From NCBI GenBank assembly GCA_963827685.1, contig CAWHBU010000004.1:817708-881707 (forward strand): a DNA stretch of 64,000 nt, read 5' to 3'. This document shows, one piece after another, positions 1-64,000 of the stretch (its first letter is position 1; each line of letters opens with the position of its first letter). This DNA is from an uncultured delta proteobacterium. GTDB lineage: Bacteria > Desulfobacterota > BSN033 > UBA1163. Below the pieces are notes generated by a model. It was not told the origin of the DNA. It did no database searches and saw nothing but the letters and a program-made list of their open reading frames with translations. The position numbers were made by a program, and so were the translations under genes.

Positions 1-24
1 TACTCCTGACCGCGCTCAAGAAAG

Positions 25-54
25 AAGGGTGAGGAAATCTCTCCCACCCTTTTT
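25..54 (+). terminator. Putative intrinsic terminator
   Basis: AAGGGTG...CACCCTT stem followed by a short T-run, just beyond the 3' end of the 99..710 gene. Confidence 0.4.
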
Positions 55-98
55 AGAATAACTCAATAACTTATTGACTCAATAACTCGCTAGCCCCT

Positions 99-710
99 TT
101 ACAGGGTTTCATAAAACGATTTTTTCAAAAACTTAAAGGATGCAACAAATTTATCGAAGATCTCAAAAGCGGATAGATCGTAAGGCCCATCCATGGGTCT
201 CCATTGGGTAATATAAAAACCTACAATCCGGCCACCCCGTTTACCGAAGATGACTTGAGCTCTGACCTTCTCTTTTTTCACTGGGTCCTTTCCCTCCACC
301 AGCACTGCCAGTCCTTCTCCACCAACGACCTGTACTTTTTTTCTCTCCAAAATTTGGAACTGGAGGATGGCGTTGAAAAGGAATCGCTTGAAAAACTCCC
401 TTTCCCTCCCCTCGAACGATGCGGCTGTACAGCCGAAAGGCTCCTCATCATAAGCAAACGTGGTTAAAGAGGGGAATGATCCAGGGTCTGATCTCATAAA
501 TCCAAAATTGATATCATTCTCTCCTGCTTCTACCCTTAGTAATTTCCAATCCGGGGGAGGGGGCAGGAACTCAAACTCATCTTCCCAAATGACCATTCCC
601 TGTGGAGTCAATCTGTAAGGAACCTTCTTAGAGTTTTCCATTGTGGCACATCCGGAAAACCAAGCCACTACCAACACTGAGCATAGAATCGTCAACAACT
701 TTCCTTTCAT
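99..710 (-). CDS. Hypothetical lipoprotein
   Basis: 203 aa; K-rich N-terminus, hydrophobic stretch and lipobox FSG-C; ATGA overlap with the upstream peroxiredoxin gene. Confidence 0.7.
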   Translation of the reverse strand: MKGKLLTILCSVLVVAWFSGCATMENSKKVPYRLTPQGMVIWEDEFEFLPPPPDWKLLRVEAGENDINFGFMRSDPGSFPSLTTFAYDEEPFGCTAASFEGREREFFKRFLFNAILQFQILERKKVQVVGGEGLAVLVEGKDPVKKEKVRAQVIFGKRGGRIVGFYITQWRPMDGPYDLSAFEIFDKFVASFKFLKKSFYETL

Positions 711-1261
711 GGCTTTCCTCCTTCCTGGTTCAATGCTTTGAGAAAGAGGAGAATATCCTTGAAGTCAGGTGAACCATCCCTGACATAACGGATGATTCCA
801 GTTTTATCGATAATCACCGTTCGCCTTCCAAAGATGGGCTTTGCTTCAGGCGAAGCATCGAAATAGAAACCTAAAAAAGAAGTGATGTTCGAAAGGAGGG
901 GGAAGGTTATACCTAAACTATTCCCCCAATATTTTAACGTTGTGACATCATCCCGGCTGACGCCCACGACCCGGGCGTTGAAGCGGTCATAGAGGGAAAG
1001 GTTCCTCTGATGACCCTCCATTTCGCCCGTTCAGACAGGGGTGAAGGCGGCTGGAAAGAACGTGATGATCAGATGGTACTTTCCATAGTACTCGTCGGCA
1101 TAATTAATCAACCGGTCCTGCGTGGATGGCAGGGTAAAATTGAGTGTCTCTCGACCGATTAACTCTATTCTTTTTGCAGCTTCCACATGGGAGAGAGGAA
1201 GAAGGAATAACAAAAGTAAAGGCAGGGGAATCCATTTGTGGTAAAGAATCTTTCTCCTCAT
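707..1261 (-). CDS. Selenocysteine-containing AhpC/TSA peroxiredoxin-like protein with signal peptide (UGA at 1031-1033 read as Sec)
   Basis: ORFs 1031..1261 and 707..1021 are in frame across one TGA: FFPAAFTPV-U-TGEMEG. The TGA sits at the peroxidatic Cys position (paralog at 36947 reads FVPAAWTPVC). Confidence 0.88.
985..1020 (-). promoter_or_regulatory. Candidate bacterial SECIS hairpin
   Basis: Begins 10 nt 3' of the UGA: UGGAGGG/CCCUCUA lower stem and AGAG-GAAC-CUUU apical stem-loop with G first in the loop; an alternative GGUCAU/AUGACC fold is also possible. Confidence 0.55.
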
Positions 1262-1298
1262 GATAACCTCCTTTCTATCATTAATTAATGATTAAAGA

Positions 1299-1327
1299 AT
1301 TTTACCTCATTTTGTTAGCTTTTGCAA
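1299..1327 (-). promoter_or_regulatory. sigma70-type promoter for the Sec-peroxiredoxin operon
   Basis: TTGCAA-N17-TAAAAT on the minus strand, upstream of the GGAGG RBS. Confidence 0.55.
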
Positions 1328-1362
1328 TTCAGCTTAATGAGCTTAATGAGTGCAGATTTCTC

Positions 1363-2793
1363 TCACGGCTGAAGGACAAGAGGTAATGTGCGCGAGATGA
1401 CGGAGAATAGGGGTGAGGGCATGACCCCTAACCACAGAATCATGATGAATATCAGCCCGCCTGCAATACGATCGGAAAGAGCCGTGTCAGAGATTGTGAC
1501 TTTTCTTTCTTCGGGTCGCATGTAAAGGCAGACAATGACTTTTAGGTAAAAATAGATGGATAGAACGACGGTTATTATTCCGATGACTGCCAGCACGATG
1601 AAATCGGCCTGGAGGGTGGCCTGGAACAGGGCAAACTTTCCAATGAAACCTGCTGTTGGAGGAAGGCCGGCTAAGGAGAAAAGACAAATGGTAAGGAAAG
1701 CAGACTGCCACGGATGCGAATAACCAAGACTCCTATAGTCCTCGATCGTATCTAAATCATCCCTTTTTTCTGAAAATATGGCTAATGCACCAAAGGCGCC
1801 TAAGTCCATCAACGCATAGACGGTCAAGTAGAACATCACGGCCGAAGCCCCGTTTTGTTTTACTGCCAATAAAGTCATCAACAAATAACCCATCTGGGCA
1901 ATGGAAGAGTAGGCTAACAAACGTTTTATCCGGGTCTGTGTCAAAGCAGCAATATTTCCGGCAACCATCGTCAGAGCAGACAACACCCACAACACAGGTG
2001 TTAAATAAGGCCAGACCACATCCCCGGAGGCAAAAGCAAAGCGCAACAGTGCAGCGAATAAGGCTACCTTTGAACCTGCTGTCAAAAAGGCAGTGACAGG
2101 TGTTGGAGCTCCTTGGTAAACATCCGGTGTCCACAAATGAAAGGGGACCAGAGAGATCTTAAAACCGATGCCGACCAGAATGAGACTTATACCGAGTAAT
2201 ATCACCGGTGTGTTGGCGCTAGGAATATTGACTGACAAGCTTTGGGCAATATCCAGTTTGCCGGTGGCCGCATAGAGCATGGCAATGCCAAAGATGAGAA
2301 AAGCACTTGCCACCACGCCCATGACAAAGTATTTTATCCCGGCTTCATTTGACTGCGGATCATCTTTCCGGATAGCGATGAGGACGTACAGGGAAATTGA
2401 CAAGATTTCAAGCCCCAGAAAGAAGGTTAGCCAATGGAGAGCCGAGGCGACGAACGTCATCCCCAGGGCGGCAAAGAGAACGAGCCCGAAAAACTCGTCT
2501 CCTGCGAAGCCCCGATTTTTCGCATACGGATATGAGAAGAGGAGTGTCATCCCGGTGATGGCTAAGATAAGAAAGGTGAAGAATCGGCCATAGCCGCTCG
2601 CTTCGAACATGCCTGCAAGCTGGGGTTCCTCGGGCCCCGTCAGGAGAGCGACTGCGCCGGCTGTCAAAACGAAGATCAGCGCCATACCAAAGAGAAATCC
2701 AGGCGGTCGGTGTCGCCAAAAACCACCGACACAGAAAATGAAAAAGCCCCCTGCGGCAAGGGTGAGTTGGGGGAGAATAGAAAACCAATCCAT
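1363..2793 (-). CDS. nuoN: NADH-quinone oxidoreductase subunit N
   Basis: Antiporter-like membrane protein with EAGIKYF, FKISLVPFHLWTPDVYQGAPTPV and KRLLAYSSIAQ; last gene of the nuo operon; start taken as MDWFS. Confidence 0.93.
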   Translation of the reverse strand: MDWFSILPQLTLAAGGFFIFCVGGFWRHRPPGFLFGMALIFVLTAGAVALLTGPEEPQLAGMFEASGYGRFFTFLILAITGMTLLFSYPYAKNRGFAGDEFFGLVLFAALGMTFVASALHWLTFFLGLEILSISLYVLIAIRKDDPQSNEAGIKYFVMGVVASAFLIFGIAMLYAATGKLDIAQSLSVNIPSANTPVILLGISLILVGIGFKISLVPFHLWTPDVYQGAPTPVTAFLTAGSKVALFAALLRFAFASGDVVWPYLTPVLWVLSALTMVAGNIAALTQTRIKRLLAYSSIAQMGYLLMTLLAVKQNGASAVMFYLTVYALMDLGAFGALAIFSEKRDDLDTIEDYRSLGYSHPWQSAFLTICLFSLAGLPPTAGFIGKFALFQATLQADFIVLAVIGIITVVLSIYFYLKVIVCLYMRPEERKVTISDTALSDRIAGGLIFIMILWLGVMPSPLFSVISRTLPLVLQP

Positions 2794-2813
2794 AGATCTG
2801 ATCCTTCCTCGCA

Positions 2814-2855
2814 CCCTTCCCTCCCCCTCAAGGGGGGAGCGTGAGGCCGGGGGTC
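2814..2855. repeat. REP-like GC-rich palindromic element
   Basis: CCCTCCCCCTCAAGGGGGGAG hairpin between nuoM and nuoN; same style as 8788 and 36646. Confidence 0.5.
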
Positions 2856-2872
2856 ACTTTAGTTCACTAGTT

Positions 2873-4342
2873 TCACTTCAATAGTTCCAATAATCCCTGG
2901 ACCGGCTCCTGGATAAGATCCAAAACCGGTCCTGGATACAAACCAATAAAGAGCACGGCGATCGCCAGGGTTACCAAAATCACCGTTTCCCGAGTTGTCA
3001 CATCCCAGAAGGTGTGCTCTTTCCTTGTTTCACCGAAAAGCGTGGATTGGACTACCCAGAGAATGTAGATGACAGTAAAAAGGAGACCGGCGAACCCGAT
3101 CACCGAAACCGCTGTGTTTTCCCGGAAGGTACCGATCAGGATGAGGATCTCGCCCACGAAATTGTTGAGCCCCGGGAAACCCATAGAGGCAATAGCAAAG
3201 AACAAGAAAAAGGCACTGAAGACAGGCATTTTTTTCCAGAGCCCGCCGAGATCGGATAAGTCCCTGGAGTGGGTCCGTTCATCTAACATCCCCACAAGAA
3301 TAAAGAGTGCCGAGGTGGTCAGCCCGTGGTTGACCAGTTGCAACACGGCACCCGAAAGGGTCAGGATGTTCCAGACCGCAATTCCGATCACCACGAGGCC
3401 CATATGAGCAATGCTTGAGTAAGCCACCAAGCGTTTGATATCCTTTTGCGCCAAAGCAATCCAGGCTGCATAGAATAAGCCAGCCAATCCCAGCCCGAGC
3501 AGGAGAGGGACAGAGAGCTTAGCTGCCGTGGGGAAAAGTGGAAAGGCAAACCGCAATAGTGCATACGCACCCGTCTTCAGGAGTAAGCCAGCCAGAATAA
3601 CACTCCCTGCCGTAGGTGCTTCTGTATGGGCATCGGGCAGCCAGGTATGGACAGGAATGATAGGGACCTTGATTGCAAAAGCTAACAGGAACGCGGCGTA
3701 GAGCAATATTTCAGCAGACCATGAGAGAGGCGTATGGATCAATTGAGTGAAGGAGAAGGTGTAAGTCCCGGTCTGACTGCCATGGATGAGGTAGAGGCTG
3801 ATCAATGCGATCAACATCAGCAGGCTGCCGGTCATGGTGAAAATGACAAATTTGAAGGTGGCATAAATTCGTCTTTCATGACCCCATATCCCGATGAGGA
3901 AAAACATGGGGAAGAGTTGGACTTCCCAAAACAGGTAGAACAAGAAGAGATCTGTGGAGAGAAAGACACCCAGGATTCCGGTCTGCATGATGAGTAAGAA
4001 GAAGTGGAATGCTCCCACACGGTTTTCAATTTGCCTCCACGATAGGAGCACACAGAGGATGCCGAGAAATGCCGTGAGCAGGATAAGCATCAAGCTGATG
4101 CCATCCAGGCCAAGGCTATACCGTATGCCAAAGCGTTCTATCCAGGGAAAATCCTCTACCAATAACCATCTGACTCCGGTCGCGGATTGCGCCTTGAGAT
4201 CCATGGTCAAGAGGGAAAGGATCAGGAAAAAATCTGCGAGGGTAATGGCGAAGCTGGTCCATCGGCACAGTTTCGCATGACGCCAGGAGAGAAGCACCAG
4301 CAGGCTGCCGAAAAAGGGAAGAAATACAATTAAAGAAAGCAT
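2873..4342 (-). CDS. nuoM: NADH-quinone oxidoreductase subunit M
   Basis: [38 protein letters not shown]-type motif, [13 protein letters not shown]; start uncertain (4342 or 4372). Confidence 0.93.
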   Translation of the reverse strand: [489 protein letters not shown]

Positions 4343-4352
4343 ACCAATGCCC

Positions 4353-6230
4353 TCACCCAGAAAACCATCCAAAGGCTAAAGCGCAGAGTATCGCTGTGAA
4401 CCCCAAGAGGAGCATGACCAGATAAGTCGAGAGCCTCCCTGTCGTCCAATGCTGCAATCCAGTAGAAAAGATCTGGAAGAGATTTCCCGTTTGATCCATT
4501 CCTTCGTCCACAACCCCTTCGTCAATTTTCAACCATAAGAACGCTGCGATTCGTTGATAAGGCCGGACAACCGCTTTTTGATAGAATCGATCTAAGTAAA
4601 ATCCCGACTCAAGGAGCTCATTCAGACCCTTTTGCAATGCTGCCGGCTGGCGGGCATAGAGAAAGTAGGCCCCTATCAGCACGGCGATGGAGAAAAGCCC
4701 GCTCCCAATTTCCATCGTCCACTCTAAGCCAGGAGAAACATTAAGCTGGGGAAGACTTCCAGAGACTGGGGAGAGGTATTGTGCCAGCCATTCCTTTCCA
4801 GACCAGATGACTGGAAGATTCAGAAAACCACTGAACAAAGAGAGAAGAACCAATGGCCACAATGTCCAGACCATTAACTTTGGCACCCGTCGAATCTCAC
4901 GATCTTCCTGGTTTTCGGATGTCCCCAGGAAGACGATGAAAAAAAGGCGAAATATATAAAGGGGTGTTAACAGAGCTGTAACCGCTGCCATGAACCATAG
5001 GACTTTATAAATCAGTTCCGGGTGTCCGAAGGTCGCTAAAAGAATGCGGTCCTTGCTGAAAAAACCTCCTGTAAAGGGGAGGGCACCCAAGGAGAGCGAT
5101 CCGGCCAGAAAGAACCAAAAAACGGTAGGCAGACGATCGCGCAGATGACGCATTCGAAAGATATCATGCTCATCATGGAGGGCCTGAATCACACACCCAG
5201 CAGCGAGAAAAAGCAAGGCCTTAAAAAAGGCATGCGAAAGCAAGTGGAACATTCCTCCGATGATATCGCCAACCCCGACTCCCAGAAACATATAGCTCAC
5301 CTGGCTGATGGTTGAATAAGCCAATACCCGCTTGATATCCTTTTGGGTCAAAGCCGAGCAGGCTGCATAAAGAGCCGAGACGGCACCGACAATGGAGATA
5401 GTGAGCATGGTCATCGAGGACAGCCTTACGACCGGAAAGAGCCTCATGAGTAAATAGACGCCTGCGGTGACCATGGTGGCCGCGTGAATTAGAGCAGAGA
5501 CGGGCGTAGGCCCTGCCATGGCATCGGGCAGCCAAACTGTCAAAGGAAGTTGGGCAGACTTGCCGACAGCAGCCCAGAGAAGCAAGAGCCCCAATGCCGT
5601 CGCCATACCCAAGCTCAGGGAGGAGGCCTTCGCATTAATGTGGAAGATAGAAAATTCATTAAAAACAATAAAGAAAAGGCCGATGGCAATCCCGAAGGCC
5701 ACGTCTCCGATGCGTGTCAGCACAAAGGCTTTTCGACCTGCTGCTGCATTGACCACATCCCGGTACCAGAAACCGATAAGGGCGTATGAGCAGAAACCAA
5801 CACCTTCCCAGCCCAGGTACAAAAAGATCAGGTTGTCTGAGAGGGTGATCACCAGCATGGAGAAGACAAAAAGGTTCATGTAACAAAAGTAACGGACATA
5901 ATCTTCATCCTCCCGCATAAAGCTGACAGAATAGAGATGGATGAGACTGGAAACAAAGGTGACCATCAAGGCCATGATCGCTGCAAGGGGATTATAATAA
6001 ACACTCATGGAAGCCGAAAAATCATTGAGGGCAATCCATCTGAACAGGGTGAGGACATAACTTTTCTGACCTGCCATGGCAAAAGCGACGATCGCCATCG
6101 ACAAAGATCCCAAGACACTGCCGCAGGCAATGGTTTCTACCGCCCGTCTCGGCAAACGGCGTCCCACGACCGCTTGGAGAAACGCTCCCAATAAAGGGAA
6201 AAGGATTAGCAGAAGGAGGATCGTTTTCAT
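4353..6230 (-). CDS. nuoL: NADH-quinone oxidoreductase subunit L
   Basis: GWEGVGFCSYALIGFW, GKSAQLPLTVWLPDAMAGPTPVSALIHAATMV. Confidence 0.95.
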   Translation of the reverse strand: MKTILLLLILFPLLGAFLQAVVGRRLPRRAVETIACGSVLGSLSMAIVAFAMAGQKSYVLTLFRWIALNDFSASMSVYYNPLAAIMALMVTFVSSLIHLYSVSFMREDEDYVRYFCYMNLFVFSMLVITLSDNLIFLYLGWEGVGFCSYALIGFWYRDVVNAAAGRKAFVLTRIGDVAFGIAIGLFFIVFNEFSIFHINAKASSLSLGMATALGLLLLWAAVGKSAQLPLTVWLPDAMAGPTPVSALIHAATMVTAGVYLLMRLFPVVRLSSMTMLTISIVGAVSALYAACSALTQKDIKRVLAYSTISQVSYMFLGVGVGDIIGGMFHLLSHAFFKALLFLAAGCVIQALHDEHDIFRMRHLRDRLPTVFWFFLAGSLSLGALPFTGGFFSKDRILLATFGHPELIYKVLWFMAAVTALLTPLYIFRLFFIVFLGTSENQEDREIRRVPKLMVWTLWPLVLLSLFSGFLNLPVIWSGKEWLAQYLSPVSGSLPQLNVSPGLEWTMEIGSGLFSIAVLIGAYFLYARQPAALQKGLNELLESGFYLDRFYQKAVVRPYQRIAAFLWLKIDEGVVDEGMDQTGNLFQIFSTGLQHWTTGRLSTYLVMLLLGFTAILCALAFGWFSG

Positions 6231-6231
6231 G

Positions 6232-6537
6232 TCAGTCCTTCATCAGACTGTAGGCATCGGCATTGACAGAACCGGTACGTCGCTGGGAGTAAACGATCAA
6301 TGCCAAGCCCACGGCAACCTCTGAAGCCGCAACTGCCATAATAAATAGGACGAATATTTGTCCGTCCAGAAGCTGCCAGCGAAGCGATGCCCCAACAAAA
6401 GCAAGTCCGGCAGCGTTCAGCATGATTTCCACCCCGATGAGAATCATGATCAGATTGCGGCGTGCGATGGCACAAACGGCTCCCATCAGGAAAAGAATGA
6501 CAGCCAATAGGAGCACATGATAGTAAGGAATGATCAT
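6232..6537 (-). CDS. nuoK: NADH-quinone oxidoreductase subunit K
   Basis: RRNLIMILIGVEIMLNA, AVAASEVAVGLAL; true start MIIPYY overlaps the nuoJ stop (ATGA). Confidence 0.93.
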   Translation of the reverse strand: MIIPYYHVLLLAVILFLMGAVCAIARRNLIMILIGVEIMLNAAGLAFVGASLRWQLLDGQIFVLFIMAVAASEVAVGLALIVYSQRRTGSVNADAYSLMKD

Positions 6538-7049
6538 CGCGTCTCCTTCGATTTCTTTTCCCCCCTGCCGAGGTAAAGGGCGCCTACGAGAGCGATGAGC
6601 AGCAGAAAAGAGGCAATTTCTACCGGGAACCAATAATTCTGAAAAAGAAAATGGCCAAACTCTTTAGGGGTTGCCATAGAAATACTTAGGGTCCTCCGGC
6701 TGTCGGGAACTGAAAAGAGGAGGGCTGCCGTGACCATCAGAGAGATTCCACCCAACACGATCGCAGGAAACCACTGCCGCAGCGCAGCCCTTTTAGTCCT
6801 CGCAGAGGGTTCCATCCGGATCATCATAATGATAAAGAGGAACAGGACCACAATCGCACCGGCGTAAATGATGACTTCCAGGACAGCAAGGAAAGGAGCT
6901 CCCAGAAGATAGAAGAGAAGGGCGGTGCCGAGAAAGGAGATGATCAGGTAGATTACGGCATGGACCACATGGCGACGAGTGATGGCGAGCGTTGTGGCGA
7001 TCAGGATGACGATTCCTAACAGATAAAAGAAAGCCGCATATAAAGTCAT
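6534..7049 (-). CDS. nuoJ: NADH-quinone oxidoreductase subunit J
   Basis: LEVIIYAGAIVVLFLFIIMM, FPVEIASFLLLIALVGA. Confidence 0.92.
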   Translation of the reverse strand: MTLYAAFFYLLGIVILIATTLAITRRHVVHAVIYLIISFLGTALLFYLLGAPFLAVLEVIIYAGAIVVLFLFIIMMIRMEPSARTKRAALRQWFPAIVLGGISLMVTAALLFSVPDSRRTLSISMATPKEFGHFLFQNYWFPVEIASFLLLIALVGALYLGRGEKKSKETR

Positions 7050-7068
7050 GCCAACACCTCAAACTTAT

Positions 7069-7230
7069 AGTTCGGAGCTCGGAGTCCAGAGTTCGGAGGC
7101 AAAAATTTATTTAATCTGAACCTAAGATTCATGACTATTCACCTTCGTGCGGCATTGAGTCATTGGTTGGACGCCATCCATAATTTGTTAAGTCTTACCT
7201 CCTAACTCCTAACTCCCACCTCCTAACTTA
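7069..7230. repeat. Degenerate 7-bp tandem repeats (AGTTCGG and CCTAACT types)
   Basis: agttcgg-agctcgg-agtccag-agttcgg at 7069-7098 and cctaact repeats at ~7198-7230 in the nuoI-nuoJ gap. Confidence 0.7.
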
Positions 7231-7237
7231 TGACTTA

Positions 7238-7765
7238 TCATGGCAAATTGCTCTTGAGATTGACAGGTTTCTCTTCATTGATGTGAGTTCCTTTATCCCC
7301 CACCGTGGTGACTCCGGCGTGGCGATAAAAATTATATTCCTTGTTCTTACCACCGTGGTTGACCAGAAGGTCCTCTTTTTCAGCCACAAGCTTTAAAACC
7401 TCACGCTCACACGTTTCAAAAAAGGGAGTCAATTGGATCGCCAGGGTAGGGCAAGCCTCCTCGCAGAAGCCGCAGTAAATGCAACGCGCAAAGTTGATTC
7501 GGAACCATCGTGGATAACGACGGCCATCCTCACGCTGAGCCGACTGCATGGAGATACAACTGACCGGACAGACCGCGGAGCAGAGATAACAGGCCACACA
7601 ACGTTCCTCTCCATCGGGGTCGCGAGTCAGGATGATCCTTGCCCGAGAGCGAGCGGGTAAGGAGCGCTTGTATTCAGGGTATTGTTCCGTAATCGGTTTA
7701 CGCAAAAGATGTTTGAAGGTGATTGAAAAACCGGTGATGAACCCCCTTAACCATTCCTTCAACAT
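7238..7765 (-). CDS. nuoI: NADH-quinone oxidoreductase subunit I
   Basis: Two CxxCxxCxxxCP motifs (CVACYLCSAVCP, CIYCGFCEEACP); PITEQYPE. Confidence 0.95.
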   Translation of the reverse strand: MLKEWLRGFITGFSITFKHLLRKPITEQYPEYKRSLPARSRARIILTRDPDGEERCVACYLCSAVCPVSCISMQSAQREDGRRYPRWFRINFARCIYCGFCEEACPTLAIQLTPFFETCEREVLKLVAEKEDLLVNHGGKNKEYNFYRHAGVTTVGDKGTHINEEKPVNLKSNLP

Positions 7766-7777
7766 TCTTATCTCCTT

Positions 7778-8782
7778 CTACGACTCGATCATTAGAATGA
7801 CTGCGCCGGTGGCCATGATGTTGAGCAGGGCGAGAGGGATGAGTCCTTTCCAGCCCAGGGACATCAGTTGATCATACCTTAAGCGGGGCAATGTCCCCCG
7901 CATCCAGATCATTACGAATACGATCGCAAGAACTTTAAGGACGAACCAAACCAGGGGAGGGAGGAGCGGGCCGCGCCATCCCCCCAAGAAAAAGGCCGCC
8001 ACCAAACCGCCAAGAACGATGAGGGTGATGTATTCCCCCAAGAAGAAAAGGCCGAATCGCATGCCACTGTATTCCGTATGATAGCCGGCTACCAGCTCAT
8101 TTTCAGCCTCCGGCAGGTCAAAGGGTATCCGTTTAATCTCTGCTACGGCACTGACGAAAAAGATTAGGAAAGAAATCGGTTGAACCAGAATGAAAGGATA
8201 ATGGGCCTGTGCATTGACAATGTCAACGAGACTGAAGGACCGGGCCAGCATGACGATGGGAACCAAGGAGAGCCCGAGGCTGAGCTCGTAGCTGATCATC
8301 TGTGCAGCACCCCGAATTCCACCCAACAGGCTATATTTTGAATTAGAAGCCCATCCTCCTAACGCGACGCCATAAACACCGAGGGAAGAAAGGGCGATGG
8401 CGAAAAGCAAACCGACATTTAAATCTGCAATGACCATAGGGATGGATCTGCCCCAGAGTGTGAGACCGTTTGCAAACGGGATGACGGCAAAAATCAACAT
8501 TGCCGTAGTACCCACGGCCGCCGGGGCGAGGAGAAAAATCGTCTTATCCGCTGCCTCAGGTACCGTGTCCTCTTTGGTGATCAGTTTGATGAGATCGGCC
8601 AATGGCTGGAGCAGTCCGAATCGGCCAGCCCGATTCGGGCCGTAACGGACCTGCAGTCTGCCGAGAAGTTTGCGTTCAACCCAGACTAAGTAGGCGGCCG
8701 CCAGGAGCAAAACAAGGAGTACAACTCCAAGCTTTATGACAAGTAGAATAAATCCTGCGATCCAAGTTTGCATGCTTCTCAT
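7778..8782 (-). CDS. nuoH: NADH-quinone oxidoreductase subunit H
   Basis: ERKLLGRLQVRYGPNR, LLQPLADLIKL, PFDLPEAENELVAGYHTEYSGMRF. Confidence 0.95.
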   Translation of the reverse strand: MRSMQTWIAGFILLVIKLGVVLLVLLLAAAYLVWVERKLLGRLQVRYGPNRAGRFGLLQPLADLIKLITKEDTVPEAADKTIFLLAPAAVGTTAMLIFAVIPFANGLTLWGRSIPMVIADLNVGLLFAIALSSLGVYGVALGGWASNSKYSLLGGIRGAAQMISYELSLGLSLVPIVMLARSFSLVDIVNAQAHYPFILVQPISFLIFFVSAVAEIKRIPFDLPEAENELVAGYHTEYSGMRFGLFFLGEYITLIVLGGLVAAFFLGGWRGPLLPPLVWFVLKVLAIVFVMIWMRGTLPRLRYDQLMSLGWKGLIPLALLNIMATGAVILMIES

Positions 8783-8787
8783 CTTCC

Positions 8788-8880
8788 TCCTCTCCCCTGA
8801 CGGGAGAGGGCTGGGGTGAGGGTGCCAGATAACCCATCGTACCCCCTCCCCTCGATCCCCTCCCGCCAGGGGAGGGGATT
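8788..8880. repeat. Pair of inverted REP-like palindromes
   Basis: CCTCTCCCCTGACGGGAGAGGGCTGGGGTGAGGG and CCCTCCCCTCGATCCCCTCCCGCCAGGGGAGGGG between nuoG and nuoH. Confidence 0.6.
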
Positions 8881-8901
8881 TTTTGAGGTGACACCAGAAA
8901 C

Positions 8902-11397
8902 TTACACTTTCTTTATCCGGTCAATGGGCACCTTCACAGGGTACTCCTTCATTTTTTGCCACTGCAGTTGGCGATGCCGCGGCAAAACCATCACCCCTGA
9001 AGCCATGTTCTCCGCTATGGACACATCAATTTCCAATGGTCCTCCATCAAGGGAGAGAACGACCCTGTCTCTGTCGTTGAGATTCAATCTCTTGGCATCC
9101 TTTGCATTCATAAAGAGACATGGAGATTTTTCAACCTGCTGGATGTATTTGGAGTAACCAGAAAGTTCTTCTGTACCAAAGGTCCAGTCCACGAGTAGGA
9201 GTTCCAGAGAATCGAGAGGAGAAGAGGACTTTTCCAATTTTCCCAGCGCATCCTGAGAAAAAGGGCTTCCACTCCTTTGAGCAGGGATGAGTCGGATATT
9301 CTCTCGCGGATCAGAAGGTTTCAGATTGGTAAAGATTGGATTTTCTTTAGCCAACCAGCCCCACAAGTCATTGAATGACATCGTGGGAACCAAAGACATG
9401 GCATGGGCGAGTTCTTCCAAAATCTGCCAGGCTGCTTTGGGTTCACTTCCTGGAATATCACTTCTGAAGGTTCTTGGTGGATGATCGGCAGCACTTATCT
9501 GCTCAATCGGTATCCCCCCGGCATGAACTGGTTTTGAGAATTGGGCTCTCCCTTCCTGATTGATAAAGGCTGACTCCGTTTCAAAAAGAGGCATTGTTGG
9601 TAACAAGATATGTGCAAGTTGTGCCGATCTCGAATTCAGATAGTCGAGCACCAATAAGAAATCGAGCTTATTGAAAGCCTGCTTCAGCCTCTGTCGGTCC
9701 GGGAAAGAGGAGAAGGGATCGCTCTCGACAAGAATGAGGGCCTTTACAGAACGATTTTCAATCGCCTCAATAATCTGCATCAAAGAATAATTCTCTGGAG
9801 AGAGAAGTGAGGCACCGAATGCATTCGCCCCTGGCATCAGATAAAAAAGCCCGGTTTTTCCCTTCGCTGCCTGGAGGAGCAGGGCGTTGTCAGCCGCCAC
9901 TTCGGGCGTCGTCTTACGAACAATATCGGTACCGCACACGATTACGGGACGATGACTTTGCTGGAGTTTTGACGAAAGTCCGACGATATGATTGTTGATC
10001 GAAGGATCGAAAGGAGAATCTGTCGGGGCCGCATCATAGAAGCGGAGGGCATCAGGTCCGAAGACTTCTGCAACAGAGCGACTGACTGCTCTCTTCACGA
10101 CCAGACTCATTAACAGATCCATATCCGAAGGAGATAATGGCAAATGGACAAATTCAAAAGGAAGAAAAATAGGCCTGGGATCGATCACCGCTGTGGTTGC
10201 TCCGTTACGATAGGCCTGTCTCATCGCCATAGTAAGCATAGGAGCTTCATTGACAGGATCCGCGCCCACTGTTAGGACGAAGTCGGCCTTCTCAATCTCG
10301 CGCATAGAAATGGCGAGTTGTTTATCCAACCTCGAAATGGCACTCTTCAACTTGCCAGCGATGATAGGATCATCAAAATAACCCGGTTCCTGCCATCCGT
10401 GTAGCTGGCAAGAACGCTTCAGCATCCCTTGATTCTCAAGGCTACTGCGACTGGAACTCATACAGGCGATCGAACGGGGTCCTCCGCTCTGCATGATCTG
10501 TTTTAATCTTTCCCCAGCTGTTCGGATCGCTTTATCCCACAAAACCTCTTCCCCACCGATTCTTGCCCTCCGCGGCCTTTCGGGGAGGTTGGCATAGTCA
10601 AAGCCATATCGTCCGCGGTCGCAAATAAAATATCCATTGACCGCTTCATCGAAATGCGCTTCGAGCCGAACGATCTCGCGATAACGGGCGCTCGTGATCG
10701 TATGGCATCCCAGGCAGCAATGGATACAAAGGGAGGAGCCTCGTTGATAGTCCCAGCGCCGGCCCTTGAAGCGAGATGGCTTGTCTGTATAAACGCCCGT
10801 TGGACAGATATCGATGAGGTTTCCAGAGAAAGGGCTTTCCAGAGAGCCATCCTTGAACCGGCCGAAATAAGTATGATAAGCAATCTGCAAGGCTCCCAGG
10901 TCGCGATAACCGGTAAACTCCTGATAATAACGGAGGCATCGCCAGCAATGGATACAGCGATTCATCTCATGCTGGACAAAGACGCCCAGATATTGGTCGC
11001 GATAAGTCCGCTTTTCACCAAGATAACGCCTGATGCCATGGCCGCCCGCAACGGTCATATCCTGGAGCAAACAGTGCCCGCCTTCATCACAGACCGGGCA
11101 ATCATGGGGATGGTTCATCATCAGCCACTCAATGACATGTTTGCGAAAATCAACTGCCTCTTCATTGGTCGTTGAAACCACCATTCCGTCTTGGGCGTCG
11201 GTCATACAACTCATCTGCACCCCCTTGACCGGACCTTCCAAAAATTTGACCGCACACATACGGCAGGCGCCTACCGATCCAAGAGCTACATGATAGCAAA
11301 AACGCGGGATGATGATTCCCAGGCGCTCAGCGGCCTCAATGACTTTCATCCCTTTTGGAACTTCGATTTCTATACCGTCAATCCTTAACTTGGGCAT
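8902..11397 (-). CDS. nuoG: NADH-quinone oxidoreductase subunit G
   Basis: IPRFCYH...GACRMC, HPHDCPVCDEGGHCLLQ, CIHCWRC, DICPTG, plus CIHCCLGC...C (N7-type cluster). Confidence 0.95.
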   Translation of the reverse strand: MPKLRIDGIEIEVPKGMKVIEAAERLGIIIPRFCYHVALGSVGACRMCAVKFLEGPVKGVQMSCMTDAQDGMVVSTTNEEAVDFRKHVIEWLMMNHPHDCPVCDEGGHCLLQDMTVAGGHGIRRYLGEKRTYRDQYLGVFVQHEMNRCIHCWRCLRYYQEFTGYRDLGALQIAYHTYFGRFKDGSLESPFSGNLIDICPTGVYTDKPSRFKGRRWDYQRGSSLCIHCCLGCHTITSARYREIVRLEAHFDEAVNGYFICDRGRYGFDYANLPERPRRARIGGEEVLWDKAIRTAGERLKQIMQSGGPRSIACMSSSRSSLENQGMLKRSCQLHGWQEPGYFDDPIIAGKLKSAISRLDKQLAISMREIEKADFVLTVGADPVNEAPMLTMAMRQAYRNGATTAVIDPRPIFLPFEFVHLPLSPSDMDLLMSLVVKRAVSRSVAEVFGPDALRFYDAAPTDSPFDPSINNHIVGLSSKLQQSHRPVIVCGTDIVRKTTPEVAADNALLLQAAKGKTGLFYLMPGANAFGASLLSPENYSLMQIIEAIENRSVKALILVESDPFSSFPDRQRLKQAFNKLDFLLVLDYLNSRSAQLAHILLPTMPLFETESAFINQEGRAQFSKPVHAGGIPIEQISAADHPPRTFRSDIPGSEPKAAWQILEELAHAMSLVPTMSFNDLWGWLAKENPIFTNLKPSDPRENIRLIPAQRSGSPFSQDALGKLEKSSSPLDSLELLLVDWTFGTEELSGYSKYIQQVEKSPCLFMNAKDAKRLNLNDRDRVVLSLDGGPLEIDVSIAENMASGVMVLPRHRQLQWQKMKEYPVKVPIDRIKKV

Positions 11398-11516
11398 CTG
11401 TTTGGTTTTTCTGGTTTCTTAAGTTTCTTTCGTTTATTAGGTTTATCTCCCTACGTCGTTTGGGTAAAAGCTGGTTCTTTTTTTCCTACTGCTTACTGCC
11501 TACTGCGTTCTGCTTA

Positions 11517-12785
11517 CTATTTCTTATATGGACATTTCTTCTGGCTGATGTGCTCCTGGACCTCATCCGGAAAATGATCGAGCAAGCTCGTTACAGGCAT
11601 AGTGGCTCCAGGAGCAAAAGCACAATAGGATTTCCATGTGTGTTGACTCATGCGCCGGAGCATAGGAATAAACTCTTCCCTCCCCTCTCCAGCCTCGATG
11701 CGCCAGAGCAAATCCCTGATGAAGGGCAGTGCCTCTCGACAAGGGGTGCACCAGCCGCAAGATTCCCGGACGAAAAATTCGATCAAATTCAAAGTCGCTC
11801 CAACCAGACAGGTTTTCTGATCGAAGACAATGACGGCACCGGTCCCCAGCCTGTTCCGGCACTTCTTTAGGCCCTCGAAATCCATCTCGACATCATAATC
11901 CTCTTTCCCGAGAAAACAGGTGGAAGCTCCCCCCGGCAGACACGTCTTGAATTCGGACCCCGGAAGCAACCCGCCCGCATGTTCTTCAACGATTTCACTT
12001 AGGCGTGTTCCCATGGGAAGTTCAAAACAACCCGGACGATTCACCTTTCCACTGACACAATAGAGCTTCGTTCCGGCACTGGTTTTGGTCTTGGCTAAGG
12101 CTTTGAACCATTCGGGCCCATTTCTGATGATATGGGGTACGTTGACAAGGGTTTCCATGTTATTCAGAACTGTGGGCTGATCCCAGAGTCCCTTCTCCGT
12201 CGAGCGAGGGGGGGATTGTTTAGGATGAGCTCTCATCCCCATGATGGCATTGATTTGTGCTGTTCCCTCGCCGCAAATATACCGGCCCCCACTTCGGTGG
12301 ACGACGAGATCGAAGGAGAAGTCACTTCCCATGATATTCTTGCCAAGGTAGCCAGCCTCTTTAGCGATCCTTATCTCTCTTTCAAGAATGAAAGCACTGC
12401 TTTCGTAAGAAGGCCGGACAAAGACAATTCCCTTTTGTGCTGAGACAGAATATCCAGCGATTATTGTTCCTTCGATGATCATGTGGGGGTCGGCATGGGT
12501 CATGATGCGATCCTTAAAGGTGCCGGGTTCCATTTCATCAACATTGGTGATCAGGTATCTCGGGAAAGGAGCATCGTCAGCAACCGATTTCCATTTAAGC
12601 CCTGCAGGAAATCCAGCCCCTCCACGCCCCTGAAGTCCTGAATCGATAACGATCTGTTGGACTTCCTTGGGAGAGTATCTCTGAAGGGCCGTGGCTAATG
12701 CCTGGTAGCCGCCACTTTGGCGATACTCGTCTATCGTGGCGATTCGGTTTGGTTTGCGATTCTGGAAGATCACTTGCGGGTACAT
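11517..12785 (-). CDS. nuoF: NADH-quinone oxidoreductase subunit F
   Basis: GRGGAGFP, NVDEMEPGTFKDR, YICGEGTA, ESCGWCTPCRE. Confidence 0.95.
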   Translation of the reverse strand: MYPQVIFQNRKPNRIATIDEYRQSGGYQALATALQRYSPKEVQQIVIDSGLQGRGGAGFPAGLKWKSVADDAPFPRYLITNVDEMEPGTFKDRIMTHADPHMIIEGTIIAGYSVSAQKGIVFVRPSYESSAFILEREIRIAKEAGYLGKNIMGSDFSFDLVVHRSGGRYICGEGTAQINAIMGMRAHPKQSPPRSTEKGLWDQPTVLNNMETLVNVPHIIRNGPEWFKALAKTKTSAGTKLYCVSGKVNRPGCFELPMGTRLSEIVEEHAGGLLPGSEFKTCLPGGASTCFLGKEDYDVEMDFEGLKKCRNRLGTGAVIVFDQKTCLVGATLNLIEFFVRESCGWCTPCREALPFIRDLLWRIEAGEGREEFIPMLRRMSQHTWKSYCAFAPGATMPVTSLLDHFPDEVQEHISQKKCPYKK

Positions 12786-12790
12786 TCAGC

Positions 12791-13285
12791 TTACCTTGCC
12801 ATCCTCGGTTGAGGTATTTCAGACCTCAACCGGTTGAGAATGTCGTCAATTTTTTCAGGAGTCAAGGGACCATAAGCCCTCCCGTTGATCAACATGGCGG
12901 GGGAGAGATCACAATAGCCGATGCAGGCGGTGGGAAGTATGGTAAACAATCCATCCTCTGTCGTTTCTCCAGGTCTGATCCCGAGTTTTTTAGAGAGATA
13001 ATCCAGCACCGAATTATACCCGTTCATCCAGCAGACGACGCCATCGCAGACGTGGATAACGAATTTCCCTACTGGCTCGCGATAAATAAAATCGTAAAAG
13101 GTGGCGATTTCCTCCAATTCCAGGGGGGTCATACCAAGAAGATGGGCGCCTTCTTCGAGCGCCTCATCGCTCAGATAACCAAAGTGATTCTGCAAGGCGA
13201 ACATAATATCCACGGCCAATTCCCGGGGATGATCCACCTTGGCAATCTGTGTTTGTAATGTTTCGAGTAGTTCTATAGGCAACAT
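12791..13285 (-). CDS. nuoE: NADH-quinone oxidoreductase subunit E
   Basis: IATFYD, CDGVVC and CIGYC 2Fe-2S motif. Confidence 0.93.
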   Translation of the reverse strand: MLPIELLETLQTQIAKVDHPRELAVDIMFALQNHFGYLSDEALEEGAHLLGMTPLELEEIATFYDFIYREPVGKFVIHVCDGVVCWMNGYNSVLDYLSKKLGIRPGETTEDGLFTILPTACIGYCDLSPAMLINGRAYGPLTPEKIDDILNRLRSEIPQPRMAR

Positions 13286-13296
13286 AAACCTAACCT

Positions 13297-13438
13297 AATT
13301 GAGGAATTGCGAATTTAGGAATTCATAAGGCTTATTGGGTCAATTGAGCTTATTGGGTTATTGAGTTAACGCAAAGAACTCAAGTAACCCAAGCAACTCA
13401 AATAACCTTGTAATTCCCCAATTCCTAAATTCCTCAAT
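13297..13438. repeat. Low-complexity 8/9-bp degenerate repeats
   Basis: aattgagg/aatttagg units, ttattgggt/aactcaagt units in mirror orientation and aattcctc units filling the nuoD-nuoE gap. Confidence 0.55.
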
Positions 13439-15904
13439 TCACCGATCAATATCCGGTAAGATGTAATCGATTGACCCAACAATGGCCAGCAGGTCCGAAA
13501 CCAGCCTTCCCTTCGCCATCAACGGCATCACCTGAACATTGGCGAAGCCAGGAGTTCGTATGCGCATCCGGTATGCCATATGGAGTCCATCGCTGACGAC
13601 ATAGTAGCCTTGCTCGCCTCTTGCAATCTCAGTGGCTGTGTAAGCCTCTCCTCTGGGAATCTTTGGTCCTCGTGTCACATTAATAAAATGATGAATAAGG
13701 CTCTCGATATCTTTTAGAGTGTCTGATTTATCCGGAACCGCATAACGATAGTCATCGCAGACATACCTTCCGCCGGGCATCTTGGCTGCAGCCTGTTCGA
13801 TGATCCTTAAACTCTGTCGCATCTCCTCCACCCGAACCAGATATCGTGCATAGCAGTCCCCATTTTCAGCCGTTGGAATGTCGAATTGAAAATTCTCGTA
13901 GCCAGAGTAAGGAAATTTTTTTCGCAGATCCCATTCCAGGCCGCAAGCACGTAAGTTGGGCCCAGTAACTCCCCATTCCATGGCATCCTTCAGAGAGAGC
14001 TGTCCTACACCGCGAGTCCTGGCTTCAAAAATGGGATTTTTTGTGATCAGTGATTCGTATTCTTTGAGGCGGGCCGGAAAGATTTTAATAAAGTCATCGA
14101 CCGCCTCTTTCCATCCCTCCGGTAAATCGGCCGCTACCCCCCCGATTCGAAACCAGCTTGGGTGAAGACGGCCGCCCGTGATCAGTTCAACGATATCCAT
14201 GAGCTTTTCCCTTTCACGGAAGGTATAGAAAGTCGGGGTGATCGCTCCCACATCGTGGCAATAGGTACCAAACCAGACGAGATGATTGTTAATACGAAAA
14301 AATTCACTGAGCATCACCCTAATATACTGAGCCCTTTCAGGAACCTGAATACCTGTTAGGGTCTCTACGGAGTGAAGATAAGAGAGGTTATTTGCCGCGC
14401 CACCGAAATAGTCCACCCGATCTGTATACGGAATGAATTGGTGCCATGACTGGCGTTCACCGATCTTCTCAACACCTCTGTGGTGATAACCGACATCCAT
14501 ATCGATATCGACGATGTTCTCGCCATCCAGGGAGACGACAAACCGCATCAGACCATGGGTACCCACATGCTGAGGTCCCATATTCAAAACGAGGAGTTCT
14601 TGATCCCCCTCGCGCCTGACAAACATTCCTGCATCCAAAGGTTGATGCATCCTCGTCGACTCCTGAGTATAGGGCTCCATCTCCGTTGCGCGGCCAGGGT
14701 AGCTTTTCCTGAGGGGGTGTCCTTCCCAATCGTGAGGGTTCAGAATCCGGCGCAAATCAGGATGGCCTCCGAACCGAATCCCGAACATATCGTAAACTTC
14801 CCGTTCATACCAGTTGGCAGAGGGCCAGAGATCGGTAATTGTCTTGGTCATAGGATCTTTGGTCTTTAATCCCACCTTTAAGCGTAAACGAGTAGGAGGG
14901 TCAAAGGAAAGGAGATGATAGACGAGGGTATAATCGGGATAGGTCTCGCGGACAGGGCGTTCTGATTCACCACCTGAAATCTCATGAGCAACCGTTCCAG
15001 CGTATGCCACATAAGGTTCCAGACCACGTCGTGCAGATTCATCGATAGCGGTTAAGTCATCGAGTCGAAGATACCGGGGTGTCGCTTCAGTCTTTAGAAA
15101 CTTTAGGACCTCCTTCAGACGGTTTTCCGCCACATGGAAAGTTGGCATATCCGATGTTTGTAATGTCCGCTGAACTGAATCTCCGAACCTTTCCTTGAGG
15201 ATTTGAGCGAGAGATGTATCCTGCTCAGTTATCTCAATCCGGTGCGGAGGCGGCGTCCACATGAGATCAGAGCGGGTATCCCAAAATTTCGGCGGTGTGA
15301 CAGAGATTCCCCTGATCGGAAGGCCTTCATAACCCGGACCCCGTGTATCTCTCGACTTGGTTTGACCGTCCACAAGGATCGGCTTTTGGCTCCCCTGGGT
15401 TCCTCCTGCAAGATGCAAAACAGAACGGGCTGGACTTTCGGTGGCGATCTTTCGCTGCAATAAAAGTAGTCCGTATTCGAGGGCCTCGGGACGGGGAGGG
15501 CAACCTGTAACATAGACGTCTACAGGAATGATCTGATCCACACCCTGTACCACGCTATAGACATCATACATCCCTCCACAATTGGAACAGGAGCCCATCG
15601 ATATCACCCACTTGGGTTCTGCCATCTGCTCGTAAAGTCTTAAGACAATTGGCGCAATTTTCTTAAAAACTGTTCCGGCGACAATTAGGAGATCCGCTTG
15701 TCGGGGAGACCCTCGCAGCACCTCGGTTCCAAAACGGGCCAGATCGAAGCGGGGTGTGAACACGGCCGCCATCTCAATAAAACAGCATGATGTTCCGAAG
15801 AACAAGGGCCAGAGGCTATATTGGCGGGCCCAATTGATCAGTGTATCAAACTGGGTCAGGATGATGTTTTCCGGACATCCCGGTCTTTCGGAGTTGGTCC
15901 CCAC
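13439..15904 (-). CDS. nuoBCD: Fused NADH-quinone oxidoreductase subunit B/C/D
   Basis: One ORF with NuoB ([15 protein letters not shown]), NuoC ([17 protein letters not shown]) and NuoD ([21 protein letters not shown] end); GTG start at 15904 inferred. Confidence 0.9.
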
Positions 15905-16287
15905 TCCAGGCCCCCTTTTTTCCAGAGATAGAAGAGACTGATCAGAAGAATGGTGATGAAGAAAGATATCTGCCACCAACCTGCCCAGCCAAGGCGATCA
16001 AAGGCAATAGCCCATGAAAAGATATAAGCCGCTTCCACATCGAAGATGAGAAAAAAGGCGGCAATGAGATAGAAAGCGACGGGGTAGCGAAATCGGGCCG
16101 TGCCGGTTGGGATGATGCCGCATTCATAAGGTCTTAACTTTTCCGGGTTGGGCTTCTTCTCCCCGAGCCAGCTGGAAAGAAAAAGCAGAGCGGCTATCAG
16201 GATGAGTACCAGAAGACCGTAGATCGCTAAAGAGAGTATGCCCGGTTCCCAGGGCGATAGAGTTCCCATTCCCGGAATAAATTCCAT
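15856..16287 (-). CDS. nuoA: NADH-quinone oxidoreductase subunit A
   Basis: [35 protein letters not shown]; start uncertain (16287 or 16269). Confidence 0.9.
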
Positions 16288-16523
16288 TTCCTTTCTCTCA
16301 ATGATCCATACTTCTACCAAAAATATCTTTATCGTGTCAATGTTCCATGCTTTTTTTTCATCTAAATTACAATTAAAGAAACTGATAGTAAATGGGCTAA
16401 ACTCAGTATTTCTGAAGCAGAAATAATGTATTTTGGCTTTTCCAGTCACTCTTTTAAATAACAATTCTCTAAATTGGGATTTGGGGTTAATAGAATTCTG
16501 GATCGTGGAAGAAATATTATGAT

Positions 16524-16697
16524 ATGATGACATATTGCTATCATCTGACTTTCAATACCTACGAAGAGGGCAACTTGAGTTTGGACGGATATCTGAATCG
16601 GGTGGTTTTCTACCAGAACCGGCCTCTCTCCAGAGAGGAATTGAAGGCATTGATGTTTACCCAACCTCTGCTCTATCCTCTGCCTAAGGAAGAGTGA
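16524..16697 (+). other. 57-codon ORF or 3' remnant of a lost gene directly upstream of the prpD-like gene
   Basis: MMTYCYHLTFNTYEEGNLSLDGYLNRVVFYQNRPLSREELKALMFTQPLLYPLPKEE; stop lies 1 nt before the next ATG. Confidence 0.3.
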
Positions 16698-16698
16698 T

Positions 16699-18063
16699 AT
16701 GACACATGCCGAGCAACTCGCTGTATTCGTAGTACGGGCTTCCTATGACGACCTATCAGAGGCCGCTCGTCATCAGCTCAAAATCCGGATATTAGACGGC
16801 CTGGGGTGTGCGATCGGCGCTCTCAACGGAGAACCCATTCGTTTGCTCAAGGCACAGATTGAAGAGTTTGATGGCGCTGAGCATTGTACTCTGATCGGAG
16901 GCGGAAAGACGGCACCCGACCGTGCAGCACTTTATAATAGTGCCTTGGTGCGCTACCTGGACTTTAATGACAGCTACTTGGCCAAAGGTGAAACCTGCCA
17001 CCCGAGCGATAACCTCGGGGCAGTGTTGGCCGCTTCTGAGTATGTGAAGCAAAGCGGTCGGGAACTCCTGACCGCTTTGGCTGTGGCCTACCAGGTGCAG
17101 TGCCGTCTGAGCGACGTGGCCCCTGTCCGGGCCAAAGGTTTTGACCATGCCACACAGGGTTCCTATGCCGTCGCCGCGGGCGTATCTAAGGCGCTGGATT
17201 TAGACGAGATCCGAACTGCTCATGCGATTGCCATCTGCGGGACAGCCTTCAATGCCTTGCGGGTTTCCAGAACCGGAGCTTTGTCTCATTGGAAAGGTCT
17301 CGCCTATCCCAATACTGCTTTTAGCTGCACCCATGCCACTTTCCTGGCCATGCGGGGCATCACCGGTCCCCTGGAGGTATTCGAGGGGAACAAGGGTTTT
17401 ATGGATGCCATCGCCGGCAAGTTCAAGATCAACTGGTCTGAAGAAGGCCTCGAACGAGTGACACAGACGATCCTTAAGAAATACAATGCTGAGATTCACT
17501 CTCAGTCTGCCCTGGAAGGTATTCTGGAACTTAAGAAGGAATGCGCGTTGAGCGGGGAAGAAGTAGGGCGGGTCGAGATTGAGATTTTCGATGTAGCCTA
17601 CAACATCATCGGCGGTGGTGAAGAAGGAGACAAAACCATCGTCCGGACAAAGGAAGAGGCTGATCACAGTCTGCCTTACCTGGTAGCGGTTGCCATCCTG
17701 GATGGTCAGGTGATGCCTGAGCAGTACCGACCAGACCGCATCCGAGGTCAAGATGTTCAAACACTTCTTAGAAAAATTACCATCAAGCCGTCCGCCGACT
17801 ACAGTCGGAGATTTCCAGATGAGATGCCATGCCGCATCACTCTTACTCTTGGTGACGGACGAAGGGTGGTGAAAGACAAACCCGATTACGAGGGTTTTCG
17901 TAGCCGCCCCATGTCTTGGGAAACGGCGGTACAGAAGTTTGAGAAACTGGCAGCACCCTGTACGGAACGGTCGCTGTGTCAGGAGATTATCAGTGCGGTC
18001 TCCCATATAGAAGCGATTCAAGTCTCTGATTTAGCGAAATTGTTGGCCAATGTGAGGGGTTGA
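16699..18063 (+). CDS. MmgE/PrpD family protein (2-methylcitrate dehydratase-like)
   Basis: VRYLDFNDSY, CHPSDN, GFDH, LSHWKG, EEADHSLPY. Confidence 0.88.
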   Translation: MTHAEQLAVFVVRASYDDLSEAARHQLKIRILDGLGCAIGALNGEPIRLLKAQIEEFDGAEHCTLIGGGKTAPDRAALYNSALVRYLDFNDSYLAKGETCHPSDNLGAVLAASEYVKQSGRELLTALAVAYQVQCRLSDVAPVRAKGFDHATQGSYAVAAGVSKALDLDEIRTAHAIAICGTAFNALRVSRTGALSHWKGLAYPNTAFSCTHATFLAMRGITGPLEVFEGNKGFMDAIAGKFKINWSEEGLERVTQTILKKYNAEIHSQSALEGILELKKECALSGEEVGRVEIEIFDVAYNIIGGGEEGDKTIVRTKEEADHSLPYLVAVAILDGQVMPEQYRPDRIRGQDVQTLLRKITIKPSADYSRRFPDEMPCRITLTLGDGRRVVKDKPDYEGFRSRPMSWETAVQKFEKLAAPCTERSLCQEIISAVSHIEAIQVSDLAKLLANVRG

Positions 18064-18093
18064 GAAGAGTCTCTTAGAGAGGAGGATCTAAAA

Positions 18094-18936
18094 ATGGAAA
18101 AACCTAAAACTCAATCGAAAGATAGGGCTTTCGCTTTCCTAAAAGTGAACGACCGTCCGGCAAAACCGCGTTCGTCTGGGGTGACTGAGATCCGCGGCCC
18201 TTACTACACGCCAATGGGTAAGCGGTATTTGCAAGACATCCTGGAAACGATGGGAGCCTATGTGGACATCCTTAAGTTTGCAGGAGGCTCCTTCAGTTTG
18301 ATGCCGCGAGAGGCTGTCAAGGAACTGATCGACCTCTGTCACGAATACAACGTCTTGGTGGATACCGGCGGCTTCATGGAACACGTGTTGACACAAGGTC
18401 CAGAGATGGTGGATCGCTATATCCAAGAATGCAAGGAGCTTGGGTTTGATATCATCGAGATCTCTTGCGGCTTTATTACGATTCCGACCGACGATTGGGT
18501 AAGGTTGGTTGAAAAAGTGCAGAAGGCCAAGCTGAAGCCTAAACCGGAAGTCGGGATCCAGTTCGGGGCGGGTGGCGCCAGTGCGGTCGAAGAATTGGAG
18601 GCCGAAGGAACACGCGACCCCGAATGGACCATTTTACAAGCAAAGCGTTTTCTTGAGGCAGGGGCCTACATGATTATGATCGAGTCAGAGGGGATCACCG
18701 AAAATGTGAAGGTCTGGCGTACGGATGTACCCGCTAAGATCGTCGACGCGCTGGGTCTTGACAAGGTGATGTTCGAAGCGGCCGATTCCGAGGTCTTTGC
18801 ATGGTACATCAAGAACTATGGCCCGGAAGTAAACCTTTTTGTCGATCACAGCCAAATTGTTCAGATCGAGTGTTTGCGCTCGGGCATCTGGGGGACGAAG
18901 AGCCTCTGGGGCCGGGTGCTAACGTATAAGGGTTGA
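18094..18936 (+). CDS. Phosphosulfolactate synthase (ComA)/HSA32-like TIM-barrel protein
   Basis: VTEIRGPYY, VDILKFAGGSF, IEISCG, IMIESEGITE, VMFEAAD, YGPEVNLFVD, ECLRSG. Confidence 0.82.
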   Translation: MEKPKTQSKDRAFAFLKVNDRPAKPRSSGVTEIRGPYYTPMGKRYLQDILETMGAYVDILKFAGGSFSLMPREAVKELIDLCHEYNVLVDTGGFMEHVLTQGPEMVDRYIQECKELGFDIIEISCGFITIPTDDWVRLVEKVQKAKLKPKPEVGIQFGAGGASAVEELEAEGTRDPEWTILQAKRFLEAGAYMIMIESEGITENVKVWRTDVPAKIVDALGLDKVMFEAADSEVFAWYIKNYGPEVNLFVDHSQIVQIECLRSGIWGTKSLWGRVLTYKG

Positions 18937-18980
18937 AATATCGGTTTGCGTTTTCAAGGAACTTTACGCCCTTAAACTAC

Positions 18981-19067
18981 TTCCCCCCTTTACTAAAGGG
19001 GGGAAGGGGGGATTTAAAGTGGTAACCCTGGGCAAATCCCCCTAAATCCCCCTTTTCCAAAGGGGGA
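18981..19067. repeat. Inverted REP-like pair
   Basis: CCCCCCTTTACTAAAGGGGGG-AAGGGGGGATTT and AAATCCCCCTAAATCCCCCTTTTCCAAAGGGGGA. Confidence 0.65.
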
Positions 19068-19256
19068 CACTACAAGCAATTATTATTTATGGATAGGGTC
19101 TATGTCATTCAAAATTAATCTCTCAACCCGCTGAGGGTATCCTGACTTTTTCGCCTCATCAAGGTCTGGTATCAGATCCATCCATACGAGAGCACTGCAT
19201 GAAAAGGCTTGCCAAATGAGTCTCATGATGTTAAATACTTATTCAGGTGAGGAGAG

Positions 19257-19661
19257 ATGATTGCCTTCGACCTTTTCTGTTCAAACGGTCATAAATTTGA
19301 GTGCTGGTTTAGGGACAGCTCTTCCTTCGAAGAACAGAAATCTACTGGCATGATCACCTGTCCTATTTGTGACGATCATCAAATAGAAAAAGCCTTCTCT
19401 CCTTTTGCAATCAGAAGGGGCGGAGAAAGCGTGAAGGAGGAGATGGATCCTCACCGAGCCCTTCAGTTAGTCCATGAGTATTTGGATAAGCATTTTGAGG
19501 ATGTGGGGGCTGAATTTTACAAAGAAGCTCTCAAGATTCATTACGGAGAGACAGAGAAGAGGAATATTAAAGGGACGGCCACAACAGAAGAGGAGGTTAT
19601 CCTCAAAGAGGAAGGCGTCCAATTCTTCAAAATCCCCATTATCAAACGTCTGCTAAATTGA
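19257..19661 (+). CDS. DUF1178 family protein
   Basis: MIAFDLFCSNGHKFECWF, CPIC, EDVGAEFYKEALKIHYGE, RNIKG. Confidence 0.85.
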   Translation: MIAFDLFCSNGHKFECWFRDSSSFEEQKSTGMITCPICDDHQIEKAFSPFAIRRGGESVKEEMDPHRALQLVHEYLDKHFEDVGAEFYKEALKIHYGETEKRNIKGTATTEEEVILKEEGVQFFKIPIIKRLLN

Positions 19662-19664
19662 CAG

Positions 19665-20429
19665 CTACATTTGTTTGAAGAGATGAAGGTAGTTGCGGCT
19701 TACGGTGAGAAGCTCCGATCTCCCTTTCAGTTTCAACATTCCCCGTCCTGTGAGTGATCGACTCACTTTGTCTATCTTAGAAACATTCACGATGGTTCCC
19801 CGGTGTATCTGCCAGAATTGAGCGGGATCGAGTTCCTGGGCCAATTCTTTAATACTCTTTTTGATAAGGGACTCCCCTTCTTTCGTTACGACCAGGGTGT
19901 ATTTATCCTCGGCCTTGAAGTAGTCTGCCTCCTCCACGGCTATGAGACGGACGCTATCTTTATTTTGTGTTTTAATCCAACGCAGGAAATCAGACTTCCC
20001 TCTCCCGGGGAACTTGGAAAGGACCTGCTCTATAACCTCAGCCAATCTTGCGGGTGGTTCGGTGGAAGAATCCAATTGATTCTTGAGGCGTTGAACGGTC
20101 TGAATCAGTCTATCTTTTGATACGGGTTTAAGGAGATAATCAACAGCCTCCCTCTCAAAGGCTTCTACCGCATACTGATCGAAGGCGGTTACAAATACGA
20201 TCCGACAGAGATCTGCGATTCTTTTTGCCACCTCCATGCCTGAAAGACCGGGCATTCTGATATCGAGGAAGGCGATCTGGGGCCGCTTCGATTCCGCTAA
20301 TTCAAGGGCCTCTTTGCCGTTTTTGGCCTCTCCGCAAATGATAAGCTCCGGCCACACCTCTGACAGCATCGACCTGAGGTATGTGCGCAACTCCTTCTCA
20401 TCATCAGCAATGATAGCTTTGTACATCAT
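19665..20429 (-). CDS. LytTR family response regulator
   Basis: REC domain (DDE, FLDIRMPG, FVTAFD, DYLLKP) plus LytTR domain (FWQIHRGTIVN, VSRNY). Confidence 0.93.
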   Translation of the reverse strand: MMYKAIIADDEKELRTYLRSMLSEVWPELIICGEAKNGKEALELAESKRPQIAFLDIRMPGLSGMEVAKRIADLCRIVFVTAFDQYAVEAFEREAVDYLLKPVSKDRLIQTVQRLKNQLDSSTEPPARLAEVIEQVLSKFPGRGKSDFLRWIKTQNKDSVRLIAVEEADYFKAEDKYTLVVTKEGESLIKKSIKELAQELDPAQFWQIHRGTIVNVSKIDKVSRSLTGRGMLKLKGRSELLTVSRNYLHLFKQM

Positions 20430-21489
20430 GCCTCGGTACCTCGATAATCGCCCTGACTCCGTTTGGCTTGTTTTCTTCTAAGATTAAACGCCCTTTTTCC
20501 CCATAAAGCAATTTAATACGTTCTCTCACATTTCCGATCCCCACCCCTGCTTTGTGAGAAGAAGAGAATCCATTGCCCGTATCCATGACTTCGATTCTAA
20601 GGAGGTCGTCTTTTTCCAAAGCCTTTATCATGATTTCTCCTCCATCCACTTTGGGCTCAAGCCCGTGTTTTACAGCATTCTCTACCAGAGGCTGAAGCAA
20701 CATTGGTGGGAAGGGATGTCTGCGGACTGCATCAGGAAGCTCGATCTTGAAACGTAGCCTTTCGCCCATCCTGATTTTTTGAATATTGAGATAAGCCTTG
20801 ATCATGTCTATTTCCTGACCCAATGTGATGGGATCGGGAAATGTCCTGGACAGAGAGGTGCGCAGATAGTGAATCAGGTCCAGCAGCATGGACTTGCCAT
20901 TGGCCGGGTTTGTGTCTATCAGACTGAGGATGTTGGAAAGGGTATTGAACAGGAAATGTGGCTCGATCTGGGCCTGAAGCAGTCTCAGATTGGCTTCGAG
21001 GGCTTCTTTTTCCACGGCAATTCGTTTGATCCTTTCCTGTTGGATCTCCTCCTTACTGGTTCTTAGTCTTGATATGGAGATAAAAAAGTAACTGAAAATA
21101 ATACCGAGGGTGATGGCCAATATAATGCTCCGAAAAAGACTTTTTTCCAGTTGCATTAGGGTAACGGAAAAAATTTGCTGAAGGACAAAAGACCCTATTT
21201 GCAGGCCGATCACGGTTCCACTGACAATACCTATTATGACTATGAAAGCTGCAGATACAATTTTCTCTGGTTTGGGTTTGAATATCCAAAGTAAAAGCAT
21301 AATCATCGAGCAGATAGAGATGCCGAAAGATTGAGACACAATTAAATTAATGATAAAGGACTTTGTGGTGAAACCCGTAAGGGTCAAGTAAGCGGCGATC
21401 AAAGTGGATATGATAATTGTATAGAGTAAATTAATTAGAACATTTCTCGCATTGATATAATGCTTGATATAAATTTCGCTTTGTTCCAT
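20404..21489 (-). CDS. LytS/YehU-type sensor histidine kinase
   Basis: N-terminal TM segments; LQAQIEPHFLFNTL, LQPLVENAVKHG, DTGNG, GVGIGNVRER. Confidence 0.92.
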   Translation of the reverse strand: MEQSEIYIKHYINARNVLINLLYTIIISTLIAAYLTLTGFTTKSFIINLIVSQSFGISICSMIMLLLWIFKPKPEKIVSAAFIVIIGIVSGTVIGLQIGSFVLQQIFSVTLMQLEKSLFRSIILAITLGIIFSYFFISISRLRTSKEEIQQERIKRIAVEKEALEANLRLLQAQIEPHFLFNTLSNILSLIDTNPANGKSMLLDLIHYLRTSLSRTFPDPITLGQEIDMIKAYLNIQKIRMGERLRFKIELPDAVRRHPFPPMLLQPLVENAVKHGLEPKVDGGEIMIKALEKDDLLRIEVMDTGNGFSSSHKAGVGIGNVRERIKLLYGEKGRLILEENKPNGVRAIIEVPRHDVQSYHC

Positions 21490-21515
21490 GCTCAGGTTAC
21501 CGGGTGCTTTCTATA

Positions 21516-22892
21516 TCAGAAAGTATACTTTAGACCGATCATCCATTGGTAATCAAGGATACTCCCAAACTCTGTATTCCTGCCACCTGCCATGACGGTG
21601 CCGACGGAAAACAACTCCAGATGGTTACCCAGTGAATAGGACAGAACTGTTGTAAATTGGCCAGATCCATCATTCAAATTCTGGGTCCACCGGACGGTAA
21701 GATCGATTTTGTTCTTGATATTTGTTTGAGCATATTGGAGCATGGCGTAATTCTTTCGTAAAAATCTTAATCCTGTAACGGCAGTTTGGCCAAGGGTCTT
21801 TTGTCCCAATGCCGATACCAAACCGCCAGAGCTGATAGCTCCTGCCGCCCTGCGCCTTAAAGAATAGTAATTATCCGCCTCAGAATCGCTGTAGCCTGGG
21901 CTGTTATAGGTATATTCAAGATACAAGGTTCCGCTTCCCGCAAAGGTATAGGAGCCTCCAATTAAGAGAACCGGTTTAATCGTCGAATCGTTTTTATGAA
22001 ATTTTTGCATGGAAGCCCTCAAAGGAGAGCTATCCCGCTTGGGGTATAATGCATCGCTCCCTTGAGTAATGACTCCCTCGCCATAGAGCACGACAGCATC
22101 CGAAATCGTCCATCCTCCAAAAAAGCCCAATGAAATCTTGGAACCTTCCTTGTAGGAGAGTATCACCGAACCATAATTCTCCCGGCCTGTATAATCTGCC
22201 TTTAAGGCATAGGTCCTTTCGAAAGGTGCCAGACCATTAGGGGGGAAAAAGGTCTTCTCAAATGGATCAAGTCCATGAGTTTTGTTCTGTCCTTCATCCG
22301 TATTGGCGATAAAGGATAAGGTCCAGGAACTTGCCGGGATCCAGACCAACCGGCCGAAATCCATGCCCGGCACTTCCAGATAGGGGTTACGACGGCCATT
22401 ATCCTGGAAAAAGGGATTGGAAGGAGAGAAAAGAAAGGAAGGCCCCCATTGAAGGTTTTCGCGACCATAGGACAAGAACAGGTTTTGAAATACCTTCCAT
22501 CTTGCCAACCACTCATTGATGAACCAATCAGCATTCCATTCTGCTTTTCCCTTTCGGAGCCCTTCTCGCCAGACACTATAATCGAGTCTCATTCTGGGTT
22601 TAATGCTTAGCTCTAAAGGGTCGATATTTAGACGCAGATCCGGTCGTATCTCAAGCTCGGCCAAATAATGTGGAATTTGAAGAAAGTTGTTTCCAGGATT
22701 TTGACTTGAATCGGCGGGTTCCTGGATAACACCAGCGGCTAAAATCCTCAAATCGAACGAAAAGTGCTCGGCCAGTATCTTCTGGATCACGGCAAGGCTT
22801 GTATTACCGTCCTCATTGGCCATTCCTCTCCCCGGCAACCATCCCAAACCAACCATCGATAAGAAAACAACTGTGAGAAGACAGTTCTTCAT
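21516..22892 (-). CDS. Putative outer-membrane beta-barrel protein
   Basis: Signal peptide, GRENLQWG motif, alternating beta-strand pattern and C-terminal YTF. Confidence 0.65.
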   Translation of the reverse strand: MKNCLLTVVFLSMVGLGWLPGRGMANEDGNTSLAVIQKILAEHFSFDLRILAAGVIQEPADSSQNPGNNFLQIPHYLAELEIRPDLRLNIDPLELSIKPRMRLDYSVWREGLRKGKAEWNADWFINEWLARWKVFQNLFLSYGRENLQWGPSFLFSPSNPFFQDNGRRNPYLEVPGMDFGRLVWIPASSWTLSFIANTDEGQNKTHGLDPFEKTFFPPNGLAPFERTYALKADYTGRENYGSVILSYKEGSKISLGFFGGWTISDAVVLYGEGVITQGSDALYPKRDSSPLRASMQKFHKNDSTIKPVLLIGGSYTFAGSGTLYLEYTYNSPGYSDSEADNYYSLRRRAAGAISSGGLVSALGQKTLGQTAVTGLRFLRKNYAMLQYAQTNIKNKIDLTVRWTQNLNDGSGQFTTVLSYSLGNHLELFSVGTVMAGGRNTEFGSILDYQWMIGLKYTF

Positions 22893-22930
22893 CCTAAGGC
22901 TCGTATTCCGAGAAATTGTCTCTCAGGTTT

Positions 22931-22989
22931 GTAGCGCCCCCATTGACTGGGGGCGAATTCAGCTCGTCGGCAATAAATGTCGACGCTAC
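22931..22989. repeat. GTAG-type REP doublet, copy 1
   Basis: GTAG-CGCCCCCA-TTGAC-TGGGGGCG...CGTCGGCA-ATAAA-TGTCGACG-CTAC; second copy at 43497. Confidence 0.75.
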
Positions 22990-23006
22990 CAACTCTTTTG
23001 AAACTT

Positions 23007-23777
23007 CTATCTCGTCAACAGGTTTAGGTTGAAAATGGAATCCGGGACCTTCTTAATCGATGGCTTGCGATAGCCCATCGTTGTGACATCCTCTTTTATT
23101 ATGGCGCTTGTGATAACCATTTTAGAAATGAATTCCCGTGGCTTACCATCGATAGTGATGCTATTTTCATATTCAAATGTGGCGGTTTTAAACATCTTTC
23201 CTGAAACAGTGTAGAATTCAGCCTTTAGTCCCACCAGTCGCTCTTTGGATATCCAATATTTGATCCGGTCATAAGTCGCCCTGTTATCTACTGCGCTTAA
23301 ATCAAAGAGATAGCAAGGCTCTTTATTCACTATATCTTCCGAAGTTTGGACGATTTTATAATCACCCGCATAGTTGGTGGATGCGATGTCACCATTGGCA
23401 GCACCGCCCACCAGTTTCTGCCGGGGAGAGATGGGAACCGGTTTGGAAAGGCCGGGTTTGGCAAACCACATGTTGCGATCCAACATCAACAGCTTCTGAC
23501 CTTTCACATTGGGTGGGGCCAGAAACTCTGCCAGTGAATTGAAACCACGAGCCGTGACTCTGATGGTTCTTTGCTGCTGACGGCCTCCTTCGATGGAATC
23601 AATTGCGATTTCCCACTCCACTCCCGCCGCGTTACCACGGGCTTCGTCCGCTTTTGTGAGGATCCCTTTTGGGCCCAGGTCTGTGGTAGCATGAAGCGGG
23701 GGAAGGGAAAACCCCACAAAGGAAACAAGTGTCAAAGCTAACATCATCAAATATCGTTTAACGGTTCGGCCATTCAT
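23007..23777 (-). CDS. Outer-membrane lipoprotein-sorting (LolA-like) protein
   Basis: Signal peptide; F..P..VKGQKLL...NMW...P....PV.ISP.Q.L.G pattern; start MNGRT has an AAGGAGG RBS. Confidence 0.75.
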   Translation of the reverse strand: MNGRTVKRYLMMLALTLVSFVGFSLPPLHATTDLGPKGILTKADEARGNAAGVEWEIAIDSIEGGRQQQRTIRVTARGFNSLAEFLAPPNVKGQKLLMLDRNMWFAKPGLSKPVPISPRQKLVGGAANGDIASTNYAGDYKIVQTSEDIVNKEPCYLFDLSAVDNRATYDRIKYWISKERLVGLKAEFYTVSGKMFKTATFEYENSITIDGKPREFISKMVITSAIIKEDVTTMGYRKPSIKKVPDSIFNLNLLTR

Positions 23778-23799
23778 CTTCTTCCTCCTTCCAACGGTC

Positions 23800-24789
23800 T
23801 CACAGGGTTTGTCCATTCCTCCAGTTCATCATCGTTTTGCCAATGAGTTCATCACCCATCGATAGAATGGATAGATGATTTTCGTTTTCTACTATTTTGC
23901 ATACTGATTTCATTTGTATTTCTTTGTCTGAATAATCTGAGTACTTAACAATTTTTTCAGGTGCGAATAGTTCATCCTTCTCCCCAATAAAAAGTCCAAA
24001 GGGTTTATCAATTTTGCTAAATTGTTTTTGTGGAGCATCAGGGGTCATTGATACGGACATATGACGAGTTATGGATTGAAGCATCAGAGGTTGTGAGGCC
24101 AATATCTTCTCTGGGTAATTAAAATAGACTGCCGTTGTATGTCCGAATAAGCGACCGCCTGAGATTGCAGATAATATGAAAACCCAGTACCTGACAGTCG
24201 TAAAGGAACTTCTTATATTTTCCCGGGCAGTTGCAGATTTATATCCAAATTGAGGGGATATAAAAAAATAGCCATCAACCTTTGTCTTCTTATCCCAGGT
24301 TAAATAGTTTAGAACTAAACCACCGCCGGAAGAATGACCGCCCAGATATAAAGGAATTCCAGGATTTTTCTCTCTCACATGGTTGACGAATAACTTCAAA
24401 TCTTCCCATACCTGCTGAACAGATGGCGAGTCACCGCGAGGACCTCCGGAATTTCCATGCCCACGCAAATCGACGAGATAGACAGAGATGCCATATTTTT
24501 CCATTAATCCCTCTGCAAGGTTTTGATACCCGGCCCCGCTATAGGCGCCCCCACCATGAAGAAATATTAATGCTGCAGCTGGTTTTGATTTTGGTGTTTT
24601 TGTATAGTAAGCCAGGTCGATTCCATCAGATGCCTTTACGAATTCTGGTCTATCCAGTAAAGCGCTCGGCCCACTCCGTATTTCATCAAAAGAGAAGGGT
24701 GCTGGTTTATCCTTTGGTTTACAGCTGAAGATAAAAACCGCGATAACTGGTAGAATAAAAACCATCAGAGCAGGAAAGATTTTAGTCAT
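23800..24789 (-). CDS. Alpha/beta hydrolase (lysophospholipase-like), probable lipoprotein
   Basis: LHGGG, DLRGHGNS, GHSSGG nucleophile elbow, GEKD, NH; lipobox IFSC after start MTKIF. Confidence 0.8.
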   Translation of the reverse strand: MTKIFPALMVFILPVIAVFIFSCKPKDKPAPFSFDEIRSGPSALLDRPEFVKASDGIDLAYYTKTPKSKPAAALIFLHGGGAYSGAGYQNLAEGLMEKYGISVYLVDLRGHGNSGGPRGDSPSVQQVWEDLKLFVNHVREKNPGIPLYLGGHSSGGGLVLNYLTWDKKTKVDGYFFISPQFGYKSATARENIRSSFTTVRYWVFILSAISGGRLFGHTTAVYFNYPEKILASQPLMLQSITRHMSVSMTPDAPQKQFSKIDKPFGLFIGEKDELFAPEKIVKYSDYSDKEIQMKSVCKIVENENHLSILSMGDELIGKTMMNWRNGQTL

Positions 24790-24860
24790 AAATTTCTCCT
24801 CGGTATCTCTCATTATTACTAAGAGAGGCAATGAACGCTCGGCAATTTCAACCATTATTT

Positions 24861-26099
24861 TTACACGTGCCCGAGAGCGTCCACTACATTTTGTTTGGCC
24901 GCCCGCCGCGCCGGGATGATGGCAGCCAATAAAGAAAGCCCAACCAGACAGAACACCAAGATAAACAGAGCTTGCGGTACCAGGTCAACAGTCAGTGACA
25001 TAGATGTGGAAATGCCTGGAGGTGTATATTGGGGAGGGAACGTCCGAATGACGGTCCAAACGCATAAATGCAGTACAATCCCCATGAAACTACCGAAAAG
25101 ACCCAGCAGGGCGCCTTCGATAGCAAAGAGCAGCGATACGCCTCTGCGCTTTAAGCCCAGGGCCCGCAGGGTTCCAATCTCCCTCGTTCTCTCCAGAATG
25201 GCCATACCCATCGTGTTGACCGTGGTCATTACAACAATGACTAAGACAATCGTAAAAAGGAAAAAGAACATCATATCGAGCATGCTTTTCGTCTTTAAAT
25301 AGGATAAGGATAATTCTTTCCACGTCCTTATCTCACCAGCAATGCCGGCAGCGTTTAGCTTCTTGAGAAAGATGCCGCGCATTTCCTCGGTTTTTTCCCA
25401 ATCTTTCAGCAGCACCACGATTCTTTCCGCTGAATGCGTATCAAGAAGAGACTGAGCAAAATCAAAAGTGAAGCGCATGTATTTATCATTAGAGAAATCA
25501 GAGCCGGTATCATAGACACCCATCACTTGCATATCCAAAGCATTCATCTGCCCACTCAGCGTGGAAGCCATGACAACCCCGTCTTTACCGGCCGTTAGGT
25601 TGAGATATCTGGCCAAATCCTGGGCAATTTCTGCGCCATACTTCTTCTGATCGTCCAATTCTTTTCCGTTAACTGGTCTAAATCTGGCCCAACCTCCTTT
25701 TATCGTTTTGTCATCCTTAGGAACGACACCCTGGGCGATAAAAATGGTCGAGGCGATCCCATTGGTCACAATACCTGTTACTTGCATCTGGGGAGTAGCT
25801 AGAATAACCTCTTTCTCATCTGTAGTGAGTTTGATGATCTTTTCTGTCTCCTCTTTAGAGAACATATATTTCTCGGGTTCAAGCTTCCCTTTCTCTTGCC
25901 AACCGGCTCTGTTGATCCTTAAATGACCCAGACCCTCTGCTTGAACAGCCATAGTCCTTAACCCTCTATACGCATTATGGATCCAACCGTAAAAGAGGTT
26001 GATCGCTGCAAAGCCCACACCGATCGCGAGCAACGTGACAAAAGAGCGGCGCTTGTTTCTGATGATATTCCGAACTGCCAGTTTCATCCATTTTCTCAT
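24861..26099 (-). CDS. ABC transporter permease (LolE/FtsX/MacB family)
   Basis: RNIIRNKRRS, ERTREIGTLRALG, PARRAAK. Confidence 0.9.
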   Translation of the reverse strand: MRKWMKLAVRNIIRNKRRSFVTLLAIGVGFAAINLFYGWIHNAYRGLRTMAVQAEGLGHLRINRAGWQEKGKLEPEKYMFSKEETEKIIKLTTDEKEVILATPQMQVTGIVTNGIASTIFIAQGVVPKDDKTIKGGWARFRPVNGKELDDQKKYGAEIAQDLARYLNLTAGKDGVVMASTLSGQMNALDMQVMGVYDTGSDFSNDKYMRFTFDFAQSLLDTHSAERIVVLLKDWEKTEEMRGIFLKKLNAAGIAGEIRTWKELSLSYLKTKSMLDMMFFFLFTIVLVIVVMTTVNTMGMAILERTREIGTLRALGLKRRGVSLLFAIEGALLGLFGSFMGIVLHLCVWTVIRTFPPQYTPPGISTSMSLTVDLVPQALFILVFCLVGLSLLAAIIPARRAAKQNVVDALGHV

Positions 26100-26791
26100 C
26101 GCTTCATACCTCCATCGACGATCTTTCCATCTTCCAGACGCACCAGGCGTTTGACCTGATCCAGGAGCCGTTGATCATGGGTAGAAAAAATAAAGGTGAT
26201 CTCATCTTTTTCATTTAGTTCTCGCATGATGGAAATGATCATGCGGGCGGTTTCTGAATCAAGATTGGCGGTTGGTTCATCGGCAATCACCAAAGAGGGA
26301 TCATTCACCAATGCCCTCGCAATCGACACCCTTTGTTGTTGCCCCCCCGACATTTTGGCGGGGCGATTATGGATAAGTTCACTTAAGCCCACTTCCTCTA
26401 AACGGCTCAATGCCTTGGTTTTAGCTTCTGAAAAAGAGGCGCCCTTTATTTGAAGCGGCAGCATCACATTCTCCAGAGCTGAGAGAACCGGAACCAGGTT
26501 AAAACCTTGAAATATAAAACCGATCGTTTCATTGCGATGTTCGCTTCTTTGATTATCCGACAAAGAGCGAACGTCCTTGCCGGCAATCGCCAGTTCCCCG
26601 GTCGTTGGTTCATCAATAGCGCCGATGAGGTTTAGGAGTGTCGTCTTGCCGGAACCGGATGGTCCCCATATGGCCACAAACTCTTTTTTTTCTATGCTTA
26701 AGTCGATTCCACGAAGGGCGTGCACCACCGTTTCACCCAGATGATAGTCTTTTGTTATGTTTTTCATCTCAATGAGAGCCATATCAATCAT
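26096..26791 (-). CDS. ABC transporter ATP-binding protein (LolD-like)
   Basis: GPSGSGKTT, MSGGQQQRV, IADEPTANLD, STHD. Confidence 0.93.
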   Translation of the reverse strand: MIDMALIEMKNITKDYHLGETVVHALRGIDLSIEKKEFVAIWGPSGSGKTTLLNLIGAIDEPTTGELAIAGKDVRSLSDNQRSEHRNETIGFIFQGFNLVPVLSALENVMLPLQIKGASFSEAKTKALSRLEEVGLSELIHNRPAKMSGGQQQRVSIARALVNDPSLVIADEPTANLDSETARMIISIMRELNEKDEITFIFSTHDQRLLDQVKRLVRLEDGKIVDGGMKR

Positions 26792-26823
26792 TCCTCCTTG
26801 CTAAGGGTTTCACTTTTGAGATT

Positions 26824-26910
26824 ATCTTACATGATCCATCATGCTTTATAAATAGTCTGGTGACAAAAAGGTCTATCAGACGATCAAAGGGTAATAACAG
26901 GAGTGAGAGG
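26824..26910 (-). promoter_or_regulatory. Conserved promoter with 20-bp-periodic direct repeats, copy A (candidate LytTR site)
   Basis: Ungapped match to 29131-29217 (51/66 identical over 26845-26910 vs 29152-29217) with a shared TAAGAT -10. Confidence 0.7.
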
Positions 26911-26923
26911 GTGCGGGGTCTAC

Positions 26924-28564
26924 TCATTTTAAATCAGCCCCCCAATCCTCCATCATCTTTCCAAAGGTAATTTGACCGCTTCTCAATACGGCTGTGTAAC
27001 CGCCCCCGGGGTTTCCCCAGGCACTGGCGAGGTAAAGTCCCTTGACGGGGGTGCGGTTGTCAATCCGGTTCATATAGGCGTTGTTCATGGCCTGCTCAAA
27101 TCCATAAATGGCTCCTTCGGTATTGCGCGTAAAATACCAGTTGGTGAGGGGTGTAGCTGAATCCTTCACCTCGATCATGGTGGATAAGCCCGGAATGACT
27201 TCTTCAGCACGCCGGATAAGGATATCTGTCCATCTCGCTTTTTCTCTGTTGTAAGCCTCTTTACGCCCTAACCGGTAATCGGCTTCGAATTTGCGCCATG
27301 GTTCGTAGCCGCTTAAGAATAATAGCTTAAGCGTCGATGTGCCAGGCTTTGAGTAGCCCTCGAAGAGACTGTCATAAAGGGTAACACCGAAGGTCCCCTT
27401 CTCTACGTCGCCCTTGAGGGAGAACTGATAATCAGCTTCTGGCCCCTGGCCTGATGTCACCGGATACTTGTAGTCTTTGAACTTACCCTTCAACTCCTGG
27501 TTCAGCCCTAACCAAACGATGAAGGTGGAAATGCTCGGCCGATACTCCTCTATCTTCTTCAAATAGTCGGGTGGCAAAATCTCCTGAGGCAGCATCTCCT
27601 TGAAGGTAGTGAGGGCACTGGCATTACTTACGACCGCTCGGGCTGGCAATGTTTTTCCGCCGGACAATTCGACCCCTGTCACGGTTCCATCTTTAACCAG
27701 GATCCTTTCTGCCAGGGTGCCATAAAGCACTTTCCCGCCTGAAGCCTCTATTGCGCTCGCCAAGGCGTTGCTCAGCTCCTGTGATCGCGGTTTGATATAG
27801 AAGGAGCCATTTCTTAAGTATTCCCCAAAGGCAATGGCATAATAAAAACCAGAGAGTTTGGATGGGGGGAGCCCATAGAATCCCCACTGGGCGGATAAAG
27901 CATTCTGGAGAGAGGGGTTTTTTACAAAGCTGCCCAGCAGCTCTGCAAGGGTTTTGTTTCTCACGTTCCACATCTTGGGATATTGGGTAGGAAAATCCGT
28001 CCTGGAAATCCTCCCTTTTTGCTGAGCCAGCTTTTGACTCTCTTCGACAATACCAATCATTTCTTGAACAATGCCACGAATGCCTTCTTTCTCCTCAGGG
28101 AAATGTTTGGATAAAAGGCCAATCAGGGCTTCCGAATCTCGCTGAGGGACTGCAATTTCGAAATTGGCTCCCTTAATCTTCAAGAGCTCTGGCAGTTCCA
28201 CAAGTTGGAGTTTCTCCAGGACGCCCAGTTCTTTCAGGATTTGTGCCACTGCATTGTTATGAATGGAGGTGCCTTCGTGCGAGACCTCGAAGGTGAATTT
28301 TCCGCCGGCTCGATCAAAAGATGTTGCATAGCCACCTGGAATATCATGCTGCTCGACCACAGTGACGGGTATGCCGAACCTGGACAGATACGCGCCGCAA
28401 CACAATCCTCCCAATCCTGCGCCGATGATCACAGTCGGGTAGTTTCCTTTGGGGCCCATGCTGGCGGCATAGGCTACGATCTTCTTCCGGTCAAGGACGA
28501 ATGAAGCTGCAGTCATGGCTGAAATAGTTAAAAATGAACGCCTGGATATTCTTTTGTTAAGCAT
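26924..28564 (-). CDS. Tat-exported FAD-dependent oxidoreductase (phytoene desaturase/retinol saturase-like)
   Basis: SRRSFL twin-arginine signal; IIGAGLGGL, EQHDIPGG, ATPLT, GAIYG, GLYLASAWGNPGGG. Confidence 0.82.
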   Translation of the reverse strand: MLNKRISRRSFLTISAMTAASFVLDRKKIVAYAASMGPKGNYPTVIIGAGLGGLCCGAYLSRFGIPVTVVEQHDIPGGYATSFDRAGGKFTFEVSHEGTSIHNNAVAQILKELGVLEKLQLVELPELLKIKGANFEIAVPQRDSEALIGLLSKHFPEEKEGIRGIVQEMIGIVEESQKLAQQKGRISRTDFPTQYPKMWNVRNKTLAELLGSFVKNPSLQNALSAQWGFYGLPPSKLSGFYYAIAFGEYLRNGSFYIKPRSQELSNALASAIEASGGKVLYGTLAERILVKDGTVTGVELSGGKTLPARAVVSNASALTTFKEMLPQEILPPDYLKKIEEYRPSISTFIVWLGLNQELKGKFKDYKYPVTSGQGPEADYQFSLKGDVEKGTFGVTLYDSLFEGYSKPGTSTLKLLFLSGYEPWRKFEADYRLGRKEAYNREKARWTDILIRRAEEVIPGLSTMIEVKDSATPLTNWYFTRNTEGAIYGFEQAMNNAYMNRIDNRTPVKGLYLASAWGNPGGGYTAVLRSGQITFGKMMEDWGADLK

Positions 28565-28652
28565 GGTCTTACCTCCTTTTAAACAAAATGGTTACAATTC
28601 ATTTATTGCATTTACATTAGTCAGCACCCATTAGGGACAAAAGAACAAATAC

Positions 28653-29096
28653 CTACTGAAGTTCAATTGCGATATCGGTGATGTCCTTGTCAACTTTAAA
28701 AGCGATTTCTTCGAACGTGGGTGCCCTAAAAGCTTCCTTGCTGGGCCGATACATCCCCCATGGTTCTTCTGGACCGAGGGCGCCTCTATCCAAAATTCTA
28801 TTGCCGTTTAGATCCTGAAAACATCTGATCCCATACGTTCCTTCAGGAACATTCGTAAATGAGAAAGAGGTCTTTCCCTTCTTTAAATCTTCTGGACCAA
28901 ATTCTATTATTAACTGGAATCGAGAGCCTTTATTACTTTCAAATTCCTCTTTTGTTGAGAGTTGAATAATGATAGCACCTTTCTTCGGGAAACTGATTTC
29001 GCCCTTTACATTAAACTTTCTTTCCTGAGCCAATCCGGGGATCTGTAATAATCCCAAAAGCAAGATGAAGACGATGATGATTTTTTTGAGATGCAT
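28653..29096 (-). CDS. DUF2141 domain protein, exported
   Basis: Signal peptide; VPEGTYGIRCFQDLNGN...GPEEPWG...PTFEE. Confidence 0.8.
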   Translation of the reverse strand: MHLKKIIIVFILLLGLLQIPGLAQERKFNVKGEISFPKKGAIIIQLSTKEEFESNKGSRFQLIIEFGPEDLKKGKTSFSFTNVPEGTYGIRCFQDLNGNRILDRGALGPEEPWGMYRPSKEAFRAPTFEEIAFKVDKDITDIAIELQ

Positions 29097-29130
29097 ACCT
29101 TTGCTCCTTTCTTCTTAGGGTTTTGCGATG

Positions 29131-29217
29131 ATCTTATCTGACCAATTGTGTTTTACAAACAGTTTGGTGACGAAAAGACCCATCAGGCGATAAAAGGGGG
29201 ATTATAGGAGTGAAAAG
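29131..29217 (-). promoter_or_regulatory. Conserved promoter with 20-bp-periodic direct repeats, copy B (candidate LytTR site)
   Basis: Aligns with 26824-26910; minus-strand repeats CTTTTCACTC / CCTTTTATCG / CTTTTCGTCA followed by TAAGAT. Confidence 0.7.
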
Positions 29218-29263
29218 GCGAAAATGGAAAGCGATAGTTAGATGAGGCAATGCAACGTCTAAT

Positions 29264-29401
29264 CCAAATCCCGATTTAGAGAATAAAACCCTTTTGCCAG
29301 CCTGTCTTTGCGAGCACCTGAAAGGTGCGTGGCAATCTCATTGAACAAGGCGGGATTGCTTCACTTCGTTCGCAATGACTATTTCCTAAATCGGGATTTG
29401 G
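29264..29401. mobile_element. MITE-like element with 16-bp terminal inverted repeats
   Basis: CCAAATCCCGATTTAG (29264-29279) and CTAAATCGGGATTTGG (29386-29401); internal TTGCGA..GCAATC/GATTGC..TCGCAATGAC palindromic core. Confidence 0.65.
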
Positions 29402-29595
29402 GTCTAACTTGTTGTTCTCAGATGTTTGAATATGCTATAAAGGCCAAGGATCTTGTATCTTCAAGGAAGCAAAGAAAATGTGGGTTGCCTCTAAATGTGC
29501 CACCGCGCGTGGCCCGACAAAGATTTTCATCACTGACCTTTGCCGTATGGCCTTGGGGGAAAAAGCTTTTCCGGAATAATCAGAAGGAGGTTCTT

Positions 29596-30624
29596 ATGTA
29601 TGCCTTAAAATTCGATAAAAATGTTTGTGCCACATGTCCATCGGCCGATTGTCTCTTAAAGTGCCAATACTTGGTATTTAATAAAAACGAGGCACATGAG
29701 GAGATGATGAAGGTTGTTAAAGGGGAAGACTCCCGTGTATTACAAGAATGTGTAACGTGTTACGCCTGCGAAGAATATTGCAAGAGAGGAAATCATCCTT
29801 TCTATCTCATCAGCGAACGTAGAGAAGAGAAAGGCATATACACTGCCCCGAGACCCATTACCAACCAATGGATTAACATGACCCAGATGCAGGGCAAGTC
29901 GATGGTCGGGAAAATTAAGGATCAGGCGCTTTCTTCCTGTCTCATTCCTGCCCTGGGTGGATTGGGATCCGGGGAAATCTTCAAGGATGTTGCTTCGGCT
30001 ATGGTTTTCGGCGCAGAGTTCATGTGTCCTGCCGTTCACACCCATTTTGCAAAGATGTCGGTCATCAAAGAGAGGCTTCCCGTCGTCATCGAAAATTTTA
30101 ATAAATTGGGCGTAAAGGAAGTCATATGTCTGCATGATGAATGTTATGGCACTTACACCTCCATTGCGTCCGCCTATGGCATGAACGTGCCATTTCAACC
30201 CATCTACTATATGGACTTCTTATTGGACAGGCTGAAGGAATTGAAGGACAAGATAAAACCACTCAACATCAAGGCAGCCTATCAGCGTCCTTGCTCCAAC
30301 AGACTGATCCCTGACAAACACCCTCTTGTCAAAAAAATACTGGATTTCATAGGCGTTGAGCTTGCCGACAGAGAGTATCAAGACGAGAACTGTCTGTGTT
30401 GTGCAGACATTCTCCGGTCGGTCTCTGGATACAGATTGGCGAACGACGTACAGCAGAGGAATATAGAGGATATGCTGAAAACTGGCGCCAAGTACTGTGT
30501 ATTTAACTGCCCGGCTTGTCAGTCCACTCTATCTGAAAAAGTTGCAAAAAAGGGGTTAAGACCGATCCATATCATAGACTTGTGTAAGATGGCCATAGGC
30601 GAGAAGGAAAGGGAGGTGCAGTAA
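29596..30624 (+). CDS. (Fe-S)-binding CCG-domain protein (HdrD/GlcF-like)
   Basis: CATCPSADC, CVTCYACEEYC, YQRPC, CLCC, NCPAC; start MYALK follows an AAGGAGG RBS. Confidence 0.82.
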   Translation: MYALKFDKNVCATCPSADCLLKCQYLVFNKNEAHEEMMKVVKGEDSRVLQECVTCYACEEYCKRGNHPFYLISERREEKGIYTAPRPITNQWINMTQMQGKSMVGKIKDQALSSCLIPALGGLGSGEIFKDVASAMVFGAEFMCPAVHTHFAKMSVIKERLPVVIENFNKLGVKEVICLHDECYGTYTSIASAYGMNVPFQPIYYMDFLLDRLKELKDKIKPLNIKAAYQRPCSNRLIPDKHPLVKKILDFIGVELADREYQDENCLCCADILRSVSGYRLANDVQQRNIEDMLKTGAKYCVFNCPACQSTLSEKVAKKGLRPIHIIDLCKMAIGEKEREVQ

Positions 30625-30625
30625 G

Positions 30626-32005
30626 ATGAGCGATATCCTTAAGTCTTTAATTGAGATATTAGGAGATCGAGGCGTTTCGAATTCACCGGAAGAACTCTGG
30701 TTTTATTCGAGAGACCCTGGGGTATTGGCGCCCCACCTGCCGGACTATGTGGTGGCGCCCGAAACGACCGAGCAGGTGCAAAAGGTAGTCCAGTTGGCTA
30801 ACAGGGAGCGGATTCCGATCGTTCCCATGGGAAATGGCATGGCCTTGACCGGCCTCGTGATCCCATTAAAAGGCGGCATTGTCATGGATATGAAGCGGAT
30901 GAATAAGATATTGGAGGTGAATGAAAAAGCCAGATATGCCGTTGTGGAAGGGGGCACCTCTCAAGGCGTTCTCAAGGCCTACCTGCAAGATCATTATCCC
31001 CGTCTCAGGCACAGCCTTCCCGACGCACCACCCGTCACGACCATCGCCGCCAATGTGGCCCTCCATGGTCAGGGTCGCCTGACCCAGCAATATGGTTTCA
31101 ATTCCGATATGGTGACCGGCCTGGAAGTCGTGCTGCCCACGGGAGACATCTGCAAGATTGGCTCGCCTTCCTTAGGGCCTTACTGGTTTTCAAAAGGGCC
31201 CACGCTTCCTGATCTGTCCGGACTCTTCTTGGGTTGGCTGGGTACCACCGGCATTTTTACCAAAGTGGGTTTGAAACTCTATCCCAATAAGAAATTTAGA
31301 GATGTTGAATTATTCGTCACGGACAGGGTCGAGTTGGTTTCGGAAATTTTATACAAACTCACCCATCTTGAGATGCTGGAAGACATAAACGTCTGGTTCC
31401 AGCCGAAGCCCTTAATGTTCAAGGATAACTTCCATATCACGATTTACTTTACCGGTGACACGGAAGAGGAGATTGAGTTCAAAAGAAAGATGATTTGGGA
31501 TGCGGTTCAGGAGTTTATCGATACGAAAGACGGCGGATTCATGGGATTGCAGTTTATGAAAGAAAGGCTTCTGGAAATGCCCCAGAGGGGTGTAGCGGAC
31601 TTTGCCGATGTGCCCAAGGGTGGCGGCTTCGAATATTCTGGGCCCATCACTCTGGTTGAGCACTTTCCCCAGTATGCCGCCAAGGTGATCGAACTGGCCG
31701 CTAAATACAATGTCCTCTATGCCAGCTCGGCAAGAATCATATCGGGAGGCCACTCCATGATGTTCAGTATCTCCTTTGCCTTTAACCGGAAGGATCCGGC
31801 GATGATGAACAGGGTGAAAAATGCGTTAGACGAGGCGACTGAATTTGCCCTGGAGATGGGAGGAATCCCGTGGAAGCCCAATTTTATGGAACAGAAAATG
31901 ACCATGCAAAAGATGGATCCCAACACACTCAAGTTACTCCAGATGGTTAAGAGAAACTTAGATCCGCAGGGAATCATGAATCCCGGGAATTGGGAGGTGA
32001 GCTGA
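30626..32005 (+). CDS. FAD-linked oxidase (GlcD/D-lactate dehydrogenase-like)
   Basis: PDYVVAPETTEQV, GIVMDMKRMNKI, VTGLEVVLPTG, DPQGIMNPG. Confidence 0.88.
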   Translation: MSDILKSLIEILGDRGVSNSPEELWFYSRDPGVLAPHLPDYVVAPETTEQVQKVVQLANRERIPIVPMGNGMALTGLVIPLKGGIVMDMKRMNKILEVNEKARYAVVEGGTSQGVLKAYLQDHYPRLRHSLPDAPPVTTIAANVALHGQGRLTQQYGFNSDMVTGLEVVLPTGDICKIGSPSLGPYWFSKGPTLPDLSGLFLGWLGTTGIFTKVGLKLYPNKKFRDVELFVTDRVELVSEILYKLTHLEMLEDINVWFQPKPLMFKDNFHITIYFTGDTEEEIEFKRKMIWDAVQEFIDTKDGGFMGLQFMKERLLEMPQRGVADFADVPKGGGFEYSGPITLVEHFPQYAAKVIELAAKYNVLYASSARIISGGHSMMFSISFAFNRKDPAMMNRVKNALDEATEFALEMGGIPWKPNFMEQKMTMQKMDPNTLKLLQMVKRNLDPQGIMNPGNWEVS

Positions 32006-32006
32006 T

Positions 32007-33185
32007 ATGGAATATGAACATTTAATAGAGCATGCGGAGATCGTTCATCGTTGTTTTCGCTGCGGATACTGCAAATTTCCTGGAGATTATGTTGACTTCA
32101 ATTGCCCATCTTACAAGGCCTTCGGATGGGACACCTATTCACCAGGCGGGAGAATGTGGCTCATCAGGGCCTGGCTCAATGATGAGATCGATACAAGCCC
32201 GCATTTTGCCGAGATCCTTTATTCCTGTGTGGCTTGCGACAATTGTAAAGATCAATGTGTCTTTCCGAAATTTAAGGATATCTTGCCTGATATCTTTCAA
32301 GAGACCAAGGCGGGATTGGTGACAGAGGGCAAAATTCCCCCGGCGGTCAGGGATTATTTCAAGGCGATCATTACGAATGGCAATCCTTTCAAGGCGCCAC
32401 AAAAGCTAAGGGGGAAATGGGCGGAGGGAACTGAAATCCAGCCATTTTCCAACCAGGAGTATCTCTTCTATGTGGGCTGTGTCGGCTCCTACGATGAGAT
32501 AGGGATAGAGATGGCCCGATCCGTGGGGACGTTGCTCCATGAATCCGGTTTGTCAATAGGTATATTAGGCAGCCAGGAGACCTGCGACGGGAACGAGGTT
32601 AAGGTCCTTGGAGAGACCGGGCTCTTTTCTCAGTTGGCTGAAGATAACATCCGTAAATTCAAAGAAAAAGGTGTGAAGAAGATCATCACCCTGGACCCTC
32701 ATGCTCTGAATGCCTTCAAGAAGGAGTATCCAAAGCTGGGAGGAAACTTTAACGTCTCTCATTATACTGAAATTCTGGCCGGGCTGATCAAAGAAAAACG
32801 AATCGCTCTTTCCGATTACAGGGCGAAAGTGACTTACCATGATCCCTGTTATTTGGGTAGGCATAATCTGATCTATGCTCCACCGCGAGAGATATTGAAG
32901 AGTGTCCCTGGCCTTGAACTGGTAGAAATGCGTAGGAACAATGTGAGCGCTTTTTGCTGCGGAGGTGGAGGCGGCAACTTCTTTACAGATATTTTAGGAG
33001 CGGGGGACAACAGCGCGAACAGAGTTCGAATCAGGGAAGCCATCGAGACAGGTGCCCGGATCATAGCAGTAGCCTGTCCGAGTTGCGCCAAGATGCTGAC
33101 GGACGCAGTTAAAATGGAAGAGCAGGAAGACAAACTGGAAGTTCGGAATATAGCCGAAATTGTTTGGAGAGCCCGCTCAAAGTAA
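32007..33185 (+). CDS. (Fe-S)-binding CCG-domain oxidoreductase subunit
   Basis: CFRCGYC, CVACDNCKDQC, VTYHDPCYLGRH, FCCGGGGG, ACPSC. Confidence 0.88.
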   Translation: MEYEHLIEHAEIVHRCFRCGYCKFPGDYVDFNCPSYKAFGWDTYSPGGRMWLIRAWLNDEIDTSPHFAEILYSCVACDNCKDQCVFPKFKDILPDIFQETKAGLVTEGKIPPAVRDYFKAIITNGNPFKAPQKLRGKWAEGTEIQPFSNQEYLFYVGCVGSYDEIGIEMARSVGTLLHESGLSIGILGSQETCDGNEVKVLGETGLFSQLAEDNIRKFKEKGVKKIITLDPHALNAFKKEYPKLGGNFNVSHYTEILAGLIKEKRIALSDYRAKVTYHDPCYLGRHNLIYAPPREILKSVPGLELVEMRRNNVSAFCCGGGGGNFFTDILGAGDNSANRVRIREAIETGARIIAVACPSCAKMLTDAVKMEEQEDKLEVRNIAEIVWRARSK

Positions 33186-33272
33186 ACCCCGTTAGAAATT
33201 CCAGTCGTTGCGACTCGAAACCGAGCGGGGCATTAAACCCCGCCGGAATTATTTAGAATGTAATCCCGCGCC
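33184..33272. repeat. Partial MITE/REP-like element (CCCCGTTAGAAA end)
   Basis: AAACCCCGTTAGAAAT start with internal hairpins; overlaps the 3' end of the C-GCAxxG gene. Confidence 0.4.
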
Positions 33273-33746
33273 CTTCTCATCCTCGAATTCGTAAAGCTTC
33301 TCGATGATGTACTGAATATATTTCTCGCACTTGTCCTTCGAAACCCCTGATTCACGAAACTTCTGGTACTCGCCGGGCTTGGAGAAATCTATGCCCAGAA
33401 GGCCACGACAGGTGATGTCACCAAACTGTTTCGTGAAATCCCTGACCAATTTGCCTGAATAGTGACGGGCAGTATTTCTTGCCTGCTCCGCCTTCTCCTT
33501 GTCCGTGAGGGAACAACGGTGTCTCAGCCCAAGGCTTATCGCTGACGCAGAGACCGCGCCGCACGGGGCTTGTTGTTCTCCACTGATCCCTCCCATGAAC
33601 GGAATGCCTGCCCAAAGGAAATCCTCATTAGCCAAATCATATGCTTCCCACATAACTTGCAGGACCGATGGGCCTCAGTGATAACCCCTACGCATAAATT
33701 CCAATGCGCGGCCTTTTGCTTCTTCAAGAGATATTTTTGTCGGCAT
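33249..33746 (-). CDS. C-GCAxxG-C-C family redox protein, selenocysteine form (UGA at 33675-33677)
   Basis: AGGGGG RBS, then MPTKISLEEAKGRALEFMRRGYH-U-GPSVLQV in frame with ORF 33249..33653 (PCGAVSA, TCRGLLG, KCEKYI). Confidence 0.85.
33633..33659 (-). promoter_or_regulatory. Candidate SECIS hairpin
   Basis: 15 nt after the UGA: CAAGU-UAUGU-GGGAA-GCAUA-UG-AUUUG with a G-initiated apical loop. Confidence 0.6.
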
Positions 33747-33836
33747 GTTTAAACCCCCTTTATAAAATAAGGACACACCCTCTTGAATTTTGGGTGATGA
33801 CCGGGATAGGCTAAGAATGAAAAATGGGATGTGTTC

Positions 33837-34622
33837 CTATTTCACTTGTAAATCAACTTCTTCAAATTTATCATCTCTAAAGAGTAAGATCCTGAGCGAA
33901 TCGTCCGGCTTCGCCGTATCAGACATTTCTTCAAATTCTTGAACACTTCCCACTTCTTTTGCGTTGACTTTAGTAATGATGTCCCCAGCTTTGATTCCAG
34001 AGGTTTCTGAGACACTGCCCGGGAGGACCTCTGCCACCAACACCCCTTTCTTCCCCTTGAAGTTAAAGTTGGAGGCTAAGGCAGGGGTCAGTTCCTGAAT
34101 TCGAATTCCAAATCGTTCTCCAAAGGCAATCTTTTGGGTGAGGGCGATTCCCTGTTCATTGAGAATCTTGGTAGAGACATAGATCGGAGTTTTAGACTTT
34201 AATGCGAGGATAATCGCATCGCTGGGTCGAGCGTCAACCTCGATCACTCCTTTTTTCATTTTTAGAAAGAGAATTGCATAGTAAGTGTTATCTTTTACGT
34301 CAACAATTCTTACTTCCTTCACCTCGACTTGAGCTTGAGTCAGAATCGAATGGAGGAGGTCATGAGTCAAGGGTCTCGTGGAGGTGATGTTTTTTAATTC
34401 CTTATCGATTGCATTGGCTTCAAGAAGGCCGATCCAAATGGGTAGCGCCTTCGCACCCTCCTTATCCACAAGGATGACCACCGGGCTCTGTCCGATGGCA
34501 TCCAGCCTCACCCCTTTCACCTCCATTTCAATGAAAGGCGGAGGTGTTTCTTTACTGATAGCGATGAGCACCAAGGAGATAAGCAGAACAACTGCAAGGC
34601 CGATCTTCCAATATCTTCTCAT
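33837..34622 (-). CDS. DUF151 bifunctional-nuclease domain fused to a PDZ domain, with N-terminal signal/anchor
   Basis: LPIWIGLLEANAI, RPLTHDLL, VDARPSDAIILAL; then a DegP-like PDZ (GIRIQELTPALA, GVLVAEV..GS, GIKAGDIITKVN). Confidence 0.82.
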   Translation of the reverse strand: MRRYWKIGLAVVLLISLVLIAISKETPPPFIEMEVKGVRLDAIGQSPVVILVDKEGAKALPIWIGLLEANAIDKELKNITSTRPLTHDLLHSILTQAQVEVKEVRIVDVKDNTYYAILFLKMKKGVIEVDARPSDAIILALKSKTPIYVSTKILNEQGIALTQKIAFGERFGIRIQELTPALASNFNFKGKKGVLVAEVLPGSVSETSGIKAGDIITKVNAKEVGSVQEFEEMSDTAKPDDSLRILLFRDDKFEEVDLQVK

Positions 34623-35068
34623 GAGCTTTTCCTCTTTTTAATTGTTCTCTGCCTGAGTATGGCCATCAAACCAATGATCATCTTTTGTCCATCCCGCTTC
34701 GTCATGGGTTCCGGCCTTCTAATGATACGCTGACAGAAAGCGCGGTAATGTCCTACATCCCAGTTCAATTTTTCCAAAAGGTAAGAGACAAAGCCCAGTT
34801 GGCTCGAAGTAATCGCTTCCTGACCCAGAGGGCTATCCGGGGGAATGAGTCGTCCTTTCGGTACAGGCTGATAGGGGTCAGGGAGAAGGCCTTTGAATCC
34901 CATCTCTTGAAACCGTCTCATCACCTTCTCAAAACCTTCTTCCGTCAACTGGGCTGAACTCTCCACTCCTGCCACCCCTTTAAGAATCTGTCGATAGGAA
35001 TCCTCATCAAGATGAAGGTCCTCTTTGGCGATATGAACAATGGCCTTCTTTTTTCTACCAATAGGCAT
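34619..35068 (-). CDS. Mu GemA-like (DUF1018) protein
   Basis: VHIAKEDLHLDEDSYRQIL..VAGVESSAQL....FEKV...F..MGF; C-terminal K.IIGL. Confidence 0.75.
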   Translation of the reverse strand: MPIGRKKKAIVHIAKEDLHLDEDSYRQILKGVAGVESSAQLTEEGFEKVMRRFQEMGFKGLLPDPYQPVPKGRLIPPDSPLGQEAITSSQLGFVSYLLEKLNWDVGHYRAFCQRIIRRPEPMTKRDGQKMIIGLMAILRQRTIKKRKSS

Positions 35069-35204
35069 TTACCTCATTATACCCCAAAAGGGACGGAAAA
35101 AGAAAATTCATCATTTGGAAGTTCAATAACGCGCATAGGGCAAAGACATAAAAAATTTCTTGCAAATATCGTTTGAGGCGTAAGATACTATATAAGAATT
35201 GATC

Positions 35205-36141
35205 ATGAGATTCCGCGTTTTATTTTTGCTCTTCTTCTTTCTGCCTTTCTCCCTGTTAATGATCGGGGATGGAAGAATATCGGGCGAGAAGGTTATGATA
35301 TCGATAGAAAATCTGAAAGGGCATGTGCAAAGTATCCATTTCGATCGAAGTCCTTATCATCACTATCTTGAATTGGAGCAAGCAGCACAATATATTAAGA
35401 GAGAATTTCTCAATATCGGATTGGACGTGAAAGAGGACCATTTTCAATGGGAAGGGAAAACTTATAAAAATATCGTGGCGGAAAAGAAAGGGATAATCTC
35501 TCCCCATAGAGTTCTTATCCTGGGGGCTCGATTACGACACCGTTCCGGGTTCTCCGGGAGCGGATGACAATGCCAGTGCCATCGCCGTACTTCTCGAGGT
35601 GGCAAGAAATATTCAAGCTGTTCCTTTAGAGGGTACCGTAAGATTGATTGCCTTCTCCCTTGAAGAATACAGTTATGTCGGCAGTACCCGTTATGTGGAG
35701 AATCTGAAAAAGGGAAGAGAGGAAATCCTCGGGATGATTTCGGTAGAAATGGTGGGATTTACCGGTCCAAGGCAAGATTATCCTCCTTATCTCAATCCCA
35801 AACATTACCCCAATGTAGGAGATTTCATCGCCATCATTGGAAATGAGAGGTCGAAGAAATTGTTGGAAGAAGTTTGTCAGTCTTTCAAAACCCATATTCC
35901 ACAGATCCCTTTAGAATTTATTGTGGTACCTGGGAATGGGGAAGGAATGGAAGAGGTGAGACTGAGTGACCATAGTACCTTCTGGGATCAAGGGATGTCA
36001 GCGCTGATGGTCACAGATACTGGTTTTTTAAGAAACCCGAATTACCACCTCTCTTCAGATAGAATGGAGACGCTCAATTTCGAATTTATGCAAAAAGTGG
36101 CCACAGGAGTTTTTTATTCGGTCGTGGAGTTGGCTAAATGA
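35205..36141 (+). pseudogene. M28 family peptidase interrupted by a +1 frameshift (or sequencing error)
   Basis: Removing G35530 joins the two ORFs as ILGAHYDTVPGSPGADDNASA...FSLEE...SDH...NPNYH. Confidence 0.8.
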
Positions 36142-36614
36142 AAATCGGTGTCATTTCAGATACGCATTTGAGGGAGCCTCACCCTGAATTCAAGAGGATG
36201 ATTGAATTCCATTTCAAGGATGTGGAAAAGATTTTTCATGCAGGAGACTTTGTGGACTGGAGCATCGCAGAGTATCTTTCAAGCCTGAAAGAACTGATTG
36301 CCGTGTGTGGCAATATGGACTCCTACGATATTCGGAAAGCATTTTCTCAGAAGAGGATCGTGGAACTAAAAGGATTTAAGATCGGTCTGATCCATGGGGG
36401 AGGTTTTCCATATGGAATCGAGTTACGCATTCGAGAAGAATTCGATAATGTGGATGCTATCGTTTACGGCCACACCCATACGCCGGCGAATCATCAGGTA
36501 AAAAACGTTTATTTCTTCAATCCCGGCTCTTTCACCCGCTCTTTTACGGATCAAGCCACCCTTGGTGTCCTACACGTTGGAGAGAAGATCGAAGGCGAGA
36601 TCATCAAAATATAA
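36138..36614 (+). CDS. YfcE/MJ0936-type metallophosphoesterase
   Basis: ISDTH, HAGD, GNMD, IHG, GHTH, NPGS. Confidence 0.9.
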   Translation: MKIGVISDTHLREPHPEFKRMIEFHFKDVEKIFHAGDFVDWSIAEYLSSLKELIAVCGNMDSYDIRKAFSQKRIVELKGFKIGLIHGGGFPYGIELRIREEFDNVDAIVYGHTHTPANHQVKNVYFFNPGSFTRSFTDQATLGVLHVGEKIEGEIIKI

Positions 36615-36680
36615 GTATCAAATGAAAATGGAGTGATGGAACATTTCCCCGTTGGGGAGAGGGAGAGGGTGAAGGGAATT

Positions 36681-36884
36681 TTAACGGGGTGTGGGGTCTA
36701 ATGCTCCACCGGTCAGAGTACATTTTGTAAAATCAATCTCCTGATGGCAGCCCCTGCAGGTATGTTTTCTATCAAATTCGTCGGAGAAGATCTCGACTTC
36801 CTTCCCACAGCTCGGGCATTTGCACACGAAAGATTTCAGATCCTTAAACTGCTCAAAGCCTGGACAATGTCTCGGGATGCTCAT
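36681..36884 (-). CDS. Small Cys-rich zinc-ribbon protein
   Basis: 67 aa with an AGGAGG RBS; HCPG, CPSCGKEVEIFSDE, CRGC. Confidence 0.7.
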   Translation of the reverse strand: MSIPRHCPGFEQFKDLKSFVCKCPSCGKEVEIFSDEFDRKHTCRGCHQEIDFTKCTLTGGALDPTPR

Positions 36885-36946
36885 AAATACCTCCTATCCA
36901 AACGATCCATTCATCTTTTTCTGCTCGTAGTCTAAAGTTCATCGTT

Positions 36947-37552
36947 TCATTTCAGTTTCTCCAAAGCCTCCATGAGGTCCTCAAGGGGAGGTCTCTTGTT
37001 GATATCGTGGACGTCGACATAACGAATGATTCCCTTTTTATCGATGACAAACAAAGCCCTTTCGGATACCCCATCGGATCGCAATACTCCATATCTTTTA
37101 GCTACCGCTCCGTGGGGCCAGAAGTCAGAGAGAACTGGGAACCATAGCTGACCCATTTGGTTGGTCCATGCAAAAAGGGTCGGGAGGTTATCAACCGTAA
37201 TTCCAAGTAGGACGGCATCATATCGGTTAAAAATATCTTTCGCAATATTATAGCCAGGCCATTGATCTGAACAGACGGGTGTCCAGGCCGCGGGGACAAA
37301 GGAGAGGACGACATTCTTTTTCCCACGATATTGACCCAAAGAGATTTTTTCTCCGGAAATTGCGGGAAGAGTGAAGTCAGGAGCTGGGTCTCCGACTTTT
37401 ACTTTTAGCTTGCTATCAGTCGGCTTAAGCGTCCCCACCTGATAAATGTTTCCTTTATATACATCTGAAAGGCCAAAGGCCATTGGAACTGAGACAAAGA
37501 CAGATAAAACTCCAATGATCAAAATGATATGGGTAAATCTCTTGTTTTCCAT
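36947..37552 (-). CDS. AhpC/TSA (AhpE-like) peroxiredoxin with N-terminal signal/anchor
   Basis: VGDPAPDFTL, FVPAAWTPVC, LSDFWPHG, ERALFVIDK. Confidence 0.9.
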   Translation of the reverse strand: MENKRFTHIILIIGVLSVFVSVPMAFGLSDVYKGNIYQVGTLKPTDSKLKVKVGDPAPDFTLPAISGEKISLGQYRGKKNVVLSFVPAAWTPVCSDQWPGYNIAKDIFNRYDAVLLGITVDNLPTLFAWTNQMGQLWFPVLSDFWPHGAVAKRYGVLRSDGVSERALFVIDKKGIIRYVDVHDINKRPPLEDLMEALEKLK

Positions 37553-37570
37553 GGTTTTTCCTCCTGCTCC

Positions 37571-38146
37571 CTACATTAATCCGGAAGCTTTGAGTACCAG
37601 TTCTAAAAATGGCTCTGCACCTGGATAATTTCCCAGCTGGGTGTGCACAATTTGGTGAGTCCCGTCCTCATTAATTTTGACAACTACGTAGTAGGGTGTC
37701 CTCACTTCTCCGCAAGCCTTATGGATCGTGAAATCCTTATCCGGGAAAAGTGGGAAAGGGACGTTATACGTTTTCTTGAACACTTCCACTTCATAAGGTG
37801 AATTTCCTGCACCGATCCCGATTAATTTGACTTTGTTCTTAATGTCGGGATGATTTTCAATGAGGCGATACAGCTCATTGACTCCGGGTGCATCCTTCTG
37901 GCAGAAAGGGCAGTACATGCTGAAGATTTCAACAATCACGGCAATTGCTTTGATCTGTGGGATCTTGAAAAGGCCACTGCCGGTAAGCCCCAGATAGTTT
38001 TTTTCATCCGGATTCTTGGGGACGGGAAGATTGATCACTGGGAGCACCTCTCCCTTTTGCGGTGGTTTGTTGTCTGCCAGGGCAGGAAAAACAGTTATCG
38101 AAAACAAGAAAGTGATTATGGCCAAGACCGTCAAATTTTTCTTCAT
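37571..38146 (-). CDS. TlpA-like thioredoxin-fold redoxin, exported
   Basis: Signal peptide; EIFSMYCPFCQ, FPLFPD, VRTPYY; start MKKNL after GGAGG. Confidence 0.82.
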   Translation of the reverse strand: MKKNLTVLAIITFLFSITVFPALADNKPPQKGEVLPVINLPVPKNPDEKNYLGLTGSGLFKIPQIKAIAVIVEIFSMYCPFCQKDAPGVNELYRLIENHPDIKNKVKLIGIGAGNSPYEVEVFKKTYNVPFPLFPDKDFTIHKACGEVRTPYYVVVKINEDGTHQIVHTQLGNYPGAEPFLELVLKASGLM

Positions 38147-38164
38147 TCCTCCATCTCCTTTTAG

Positions 38165-38274
38165 GTCAACCCTTCGGCTCCCCAGCATAAATGCTGGGGC
38201 TTGCTCAGGGTTGACCCTGAGCGGGGCTTATACACCGCCCTAAAGGGCGGAGCTTGGCGCCGCCGAATGGGTCA
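38165..38274. repeat. Multi-hairpin REP/MITE-like element
   Basis: CCCAGCATAAATGCTGGG, GCTCAGGGTTGACCCTGAGC and CCGCCCTAAAGGGCGG hairpins between CCCTTCGGC and GCCGAATGGG ends. Confidence 0.6.
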
Positions 38275-38782
38275 ATTTTTTAAGGGCACTTAATATGGCT
38301 TCATAATCTGGTTCTTTTGTGAGCTCCTTGACTAATTGAATATATTGAATGCTGCCCTGTCCATCCACAAGAAATACCGCTCTTGCCAGCAGCCTCAATT
38401 CCTTTATTAAGACCCCAAACGAGGTACCAAAGGAAGCATCACGATGGTCCGATAATGTTTTAACCTTATCTACACCGGCGGCGGCACACCAGCGTTTCTG
38501 GGCGAAAGGCAAATCCATACTGATGGTTAAGATCAGAAGATCCATGCCCAGCCGACTTGCCTCTTCATTGAATTTCCTTGTCTCGATATCACAGACTGGA
38601 GTGTCAAGAGATGGAACAGAGGAGAGGATACAGATCTTACCCCGGTACGATGAAAATTGAACTGGGGTAAGGTCATTGTCAAGAACCGTAAAGTCCGGCG
38701 CCGTATCTCCCATTTTAACCTCGTTTCCCGTCAAGGTCAGGGGATTCCCCTTCATCGTGATCAGTCCGTGTCGTTCTTTCAT
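38240..38782 (-). CDS. tpx: Thiol peroxidase
   Basis: ITMKGNPLTL, SVPSLDTPVC, ISMDLPFAQKRWC, LLARAVF, EPDYE; start MKERH. Confidence 0.93.
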   Translation of the reverse strand: MKERHGLITMKGNPLTLTGNEVKMGDTAPDFTVLDNDLTPVQFSSYRGKICILSSVPSLDTPVCDIETRKFNEEASRLGMDLLILTISMDLPFAQKRWCAAAGVDKVKTLSDHRDASFGTSFGVLIKELRLLARAVFLVDGQGSIQYIQLVKELTKEPDYEAILSALKKLTHSAAPSSAL

Positions 38783-38853
38783 TTCAACCTCCACCAAAAT
38801 TTCAGAAACGAGACATTTAAATTTTTTTGAGCCAAATTTCAGTGAAATAAGGA

Positions 38854-39228
38854 TTATAAGCGTCCTTTGATGAGGAACCATGCGAGAGAGAGCCAGCCAA
38901 AAAGAAAGGCCAATCCGCCAACAGGCGTGATGGCTCCCAGCCATTTCATCCCTGTGGCCGCCAAGAGATAAAGACTTCCTGAGAAGAGAACGATTCCGGC
39001 AAGAAATCCCCAACCCGCCATGGAAAAGGATGTATCTCTATTAAGGTGCTGTAACACCCCCACTGCAAACAAAGCCACGGTATGAAACATCTGGTAAAGG
39101 ACCGCTTTTTCGTAGATGGACTTTCCGTACTCATCCAAGATATTTTTCAATGAGTGAGCCCCAAAGGCTCCAAGAGCGACACACAAGAATCCAGAAATGG
39201 CTGATGAGATAAACCAGAATTTAACCAT
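38854..39228 (-). CDS. DUF423 membrane protein
   Basis: VALGAFGAH, YQMFH, GIVLFSGSLY, GAITPVGG. Confidence 0.9.
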   Translation of the reverse strand: MVKFWFISSAISGFLCVALGAFGAHSLKNILDEYGKSIYEKAVLYQMFHTVALFAVGVLQHLNRDTSFSMAGWGFLAGIVLFSGSLYLLAATGMKWLGAITPVGGLAFLFGWLSLAWFLIKGRL

Positions 39229-39498
39229 CTATTTCGTTTCCTTCAGGGCTGCGATCGTGGCGCCCCATGAACCTGCCTCCGGTAGAGCTAATCTAAATGA
39301 TTCAACAAGAGGACTCTTTTTGAGAAAGGAATGGACGATGTTCATCTGTATCCCTTTCCCTTTTCCGTGGATAATGCGGACCTCCTTGAAACCTTTCTTC
39401 TGACATTCTAAGAGGTACTCCTCTAAAAGAAAAGGAATTTCCTTGGGAGAGAAGGTGTGAAGGTCAATCCAATCCTCGATCGGAATCTGAATAACCAT
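39229..39498 (-). CDS. Stand-alone Smr/MutS2 C-terminal domain protein
   Basis: IDLH, VRIIHGKGKG, GSWGAT. Confidence 0.88.
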   Translation of the reverse strand: MVIQIPIEDWIDLHTFSPKEIPFLLEEYLLECQKKGFKEVRIIHGKGKGIQMNIVHSFLKKSPLVESFRLALPEAGSWGATIAALKETK

Positions 39499-39629
39499 AA
39501 ACTTAAGTTCGGAGTTCGGAGTATTTAGTTCGGAGATTCAAAACATAATAAAAATGACTCCGAATCCATGATCTGGAACTTAAAACAATAATTTGGATTC
39601 AAATGCCCTTTCCTCCGAACTCCGAACTA

Positions 39630-40397
39630 TTAACTCCGAACTTTTTTCTTAATCATTTTAAATACCTGATGAAACATCGGCCTCGTGAGTTTTCCGGTCT
39701 GAGTGTTTTGCTGGCTGGGATGATAGGTGGTAATTAAAGAGATCGTTCGGAGTTCGGAAGGGAACGCCTGCCTGTCCGGTAGGCAGGGTTTGAAACCGTT
39801 CCGTACAGGAGTCGGCAGGTCTTTCGGTTTTGAAATCGAATAGTGCCTGCCATGGCCGAAAGAAAGAGGAGGGACTTCGTATCCCTTTAATCTCAGGGAC
39901 CTCAACGTTTGCGTAAAGGCGATCTGACCCAGCGGGACGATGATTTTTACCTTTCTTAAAAGATCAAGTTCAGTCAAAAAATAGGGCCGGCAGTTTTCTA
40001 TTTCTTCTGGCAGGGGCTTATTTTTAGGCGGAGCACATCGGATCGTTGCAGTAATATAACAATCGTCCAATTTGAAGCCGTCATCCCTTCGAAGAGAATT
40101 GGGTTGATTGGCGAAGCCAAATTGATAGAGTGCGCGGAATAGCCACTCTCCACTCCGATCTCCTGTAAACATCCGGCCTGTCCGATTTCCACCTTGGGCA
40201 GCAGGAGCCAATCCAACAATCAGAACCCGGGCATCCGGATCTCCGAAACTGGGAAGGGGTTTTGACCAAAAATCCCAATCCCGGAATCTCTTGGGTTTAT
40301 TGTTGGAAACCTCTTTCAGGTAAGTAACCAATCTAGGGCACTTATGGCATCGAACCACCGTATCCTGCAATTCTTTTAATGCTATTTCTGTTTTCAT
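39630..40397 (-). CDS. Uracil-DNA glycosylase, family 5 (UdgB-like), with an in-frame repeat-derived insertion
   Basis: CHKCPRL, VGLAPAAQGGNRTGRMFTGDRSG, RCAPP.NKP, YHPSQQNTQTG. Confidence 0.88.
   Translation of the reverse strand: MKTEIALKELQDTVVRCHKCPRLVTYLKEVSNNKPKRFRDWDFWSKPLPSFGDPDARVLIVGLAPAAQGGNRTGRMFTGDRSGEWLFRALYQFGFANQPNSLRRDDGFKLDDCYITATIRCAPPKNKPLPEEIENCRPYFLTELDLLRKVKIIVPLGQIAFTQTLRSLRLKGYEVPPLSFGHGRHYSISKPKDLPTPVRNGFKPCLPDRQAFPSELRTISLITTYHPSQQNTQTGKLTRPMFHQVFKMIKKKVRS
39757..39807. repeat. REP palindrome interrupted by a 21-bp CCTGCC...GGCAGG palindrome, inside the UDG CDS
   Basis: GAAGGGAACG[CCTGCCTGTCCGGTAGGCAGG]GTTTGAAACCGTTCCGTACA. Confidence 0.72.
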
Positions 40398-40641
40398 CCT
40401 TTAAATTGTTTCTTTCAGATCTGAAATCTGCAATCTTCAATCTAAAATCAATTTAACCATATACTCAGTCCATCTTTCAAGGGAAAATTGACTTGCCGGA
40501 AAGCCCTGGCCTGGGGCTAAGAGCTTCATTTTGACAGAAGAGTTTTTTCTTGTTAATAATAAAAGATAAGTGCTTGTTGATTGCCCGCTGCAGGACTATT
40601 TCATCTCCTGGAGCTGGAATTGAAAATAAAGGAGGTGAAGG

Positions 40642-41847
40642 ATGCCGACCTACTCCCATTCCCAACTTTCGACCTACCAAACCTGCCCCCACCGGTACAA
40701 GCTCGCTTATATTGACAAGATCGAGGTCGAGACAGAGGGGATTGAAGCTTTCATGGGCTCAAGGGTTCACGAAGCCCTGGAGAAGCTCTACCGAGATGTG
40801 AAGGTGACCAAACTTAATACCCTTGAAGAGCTCCTCAACTTCTACCATCAGAGTTGGGAAAAGAATTGGAATGACATGATTCAGATTGTACGAAAGGATT
40901 ACAGTGCTGAAGACTATCGTCATCTTGGAGAAAAATGTATCACGGATTATTACAAGCGGTACTATCCCTTTGATCATGGGAAAACCTTGGGCCTCGAAGA
41001 GTATATCTATTTTCCCTTGGAGAAGGAGAAGGATTACTGGATTCGAGGTTTTATTGACCGTGTGACCTTGGTGGATAGTTCTATCCTTGAAATTCACGAT
41101 TATAAAACCTCCAACAGACTCCCAACGAAGGAAGATGTTGAGTCAGACCGGCAATTGGCTTTCTATCAAATGGGAGTTGCAGAAAAGTGGCAGAGTATTC
41201 AGGAGGTCAGACTGATTTGGCACTACCTTACCTTTGATACGGAGATACATTCTTCAAGAACACCTGATCAGCTCCATCAACTTCGCCAGGCGACGTTAGA
41301 GCTCATTCAAAGTATTGAAACCGACAGACGGTTCCTTCCCAAAGAGGGGCCCCTTTGTGACTGGTGCGATTATCAGGGATTCTGTCCCAAAAGGAAGCAT
41401 CTCATTGCTGTGGGAAGCCTTCCGCCCAATGAATATCTTAATGAGGAAGGCGTGGTCCTGGTCAACCAATATGTGGAGATGAAAGAAAGGAAAAGGATTT
41501 TGAGTGAAGAGATTGACGCTGAATTGGCCAAGATCGAAGAAGCTCTCTACGCCTATGCTCAGAGAGAAGAACTCGAAACGATCTTCGGAAGCGATCATGT
41601 TGCCAAGATTAAGATTGAGATGAAAGAGAAGTATCCTCTAAAGGGGGACCCCAATCGAAGAGTATTGGATGAGATTGTAAAGAAAGCTGGGAAGTGGATG
41701 GAGGTCTCTGATCTCAATCCCTGGATGCTGGCCAGAGTGATCGGTCGGAGAGGTTGGCCTCCTTCTTTAGTGAATAAGGTAAAGGAATTTTCAACCGTGG
41801 AGGAGACCCGATCCATCACGGTTTCAAAATTGAAGGAAAGAGAGTAG
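40642..41847 (+). CDS. PD-(D/E)XK nuclease (RecB/AddB/Cas4-like) with C-terminal coiled coil
   Basis: YSHSQL...CP, GSRVHEALE, RGFIDR, HDYKT, QLAFY, CDWCDYQGFC. Confidence 0.85.
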   Translation: MPTYSHSQLSTYQTCPHRYKLAYIDKIEVETEGIEAFMGSRVHEALEKLYRDVKVTKLNTLEELLNFYHQSWEKNWNDMIQIVRKDYSAEDYRHLGEKCITDYYKRYYPFDHGKTLGLEEYIYFPLEKEKDYWIRGFIDRVTLVDSSILEIHDYKTSNRLPTKEDVESDRQLAFYQMGVAEKWQSIQEVRLIWHYLTFDTEIHSSRTPDQLHQLRQATLELIQSIETDRRFLPKEGPLCDWCDYQGFCPKRKHLIAVGSLPPNEYLNEEGVVLVNQYVEMKERKRILSEEIDAELAKIEEALYAYAQREELETIFGSDHVAKIKIEMKEKYPLKGDPNRRVLDEIVKKAGKWMEVSDLNPWMLARVIGRRGWPPSLVNKVKEFSTVEETRSITVSKLKERE

Positions 41848-41991
41848 GAAAACATATTTTGGATTGCGGAATGCGGATTGCGGAATAGAAAATTCCAAAA
41901 CCTTTTTGTCGTTTAGGACATTTTTGTTTTTGGACATTTGTACTTGTTTCGAATTTAAATTCTGGAAGAAAGACAAGCTCGGGGGAAAACG

Positions 41992-43485
41992 ATGGACATT
42001 AGAGTAGAAAAAGGCAAACCAGAAAAGTATCCCTGTGAACTTCTTCTCCTTTTTTCTTTTGAATCTTCTGAGAGGCTGGAAGGTCCCATCAAGAGTGTGG
42101 ATGTGGAGTGGAAAGGGTTTATATCCGCTCTGATGAAACAGGGAGATTTTAAGGGCGAGTTATTCGAGTGTTGCCTCTCTTACACCCAGGGTGCACTTCC
42201 TGCCAGAAGGGTGCTCCTGACCGGCCTGGGCAAAAAAGGCGAATTCGATTTAGAAAAATGGCGAGGGGCTGCTTCAAAAGCCGGCCAGACCATCCGGAAT
42301 GCAGGGATCAAACAATTCGCATTTCCGATAAAACAATTTGATGACCATTCAGAGGCGGAGCTGACGGAATCCTTTGTAACCGGTTTTCTCCTTGGGGTTT
42401 ACCAGTTCAATGAGTTTAAGACACTTGAGCGGGAAAAGATCAAGGAGATTGAAGAAGTAATTCTCCTTGGAGAGAAAAAGGAAGAAATCAAGTTGATCGG
42501 TGATGGTCTGAAGACAGGAGAAATTATTTCAGAAGCGGTCACCATGGCAAGGGATCTGGTCAATGGACCCAGCAATCAGGTGACTCCCACTGTTTTGGCT
42601 GAAAAGGCTCAGCAGATTGCGAAAGATCATGGTATGGGAATTCAAGTATTGGAAGTGGGTCAAGCAGAGGCCATGGGCATGGGAGCCTTTGTCGCCGTCG
42701 CCAAGGGAAGCCAGGAGCCTGGGAAGTTTATCGTCCTGGAATATAATAAAGGAAAAGGATTGAATACAATCGCGTTAGTAGGAAAGGGGATTACTTTCGA
42801 TAGTGGCGGGATCTCGATCAAACCCTCAGAGAATATGGAGCGGATGAAAGACGATATGTCAGGGGCTGCAGCAGTCTTGGCCACCATGCAAGCAGCCTCC
42901 AAGCTCCAACTTCCCTTTCATCTGGTTGGACTCATGCCAGCGACAGAAAATCTCCCAAGCGGAAAGGCTTATAAACCCGGTGATATTTTGAAAACCCTGT
43001 CCGGGCAGACGGTAGAAGTGATCAGTACCGATGCAGAAGGAAGACTTGTTCTTTCAGATGCCCTCACCTATAGTCTACGGTATAAACCCAAGGCGGTCAT
43101 CGATTTGGCTACATTGACAGGAGCCTGCGTGATTGCATTGGGAGACTACGTGATCGGCCTTTTGGGGAATGATGACTCTCTTTTGAAACGGATCGAAGAG
43201 GCTTCTTCCAAGACAGGAGAGAAGGTCTGGAGGTTGCCTCTCTGGGATGAGTACTTTGAATATCTGAAAAGTGATGTGGCTGATTTCAGGAATGTAGGCA
43301 CGCGGGCGGCAGGTACCATCATCGGAGCGATGTTCTTAAGCAAATTCGTAGAAAAAATTCCATGGGTTCATCTCGATATTGCCGGGCCGGCGTCGATTGG
43401 AAAGGAGAGGCCGTATATCCCAAAAGGCGGTACGGGTGCCGGAGTAAGATTGTTGGTTCAGTTGCTTAGGGATTGGAAGGGATAA
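41992..43485 (+). CDS. pepA: Leucyl aminopeptidase (M17)
   Basis: VGKGITFDSGG, MKDDMSG, TDAEGRL, ATLTGA, WVHLDIAG. Confidence 0.93.
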   Translation: MDIRVEKGKPEKYPCELLLLFSFESSERLEGPIKSVDVEWKGFISALMKQGDFKGELFECCLSYTQGALPARRVLLTGLGKKGEFDLEKWRGAASKAGQTIRNAGIKQFAFPIKQFDDHSEAELTESFVTGFLLGVYQFNEFKTLEREKIKEIEEVILLGEKKEEIKLIGDGLKTGEIISEAVTMARDLVNGPSNQVTPTVLAEKAQQIAKDHGMGIQVLEVGQAEAMGMGAFVAVAKGSQEPGKFIVLEYNKGKGLNTIALVGKGITFDSGGISIKPSENMERMKDDMSGAAAVLATMQAASKLQLPFHLVGLMPATENLPSGKAYKPGDILKTLSGQTVEVISTDAEGRLVLSDALTYSLRYKPKAVIDLATLTGACVIALGDYVIGLLGNDDSLLKRIEEASSKTGEKVWRLPLWDEYFEYLKSDVADFRNVGTRAAGTIIGAMFLSKFVEKIPWVHLDIAGPASIGKERPYIPKGGTGAGVRLLVQLLRDWKG

Positions 43486-43496
43486 GAAAGAACTGT

Positions 43497-43560
43497 GTAG
43501 CGCCTTCATTGATTGAGGGCGAATTGCGGGGAGATCGTCGGCAGTAAATGCCGACGCTAC
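43497..43560. repeat. GTAG-type REP doublet, copy 2
   Basis: GTAG-CGCCTTCA-TTGAT-TGAGGGCG...CGTCGGCA-GTAAA-TGCCGACG-CTAC. Confidence 0.75.
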
Positions 43561-43596
43561 ATCGGAATTGTAAATAAAGGAATATTGCGAATACAA

Positions 43597-44640
43597 ATGA
43601 ATGAAGATCGCTATCCATTTTTGAGGGCTTGCCGAAGGCAGCCAACAGAATATACGCCCATCTGGCTCATGCGCCAGGCGGGTCGTTATATGAAGGAGTA
43701 TCGAGCGCTCCGGAAGAAATATTCTTTTTTAGAAATGTGTAAAAATCCTGAACTGGCGGCACAAGTGACGCTTCAGCCCATAGAGAAGTTTAAGCTCGAT
43801 GCAGCCATCATCTTTTCAGATATCTTGATTCCCCTGGAGCCAATGGGAGTGGAGTTTGAGTTCGCCAAAGGGGAAGGTCCTGTCTTCCATCATCCCCTCC
43901 GAGAGAGGAAGGATGTGGAGAAGCTTAGGGTCATTGACCCCGAAGAGAAAATCCCTTATCTCATGAAAGCGATTCAAATTGTCCGAAAAGAATTAGGAGG
44001 AAAGATCCCCTTGATCGGATTCTCCGGTGCTCCCTTCACTCTGACGAGTTACGTCATTGAAGGGGGTCATTCGAAAAATTACATCCTGACCAAGAGTCTG
44101 ATGTACCAAGACCGTCCCACATGGGATGTTTTGATGGAGAAGATTTCGGAGGTGCTCATCCGGTACCTCAAAGCTCAGATTCGCTCAGGTGTCCAAGCTC
44201 TTCAGATTTTTGACTCCTGGGTGGGCTGCTTAAGCCCGGGCGATTATGAAGAATATGTGCTTCCTTATTCCAAAAAAGTCATTGATGGTGTTGGCAAGAG
44301 TGTTCCTCTCATTCATTTCGCCACCTCCAATTCAACACTTTTGGAATTGATGAAACGGGCAGGCGGAGATGTGATCGGAGTGGATTGGCGGGTGAATATT
44401 GGCGAGGCCTGGGCACGTCTTGGGTACGATGTTGCCGTTCAAGGAAACCTCGATCCTGTCGTCCTATTTGGCCCAGTGGGTTTGATTGAGAAGAAGGTGA
44501 AGAAGATTCTTGATAGCGTAGGGGGTCGGCCTGGCCATATCTTCAACCTCGGCCATGGAATCCTTCCAAATACCCCACCCGATCATGTGGCCGCCTTGAT
44601 CGAAGCGGTCCATCAATATAGTTCAAAATCCCCCTCTTAA
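43597..44640 (+). CDS. hemE: Uroporphyrinogen decarboxylase
   Basis: PIWLMRQAGRY, AIIFSDIL, GFSGAPFTL, QIFDSW, NLGHGI; start MNEDR. Confidence 0.95.
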   Translation: MNEDRYPFLRACRRQPTEYTPIWLMRQAGRYMKEYRALRKKYSFLEMCKNPELAAQVTLQPIEKFKLDAAIIFSDILIPLEPMGVEFEFAKGEGPVFHHPLRERKDVEKLRVIDPEEKIPYLMKAIQIVRKELGGKIPLIGFSGAPFTLTSYVIEGGHSKNYILTKSLMYQDRPTWDVLMEKISEVLIRYLKAQIRSGVQALQIFDSWVGCLSPGDYEEYVLPYSKKVIDGVGKSVPLIHFATSNSTLLELMKRAGGDVIGVDWRVNIGEAWARLGYDVAVQGNLDPVVLFGPVGLIEKKVKKILDSVGGRPGHIFNLGHGILPNTPPDHVAALIEAVHQYSSKSPS

Positions 44641-44793
44641 AGAGAGAAGGGGGTAAAGGTTAAGGCTGAGATGCCAGTTTAGGTTTAAGGTTAAGTCACT
44701 TGGTTTCAAATATTTGGCCATAACCCTTTGCCTATAGACTAAACCGGCTTCCTGTTCCACAAACCCTCGGCCATTTTCCATTGGAGCAAATTT

Positions 44794-45705
44794 GTGAAAG
44801 CCCTTCTCCTCTTAGCCTTTGGAGGGCCCCGGTCTCCCGATGAGGTGGAGCCATTTTTAACCCGTCTCTTCAGAGGCAGAAAACCTTCTCCGGAACAATT
44901 GGAAAGGGTTAAGGAGCGTTATCGACTGATTGGAGGTGGTTCGCCTCTCCCTGAGATTACATTCAAGCAAGCCAAGGCTCTGGAAGACAGTCTGAATTCG
45001 AAAGGCTATCAAATCAAATCCTATGTGGGAATGCGTTTTGGACATCCTCTGATCGAAGAGACTCTAAAACAAATTCTCAAAGATGGAATCCATGAAGTGA
45101 TCGCCCTTCCCATGACGCCTTTTCGATCTCGTGCAAGCACAGGAGCTTATGTCGAAGAAGTAAATCAAATAAGAAGAAATATTGGAGAGAAGATAGAAAT
45201 TTCTTTTGTCGAAGGATGGCATGTGCATCCTCTCTTTCTTGGTGCGATCCAGGAGAAGATTGAGGAGGGGTTGATGCAATTCACTCCGGAAGAGAGAAAG
45301 AGGGTTCATGTCATTTTCTCTGCCCACAGTCTCCCAAAATCTCTTGCTAAAAATGACCCCTACGTCAACGATGTGGAGGAGAGCGTAGGAGAGGTTCTTA
45401 AAAGGATCGAACCTCTTCGTTGGCATATTGCCTTTCAGAGCAGAGGGATGGGACCAGAGGAGTGGTTAGGTCCGGATGTGGAATCTATCCTGGACGAGCT
45501 CTCACGGCAGAAGGTCCGAGAAATCCTCATCATCCCCATTGGATTTGTTGCGGATCACATTGAAGTGCTTTACGATATTGATATCATCTATCGAGGGAAA
45601 GCTGAATCCATGGGGATGGTATTGAAACGGACTCCCTCCCTTAATTTTTCTGAACGATTCATAGAGGCACTTGCCACAATCGTCACAGAACATATAAAAA
45701 AATAG
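44794..45705 (+). CDS. hemH: Ferrochelatase (HemH/CpfC)
   Basis: LAFGGP, RY..IGG.SPL, FSAHSLP, FQS....EWLGP, GFVADHIEVLYDID. Confidence 0.92.
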   Translation: MKALLLLAFGGPRSPDEVEPFLTRLFRGRKPSPEQLERVKERYRLIGGGSPLPEITFKQAKALEDSLNSKGYQIKSYVGMRFGHPLIEETLKQILKDGIHEVIALPMTPFRSRASTGAYVEEVNQIRRNIGEKIEISFVEGWHVHPLFLGAIQEKIEEGLMQFTPEERKRVHVIFSAHSLPKSLAKNDPYVNDVEESVGEVLKRIEPLRWHIAFQSRGMGPEEWLGPDVESILDELSRQKVREILIIPIGFVADHIEVLYDIDIIYRGKAESMGMVLKRTPSLNFSERFIEALATIVTEHIKK

Positions 45706-45778
45706 TTGGGAGTTCGGAGTTAGGAGTTCGGAGATTCTTAAAAGATTGCTCCGAACTCCGAACTAAGTACTCCGAACT
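45704..45778. repeat. 7-bp tandem repeats in mirror orientation (AGTTCGG / CCGAACT)
   Basis: agttggg-agttcgg-agttagg-agttcgg...ccgaact-ccgaact-aagtact-ccgaact; same unit at 39506-39640. Confidence 0.7.
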
Positions 45779-45793
45779 GTTTTTGGGAAAAAT

Positions 45794-47296
45794 ATGAAAC
45801 GGATCATCATCATCGGCGGTGGTCTCGCCGGCCTTGGCGCAGCCTACAAAATCACCCGGGCCGCAGCGGAGGGGCACGACGTCGAGTTCATTGTGTTTGA
45901 GAAGGACCCACGTCTCGGGGGCAAGATCCAAACAGAGATCGTACCAGATCCTTCGGGGGAGGGCAGGTTTATCGTAGACGGTGGTCCGGACTGTTTCCTG
46001 ACCGAGAAACCGGCCTGCCACCGTATTGCAAAGCTCACGGGGATCTTCGATGACGAGTTGCCAACCGACGACTCCCGGAGGCGCACATGGATCCTGTCTC
46101 GTGGCAAACTTCATCAGATGCCAGATGGCGTCATGGTGTTTGCACCCACGAAGTTCGTACCCTTTGCCACGACCGGCCTCTTCTCATGGCCCGGCAAGAT
46201 CCGAATGGCCATGGATCTCTTCATTCCAGCGAAGAAGATTACAGCGGGCGAGTTTAATGACGAGACGCTTGAGAGCTTTGTAGTCCGCCGCATGGGTCGC
46301 GAGTGTCTCGAACGCCTTGCCGAACCACTCGTTGGCGGCGTCCACGCGTCCGATCCAAGACAGATGTCGCTCGCTGCGACCTTCCCGCGCCTCCTTGAGA
46401 TGGAGCAAAATTACGGATCTCTGTTGAAAGGTTTTATCGCAGCCCGCCGTAAGGTAGAGGAGATGCGACGCAAGTACCCGGCTAAACCAGGAGAGAAGCC
46501 TCGCACATTCTTCACTTCGTTTATGAACGGAATGCAACAAATCACGGACAGCATGGCCGACACAGCAGGCCGTGAGCACATGCACACGGCCGTGTCTGTC
46601 AGCTCGCTCCAGCGTACCTCCGAAAATGGATGGCGTGCCTCGCTCTCCGACGGTTCCTCTATCGATGGAGATGCGGTCATCGTGGCCACCGAGTCATGGA
46701 CTGCCGAGCCGCTCCTTCGCCCACTTGACGAGGCCATTGCCGATGCACTCGCTACCATACCGACCTCATCCTCGGCGACCATCTCGATCGCCTTCAACGA
46801 GAACGAGGTCGGTTTCGATCTGAATGCGTTCGGGGTCCTGTGTCCTCTCGTAGAGGGCCGCGCACTTATGGCGGCTACCTACTCCTCCACTAAGTGGCCG
46901 GGCCGTGCACCGAAGGGCAAGGTGCTCCTACGCGGCTTCGTCGGAGGTCCGCACAACCAGGAGATTTTGAAGCGGTCGGACGAGGAGCTCGTTCAGACAG
47001 TACTTGCCGAGTTCCATGACATCCTGGGTCTTAACCCGTTTGCAAAACCGCTGTTCAAACGAGTTTTTCGATGGTACCTCGGCATGCCGCAGTACACACT
47101 GGGGCACCTTGACCGTATCACACTCATCGAGAATCGTAGTACCCGGATTCCAGGTCTCGCCCTCGCTGGCGGCAGCTACAGAGGTGTAGGCGTTCCAAAT
47201 TGTATCGAGAGTGGTGAACGGGCTGTCTCGAAGATACTCGGTGAGTGGGGAATCGACCTCGCGGAAGATCACGTCGAGGAGAAACGGTACTACTAA
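45794..47296 (+). CDS. hemY: Protoporphyrinogen/coproporphyrinogen oxidase (HemY/CgoX type)
   Basis: IIGGGLAGL, RLGGKI, DGGPDCF, STKWPGRAP, MPQYTLGH, GVGVPNCI. Confidence 0.92.
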   Translation: MKRIIIIGGGLAGLGAAYKITRAAAEGHDVEFIVFEKDPRLGGKIQTEIVPDPSGEGRFIVDGGPDCFLTEKPACHRIAKLTGIFDDELPTDDSRRRTWILSRGKLHQMPDGVMVFAPTKFVPFATTGLFSWPGKIRMAMDLFIPAKKITAGEFNDETLESFVVRRMGRECLERLAEPLVGGVHASDPRQMSLAATFPRLLEMEQNYGSLLKGFIAARRKVEEMRRKYPAKPGEKPRTFFTSFMNGMQQITDSMADTAGREHMHTAVSVSSLQRTSENGWRASLSDGSSIDGDAVIVATESWTAEPLLRPLDEAIADALATIPTSSSATISIAFNENEVGFDLNAFGVLCPLVEGRALMAATYSSTKWPGRAPKGKVLLRGFVGGPHNQEILKRSDEELVQTVLAEFHDILGLNPFAKPLFKRVFRWYLGMPQYTLGHLDRITLIENRSTRIPGLALAGGSYRGVGVPNCIESGERAVSKILGEWGIDLAEDHVEEKRYY

Positions 47297-47383
47297 TGTG
47301 GTGAATCAGAAAAATGGTTGAAAAACGAATTTATCGAAGAAATAGGAATAGCCTCAATGTCTCTATTTTCTGTCTTCTCCATT

Positions 47384-48106
47384 TCAATTACCTTTGATAT
47401 TTTCTAAGTCCAAATCGTCGAGGACAATGATCCCTTTGGCCTTCATCTCTTCGATTGCCTTTTGGGAGGTATCCGGAGCAACGCCTCTGCTCAAATTCTT
47501 GATCATGATGACTTTATAACCAGCTGCTGCCGCATCGAGCGCAGTCATTTTCACACAAAAATCGGTCGCGATCCCGTAGATCACTACTTTGTTGATCTTT
47601 TCCTTTTTCAGCAGTTTGTCCATTTCTGTCTTTTTCCCGCCATCGTCCTGGAAACCGGAATAACTGTCATACTGGGGATCCATCCCCTTTCTTACGACGG
47701 CTTTAAACAATTTTTTGTCCAATAAGATTTCTGCTCCCGGAGTATTTTGGACGCAGTGAGGCGGCCAGAGGACCTGGTCTTTTCCATGAAGCTTAATGAC
47801 ATCAAAAGCCTTTTTCCCTTGATGATTGGTAAAGAAGGAGGCGTGATTCGCAGGGTGCCAATCCTGGGTGGCAAAGATGGGGTATCCTGCTTCTTTCAAT
47901 TTCTTTGTATTTTCTTCAACTGCTTTAACGTAGGCTTCGTCCGTTCCGTCTACGGCTAAGGAGCCATTTTTGAGCTTTGTAAAGTCGCCCTGGACATCCA
48001 CCACAATAACGCCAATTTTTGGTGCATCCTTCGCCATAGCTATCCCTCCCGAAATCGATGCGAAAAATAATACCCATAATAGTATTTCCCTCGCTGAATG
48101 TCCCAT
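47384..48106 (-). CDS. pncA: Nicotinamidase/pyrazinamidase, with possible signal peptide
   Basis: VVDVQGDF, TQDWHP..H, WPPHCVQ, KG, DSYSGF, GIATDFCV; second possible start at 48037. Confidence 0.88.
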   Translation of the reverse strand: MGHSAREILLWVLFFASISGGIAMAKDAPKIGVIVVDVQGDFTKLKNGSLAVDGTDEAYVKAVEENTKKLKEAGYPIFATQDWHPANHASFFTNHQGKKAFDVIKLHGKDQVLWPPHCVQNTPGAEILLDKKLFKAVVRKGMDPQYDSYSGFQDDGGKKTEMDKLLKKEKINKVVIYGIATDFCVKMTALDAAAAGYKVIMIKNLSRGVAPDTSQKAIEEMKAKGIIVLDDLDLENIKGN

Positions 48107-48182
48107 GTCTCCCCCTTTTAATATTGTGAAATTTTACAGATCAAAGATCAAAACTGAAACCTCCGCATTCGGCATTCCGCAA

Positions 48183-49517
48183 TCAGGATTGGGCCATCTC
48201 CCTGCCGACTTTTCGGGCGGCTTTGATGATTTTTTCAATGTCCTCATCAGAGTGAGCTATGGAGAGAGCCCCTCCCCCATGCATCACGTGAATCCCTTTT
48301 GTGAGCATTCTGACTCGAAACTCAATTTCTCTCTTCTCTATATCGGTAAAACGGTGAATCGAATGGGGAGAATTCAGCGTCACCCCTCTTTCAAAAGGGA
48401 AATGGATTTGGAAGAGAGAACCGATTCCTGTGACGACAGCATTCAATCCCTCTTGATCAAGAGCTTTCTGAACCCCCTTTCGAACTTTCTCTCCTTTCGA
48501 TTCTAAAAAAGGATAGACCTCTTTTCGATGATCTTTTAAATAGCGGAGCATCGCCAATCCTGCAACGGCTGTCAATGGATGGGCAGAAAAGGTACCACCG
48601 CCGATCAGGATTCTTTCCCATTTCTCTCTCTTCTTTTCAGGTGAAGTTTTTTCCAGTATCTCTCTCTTCCCTACCAGGGCACCGATGGGTAATCCTCCGC
48701 CTGCAATTTTTCCTATAGTGGTCAGGTCTGGGGCGACGCGAAATCTCTCCTGAGCACCCCCTAAGGCGACTCGAAAACAGGAAATCACCTCGTCAAAAAT
48801 CAGAAGGGCTCCCAGCTTTTCAGTTTCGGATCGAAGCATCTGGAGGTATTCTTTCGTAGCTGGGGTGAAACCTCCTTCGCCAATGATTGGCTCAAGAATG
48901 ATTCCTGCCAAATCCTTTTTGTTTTGATGAATGACCTCGAGTGAACCGGAAAGGTCATTAAAGAGAATCACCCTTGTGTATTCCTGCAGTTCGGGCAATA
49001 AACCAAGGCTCTCCTCTCTCTCATAAGGCATTTTAATACCAAGGGAGAGATCAGGATTAGCGCCATGCCAGCCCCCAGCGATCTTTAAGATGGTTTTTTT
49101 ACCCGTGGAACCGCGGGCTAGCCTGACCGCATACATCGTTGCTTCTGTTCCAGAACAGCAGAATCGAACCATTTCTGCAGTGGGAACTAATTCTCGAATC
49201 AGTTCTGCCCATTCAATTTGCTTTTTATATAGGGCACCCCAGTGAATTCCTTCTTTTAATTGTTTTTCGATGGCTTGAACCACAACCCGTGGGCGGTGGC
49301 CCAGGATGTGGGTGTAGTTACCCATCCAGAGGTCCACATATTCGTTTCCGTCCACATCCCAGATTTTGGAACCCTTTGTTTTTTTGATAAAGAAAGGATA
49401 CGGTGGGAAAAAGTGAATATTATGCGAGATTCCTCCAGGCATCACCTCCTTGGCTCTTTTGAAGAGGTTTTCTGAAAGGGGTGTTTTCAGTCGGTAAGCA
49501 TCAAAAAAATGTTTCAT
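48183..49517 (-). CDS. Class III PLP aminotransferase, glutamate-1-semialdehyde aminomutase-like
   Basis: MPGG, WDVDGNEYVD, SGTEATMYAVRLAR, IFDEV, GKIAGGGLP, GTFSAHP. Confidence 0.82.
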   Translation of the reverse strand: MKHFFDAYRLKTPLSENLFKRAKEVMPGGISHNIHFFPPYPFFIKKTKGSKIWDVDGNEYVDLWMGNYTHILGHRPRVVVQAIEKQLKEGIHWGALYKKQIEWAELIRELVPTAEMVRFCCSGTEATMYAVRLARGSTGKKTILKIAGGWHGANPDLSLGIKMPYEREESLGLLPELQEYTRVILFNDLSGSLEVIHQNKKDLAGIILEPIIGEGGFTPATKEYLQMLRSETEKLGALLIFDEVISCFRVALGGAQERFRVAPDLTTIGKIAGGGLPIGALVGKREILEKTSPEKKREKWERILIGGGTFSAHPLTAVAGLAMLRYLKDHRKEVYPFLESKGEKVRKGVQKALDQEGLNAVVTGIGSLFQIHFPFERGVTLNSPHSIHRFTDIEKREIEFRVRMLTKGIHVMHGGGALSIAHSDEDIEKIIKAARKVGREMAQS

Positions 49518-50031
49518 GTATTTAACTCCTGAGGGGTCAAATTTTTAATAGCATATTTTTCATCAAATGAAAATGGTATTCTATCGATGGAAAGACGGTT
49601 TCAGGTCAACTTCTCAAAATAGCCCTATTTCTATGACCGGAGAACTCGGGGAAAAATTCTTGGAGACATATTGATTCACTCAAAGGTGAATTCCCTGGCT
49701 CGTTCGATCACCCTCTATCATCATCAAAATCGATGCCATTCACCGAGTGATCCCGTCAATGGCTGGACCGTGACGGACAAGATAATCCAGAACCGTCCGT
49801 TCTTGTTCCGGAGTGACTTTACCGAGAATATCCAATCTTCCCATGGCCAAAGCAACTCCTACCCAGCAAGGCGTAGCCTCCCCAGTTTGAAATTCCGCTC
49901 GTCGTTCGTCACAAATACAAAGGCTAACGTTGATGTCAAGGTTGATAAGAAAAGGACGGTTTTAACCTGAACTTAAGACTTTGAAATGGTCAATTTTCTG
50001 GTGTGAAAGAATGATCTGTTTTTAGGGCTTT

Positions 50032-50514
50032 TTAACTATTTTTTAGGACTCTCTCTAATTCATCCAGAAGATCTTTAAGATCGTCGTCTACAGCCTTTTC
50101 ACGCTTCATTCGCTTCAGGACTTCAGCGTCATTGATCATTTTGTTCAATCTAACGGCAAACTCATCAAGGGTGAACGGCTTTCTTAAAAATTCTCGGGCC
50201 CCAACAGAAATCACCGTCCCTTCGGAATATTCCTCGTCAAACGCCGTCATGACCATTATGGGAAGTCCGGGGTATTGTCTTGAAATCTCACCTGTAAGAG
50301 TAATTCCATCCATGTTGGGCAATTTGATATCTGTGATGACAGCATCAATCTTATTTTTCTTGATCTTATCCAGAGCATCCACTCCATCCACTGCTGTTAA
50401 ACACGAGTGTCCCAGTTTGGATAAATAGGAGACGACTAAGTATCTCATTAATTCTTCATCATCAACCACAAGAATGGTGTATTTGGCAGATTCCATTCTT
50501 TGATTTTTTGTCAT
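50032..50514 (-). CDS. Single-domain response regulator
   Basis: VVDDE, ITDIKLPNMDG, MTA, FLRKPF. Confidence 0.88.
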   Translation of the reverse strand: MTKNQRMESAKYTILVVDDEELMRYLVVSYLSKLGHSCLTAVDGVDALDKIKKNKIDAVITDIKLPNMDGITLTGEISRQYPGLPIMVMTAFDEEYSEGTVISVGAREFLRKPFTLDEFAVRLNKMINDAEVLKRMKREKAVDDDLKDLLDELERVLKNS

Positions 50515-50676
50515 GGAAGAAACTCCATCTTAATACTTCGGACTATTCTAATCGACCCTGAATGACGAAGTCAACAAGCATTTAAGGACGATTGAATTCT
50601 AAATTTTGGTATTTGGGATTGTCATTTAAGAAAGGGCAAGGCCGCGAGCTTCAAGAAAGGATTTTATTCAGGATGA

Positions 50677-51333
50677 TTATGTGAGAGATGTCTGATGGGA
50701 ACCGTAATCGCACCATTTTCGAATGGGACATGTTTCGCAGAGCGGTCTTCTTGCCACGCAGGTTCTTCTGCCATGCCAGACGAGAAGGTTTGAGAAATGG
50801 GTCCACTCTTCTTTGGGAACGATTTCCATCAGATCGAACTCAATCTTGACGGGATCATCGTTCTTTGTCAGACCAATTCTTTGGCTCACTCTGCTCACAT
50901 GGGTATCCACCACAATGCCAGGGATTCCAAAAGTATTTCCTAAGATGACATTCGCTGTTTTTCTTCCCACCCCAGGGAGGGTTATCAGTTCCTCAAGAGT
51001 TCTTGGGACATCTCCCTCAAATCGTTTCAGCAGTTCCTGACAGCATTTCTGAATCGACTTAGCTTTATTTCGATAGAATCCGGTTGGCCGAATCTCTTCC
51101 TCCAATTGCGTCAAATTTGACTGAGCATAATCCTTAGCCGAACGATACTTCTTGAAGAGATCCGCTGTGACCTGATTCACCTTGACATCCGTGCATTGGG
51201 CAGAGAGAATGGTGGCGATTAGAAGCTCGAGGGGATTGAAAAAATTCAGAGCGATTCTGGAATCGGGAATCTCCTTGGATAAAATTTTAATGATCTCGTT
51301 CACTCTTTTTCTTAAATCCTCTTGCTTTTTCAT
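50677..51333 (-). CDS. nth: Endonuclease III
   Basis: LLIATILSAQCTD, LPGVGRKTAN, VDTHV, C..RRPLC..CP....C. Confidence 0.95.
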   Translation of the reverse strand: MKKQEDLRKRVNEIIKILSKEIPDSRIALNFFNPLELLIATILSAQCTDVKVNQVTADLFKKYRSAKDYAQSNLTQLEEEIRPTGFYRNKAKSIQKCCQELLKRFEGDVPRTLEELITLPGVGRKTANVILGNTFGIPGIVVDTHVSRVSQRIGLTKNDDPVKIEFDLMEIVPKEEWTHFSNLLVWHGRRTCVARRPLCETCPIRKWCDYGSHQTSLT

Positions 51334-51346
51334 AGCCCCTCCTGTT

Positions 51347-51408
51347 TAACGATGGACCTTGAACTATGAACGATGAACCTTAAACGATGGACAATAAACA
51401 ATGAACTT
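51347..51408. repeat. 7-bp degenerate tandem repeat (AACGATG type)
   Basis: aacgatg-gaccttg-aactatg-aacgatg-aacctta-aacgatg-gacaata-aacaatg. Confidence 0.65.
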
Positions 51409-53143
51409 AAGAAGGTTTCCTCCTCTCCAAAAAGGCCTTCATCCCTCCAAAATCCATGGCATTAAGGATGTCTCCGGGCTCCAGCCATCCCTTTCGTCCA
51501 ATTCCCACTCCGTAATAAGTATCCTTCAATCCCTCCTCATCATGGGCATCGGGATTAATAGCAATTTTGACCCCTTTCTCTTTAGCATATTTGCACAATC
51601 TCCAATCCATGTCCAATCGATAGGGATGGGCATTGAGTTCAATGGCCACGCCTGATCGGCTTGCCTCGTCAATGATGCGCATCATATCAATGGCGTAAGG
51701 TTCTCTGGCCAAGAGAAGCCGGCCGGTTGGATGGGCCAGTATAGTCGTATTGGGATTCCTGATGGCTTTGATCACTCTTTGAGTCATTTCTTCCTGGGAC
51801 ATATTGAAGTGGGAATGAACCGAGGCGATGACAAAGTCGAACTTCTTGAGAATCGCTTCTTCGTAATCCAATGATCCATCAGGAAGAATGTCAGATTCGA
51901 TCCCTTTAAAAATATGGAGGCCATCCATTTCCTGATTGAGCTGATCTATCTCTTTCCATTGTTTCTTGAGTGTTTCAAGTGTGAGCCCCCCTGCGTAACG
52001 GGCAGATTGGCTGTGGTCGGAGAGACCGATATAGGAAAACCCCATTTTTCTCGATGCCTCGGCCATGCTTCGAATGGAGTTTGTCCCGTCACTATAGGAA
52101 GAGTGGACATGAAAGATTCCTTTGATATCGTGCTCCTCGGTCAGTCGCGGGAGCTGATGTATCTCAGAGGCCTCAATCTCTCCTTGATTCTCCCTTAACT
52201 CCGGTGGGATGAGGTCAAGGTCCAACGCATTGAAGATTTCCTCTTCATCTTTGGAAGAAATGAGTCTTCCATTCCGATGAAGACCTTCTTCACTCAGTTT
52301 CAAACCCATGACTTTCGCCCTTTCAAGTACGGCATTCCAATGAGCAACGCTTCCGGTGAAGCAGAAGAGAGAATTGGGGAACGTCTGATCCGGAGCGGTC
52401 CGGAGATCGACCTCCACTCCTGATAGAAGGAGGTAGCGGCCGCTGGCTTTGTCTTTAAATCGGATAGCTTCCACTTCGGGAAGCCTGGAAAAGGCGGTCA
52501 AGACCTCTTGCGGGCGATGTGTGTTCAGCACGAGGTTGATATTTCTCACCACTTCCATCTTTCTTCTCAAGGAGCCGGTGAGATTTCCCCGAATGACTTT
52601 GGGATGGGAAAGGATCTTTTTAAGGATTTCCTGGGCGGGTTTGATCACTTCTCCATAAAGATATTGACCTTGGTATTTTTTGACCTGTTGTATGCCCTGA
52701 AGAATCTTCTCCTGGGATTTTTGTCCGAACCCCTGAAGATCAACCAATCGATTTTCGAGACAGGCATATTCCAATTCACCAACGGCTTTAACAGCGAGCT
52801 TGTCATAAAGAGCTTTGATCTTCTTGGGCCCAAGGCCGGGAATTTTAAGCATCTCCAGATGGCCTGGTGGGATCGAGTCCTTTAGATCTTCATAAAGTTG
52901 GAGTCGACCCGTGGTGACCAGTTCAGCGATGTGTTGCGATAACGCCTCACCGATTCCTTTCAATTCTTTGAGACGGCCTTCTCGAACCATTACCGCCAGG
53001 TCTTCTTCTAAAATCTCAATCGTTCTCGCTGCATGAGAATAGGCCTTCACCTTGAAAGGGTTTTCGCCTTTCAACTCTAAGAGCAAAGCCACCTCTTGCA
53101 GAACGGTGCCTACCCTTTTGTTATCTAATACCTGCTTCACCAT
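51407..53143 (-). CDS. polX: PolX-PHP protein with altered polymerase active site
   Basis: GENPFK, IPGLGPKK, GSLRR..VVRNINL (canonical DxD), IPPELRE; PHP motifs HVHS, SDHS, AHP, DAH intact. Confidence 0.9.
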   Translation of the reverse strand: MVKQVLDNKRVGTVLQEVALLLELKGENPFKVKAYSHAARTIEILEEDLAVMVREGRLKELKGIGEALSQHIAELVTTGRLQLYEDLKDSIPPGHLEMLKIPGLGPKKIKALYDKLAVKAVGELEYACLENRLVDLQGFGQKSQEKILQGIQQVKKYQGQYLYGEVIKPAQEILKKILSHPKVIRGNLTGSLRRKMEVVRNINLVLNTHRPQEVLTAFSRLPEVEAIRFKDKASGRYLLLSGVEVDLRTAPDQTFPNSLFCFTGSVAHWNAVLERAKVMGLKLSEEGLHRNGRLISSKDEEEIFNALDLDLIPPELRENQGEIEASEIHQLPRLTEEHDIKGIFHVHSSYSDGTNSIRSMAEASRKMGFSYIGLSDHSQSARYAGGLTLETLKKQWKEIDQLNQEMDGLHIFKGIESDILPDGSLDYEEAILKKFDFVIASVHSHFNMSQEEMTQRVIKAIRNPNTTILAHPTGRLLLAREPYAIDMMRIIDEASRSGVAIELNAHPYRLDMDWRLCKYAKEKGVKIAINPDAHDEEGLKDTYYGVGIGRKGWLEPGDILNAMDFGGMKAFLERRKPS

Positions 53144-53364
53144 GCAAAAATTTTAACCGGAATCTCTTGAAATAGACAATAAGAAAATGGTCTTCAATCT
53201 CCCCGCCTCCCTATCCTCTTATTACCCTATCTCCCTATCGCTCGCATCAGGATGGGACAAGTTCAGCGTTATGGGGACAAAAAATGTCAACTCTCATCCC
53301 CAAACTCGGATGGTCTTTAAAAAAATCTTTTTAATTACGATGAGTTAAATGAAGACGTCTATTT

Positions 53365-53379
53365 TGGTATAGAAAATGC
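53365..53379 (+). promoter_or_regulatory. Putative sigma54 promoter
   Basis: TGGTAT-AGAAA-ATGC (GG-N10-GC) upstream of the HTH gene; GGGACAA direct repeats ~90-110 bp upstream. Confidence 0.55.
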
Positions 53380-53419
53380 TATCAATGAGTGTAAAGTCCA
53401 ATAGAAAAGGTGGAAAACC

Positions 53420-53617
53420 ATGATAAGAGATAACGAAGACACTGTCCTAACGACTCGGGAGGCCTGCCACTACCTTCGGATCTCAAGACCTACTTATCTG
53501 AAGTACCTCTACTTAGGGAGGATTAAAGGAACGAAGGCGGGAAAAGGCTGGAAGGTTCTCAAATCAGAGTTGGATCGATTTCTAAAAGGAGAGAATGAAC
53601 ATCCGCAGGCAGCGTGA
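53420..53617 (+). CDS. Excisionase-like helix-turn-helix (HTH_17) protein
   Basis: VLTTREACHYLRISRPT...GRIKGTKAGKGWKV..SELDRFL. Confidence 0.85.
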   Translation: MIRDNEDTVLTTREACHYLRISRPTYLKYLYLGRIKGTKAGKGWKVLKSELDRFLKGENEHPQAA

Positions 53618-53655
53618 ATCTGCCAGAGTGGAGAGCAGATTAGAGGAGAAGTCGG

Positions 53656-55305
53656 GTGAAAAGTTTAGAAGAAAAAATGGATATGTCAGAAGAGAAGGTC
53701 ATTGAGGAGAAAGTAAAGTCGACCAAGGCGTTGATTCAAACTTTTCTTCAGACCCTGAAAGCCTTTCGACTCTATGAGGCCAGTCATCCTATTCTATCCA
53801 AATTTGTAGAGAGACTGAGGAAGGACTTTGAACAATATTTTGCTGAATTTGATTCTTTCTCCCTCCAGATCGGGGAGCACCGGCTCCATTACCGGGGAAA
53901 TGTTGTCTATGAAAATGAGGACGTAAAGGAAAGTTTAGCTTTTGTCTTTTTTAAGGACGGGATCCGGGAACTCCAATTTTCAAAAGGTTTGGAATTCAAG
54001 GAGATGATGGATTTTCTCAACATTGTGAGAAAAAGTGACTTCCTTAATCGCATGGAGGATGACCTCGTCACCCTGCTCTGGGAAAAAGATTTTTCTCACA
54101 TCACCTTTACCACCGTGGACGAATTCTTAGAGGGAAGTGGCACCTTTGTTCCTGCCACGGAGGAAGATTTGATAAAGGGATCAGAGTTCGCAGGAACCCT
54201 GGAGGAGGGGGTTCAAGAGAAGGCGGATGAAGAGCAGGCTGAAAGCGCTCAGGTCCCCATGAGAGAAGGGTTGGAACAGGTGATCAACCCCGCTCCAGGT
54301 CAATCCTTGGTTCAGGCCTGTCAACTCACTCCGGAGGAGAGTGAGGTGATCGATCGGGATGCGCGACAAGAGGAACAGGCAGACTATATCTATGTCTTGA
54401 TTGACAACCTGATCGAAATCTTGCTCCATCTCGGTGAGGACGTGGACGCCTATGAAAATATGATTTCCTACTTCGATCGGGTCATCGAATACCTCCTTGA
54501 ACAAAAAGAAATGGGAAAGGCGGTCGCACTCTTGAAGAGCCTTAACGAAACCATGGAATCCATCATGATGAAGGACAAGCAGATTTTTGCCATTCAACGC
54601 ATTCTCGAGAACTCCTCCAGCCCCCATTCCGTTGAACTTTTGGGAAAGGCAATGAAGGGAGACGGAGAGGTCAAATCAGAACCAATCCTCCAATATTTTC
54701 AATTCCTCACGAAGCAGGCCGTTGAGCCTCTCTGTCTTTTGTTGGGCGAGTTAGAGTCCGGAAAGTGGCGAAAGGCGATCTGCGACCAATTGGCCGAACT
54801 ATCTCGAGGGGAGATACAACTGCTGAGTAAATTCCTATCGGATCGCAATCCCATCTTGGTCTGCCAAATTCTCAACATCCTTGGGAAGATCGGTGATCCC
54901 TCTACGGTGAAATATTTAGGAAATTTAGTGACCCACAGGGATTTGAAAGTGAGAGAGGAGACCCTTCAGGTTCTCGATAAATTTGGGGAAAAAGGGGAGG
55001 ACCTGATTCGAAAATATTTACTGGATCCTATATCTGGAATCAGAGCAAAGGCGGCACTGCTTTTAGCGAGGCATACCAAAGGTTTGGCGGTGGAGCCGCT
55101 TACAGAGATCATCCTCTCTGAGGATTTTTACAAACGGGACTATAAAGAAAAGGCCTCTTTCTTCAGGGCACTGGGCGAGACAAAGTCGGAAGAGGTGATC
55201 CCGATCTTAAAGAGGATTGCGAAGAAAAGGAGATGGTTCCAAAGGGAAAAATGGAATGAGATGAGACAATGCGCCGCCAATACATTGAAAATGATGGGCG
55301 CTTAG
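53656..55305 (+). CDS. HEAT-repeat protein with uncharacterised N-terminal domain
   Basis: C-terminal HEAT-like repeats (LSDRNPILV..ILNILGKI, HRDLKVREETL, DPISGIRAKAA, RALGE). Confidence 0.78.
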   Translation: MKSLEEKMDMSEEKVIEEKVKSTKALIQTFLQTLKAFRLYEASHPILSKFVERLRKDFEQYFAEFDSFSLQIGEHRLHYRGNVVYENEDVKESLAFVFFKDGIRELQFSKGLEFKEMMDFLNIVRKSDFLNRMEDDLVTLLWEKDFSHITFTTVDEFLEGSGTFVPATEEDLIKGSEFAGTLEEGVQEKADEEQAESAQVPMREGLEQVINPAPGQSLVQACQLTPEESEVIDRDARQEEQADYIYVLIDNLIEILLHLGEDVDAYENMISYFDRVIEYLLEQKEMGKAVALLKSLNETMESIMMKDKQIFAIQRILENSSSPHSVELLGKAMKGDGEVKSEPILQYFQFLTKQAVEPLCLLLGELESGKWRKAICDQLAELSRGEIQLLSKFLSDRNPILVCQILNILGKIGDPSTVKYLGNLVTHRDLKVREETLQVLDKFGEKGEDLIRKYLLDPISGIRAKAALLLARHTKGLAVEPLTEIILSEDFYKRDYKEKASFFRALGETKSEEVIPILKRIAKKRRWFQREKWNEMRQCAANTLKMMGA

Positions 55306-55312
55306 CCAAGAT

Positions 55313-55397
55313 GCAGAAGGCAGGAGGCAGACAGCAGATGGCAGGAAGCAGAAAGCTGAAAGCTCAAAGCTCAAAGCTCAAAGCTCAAAGCTCAAAG
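55313..55397 (+). repeat. 7-bp tandem array (GCAGNNN grading into AAAGCTC)
   Basis: gcagaag-gcaggag-gcagaca-gcagatg-gcaggaa then gaaagct x2 and caaagct x4. Confidence 0.8.
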
Positions 55398-55419
55398 AAT
55401 GATTGGTCATAAAGGAGAC

Positions 55420-56907
55420 ATGATGGATATTGCACAATCGACGAGCCAACCCAAAAAGGTGAGCCCAAAGTCCTCCAGTGGCATGGACTCCGAACTTTCG
55501 AAATTGGGGAACAATCTCGTCACCAAATTTCATGTGCTGATGAGGATCACCCAAATTTATGATTCTAAAAATGTGGCCCTCAATCAGTTTGTCACGGAAT
55601 TCCTCGAAACCATTAACGCACTGATCAACAGGGAAGGGGTCCTTTCCCTCAAAATCGTCAGGAATGACTTCTTCCTCAACGACCAACCGTTGCGTTATTC
55701 GGTGGAAGGGTTTACCAGTTTCAAATATCTTCTGACCCAATGGAAGAAACGGTTGATCGGTGAAGTGAGTTTCAAAACGCTGGTGGAAGAAGAGATGTTG
55801 AGGTATTTCATCTATGCCTTCATCAACTTGGAAGAAGGTCGTGAAGAGAATACGGATCTCCTCAAGAAACAGTTGGAAAGCCACCATATCACTTCGATCG
55901 AGGCAAATCCTTTGGAGGTCGTAGAGGGTGAGGAGGAAGCCTTTACCATCCAGAAGGAAGATCAACGGGAGGTGGGCAAGAAAATATTTTTTGAGACCAT
56001 CGGGACGATCAAAGAAGTGATTACCAATATCAAAGGAAATCAGTATGCCGATGTCAGGAAGTTGAAGAGGTTGGCCCAGAAAGCAATCCATCTCGTCATC
56101 GAGGACGAATCCATCCTCCTGGGAATGACGATGATCAAAAATTACGATGAATATACTTTTAACCATTCTGTCAATGTCTCGATCTATGCCCTGGCCACAG
56201 GAAAACGATTGGGATTTTCCAAGAAGACCTTGGCGGAGTTAGGGATTACGGCGCTGCTCCATGATATCGGAAAGTCGAAGATTCCGAGAGAGATCTTAAA
56301 TAAACCTGCCGCCCTCGATGATGAGGAATGGGAGATGATGAAAAAGCATCCTTTGACGGGAGTGGAGATTGTTCTCAATCTGAAGCAATTAGGGGAGATT
56401 AATCCCAGGATGGTGGTCGGTATCTTTGACCACCACCTGACGAGTGATCTTTCAGGATACCCGAAACTCTATCGGAAAAAAGAGGTGAGCCTTTTCGGAA
56501 GGATCATTCAGATTGCGGATGCTTATGATGCGATGACGACGCCCCGGATTTATAAGAAAATTCCCTTTACGCCGGAGCAAGCGCTCGCCGTCATGCTGCG
56601 AGAGAAGACCATCCATTTTGACCCCCTTCTCCTTAAGATCTTCATCGGCCTTGTGGGAATCTATCCTATTGGGTCCTTGGTCCTCCTCAATACGCGCGAA
56701 ATAGGGATTGTTTATAAATCCAACAGCGATGCCAGATGGTTGGATCGTCCCACTGTCCTCGTGGTCGATCGAGATGAAAAAGGGGATCCCGTGAAAGAGA
56801 TGGTTGATCTTACTGAAACGGATGGGGGAGGAAGTTACAAACGAAGCATCGTCAAAACATTGGACCCATATAAATACCACATCGACATCGCCAAGTATTT
56901 TTTATAA
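55420..56907 (+). CDS. HD-GYP domain phosphodiesterase
   Basis: DEYTFNHSVNV, LLHDIGK, KKHP, DHH...SGYP, IADAYDAMT..R.Y; start after an AAGGAG RBS. Confidence 0.88.
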   Translation: MMDIAQSTSQPKKVSPKSSSGMDSELSKLGNNLVTKFHVLMRITQIYDSKNVALNQFVTEFLETINALINREGVLSLKIVRNDFFLNDQPLRYSVEGFTSFKYLLTQWKKRLIGEVSFKTLVEEEMLRYFIYAFINLEEGREENTDLLKKQLESHHITSIEANPLEVVEGEEEAFTIQKEDQREVGKKIFFETIGTIKEVITNIKGNQYADVRKLKRLAQKAIHLVIEDESILLGMTMIKNYDEYTFNHSVNVSIYALATGKRLGFSKKTLAELGITALLHDIGKSKIPREILNKPAALDDEEWEMMKKHPLTGVEIVLNLKQLGEINPRMVVGIFDHHLTSDLSGYPKLYRKKEVSLFGRIIQIADAYDAMTTPRIYKKIPFTPEQALAVMLREKTIHFDPLLLKIFIGLVGIYPIGSLVLLNTREIGIVYKSNSDARWLDRPTVLVVDRDEKGDPVKEMVDLTETDGGGSYKRSIVKTLDPYKYHIDIAKYFL

Positions 56908-56980
56908 AAAATCGGTAATGGGTCAGTTTGAATTATGAACGGTATGAGAATTTATGAGAAATAAATGATGACGATTTTGC

Positions 56981-57009
56981 TTGACAAAAAAAATTGAATT
57001 ATTTATATT
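56981..57009 (+). promoter_or_regulatory. Near-consensus sigma70 promoter of the NYN cassette
   Basis: TTGACA(56981-86)-N17-TATATT(57004-09). Confidence 0.75.
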
Positions 57010-57015
57010 TTTATT

Positions 57016-57077
57016 AATCATCCCCCTGGTGACCTCGTGTCCCAGGGCCCCGGGTACCCAGTGGTCCCGGGTTTTTT
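57016..57077 (+). ncRNA. Candidate small structured RNA/leader: two iso-structural bulged hairpins ending in a U-tract
   Basis: CCCUGG-U-GAC-CUCGU-GUC-CCAGGG (57024-47), CCCGGG-U-ACC-CAGU-GGU-CCCGGG (57049-71), then UUUUUU. Confidence 0.55.
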
Positions 57078-57089
57078 ATTTTGGAGATT

Positions 57090-57707
57090 ATGAAAAAGGT
57101 CGTGATCCTCATCGATGGGTTTAATGTATATCACGCTCTTCAAAAAGATGAAAATCTTCATAAATACAAATGGTTAGATTACTGTAAATTGGCAAAATGC
57201 TTTGTTCCTTCCAAAGATAAGATTGTAGATGTTTATTACTTCACAGCTTTTGCTCATTGGAATCAGCGGAAAATGGCCAAACACAAAATTTATCTAAAAG
57301 CTTTAACAATGGCTGGGGTTAAAGCCGTATTTGGAAAATTTAAGGATAAAGACCATAGATGTAGAATTTGTGGTGAAGGATATTCAACATTCGAAGAAAA
57401 ACAAACCGATGTGAACATCGCTATAACCCTCTTCCGTCTTGCCATTTCAAATGATTTTGATACGGCAATTTTGATTACTGGGGATACTGACCTTGTTCCA
57501 GCTGTAGAAGCGATTAGAAGAACTTTCCCGGATAAACAAATAGGAGTTGTAGTGCCAATAGGAAGAAAGGCAAAGGAATTAATAGATGTTTGCGATTTTC
57601 ACATGAAAATGAAGGAAAAACATCTCAGAACGAGTCAGTTCCCGGACACTATCGTATTGGACCCGCAAAAAAATATTGTTTTGCAAAAACCATCTAACTG
57701 GACTTAG
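57090..57707 (+). CDS. NYN domain (LabA/DUF88, PIN-like) putative RNase
   Basis: ILIDGFNVYH, CRIC, EEKQTDVNIA, ITGDTDLVPAV; AT-rich (18/60 GC in line 57181). Confidence 0.88.
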   Translation: MKKVVILIDGFNVYHALQKDENLHKYKWLDYCKLAKCFVPSKDKIVDVYYFTAFAHWNQRKMAKHKIYLKALTMAGVKAVFGKFKDKDHRCRICGEGYSTFEEKQTDVNIAITLFRLAISNDFDTAILITGDTDLVPAVEAIRRTFPDKQIGVVVPIGRKAKELIDVCDFHMKMKEKHLRTSQFPDTIVLDPQKNIVLQKPSNWT

Positions 57708-57859
57708 GTTTTTTTTCCATCTGGAAATAGAATTCAGGCAATTGGTCAAGTTCAATTCGAAGAATAGCGGCAGCGACCTAAGATCATAAAGGCATTTCAG
57801 ATTTTAGATTTCAAATCTGCAATCCCTGACTGCAACAGGTGCGATTTGAAATTAAAAAA

Positions 57860-57953
57860 TTCCGCATTCCGCAATCCCCACTCCGAATTTGGTTTGTCGC
57901 CCCATCTCCTTATCACCTCATCTCCCTATCCCCGTGTCGCCCTGTCACTCTAT
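57860..57953. repeat. 7-bp and 8-bp degenerate tandem repeats
   Basis: attccgc units, then tcgcccca-tctcctta-tcacctca-tctcccta-tccccgtg-tcgccctg-tcactcta; similar 8-mers at 53197-53244. Confidence 0.6.
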
Positions 57954-59290
57954 CTTTTTGTCTTCTGCTGAGGAGGTGGTACTTTGCACTCGGATTTGTT
58001 CCATTCTTCAATAAGTCTCCGAGTGATCTCCAGTTGCTGCCCGATGGAGAAGTCAGCATATTTGGGGTCTTGTTTTCGGTAAGTCCTCTCAATAAAGTCC
58101 ATGGAGTTATGGGCACTTCGGAGTTGGGAAAGAATGATGTCGCATTTCTTTAATCCCCATCGGGCTTCGATGGAATCTTCTGGATTGGGTGAGAGCCAGA
58201 GGTAGTTCTGATAGAGATGGTAAAAAGTGATGGATTGACCTTTTTGGATGGGAATCGAAATTCCTTCCATCATTTCTTTTGTTGCATCATGGTCCAGATG
58301 GTTCAATTCGATGAGATGATGGAGATGGTCCATGAGTAAGATTATCCATCCATCACGACCGGGCGTGCTATGAATCTCCCATAGGTCCGAGCCTTCCGGA
58401 CAACTTCCCTTGTGGCATCGTTGGAATCCTTCTAAGACAATCGGCACCCTCTCTTTGATATACTGAACCGTTTTGTCCAACACCTTTTCCATTTTATCCC
58501 TGGGATCGTAATCCGTTGGGTCGATCCTTTTGGCCACCGCTTCGACGAAATCGGTGTAGCCCTCCGAGAAAGTTGGAGAGTACTGTTCCAGAGAATAAAA
58601 GGGATGTTTTTCAGCAGGAAGATATTTCCAATGCCCATTTTCAAATATTGGCCAGCGGAACTTAATCAAACCGGAGTAGATAGTAGATTCCGGTCGCGTG
58701 GTCAGAAAATCCCTTCCGCTCATTTTCTGAAATTTCACAGGAGACGTGGCCTCCCAAGTCTGAAGGGGATGGGCGGTACTTCCATCTAAAATGACACGGC
58801 CAATGATTCCGGAATGAGATTCCGTCACCAAAAAAGCCGTTCCAGGGGTGATTGAATCCGGGTCAATTCGAACGGGGTAGGTATCCAGGGGAAGGGTTCG
58901 GGTGGTCGTCTCAGAAAGCATGTGAAGAAGGGCTTTGCGAAACCGGAGATCTTTATGCCACTCCGGATGAGTCGGTAGTTTCCCCCATTCTGTAGACCAG
59001 TGGCCGATCAATTGGCCGTCCTTCGTGGTAGCCGCAGCAGGGAGGTGGGCGATCCGTGCATAGATCCATCGCACCGCATAAGGGACGTCTGCACAGTCAA
59101 TAGGGATTTTATAACGGATAAAGAAATCCTCCGTGATGTTCTTCTCCACCCATTTAGCCAATCGGCACTCCTCCTGAACGGTCCATCGACAATTCCCCAC
59201 TTTCCATATTTGAAGAGAAGATTCCTTCAGGGACCCTGCGAAAGATGGGACCGAGAAGAAGAGGACGAGGAGAGGAATCCAAAAGCGCAT
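57950..59290 (-). CDS. Secreted hypothetical protein
   Basis: 446 aa; signal peptide ending SFA-G; IDCAD motif followed ~90 aa later by HSG. Confidence 0.7.
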   Translation of the reverse strand: MRFWIPLLVLFFSVPSFAGSLKESSLQIWKVGNCRWTVQEECRLAKWVEKNITEDFFIRYKIPIDCADVPYAVRWIYARIAHLPAAATTKDGQLIGHWSTEWGKLPTHPEWHKDLRFRKALLHMLSETTTRTLPLDTYPVRIDPDSITPGTAFLVTESHSGIIGRVILDGSTAHPLQTWEATSPVKFQKMSGRDFLTTRPESTIYSGLIKFRWPIFENGHWKYLPAEKHPFYSLEQYSPTFSEGYTDFVEAVAKRIDPTDYDPRDKMEKVLDKTVQYIKERVPIVLEGFQRCHKGSCPEGSDLWEIHSTPGRDGWIILLMDHLHHLIELNHLDHDATKEMMEGISIPIQKGQSITFYHLYQNYLWLSPNPEDSIEARWGLKKCDIILSQLRSAHNSMDFIERTYRKQDPKYADFSIGQQLEITRRLIEEWNKSECKVPPPQQKTKR

Positions 59291-59368
59291 GTTTCCATAT
59301 TAAAAAGATTGGTAGAGAATTGTCAACCAAATCAGTGAGCCAAGTGAATTAAGAGTTAGGAGAGACCC

Positions 59369-59398
59369 TTGACAAATTATGAGCATATGCTTATAATT
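59369..59398 (+). promoter_or_regulatory. Consensus sigma70 promoter with an embedded 24-bp palindrome (candidate DUF134 operator)
   Basis: TTGACA-N17-TATAAT; AATTATGAGCAT|ATGCTTATAATT has one mismatch from a perfect palindrome. Confidence 0.78.
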
Positions 59399-59426
59399 AG
59401 GCTGATTTCAAGAGGAGGAGCTTCCA

Positions 59427-59906
59427 ATGGCAAGGCCGAGAAACTGTAGGCGAGTTGGTTCCGTGCCTGAGAGTAATTACTTTAAACCAAGAGGGATTCC
59501 TCTCTCCATGTTGGAAGACGTCATTTTAACTGTTGACGAGTTTGAGGCGATCAGGCTTGCTGACCTTGAGAGTTTATACCAAGAGAAGGCGGCGGAAAAG
59601 ATGAACGTTTCCCGGCAGACCTTTGGGAGGATTATCGAATCCGCGCACAAAAAAGTGGCGGAGGCATTGGTTAAAGGCAAAGCACTAAAGATTGAAGGAG
59701 GTGAATTTGAAATGGCGTCAATGAGAAAATTTAGGTGTTCTGATTGCCAACACTCCTGGGAGTTGCCTTACGGAACAGGCAGGCCAGGGGACTGTCCATC
59801 CTGCAAAAGTGGCAACATCCAAAGAGCGGAGGAAGACAGAGGATACGCCAGGGGAGTTGGAAGAGGGCAAGGCAGGTGTTGCCGTGGAACCGAACAAAAA
59901 CGGTAA
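59427..59906 (+). CDS. DUF134 HTH protein with C-terminal zinc ribbon
   Basis: MARPRNCRRV, FKPRG, EFEAIRLAD, MNVSRQTFGRI..AH.KVA.AL, CSDC...CPSC. Confidence 0.9.
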   Translation: MARPRNCRRVGSVPESNYFKPRGIPLSMLEDVILTVDEFEAIRLADLESLYQEKAAEKMNVSRQTFGRIIESAHKKVAEALVKGKALKIEGGEFEMASMRKFRCSDCQHSWELPYGTGRPGDCPSCKSGNIQRAEEDRGYARGVGRGQGRCCRGTEQKR

Positions 59907-59970
59907 CAGAGGAGAAATATAACCCAAGCATTCCAAAAGGCGGGAAGCCGCCATGAGAAAGGAGAAAATC

Positions 59971-60345
59971 ATGAAGGTAGGTTTTGCAGTTCAGGGTAAT
60001 GAAGGAGTGGAGAGCAAGGTTTATGACCATTTTGGTTCAGCACCGGCGTTTATCATCGTCGATACTGACGGAAAAGAAGTTTCGACAGTAAACAACCAAG
60101 ATCTCCATCATGTCCACGGTGCATGTAACCCAATTATGGCTCTTGATGGAAAGAATGTGGATGCAATGGTGGTTGGCGGGATAGGCTCAGGTGCCATCAC
60201 CAAGTTAAACGCCATGGGTGTGAAAGTCTATGCCGCAGCGGCTCCAACCGTTAAAGAAAATCTTGAGTTATTGGGTCAAAATAAGCTTGAGGAGCTTTCT
60301 GTATACAATGCGTGCCGAGCTCATCAGGGAGGATGCGGACACTGA
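59971..60345 (+). CDS. NifB/NifX-type FeMo-cofactor-binding family protein
   Basis: HFGSAPAFIIVD, HHVHGACNP, VVGGIG. Confidence 0.85.
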   Translation: MKVGFAVQGNEGVESKVYDHFGSAPAFIIVDTDGKEVSTVNNQDLHHVHGACNPIMALDGKNVDAMVVGGIGSGAITKLNAMGVKVYAAAAPTVKENLELLGQNKLEELSVYNACRAHQGGCGH

Positions 60346-60424
60346 AACGAGCTTGAATTGGAACAAAAAGATTAGCGTATAGGCAGGCAGGGTGTTGGAG
60401 TCTGCAAACGTGAAGGAGAAGATC

Positions 60425-60658
60425 ATGCCGATTTATGAGTATCGCTGTGAGCAATGTGGTCAAGTTAATGAATTTCTGATTCTGGGAAGACGGGATCCGT
60501 TGCTCTGCAAGCAGTGTGGCAGCAAGTATTTAACGAAGCTGTTGTCCGCTCACAATACAGTCATCGCCCCGTCGCATGGACGTACTGAACCCGGTTCCGG
60601 AGGCTGTTGCGGGACACCCAATTCATGCGGGACCCCGGGAAGTTGCTGTTCCGGGTAG
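60425..60658 (+). CDS. FmdB family zinc-ribbon protein
   Basis: MPIYEYRCEQCG...CKQCGS..LTKLLS; Cys-rich tail. Confidence 0.85.
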   Translation: MPIYEYRCEQCGQVNEFLILGRRDPLLCKQCGSKYLTKLLSAHNTVIAPSHGRTEPGSGGCCGTPNSCGTPGSCCSG

Positions 60659-60724
60659 GCCATCTTTCTTGTCCAAAAGGTGGGATGGGCCGCACATGGG
60701 AGGATCATCTCGTCGTTGCATCGA

Positions 60725-60838
60725 ATGATCCCGGCGAGAGAGGGTTATGACGTCAAATTCATGGACGGCGGAATTGATGCGCGGCCGTACGAGGTAGCCT
60801 TTGGCAGGCTGTCTGCCAATGAGGCCCCAATTCAATGA
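60725..60838 (+). pseudogene. Possible rhodanese-domain C-terminal remnant
   Basis: Translates EGYDVKFMDGGIDARPYEV, resembling the G.dV..l.GG..aWpy rhodanese end with W changed to R. Confidence 0.4.
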
Positions 60839-61020
60839 ACCGGAGTAGAATGCCCGAGTTCAATTCAACCTGATGTCGACAGGATAGAACAAAGAGACAA
60901 TCCTCACAGACAGAAATAGGATTGAAAGAATTCACCTGAATCTGGCGAAGAAGATGTACTGTACTGAAATTAAGAGAATCCCGGAACGTATGATTCTGAA
61001 ATAGGCCTGGATGAAGGTCC

Positions 61021-62358
61021 ATGAAAAGAAGAGAGGCCGATAAATTCTTTAATGTGATCCTCAATAGCATCGCCGATGGCGTCTTCACTACAGACAATGA
61101 CGGCAAGATCACTTTCATGAATAAAGCAGGCGAGGAGATCACCGGATTTTCCAACAGGGAAGCCATCGGCCATTACTGTTTCGACGTCTTCAGGGCGGAT
61201 ATCTGCCAGTCTCGATGTGCCCTTAAGGAGACCCTCAAGACGAAAAAAGAGATCATAAACCTGCCTGCGACCATTCTAAAAAAGGGCGGGCAGAAGGTTC
61301 CTATCAGCGTCAGCACGGCTGTTTTGAAGAACGAGCGGGGACAGATCATCGGAGGTGTTGAAACCTTTAGAGATCTCTCTGCGATTGAAGAGCTTAGAAA
61401 AGAACTCTCACAAAAGTATACGGTCGGCGATATTATAAGCAAAAATCACCTGATTCATGATATCTTCAACATTCTTCCCAATATTGCAGAAAGTGAGAGC
61501 ACTGTTCTGGTCCAAGGTGCCAGCGGTACGGGCAAAGAACTCTTTGCAAAGGCTATTCACAATCTCAGCGGAAGAAAAACAAAGGCCTTCATCAAGGTGA
61601 ATTGTGGTGCTCTTCCGGATACCTTGCTTGAGTCGGAACTCTTTGGATACATCAAAGGGGCTTTTACGGATGCAAAGAAGGACAAACCGGGGAGATTTGC
61701 CCTTGCCAATGGAGGTACGATTTTTCTCGATGAAGTCGGCGATATGTCACCTTCCCTCCAGGTAAAATTACTTCGCGTGCTTCAGGAGAAGGAGTATGAG
61801 CCCTTGGGGGCAACCAGTCCACGGCAGACAGATGTCCGGGTCATTGCTGCAACCAATAAAGATCTGTCAACACTAGTGAAGGAAGGGAAATTCCGTGATG
61901 ATCTCTACTACCGACTCAACGTGGTTAAGATTGATTTACCTCCTCTTTCCCAAAGAAGGGAGGACATCCCTTTGCTGATTGATGCTTTTGTTCAGAAGTT
62001 TAACGCCAAAATGGGGAAGCAGATCATGGGAGTATCTGATCAGGCTCGGCGGTTTTTATTAGGATATGACTTTCCTGGAAATGTCCGGGAACTTGAAAAC
62101 ATCATCGAGCATGCCTTCGTCCTCTGTGGAGGAAACAGGATCGATCTGGACTGCCTGCCCAGAGAACTGACCATGAAGCAAGAGAAAACAGATTTATCCG
62201 TTTCACTAAAAGAGGAACACCCCTTTGAGAAAGCCGAAGCTGAAATAGTGATAAGGACTTTGGAAAAAAACGGGGGTAGCAGGGTCAAGGCGGCCGAGGA
62301 GTTAGGCATCAGCAGGGCGACACTGTGGAGGAAGATCAAGCGATACGGGTTAACATAG
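61021..62358 (+). CDS. PAS-domain sigma54-dependent transcriptional activator (Fis HTH)
   Basis: PAS, GASGTGKE, ESELFG..KGAFTDA, FLDEVGDM, RDDLYYRLNV, PGNVREL, LGISRATLWRK. Confidence 0.93.
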   Translation: MKRREADKFFNVILNSIADGVFTTDNDGKITFMNKAGEEITGFSNREAIGHYCFDVFRADICQSRCALKETLKTKKEIINLPATILKKGGQKVPISVSTAVLKNERGQIIGGVETFRDLSAIEELRKELSQKYTVGDIISKNHLIHDIFNILPNIAESESTVLVQGASGTGKELFAKAIHNLSGRKTKAFIKVNCGALPDTLLESELFGYIKGAFTDAKKDKPGRFALANGGTIFLDEVGDMSPSLQVKLLRVLQEKEYEPLGATSPRQTDVRVIAATNKDLSTLVKEGKFRDDLYYRLNVVKIDLPPLSQRREDIPLLIDAFVQKFNAKMGKQIMGVSDQARRFLLGYDFPGNVRELENIIEHAFVLCGGNRIDLDCLPRELTMKQEKTDLSVSLKEEHPFEKAEAEIVIRTLEKNGGSRVKAAEELGISRATLWRKIKRYGLT

Positions 62359-62371
62359 GATGTAACATTAT

Positions 62372-62924
62372 TAAAATCGCATCTGAAAACCCCTTCCTGT
62401 GGACGGGGATGAAAGATGCGTCTGCTGAAGGCAGAAAAATGTGGTATATGAAAGTGCATGACTATCCGAAGAGCTGCTCACGCTGTCTATGACACAAAAT
62501 ATCACTTGGTATGGGCGCCGAAGTATCGGAAATGGATTAAGAGACAAGATATCAGGGATAAGGCGCAGGAGATATTTGGAGAAGTTGCAGAAAATTATGG
62601 TTTTGACATTCAGGAGATGAGAGTGGCACCGGATCATGTTCATATATTCTTGAGTTTTCCGCCGAGATATTCGATTGCACGGGTAGTAGGGATGCTGAAG
62701 AGTATTTCTGCGAGTCAGATATTTGAGGAATTTCCGGAAGTGAAGAAAGAGCTTTGGGGAGGGGAATTTTGGGAGGATGGGTATTTTGCGAGGACCGTGG
62801 GGGATAAAATCACGGCGGATTTGATCAAGCGCTACATCAAATATCATCGAGACGAGGTTCATGGTAAGCAACTAAAATTGTTTTAAGGGTTTTAAAGCCC
62901 CGCCTTGTAGGCGGGGTTCTTTAC
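62372..62924 (+). mobile_element. IS200/IS605-family element (tnpA only)
   Basis: Left hairpin CCCCTTCC-TGT-GGACGGGG preceded by AAAA, with flanking TTAT; right hairpin CCCCGCCT-TGT-AGGCGGGG preceded by AAAG, ending TTAC. Confidence 0.85.
62458..62886 (+). CDS. tnpA: IS200/IS605 Y1 transposase
   Basis: YHLVWAPKYR, DHVHIF (HUH), FWEDGYFARTVG, IKRYI. Confidence 0.93.
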   Translation: MTIRRAAHAVYDTKYHLVWAPKYRKWIKRQDIRDKAQEIFGEVAENYGFDIQEMRVAPDHVHIFLSFPPRYSIARVVGMLKSISASQIFEEFPEVKKELWGGEFWEDGYFARTVGDKITADLIKRYIKYHRDEVHGKQLKLF

Positions 62925-62945
62925 TGAAACTTTTATGTTTCATTA

Positions 62946-62961
62946 GTCTCATTTATGAGAC
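62946..62961. promoter_or_regulatory. Palindromic candidate enhancer (UAS)
   Basis: GTCTCA-TTTA-TGAGAC about 90-100 bp upstream of a sigma54 promoter. Confidence 0.6.
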
Positions 62962-63048
62962 GTTTATCTCTTCCCTATTTCATCCCTCCTCTATCTAAAA
63001 ATTCTCCAATTTATCTAAATCACTGACTTTTCCTCTCTTTCCAGCATT

Positions 63049-63063
63049 TGGCACCCATTTTGC
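63049..63063 (+). promoter_or_regulatory. sigma54 promoter
   Basis: TGGCAC-CCATT-TTGC, exact -24/-12 consensus. Confidence 0.82.
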
Positions 63064-63081
63064 TCTTTAGAATCCGTAGCT

Positions 63082-63462
63082 ATGAAGATCGCCATTCCCA
63101 TTTTTGGAAATCGAATTTCCCCCCGCTTTGACTTCTCACCTGAGATGTGGATCATCGATGTTGAGGGGAGAGAGGTCGTAAGGCAGGAAAGGCTCCCAAC
63201 GGCTAATCTCAATCTCCCCCAGCGTCTGGAGCAGATCACCTCAAACGGGGTGGATAAAGTCATCTGCGGCGGAATTGACGGTTTTTGTCAGAGTCAACTT
63301 GGAAGTAGGGGTATTGATGTCGTTCAAGATGTCATAGGAGATGCCGAGATCGTCTTTGATCTTTTCATGAGAGGAAGGCTTCGACCCGGCTTCTGTTGTG
63401 AAAGAAGAGGAAGAAGACGCTTTTGTGCTTGGAGAAATGGTTCCGGAGGGAGGAAAACATAA
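63082..63462 (+). CDS. NifB/NifX-type FeMo-cofactor-binding family protein
   Basis: MKIAIPIFGNRISPRFD, VDKVICGGI. Confidence 0.8.
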   Translation: MKIAIPIFGNRISPRFDFSPEMWIIDVEGREVVRQERLPTANLNLPQRLEQITSNGVDKVICGGIDGFCQSQLGSRGIDVVQDVIGDAEIVFDLFMRGRLRPGFCCERRGRRRFCAWRNGSGGRKT

Positions 63463-64000
63463 ATGGAAAAAGAAAAGTGTGAACAAGATTCAACCTGTGA
63501 AACGTGTGATCAAACCAATTCTTGCAGCCAGCAGGAGAAAGAGACCCATGCCCAGGAGAGATTAAGATCAAAGCTCTCGCACATCAAACATCGAATCATG
63601 GTGATGAGTGGGAAAGGCGGTGTTGGAAAGAGTTCTGTAGCAACGAACTTAGCAGTAGCCTTATCCCAAGATGGACTCAATGTTGGAATTCTGGATGCTG
63701 ACATCCATGGTCCCAATATCCCCAAGATGCTGGGAATCGAATTTCAACATGTAGAAAACTTTGGGAAGGGGATGATCCCCGTGGAGGTCTTCCCGAATTT
63801 GAAGGTCATCTCCATGGCCTTTTTCATTGGAGATCGGGATAACCCAGTGGTTTGGAGAGGCCCAATCAAACACAATGCTATTAGTCAATTTCTTGGTGAG
63901 GTGGAGTGGGGAAACCTTGATTTTCTTATCGTGGACCTTCCTCCCGGGACAGGAGACGAACCGCTGAGCGTGGCTCATTTGATTAAAAACGTAGACGGAG
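63463..64000 (+). CDS. Mrp/NBP35 Fe-S cluster carrier ATPase (truncated at window end)
   Basis: MEKEKCEQDSTCETC..., VMSGKGGVGKSSV, LDADIHGPNIP, VVWRGP, VDLPPGTGDE; missing from the ORF track because no stop lies in the window. Confidence 0.9.
   Translation, partial: MEKEKCEQDSTCETCDQTNSCSQQEKETHAQERLRSKLSHIKHRIMVMSGKGGVGKSSVATNLAVALSQDGLNVGILDADIHGPNIPKMLGIEFQHVENFGKGMIPVEVFPNLKVISMAFFIGDRDNPVVWRGPIKHNAISQFLGEVEWGNLDFLIVDLPPGTGDEPLSVAHLIKNVDG

Follow-up and report, generated by a model that had tools for sequence, protein, structure and literature searches.

Organisation of the locus

The window, by which we mean the whole stretch of 64,000 nucleotides that was analysed, contains a compact module of approximately 700 bp, consisting of a predicted short structured RNA and a gene for an NYN-domain nuclease (Table 1). 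The gene upstream is co-directional and encodes an HD-domain protein; 108 nt (56908–57015) separate its stop codon from the start of the RNA. A Pfam scan describes the neighbours of the module as an HD_5 protein and a protein of 446 residues that has no Pfam family.

Table 1 Features of the RNA–NYN module, with positions numbered along the window
Feature	Position	Strand	Description or basis
Sigma-70-type promoter of the small RNA	56981..57009	+	TTGACA-17-TATATT, 11/12 consensus matches
-35 element TTGACA	56981-56986	+	Sequence reading; spacer of 17 to the -10
-10 element TATATT	57004-57009	+	Sequence reading
Two-hairpin small RNA, ~60 nt	57016..57077	+	AAUCAUC tail, P1, C linker, P2, U6
5' tail AAUCAUC	57016-57022	+
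Conserved single-stranded AUCAUC	57017..57022	+	80 aligned RNAs
Hairpin P1	57024..57047	+	CCCUGG-U-GAC / loop CUCGU / GUC-CCAGGG
Linker C between P1 and P2	57048	+	Sequence reading
Hairpin P2, predicted intrinsic-terminator stem	57049..57071	+	CCCGGG-U-ACC / loop CAGU / GGU-CCCGGG
U6 tract of the predicted terminator (T6 in DNA)	57072..57077	+	Sequence reading
GGAG ribosome-binding site of the NYN gene	57083..57086	+	Sequence reading
NYN-domain nuclease gene, 205 aa, PADLOC HEC-09 family	57090..57707	+	ATG start at 57090

An earlier, sequence-only reading of this DNA had proposed a near-consensus promoter, which is indeed present, and two tandem hairpins, each with a 6-bp stem, a U bulge and a 3-bp stem, which occur in the window as it described them. 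The U6 tract and the NYN gene after it are also in place, the tract lying one base earlier than had been implied. The RNA of the window folds with a z score of -3.84, and none of 200 shuffled sequences folded equally well. General-purpose scans were less informative. A promoter scan of the region returned two sites against 3.7 expected, which alone is not significant, and a simple terminator scan left hairpin 2 off its list, although the stem and T6 are readable and folded; we suspect that the bulge caused it to be missed.

Conservation and covariation of the RNA

A covariance model, R2, was built from the RNAs of NYN homologues, with metagenome loci forming the hold-out set. Such a model of the regions upstream of NYN homologues had been suggested as a check on the sequence-only reading, and its outcome is favourable: the hairpins are conserved and covary, 75 of the 80 genome loci, which span many phyla, have the RNA adjoining a NYN homologue, and 16–17 of the 18 pairs show compensatory changes. 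The order of promoter, structured RNA, terminator and RNase gene had been correctly recognised, and is kept across phyla with strong covariation.

Even on a plain MAFFT seed, RNAalifold finds compensatory changes in 12 of 15 pairs. In the training alignment, 93.1% of cells are paired and 17/18 pairs are compensatory, with a covariation score of 0.791 (0.189 when shuffled, 0.04-0.12 when slid). The hold-out alignment gives 90.5% paired, 16/18 compensatory pairs and a score of 0.642, against 0.193 shuffled. All 10 model pairs of P1 are compensatory in both alignments; the CC..GG at its base is conserved and its other positions covary. P2 has 7 of 8 compensatory pairs in training and 6 of 8 in the hold-out, and its base CCCG..CGGG is conserved.

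The conserved unpaired nucleotides in the 80 aligned RNAs are the AUCAUC tail (A 55, U 64, C 64, A 59, U 59 and C 79 by column) and the single C linker. In the first six columns 3' of P2, T is found in 62 to 74 of the 80. Neither a conserved U bulge nor conserved loops were found among 78 distinct RNAs, where both vary. Protein contacts, if there are any, must therefore involve the bases of the hairpins, the tail and the linker.

Two features that the sequence-only reading took from the window do not extend to the family. The bulged geometry is one of them, since P2 is an unbroken 9-bp helix in 31 of the 78 distinct RNAs and a bulged 6+3 helix in 6. The other is the view of the hairpins as repeats of one another: P1–P2 similarity within a locus averages -0.075, compared to -0.124 between loci, which is no sequence-repeat relation. 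The hairpins of the window resemble each other more closely than those of any other locus (0.32, rank 1 of 77 distinct loci), and likeness of sequence is limited to the window and its close kin. A few loci carry two tandem RNA units (L049, L068, L072, L186, L187 and L191).

Alternative pairings were also considered. The minimum-energy fold of the window contains a helix between the tail and the Shine-Dalgarno (SD) sequence, which was rejected as a conserved element at -3.81 kcal/mol against -4.13 kcal/mol for shuffled tails over 139 loci. No conserved alternative (antiterminator) pairing was found.

Distribution and specificity

R2 matches the RNA of the window with 62.6 bits (E 1e-10 to 1e-11), and this is the sole significant match in the 5.2-Mb genome. 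With filters off, R2 finds the RNA in 2 further genome loci. In the hold-out set it is present in 77 of 80 metagenome loci, and the remaining three have no upstream DNA, making 77 of 77 among those with such DNA. On viral contigs, R2 places the RNA 5' of the NYN match in 13 of 23 loci examined. The full set of loci numbers more than 1,100, from 558 genome and 564 metagenome stretches. Four of five other genomes have exactly one match each, adjacent to NYN, and the fifth has none at E <=0.1. R2 detects no RNA beside more distant relatives, which comprise L062, L079, L192 and L198 as well as proteins encoded on small enterobacterial plasmids (35% identity), a clade with a longer leader. In a second NYN subfamily, one locus (L208) has a clear twin hairpin, and six further loci give a mixed picture by eye.

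The window hairpins have no match in Rfam at E up to 10. For seven related loci searched at E up to 1, the sole match at the RNA site is Hrs13 in L033, at chance level (22.9 bits against 52, E 0.23), and membership of a known Rfam family was rejected. A REP-like genome-wide repeat was also rejected, as a degenerate pattern and R2 each find one real genomic copy. Similarly, a conserved neighbouring protein gene is not the partner, since no neighbour gene is common to more than five of 81 loci. In the literature, no report was found of an NYN nuclease with a type III toxin-antitoxin or an RNA antitoxin. Among the matches listed there was also no report of a bacterial NYN-domain RNA motif, and nothing relevant on LabA/DUF88 with an sRNA.

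The NYN protein

The protein matches Pfam NYN (PF01936) over residues 3-169 with 59.1 bits (cut-off 24.2, E 9.3e-16), the only other Pfam match being weak and below cut-off. It also matches the PADLOC HEC-09 model PDLC04163 almost end to end, residues 1-204 aligning with profile positions 1-202 of 203 (E 5.2e-58), and is the single HEC-09-type gene in its genome. The acidic motifs noted earlier (DGFN, EEKQTDV and GDTD) are intact, and an alignment of 27 homologues shows no variation in their acidic residues, D9, E102, E103, D107, D132 and D134. From these residues, the nuclease looks active.

The AF2 model has a pLDDT of 95, and its best PDB matches in Foldseek are 2qip (E 3.2e-10) and the NYN domain of MARF1 (E 1.3e-5). 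The clade to which the window protein belongs has an extra β-hairpin with an invariant CxxC (C91-x2-C94) and a C-terminal extension. The protein is predicted to homodimerise through this hairpin. The homodimer prediction scores 0.61, compared to 0.05 for the best control; of 30 proteins whose structures are pairs of one chain, 20 attain that mark, as does 1 of 23 with single-chain structures. Three runs agree in >=97% of contacts, with a partner pLDDT >=90. C91 and C94 of both copies are in contact in the prediction, these figures being model confidence and not measurement. The predicted homodimer fits an arrangement with one RNA hairpin per protomer.

Expression signals across the family

A promoter matching at least 9 of 12 consensus positions lies within 50 nt 5' of the RNA in 107 of 150 RNA loci, compared to 4 of 137 control windows. 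In 60 of the 107 promoter-bearing loci, the end of the -10 is 5-7 nt 5' of the A of AUCAUC. The RNA is 5' of NYN on the same strand in approximately 95% of loci. From the end of the model to the start codon the median distance is 16.5 nt, and 73 of 134 loci have an SD-like word 4-16 nt 5' of the start codon. The distance is <=6 nt in 14/134, and at these loci the ribosome-binding site may be provided by the 3' arm of P2. In four loci (L015, L026, L043 and L079) P2 has no U-run and a third, terminator hairpin follows. It follows that P2 is kept for something besides termination, and that termination ahead of the gene is kept as well. The promoter, terminator and spacing together predict that expression of NYN is set low by the terminator before its gene.

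The RNA as a separate gene

In six loci (L060, L066, L072, L075, L081 and L124) the RNA lies on the opposite strand to NYN with a TTGACA/-10 promoter of its own. L073 is a weaker case, and L207, which is partly a by-eye reading, is weaker still. Opposite-strand loci, of which there are at least seven, occupy five separate places on the NYN tree, and an RNA so placed with its own promoter is a separate gene and not merely a leader.

Searches anchored on the RNA covered 31 relatives and 101 genomes of an Omnitrophota order. The RNA is present in 10 of these genomes, and an intact adjacent NYN gene in six of the 10; the count of genomes with RNA only is biased by this anchoring. In three genomes (G008, G015 and G017) NYN has been lost by deletion or truncation and the RNA kept, and in G458 another gene stands in the place of NYN. 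The converse, a NYN of the window's clade without the RNA, was not seen in the NYN-anchored sets of genome and hold-out loci. An RNA that survives the loss of its gene is likewise to be expected of a neutral relic. Taken together, the opposite-strand RNAs, the occurrence of one RNA per NYN per genome and the asymmetric loss make a partner that acts in trans more likely than a simple attenuator.

Mobile and defence context

The module is inserted at a site whose content varies between genomes. In three genomes of the same genus there are just 2-101 nt at this position, and eight others carry different cargo of 2.2-4.2 kb, including a C13 peptidase-domain protein, a histidine kinase with a response regulator, and small ORFs without a family. 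The idea of defence-like cargo at this hotspot was rejected, as the cargo families of the relatives are not defence-like.

Relatives of the NYN protein occur in 427 plasmid records, some of them on enterobacterial plasmids of 3.5-4.3 kb, and at 23 loci on viral contigs. Among 74 upstream neighbours, 10 are helicases or proteins of the restriction-modification, CBASS or Hma kind. They include an HmaA helicase 5' of L072 and L081 and a type I S subunit 5' of L005 and L044. A helicase-related protein lies 5' of L207. As judged by Pfam on its neighbours (HD_5 and the 446-residue protein), the window module is not inside Hma or another defence system.

Interpretation

We consider it somewhat more probable than not that the two genes form a type III-like module, in which the RNA and the nuclease are a candidate RNA-antitoxin/RNase pair similar to AbiF/RCd22. 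The strong promoter would initiate transcription at about 57016/57017, to give a transcript in which an unpaired AUCAUC tail precedes the stacked hairpins P1 and P2. This would end at the P2/U6 terminator, yielding a small RNA of about 60 nt. The NYN gene would be carried by read-through transcripts alone, so that the RNA should be greatly in excess of the protein. The RNA would bind NYN and keep the nuclease inactive, its conserved hairpin bases, together with the tail and the one-base linker, being placed at or near the active sites. Should transcription stop or the RNA be destroyed, for example on phage infection or loss of the element, the short RNA would decay, and the freed NYN RNase would cut cellular or phage RNA. 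By analogy, the logic would be that of type III toxin-antitoxins and of AbiF/RCd22, with another toxin fold and another RNA. It counts against an antitoxin that the hairpins are generally not sequence repeats, unlike those of classical type III antitoxins, that loops and bulge vary, and that R2 detects no RNA beside the more distant relatives.

Other explanations have to be weighed against this. The hairpins could be a cis-acting 5' leader of the NYN mRNA, an attenuator whose terminator sets the level of enzyme while the short RNA has no function; perhaps NYN itself relieves or reinforces the terminator by binding or cutting its own leader. Most loci have a layout that would suit such a leader, with the RNA directly 5' on the same strand in about 95% of them and the start codon a median of 16.5 nt past the model end. 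The P2 3' arm is seemingly the sole possible ribosome-binding site at some loci, and the RNA of AbiF likewise acts in cis via its terminator, according to the relevant passages of PMC12373285. The idea nevertheless appears unlikely, because attenuation of NYN is impossible where the RNA diverges from the gene under a promoter of its own (at least seven loci, in five places on the tree), there is no conserved antiterminator pairing, and the tail-to-SD helix is not conserved over 139 loci. Moreover, a near-consensus promoter followed immediately by a strong terminator would give chiefly short RNA, and P2 is retained where another hairpin terminates. A plainer proposal is that the element is an ordinary terminator or insulator, ending transcripts of the upstream HD-domain gene or shielding an inserted gene, and that the likeness among loci is incidental. 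It does have a stem and U-run 108 nt past the stop of a co-directional gene, but this explanation is scarcely credible given the conserved unpaired AUCAUC tail and single C linker, the covariation of both hairpins across many phyla, the promoter directly 5' of the RNA, and the presence of a single copy per genome that is always beside the NYN family whatever the neighbours.

A different role for a trans-acting RNA is that NYN needs it, as a scaffold, a sensor displaced by phage or a natural substrate, so that the RNA is not an inhibitor. The 1:1 association, the covariation and the independent promoter are equally compatible with this, no NYN of the clade was observed to lack the RNA, and in the portion of bioRxiv 10.1101/2024.01.29.577857 that deals with it, cloned HEC-09 has no noted toxicity. 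We regard such a cofactor as unlikely. A promoter and terminator that give RNA in excess over a scarce nuclease are typical of antidote and toxin pairs; the nuclease has repeatedly been lost where the RNA survives, which is more easily reconciled with a protein that is costly or toxic than with a harmless subunit of an RNP; and the loops are too variable for a conserved guide.

Returning to the RNA-antitoxin/RNase pair, a bolder form of the proposal, which we put forward tentatively and with some doubt, is that the RNA and the HEC-09 NYN are a new and very widespread class of RNA-antitoxin/RNase system, functioning in abortive infection or addiction and present in more than 550 species-level genomes of many phyla. 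A symmetric NYN dimer would be held by a four-cysteine site, with one CxxC from each protomer; one hairpin would clamp each protomer, and a pseudo-substrate would be provided by the AUCAUC tail. A looser design of promoter, one or two hairpins and terminator may also be present 5' of other NYN subfamilies (that of L208, L014 and those of enterobacterial small plasmids), in which case control by RNA would be a general feature of bacterial NYN nucleases.

The NYN/PIN-like fold serves RNA surveillance in eukaryotes, in MARF1 among others. If our proposal is correct, RNA-antitoxin systems would be extended to this fold. It would also provide a second component for the PADLOC candidate HEC-09, suggesting why the single-gene view lacked a phenotype, and would bring to light a conserved family of bacterial RNAs that Rfam 15 lacks. 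Searching for covarying hairpins 5' of stand-alone nucleases is a productive route to hidden RNA components. The module is easily testable, being only about 700 bp and having relatives on small plasmids of laboratory-tractable enterobacteria.

Comparison with known systems

In type III toxin-antitoxin systems (ToxIN, CptIN and TenpIN), an RNA antitoxin and an endoribonuclease toxin share one promoter, and a terminator fixes the RNA:toxin ratio. The antitoxin comprises 2-5.5 identical repeats in tandem, and the systems are linked to phage defence, plasmids and phages. The NYN module has the same order of promoter, RNA, predicted intrinsic terminator and RNase gene, the divergent loci excepted, and similar links to phage defence, plasmids and phages. 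It differs in the fold of the toxin, NYN being none of ToxN, CptN and TenpN by Pfam; in its RNA, which is one unit of two unlike hairpins with no tandem direct repeats; and in the divergence of this RNA from the nuclease gene at some loci.

Among NYN nucleases, MARF1 and VPA0982 (2qip) share the fold and the acidic active-site residues with the window protein, whose clade is set apart by the extra β-hairpin with its invariant CxxC and by the C-terminal extension. We know of no partner RNA gene for MARF1, VPA0982 or LabA. The name LabA was met here only as a source annotation.

A close parallel in layout is RCd22/AbiF of Clostridioides difficile. The passages of PMC12373285 on this system describe a promoter, two hairpin motifs, a Rho-independent terminator, a ribosome-binding site and the toxin, in which RCd22 neutralises AbiF in cis and in trans through direct binding, and in which the short RNA is the main transcript and the toxin mRNA arises from read-through. 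A related protein, PbAbiF, is cited there as a homodimer bound to two copies of its ncRNA. The shared order, ending in an RNase-type toxin, is matched by a homodimer in both, with RNA in PbAbiF and predicted here for NYN. The proteins differ, in that AbiF is Abi_2/HEPN while Pfam assigns the window protein to NYN (PIN-like). So do the RNAs: that of the window matches neither the abiF motif RF03085 nor any other Rfam family, and in its family the hairpins abut with one base between them, the second being the predicted terminator. Neutralisation has been demonstrated for RCd22, in the account given there, whereas for the NYN RNA it is proposed.

It is worth comparing the module finally with HEC-09 as originally described. 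Payne et al. (bioRxiv 10.1101/2024.01.29.577857) treat it as a single protein gene, and their main text uses neither "ncRNA" nor "non-coding". As they report, one clone was made, with about 150 bp of native upstream DNA and an extra IPTG-inducible promoter; it gave no protection against any phage tested, and toxicity is noted solely for HEC-03 and HEC-04, not for HEC-09. The construct as described there probably contained the RNA, and the null result therefore leaves toxicity undecided and gives the defence reading no help. The window protein fits the HEC-09 model over its full length, and L072 and L081 have HmaA upstream, as Hma-embedded genes would be expected to. The window gene differs from HEC-09 so described in being paired with a conserved RNA gene, outside a defence system.

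The promoter, RNA and gene in the window

The sequence-only reading had taken a promoter, GC-rich hairpins, a U tract and a gene with NYN motifs to be a candidate RNA-antitoxin (type III-like) or defence module. Its description of the sequence is borne out by direct reading, and the motifs DGFN, EEKQTDV and GDTD are all present in the NYN protein. The 91-nt stretch containing the hairpins has a fold z of -3.84, with 0 of 200 shuffles folding equally well. Taken alone, the promoter scan for the region is not above expectation (2 found, 3.7 expected). Hairpin 2 was not listed by a simple terminator scan of the window, an absence probably explained by its bulge.

Features of the small RNA and the NYN gene, in window positions
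Feature	Position	Remark
Promoter	TTGACA 56981-86, 17-nt spacer, TATATT 57004-09	Promoter scan 11/12
5' tail AAUCAUC	57016-22	Starts the G+C-rich segment, seven bases past TATATT
Hairpin 1 (P1)	57024-47	
Linker, single C	57048	
Hairpin 2 (P2)	57049-71	
T6	57072-77	
GGAG	57083-86	
NYN ORF, 205 codons, ATG start	57090-57707	Pfam NYN E 9.3e-16

The non-coding stretch after the NYN gene carries a dispersed short repeat (57843-57894). Searching the window's genome with 181 nt around this repeat turned up 24 more partial matches, most over that segment, and similar short matches are also found in relatives.

Distribution and covariation of the RNA

The NYN protein has 796 relatives at E <= 0.001 among 873 candidates, and almost all of the listed ones have about 205 residues. 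A scan of one genome per species gave at least 558 stretches encoding relatives. The best 80 loci, taken for analysis, span Omnitrophota, Planctomycetota, Ignavibacteria, Acidobacteriota, Desulfobacterota, candidate phyla and others. On inspection by eye, the 130 nt upstream of these genes follow a common order of promoter, AUCAUC-CC, hairpin, GG-C-CCCG, hairpin, CGGG, U-run and start codon.

Building a covariance model from the regions upstream of NYN homologues, as the sequence-only reading had proposed, revealed conserved, covarying hairpins across phyla. Two successive models, R1 and then R2, were used in a search space of 664,557 bases, both strands. R2 gave 80 matches at E <= 1, of which 76 are the window and 75 loci, each directly adjoining the NYN gene, and the other four are three second tandem copies and one stray (E 0.68). 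When filters were switched off, L046 and L064, of the five loci missed, matched at the expected place with E 0.002-0.003 and a third (L073) had E 0.09; the last two (L062, L079) have variants recognisable only by eye. In a hold-out set of 80 metagenome loci, none used in model building, R2 matched 77, the remaining three being without upstream DNA.

Covariation in the two sets, whose alignments were fitted to the model, which favours structure
Set	Cells paired	Compensatory pairs	Covariation score	Shuffled	Slid
Training	93.1%	17/18	0.791	0.189	0.04-0.12
Hold-out	90.5%	16/18	0.642	0.193	0.07-0.13

A MAFFT alignment of 22 loci analysed with RNAalifold, which is independent of the model fitting, shows compensatory changes in 12 of 15 pairs and agrees in direction with the pair counts of both sets.

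The stems covary freely, and loops and bulges vary among RNAs. In 80 aligned RNAs the conserved features are the unpaired tail (A 55, U 64, C 64, A 59, U 59, C 79), the paired bases CC..GG at the base of P1 and CCCG..CGGG at that of P2, the one-base linker (C in 69) and the U-run after P2. Among 78 distinct RNAs, 31 have P2 as a continuous 9-bp stem and 6 show the 6+1+3 shape seen in the window. P1 and P2 are generally not repeats of one another, the window being the most self-similar of 77 loci. The twin hairpins of the same geometry with a U bulge, on which the sequence-only reading had laid weight, are therefore a local feature of the window.

A separate gene tied to NYN

Rfam 15 has no match at the RNA site in the window (E up to 10), and in seven related loci (E up to 1) the sole match at its place is a chance-level one in L033. 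The covariance model scores a single copy as significant in the 5.2-Mb genome of the window; of five other genomes, four contain exactly one, adjoining NYN, and the fifth has no RNA match at E <= 0.1. No flanking protein family is common to more than 5 of 81 loci.

Of 150 RNA loci, 107 have a promoter scoring at least 9/12 in the 50 nt upstream, compared with 4 of 137 control windows. In 60 of the 107 the -10 element stops 5-7 nt short of the A of AUCAUC, a spacing which puts the conserved tail at the predicted 5' end of the transcript.

The RNA is on the strand opposite NYN in six loci (L060, L066, L072, L075, L081, L124), with weaker cases in L073 (E 0.09) and, partly by eye, in Thermus oshimai L207 (E 0.73). 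In all six divergent loci read (L060, L066, L072, L073, L075, L081) the short intergenic space holds a separate TTGACA-type promoter for the RNA, and by eye the divergent RNA of L207 has one too. Divergent-RNA loci occupy five separate places on a FastTree of 88 NYN proteins, which is midpoint-rooted with supports uninspected and leaves out the disrupted L057 as well as most loci of metagenome or viral origin. In L015, L026, L043 and L079 the U-run is absent after P2 and present after a third hairpin that comes next; in L049, L068, L072, L186, L187 and L191 a tandem pair of two-hairpin units precedes NYN. In L049 the first tandem copy is without a U-run, and in L073 (about 3760-3900) the divergent variant adjoins, by eye, the apparent 3' end of a tRNA gene.

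Genomic context and loss

Same-genus genomes retain the flanking HD-domain and 446-aa genes around the module site (56908-57949; loci L166-L177). The gap between these genes is only 2-101 nt in three genomes (G006, G018, G019) and holds unrelated cargo of 2.2-4.2 kb in eight; the module has therefore been inserted at a site that varies within the genus. Among the cargo are a protein with a peptidase C13 domain, a histidine kinase together with a response regulator, and small ORFs assigned to no family.

In the closest relative, G008, promoter and RNA are retained at the same site and NYN is gone, homology to the window ending a few bases past the U-run. Genomes G015 and G017 have an almost identical RNA at another site, followed by only a few NYN codons, and in G458, from an Omnitrophota-order sample, the RNA is followed by a different gene. 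By eye, this last gene (L215, 380-1100), which follows an intact RNA, resembles a nucleotidyltransferase (GG..D.D motif), and an ORF just upstream of the orphan RNA in G017 (L179, 606-1004) resembles a PIN/VapC-type toxin. When 132 genomes were searched by RNA and protein, the RNA was found in 10, with NYN in 6 and alone in 4, the RNA-only count being biased by how these genomes were found. The informative half of the loss pattern is the absence of NYN-only loci: in the NYN-anchored sets, no NYN of the window protein's clade was found without the RNA.

Relatives of about 35% identity are encoded on 427 plasmid records, which include many ColE1-type plasmids of 3.5-4.3 kb; relatives also occur in 23 viral-contig loci. 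Upstream neighbours match PADLOC at E <= 1e-10 in 13 of 74 cases, or ten once one NYN paralogue and two RmuC-like proteins are set aside; these ten include HmaA (L072, L081) and type I S subunits (L005, L044).

Other NYN genes also have upstream structure. E. coli and Klebsiella ColE1-type plasmids of 3.5-4.3 kb (L204-L206) carry a 35%-identical NYN gene and a divergent helix-turn-helix gene. Their upstream stretch is longer and strongly structured (z = -6.68), with compensatory differences between plasmid types and a terminator just before the start codon. R2 does not match this structure, in which one hairpin is preceded by AUUCUUC, a tail reminiscent of AUCAUC. A distant 189-aa paralogue in G009 (L208, 380-530) follows its own promoter, two hairpins sharing the word UCAUACGUGAC at their tops, and a U-run; six other loci of this subfamily give a mixed picture by eye. 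Locus L014 (400-505) has, upstream of its HEC-09-type gene, a second, divergent NYN gene (PADLOC HEC-09, E 1.2e-17), in front of which stand a consensus promoter and a single long hairpin with its U-run.

The NYN protein

PADLOC identifies the window protein as HEC-09, a candidate defence gene, over its full length (E 5.2e-58), the sole one in the genome. The defining paper (bioRxiv 10.1101/2024.01.29.577857) describes a single NYN gene inside Hma systems which, cloned with about 150 bp of native upstream DNA, gave no protection against any phage tested; "ncRNA" and "non-coding" are both absent from its main text.

The AF2 model (pLDDT 95) best matches, among solved structures, the NYN protein 2qip and the MARF1 NYN domains. 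Residues D9, N12, E102, E103, K104, D107, D132 and D134 are invariant in 27 homologues, as are C91 and C94. A two-copy prediction scored 0.61 against 0.05 for the best control, past the tool's mark; among proteins of solved structure, 20 of 30 that are pairs of one chain reach this mark, as does 1 of 23 that are single chains. Runs agreed in at least 97% of contacts, with partner pLDDT at least 90. The lowest-error contacts of the predicted dimer are C91-C91' and C94-C94', which suggests a possible four-cysteine site across it. A symmetric dimer of this kind, set opposite an RNA with two stacked hairpins, is an attractive if inferred picture.

Interpretation and known systems

We regard the pairing of RNA and NYN as well supported and very probably real. 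For its function, an RNA antitoxin is the best of the alternatives, and on balance we lean towards it from the sequence comparisons. The near-consensus promoter and immediate terminator would yield chiefly the short RNA, with little nuclease made. Among 134 co-directional loci, the NYN start codon lies a median of 16.5 nt beyond the model end; where it is within 6 nt (14 loci), only the G-rich 3' arm of P2 could, in our reading, be the ribosome-binding site. A cis leader, or autoregulation, is unlikely, and a plain terminator highly improbable. Neither leader nor terminator, in pure form, can account for the divergent, third-hairpin and tandem arrangements, which a trans-acting RNA needing to be encoded beside its nuclease can explain. 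A cofactor or substrate RNA we consider slightly less probable than the leader.

Our literature search found nothing relevant linking NYN with type III toxin-antitoxin systems or RNA antitoxins. The order and logic of classical type III systems are the same as in the RNA-NYN module, whereas their repeat arrays and toxin folds differ from it. By analogy, the closest functional counterpart is AbiF/RCd22. As described for that system (PMC12373285), a sigma-A promoter is followed by an RNA with two abiF hairpin motifs, a terminator, a ribosome-binding site and the toxin, and the short RNA is the main product, neutralising the toxin in cis and in trans by direct binding.
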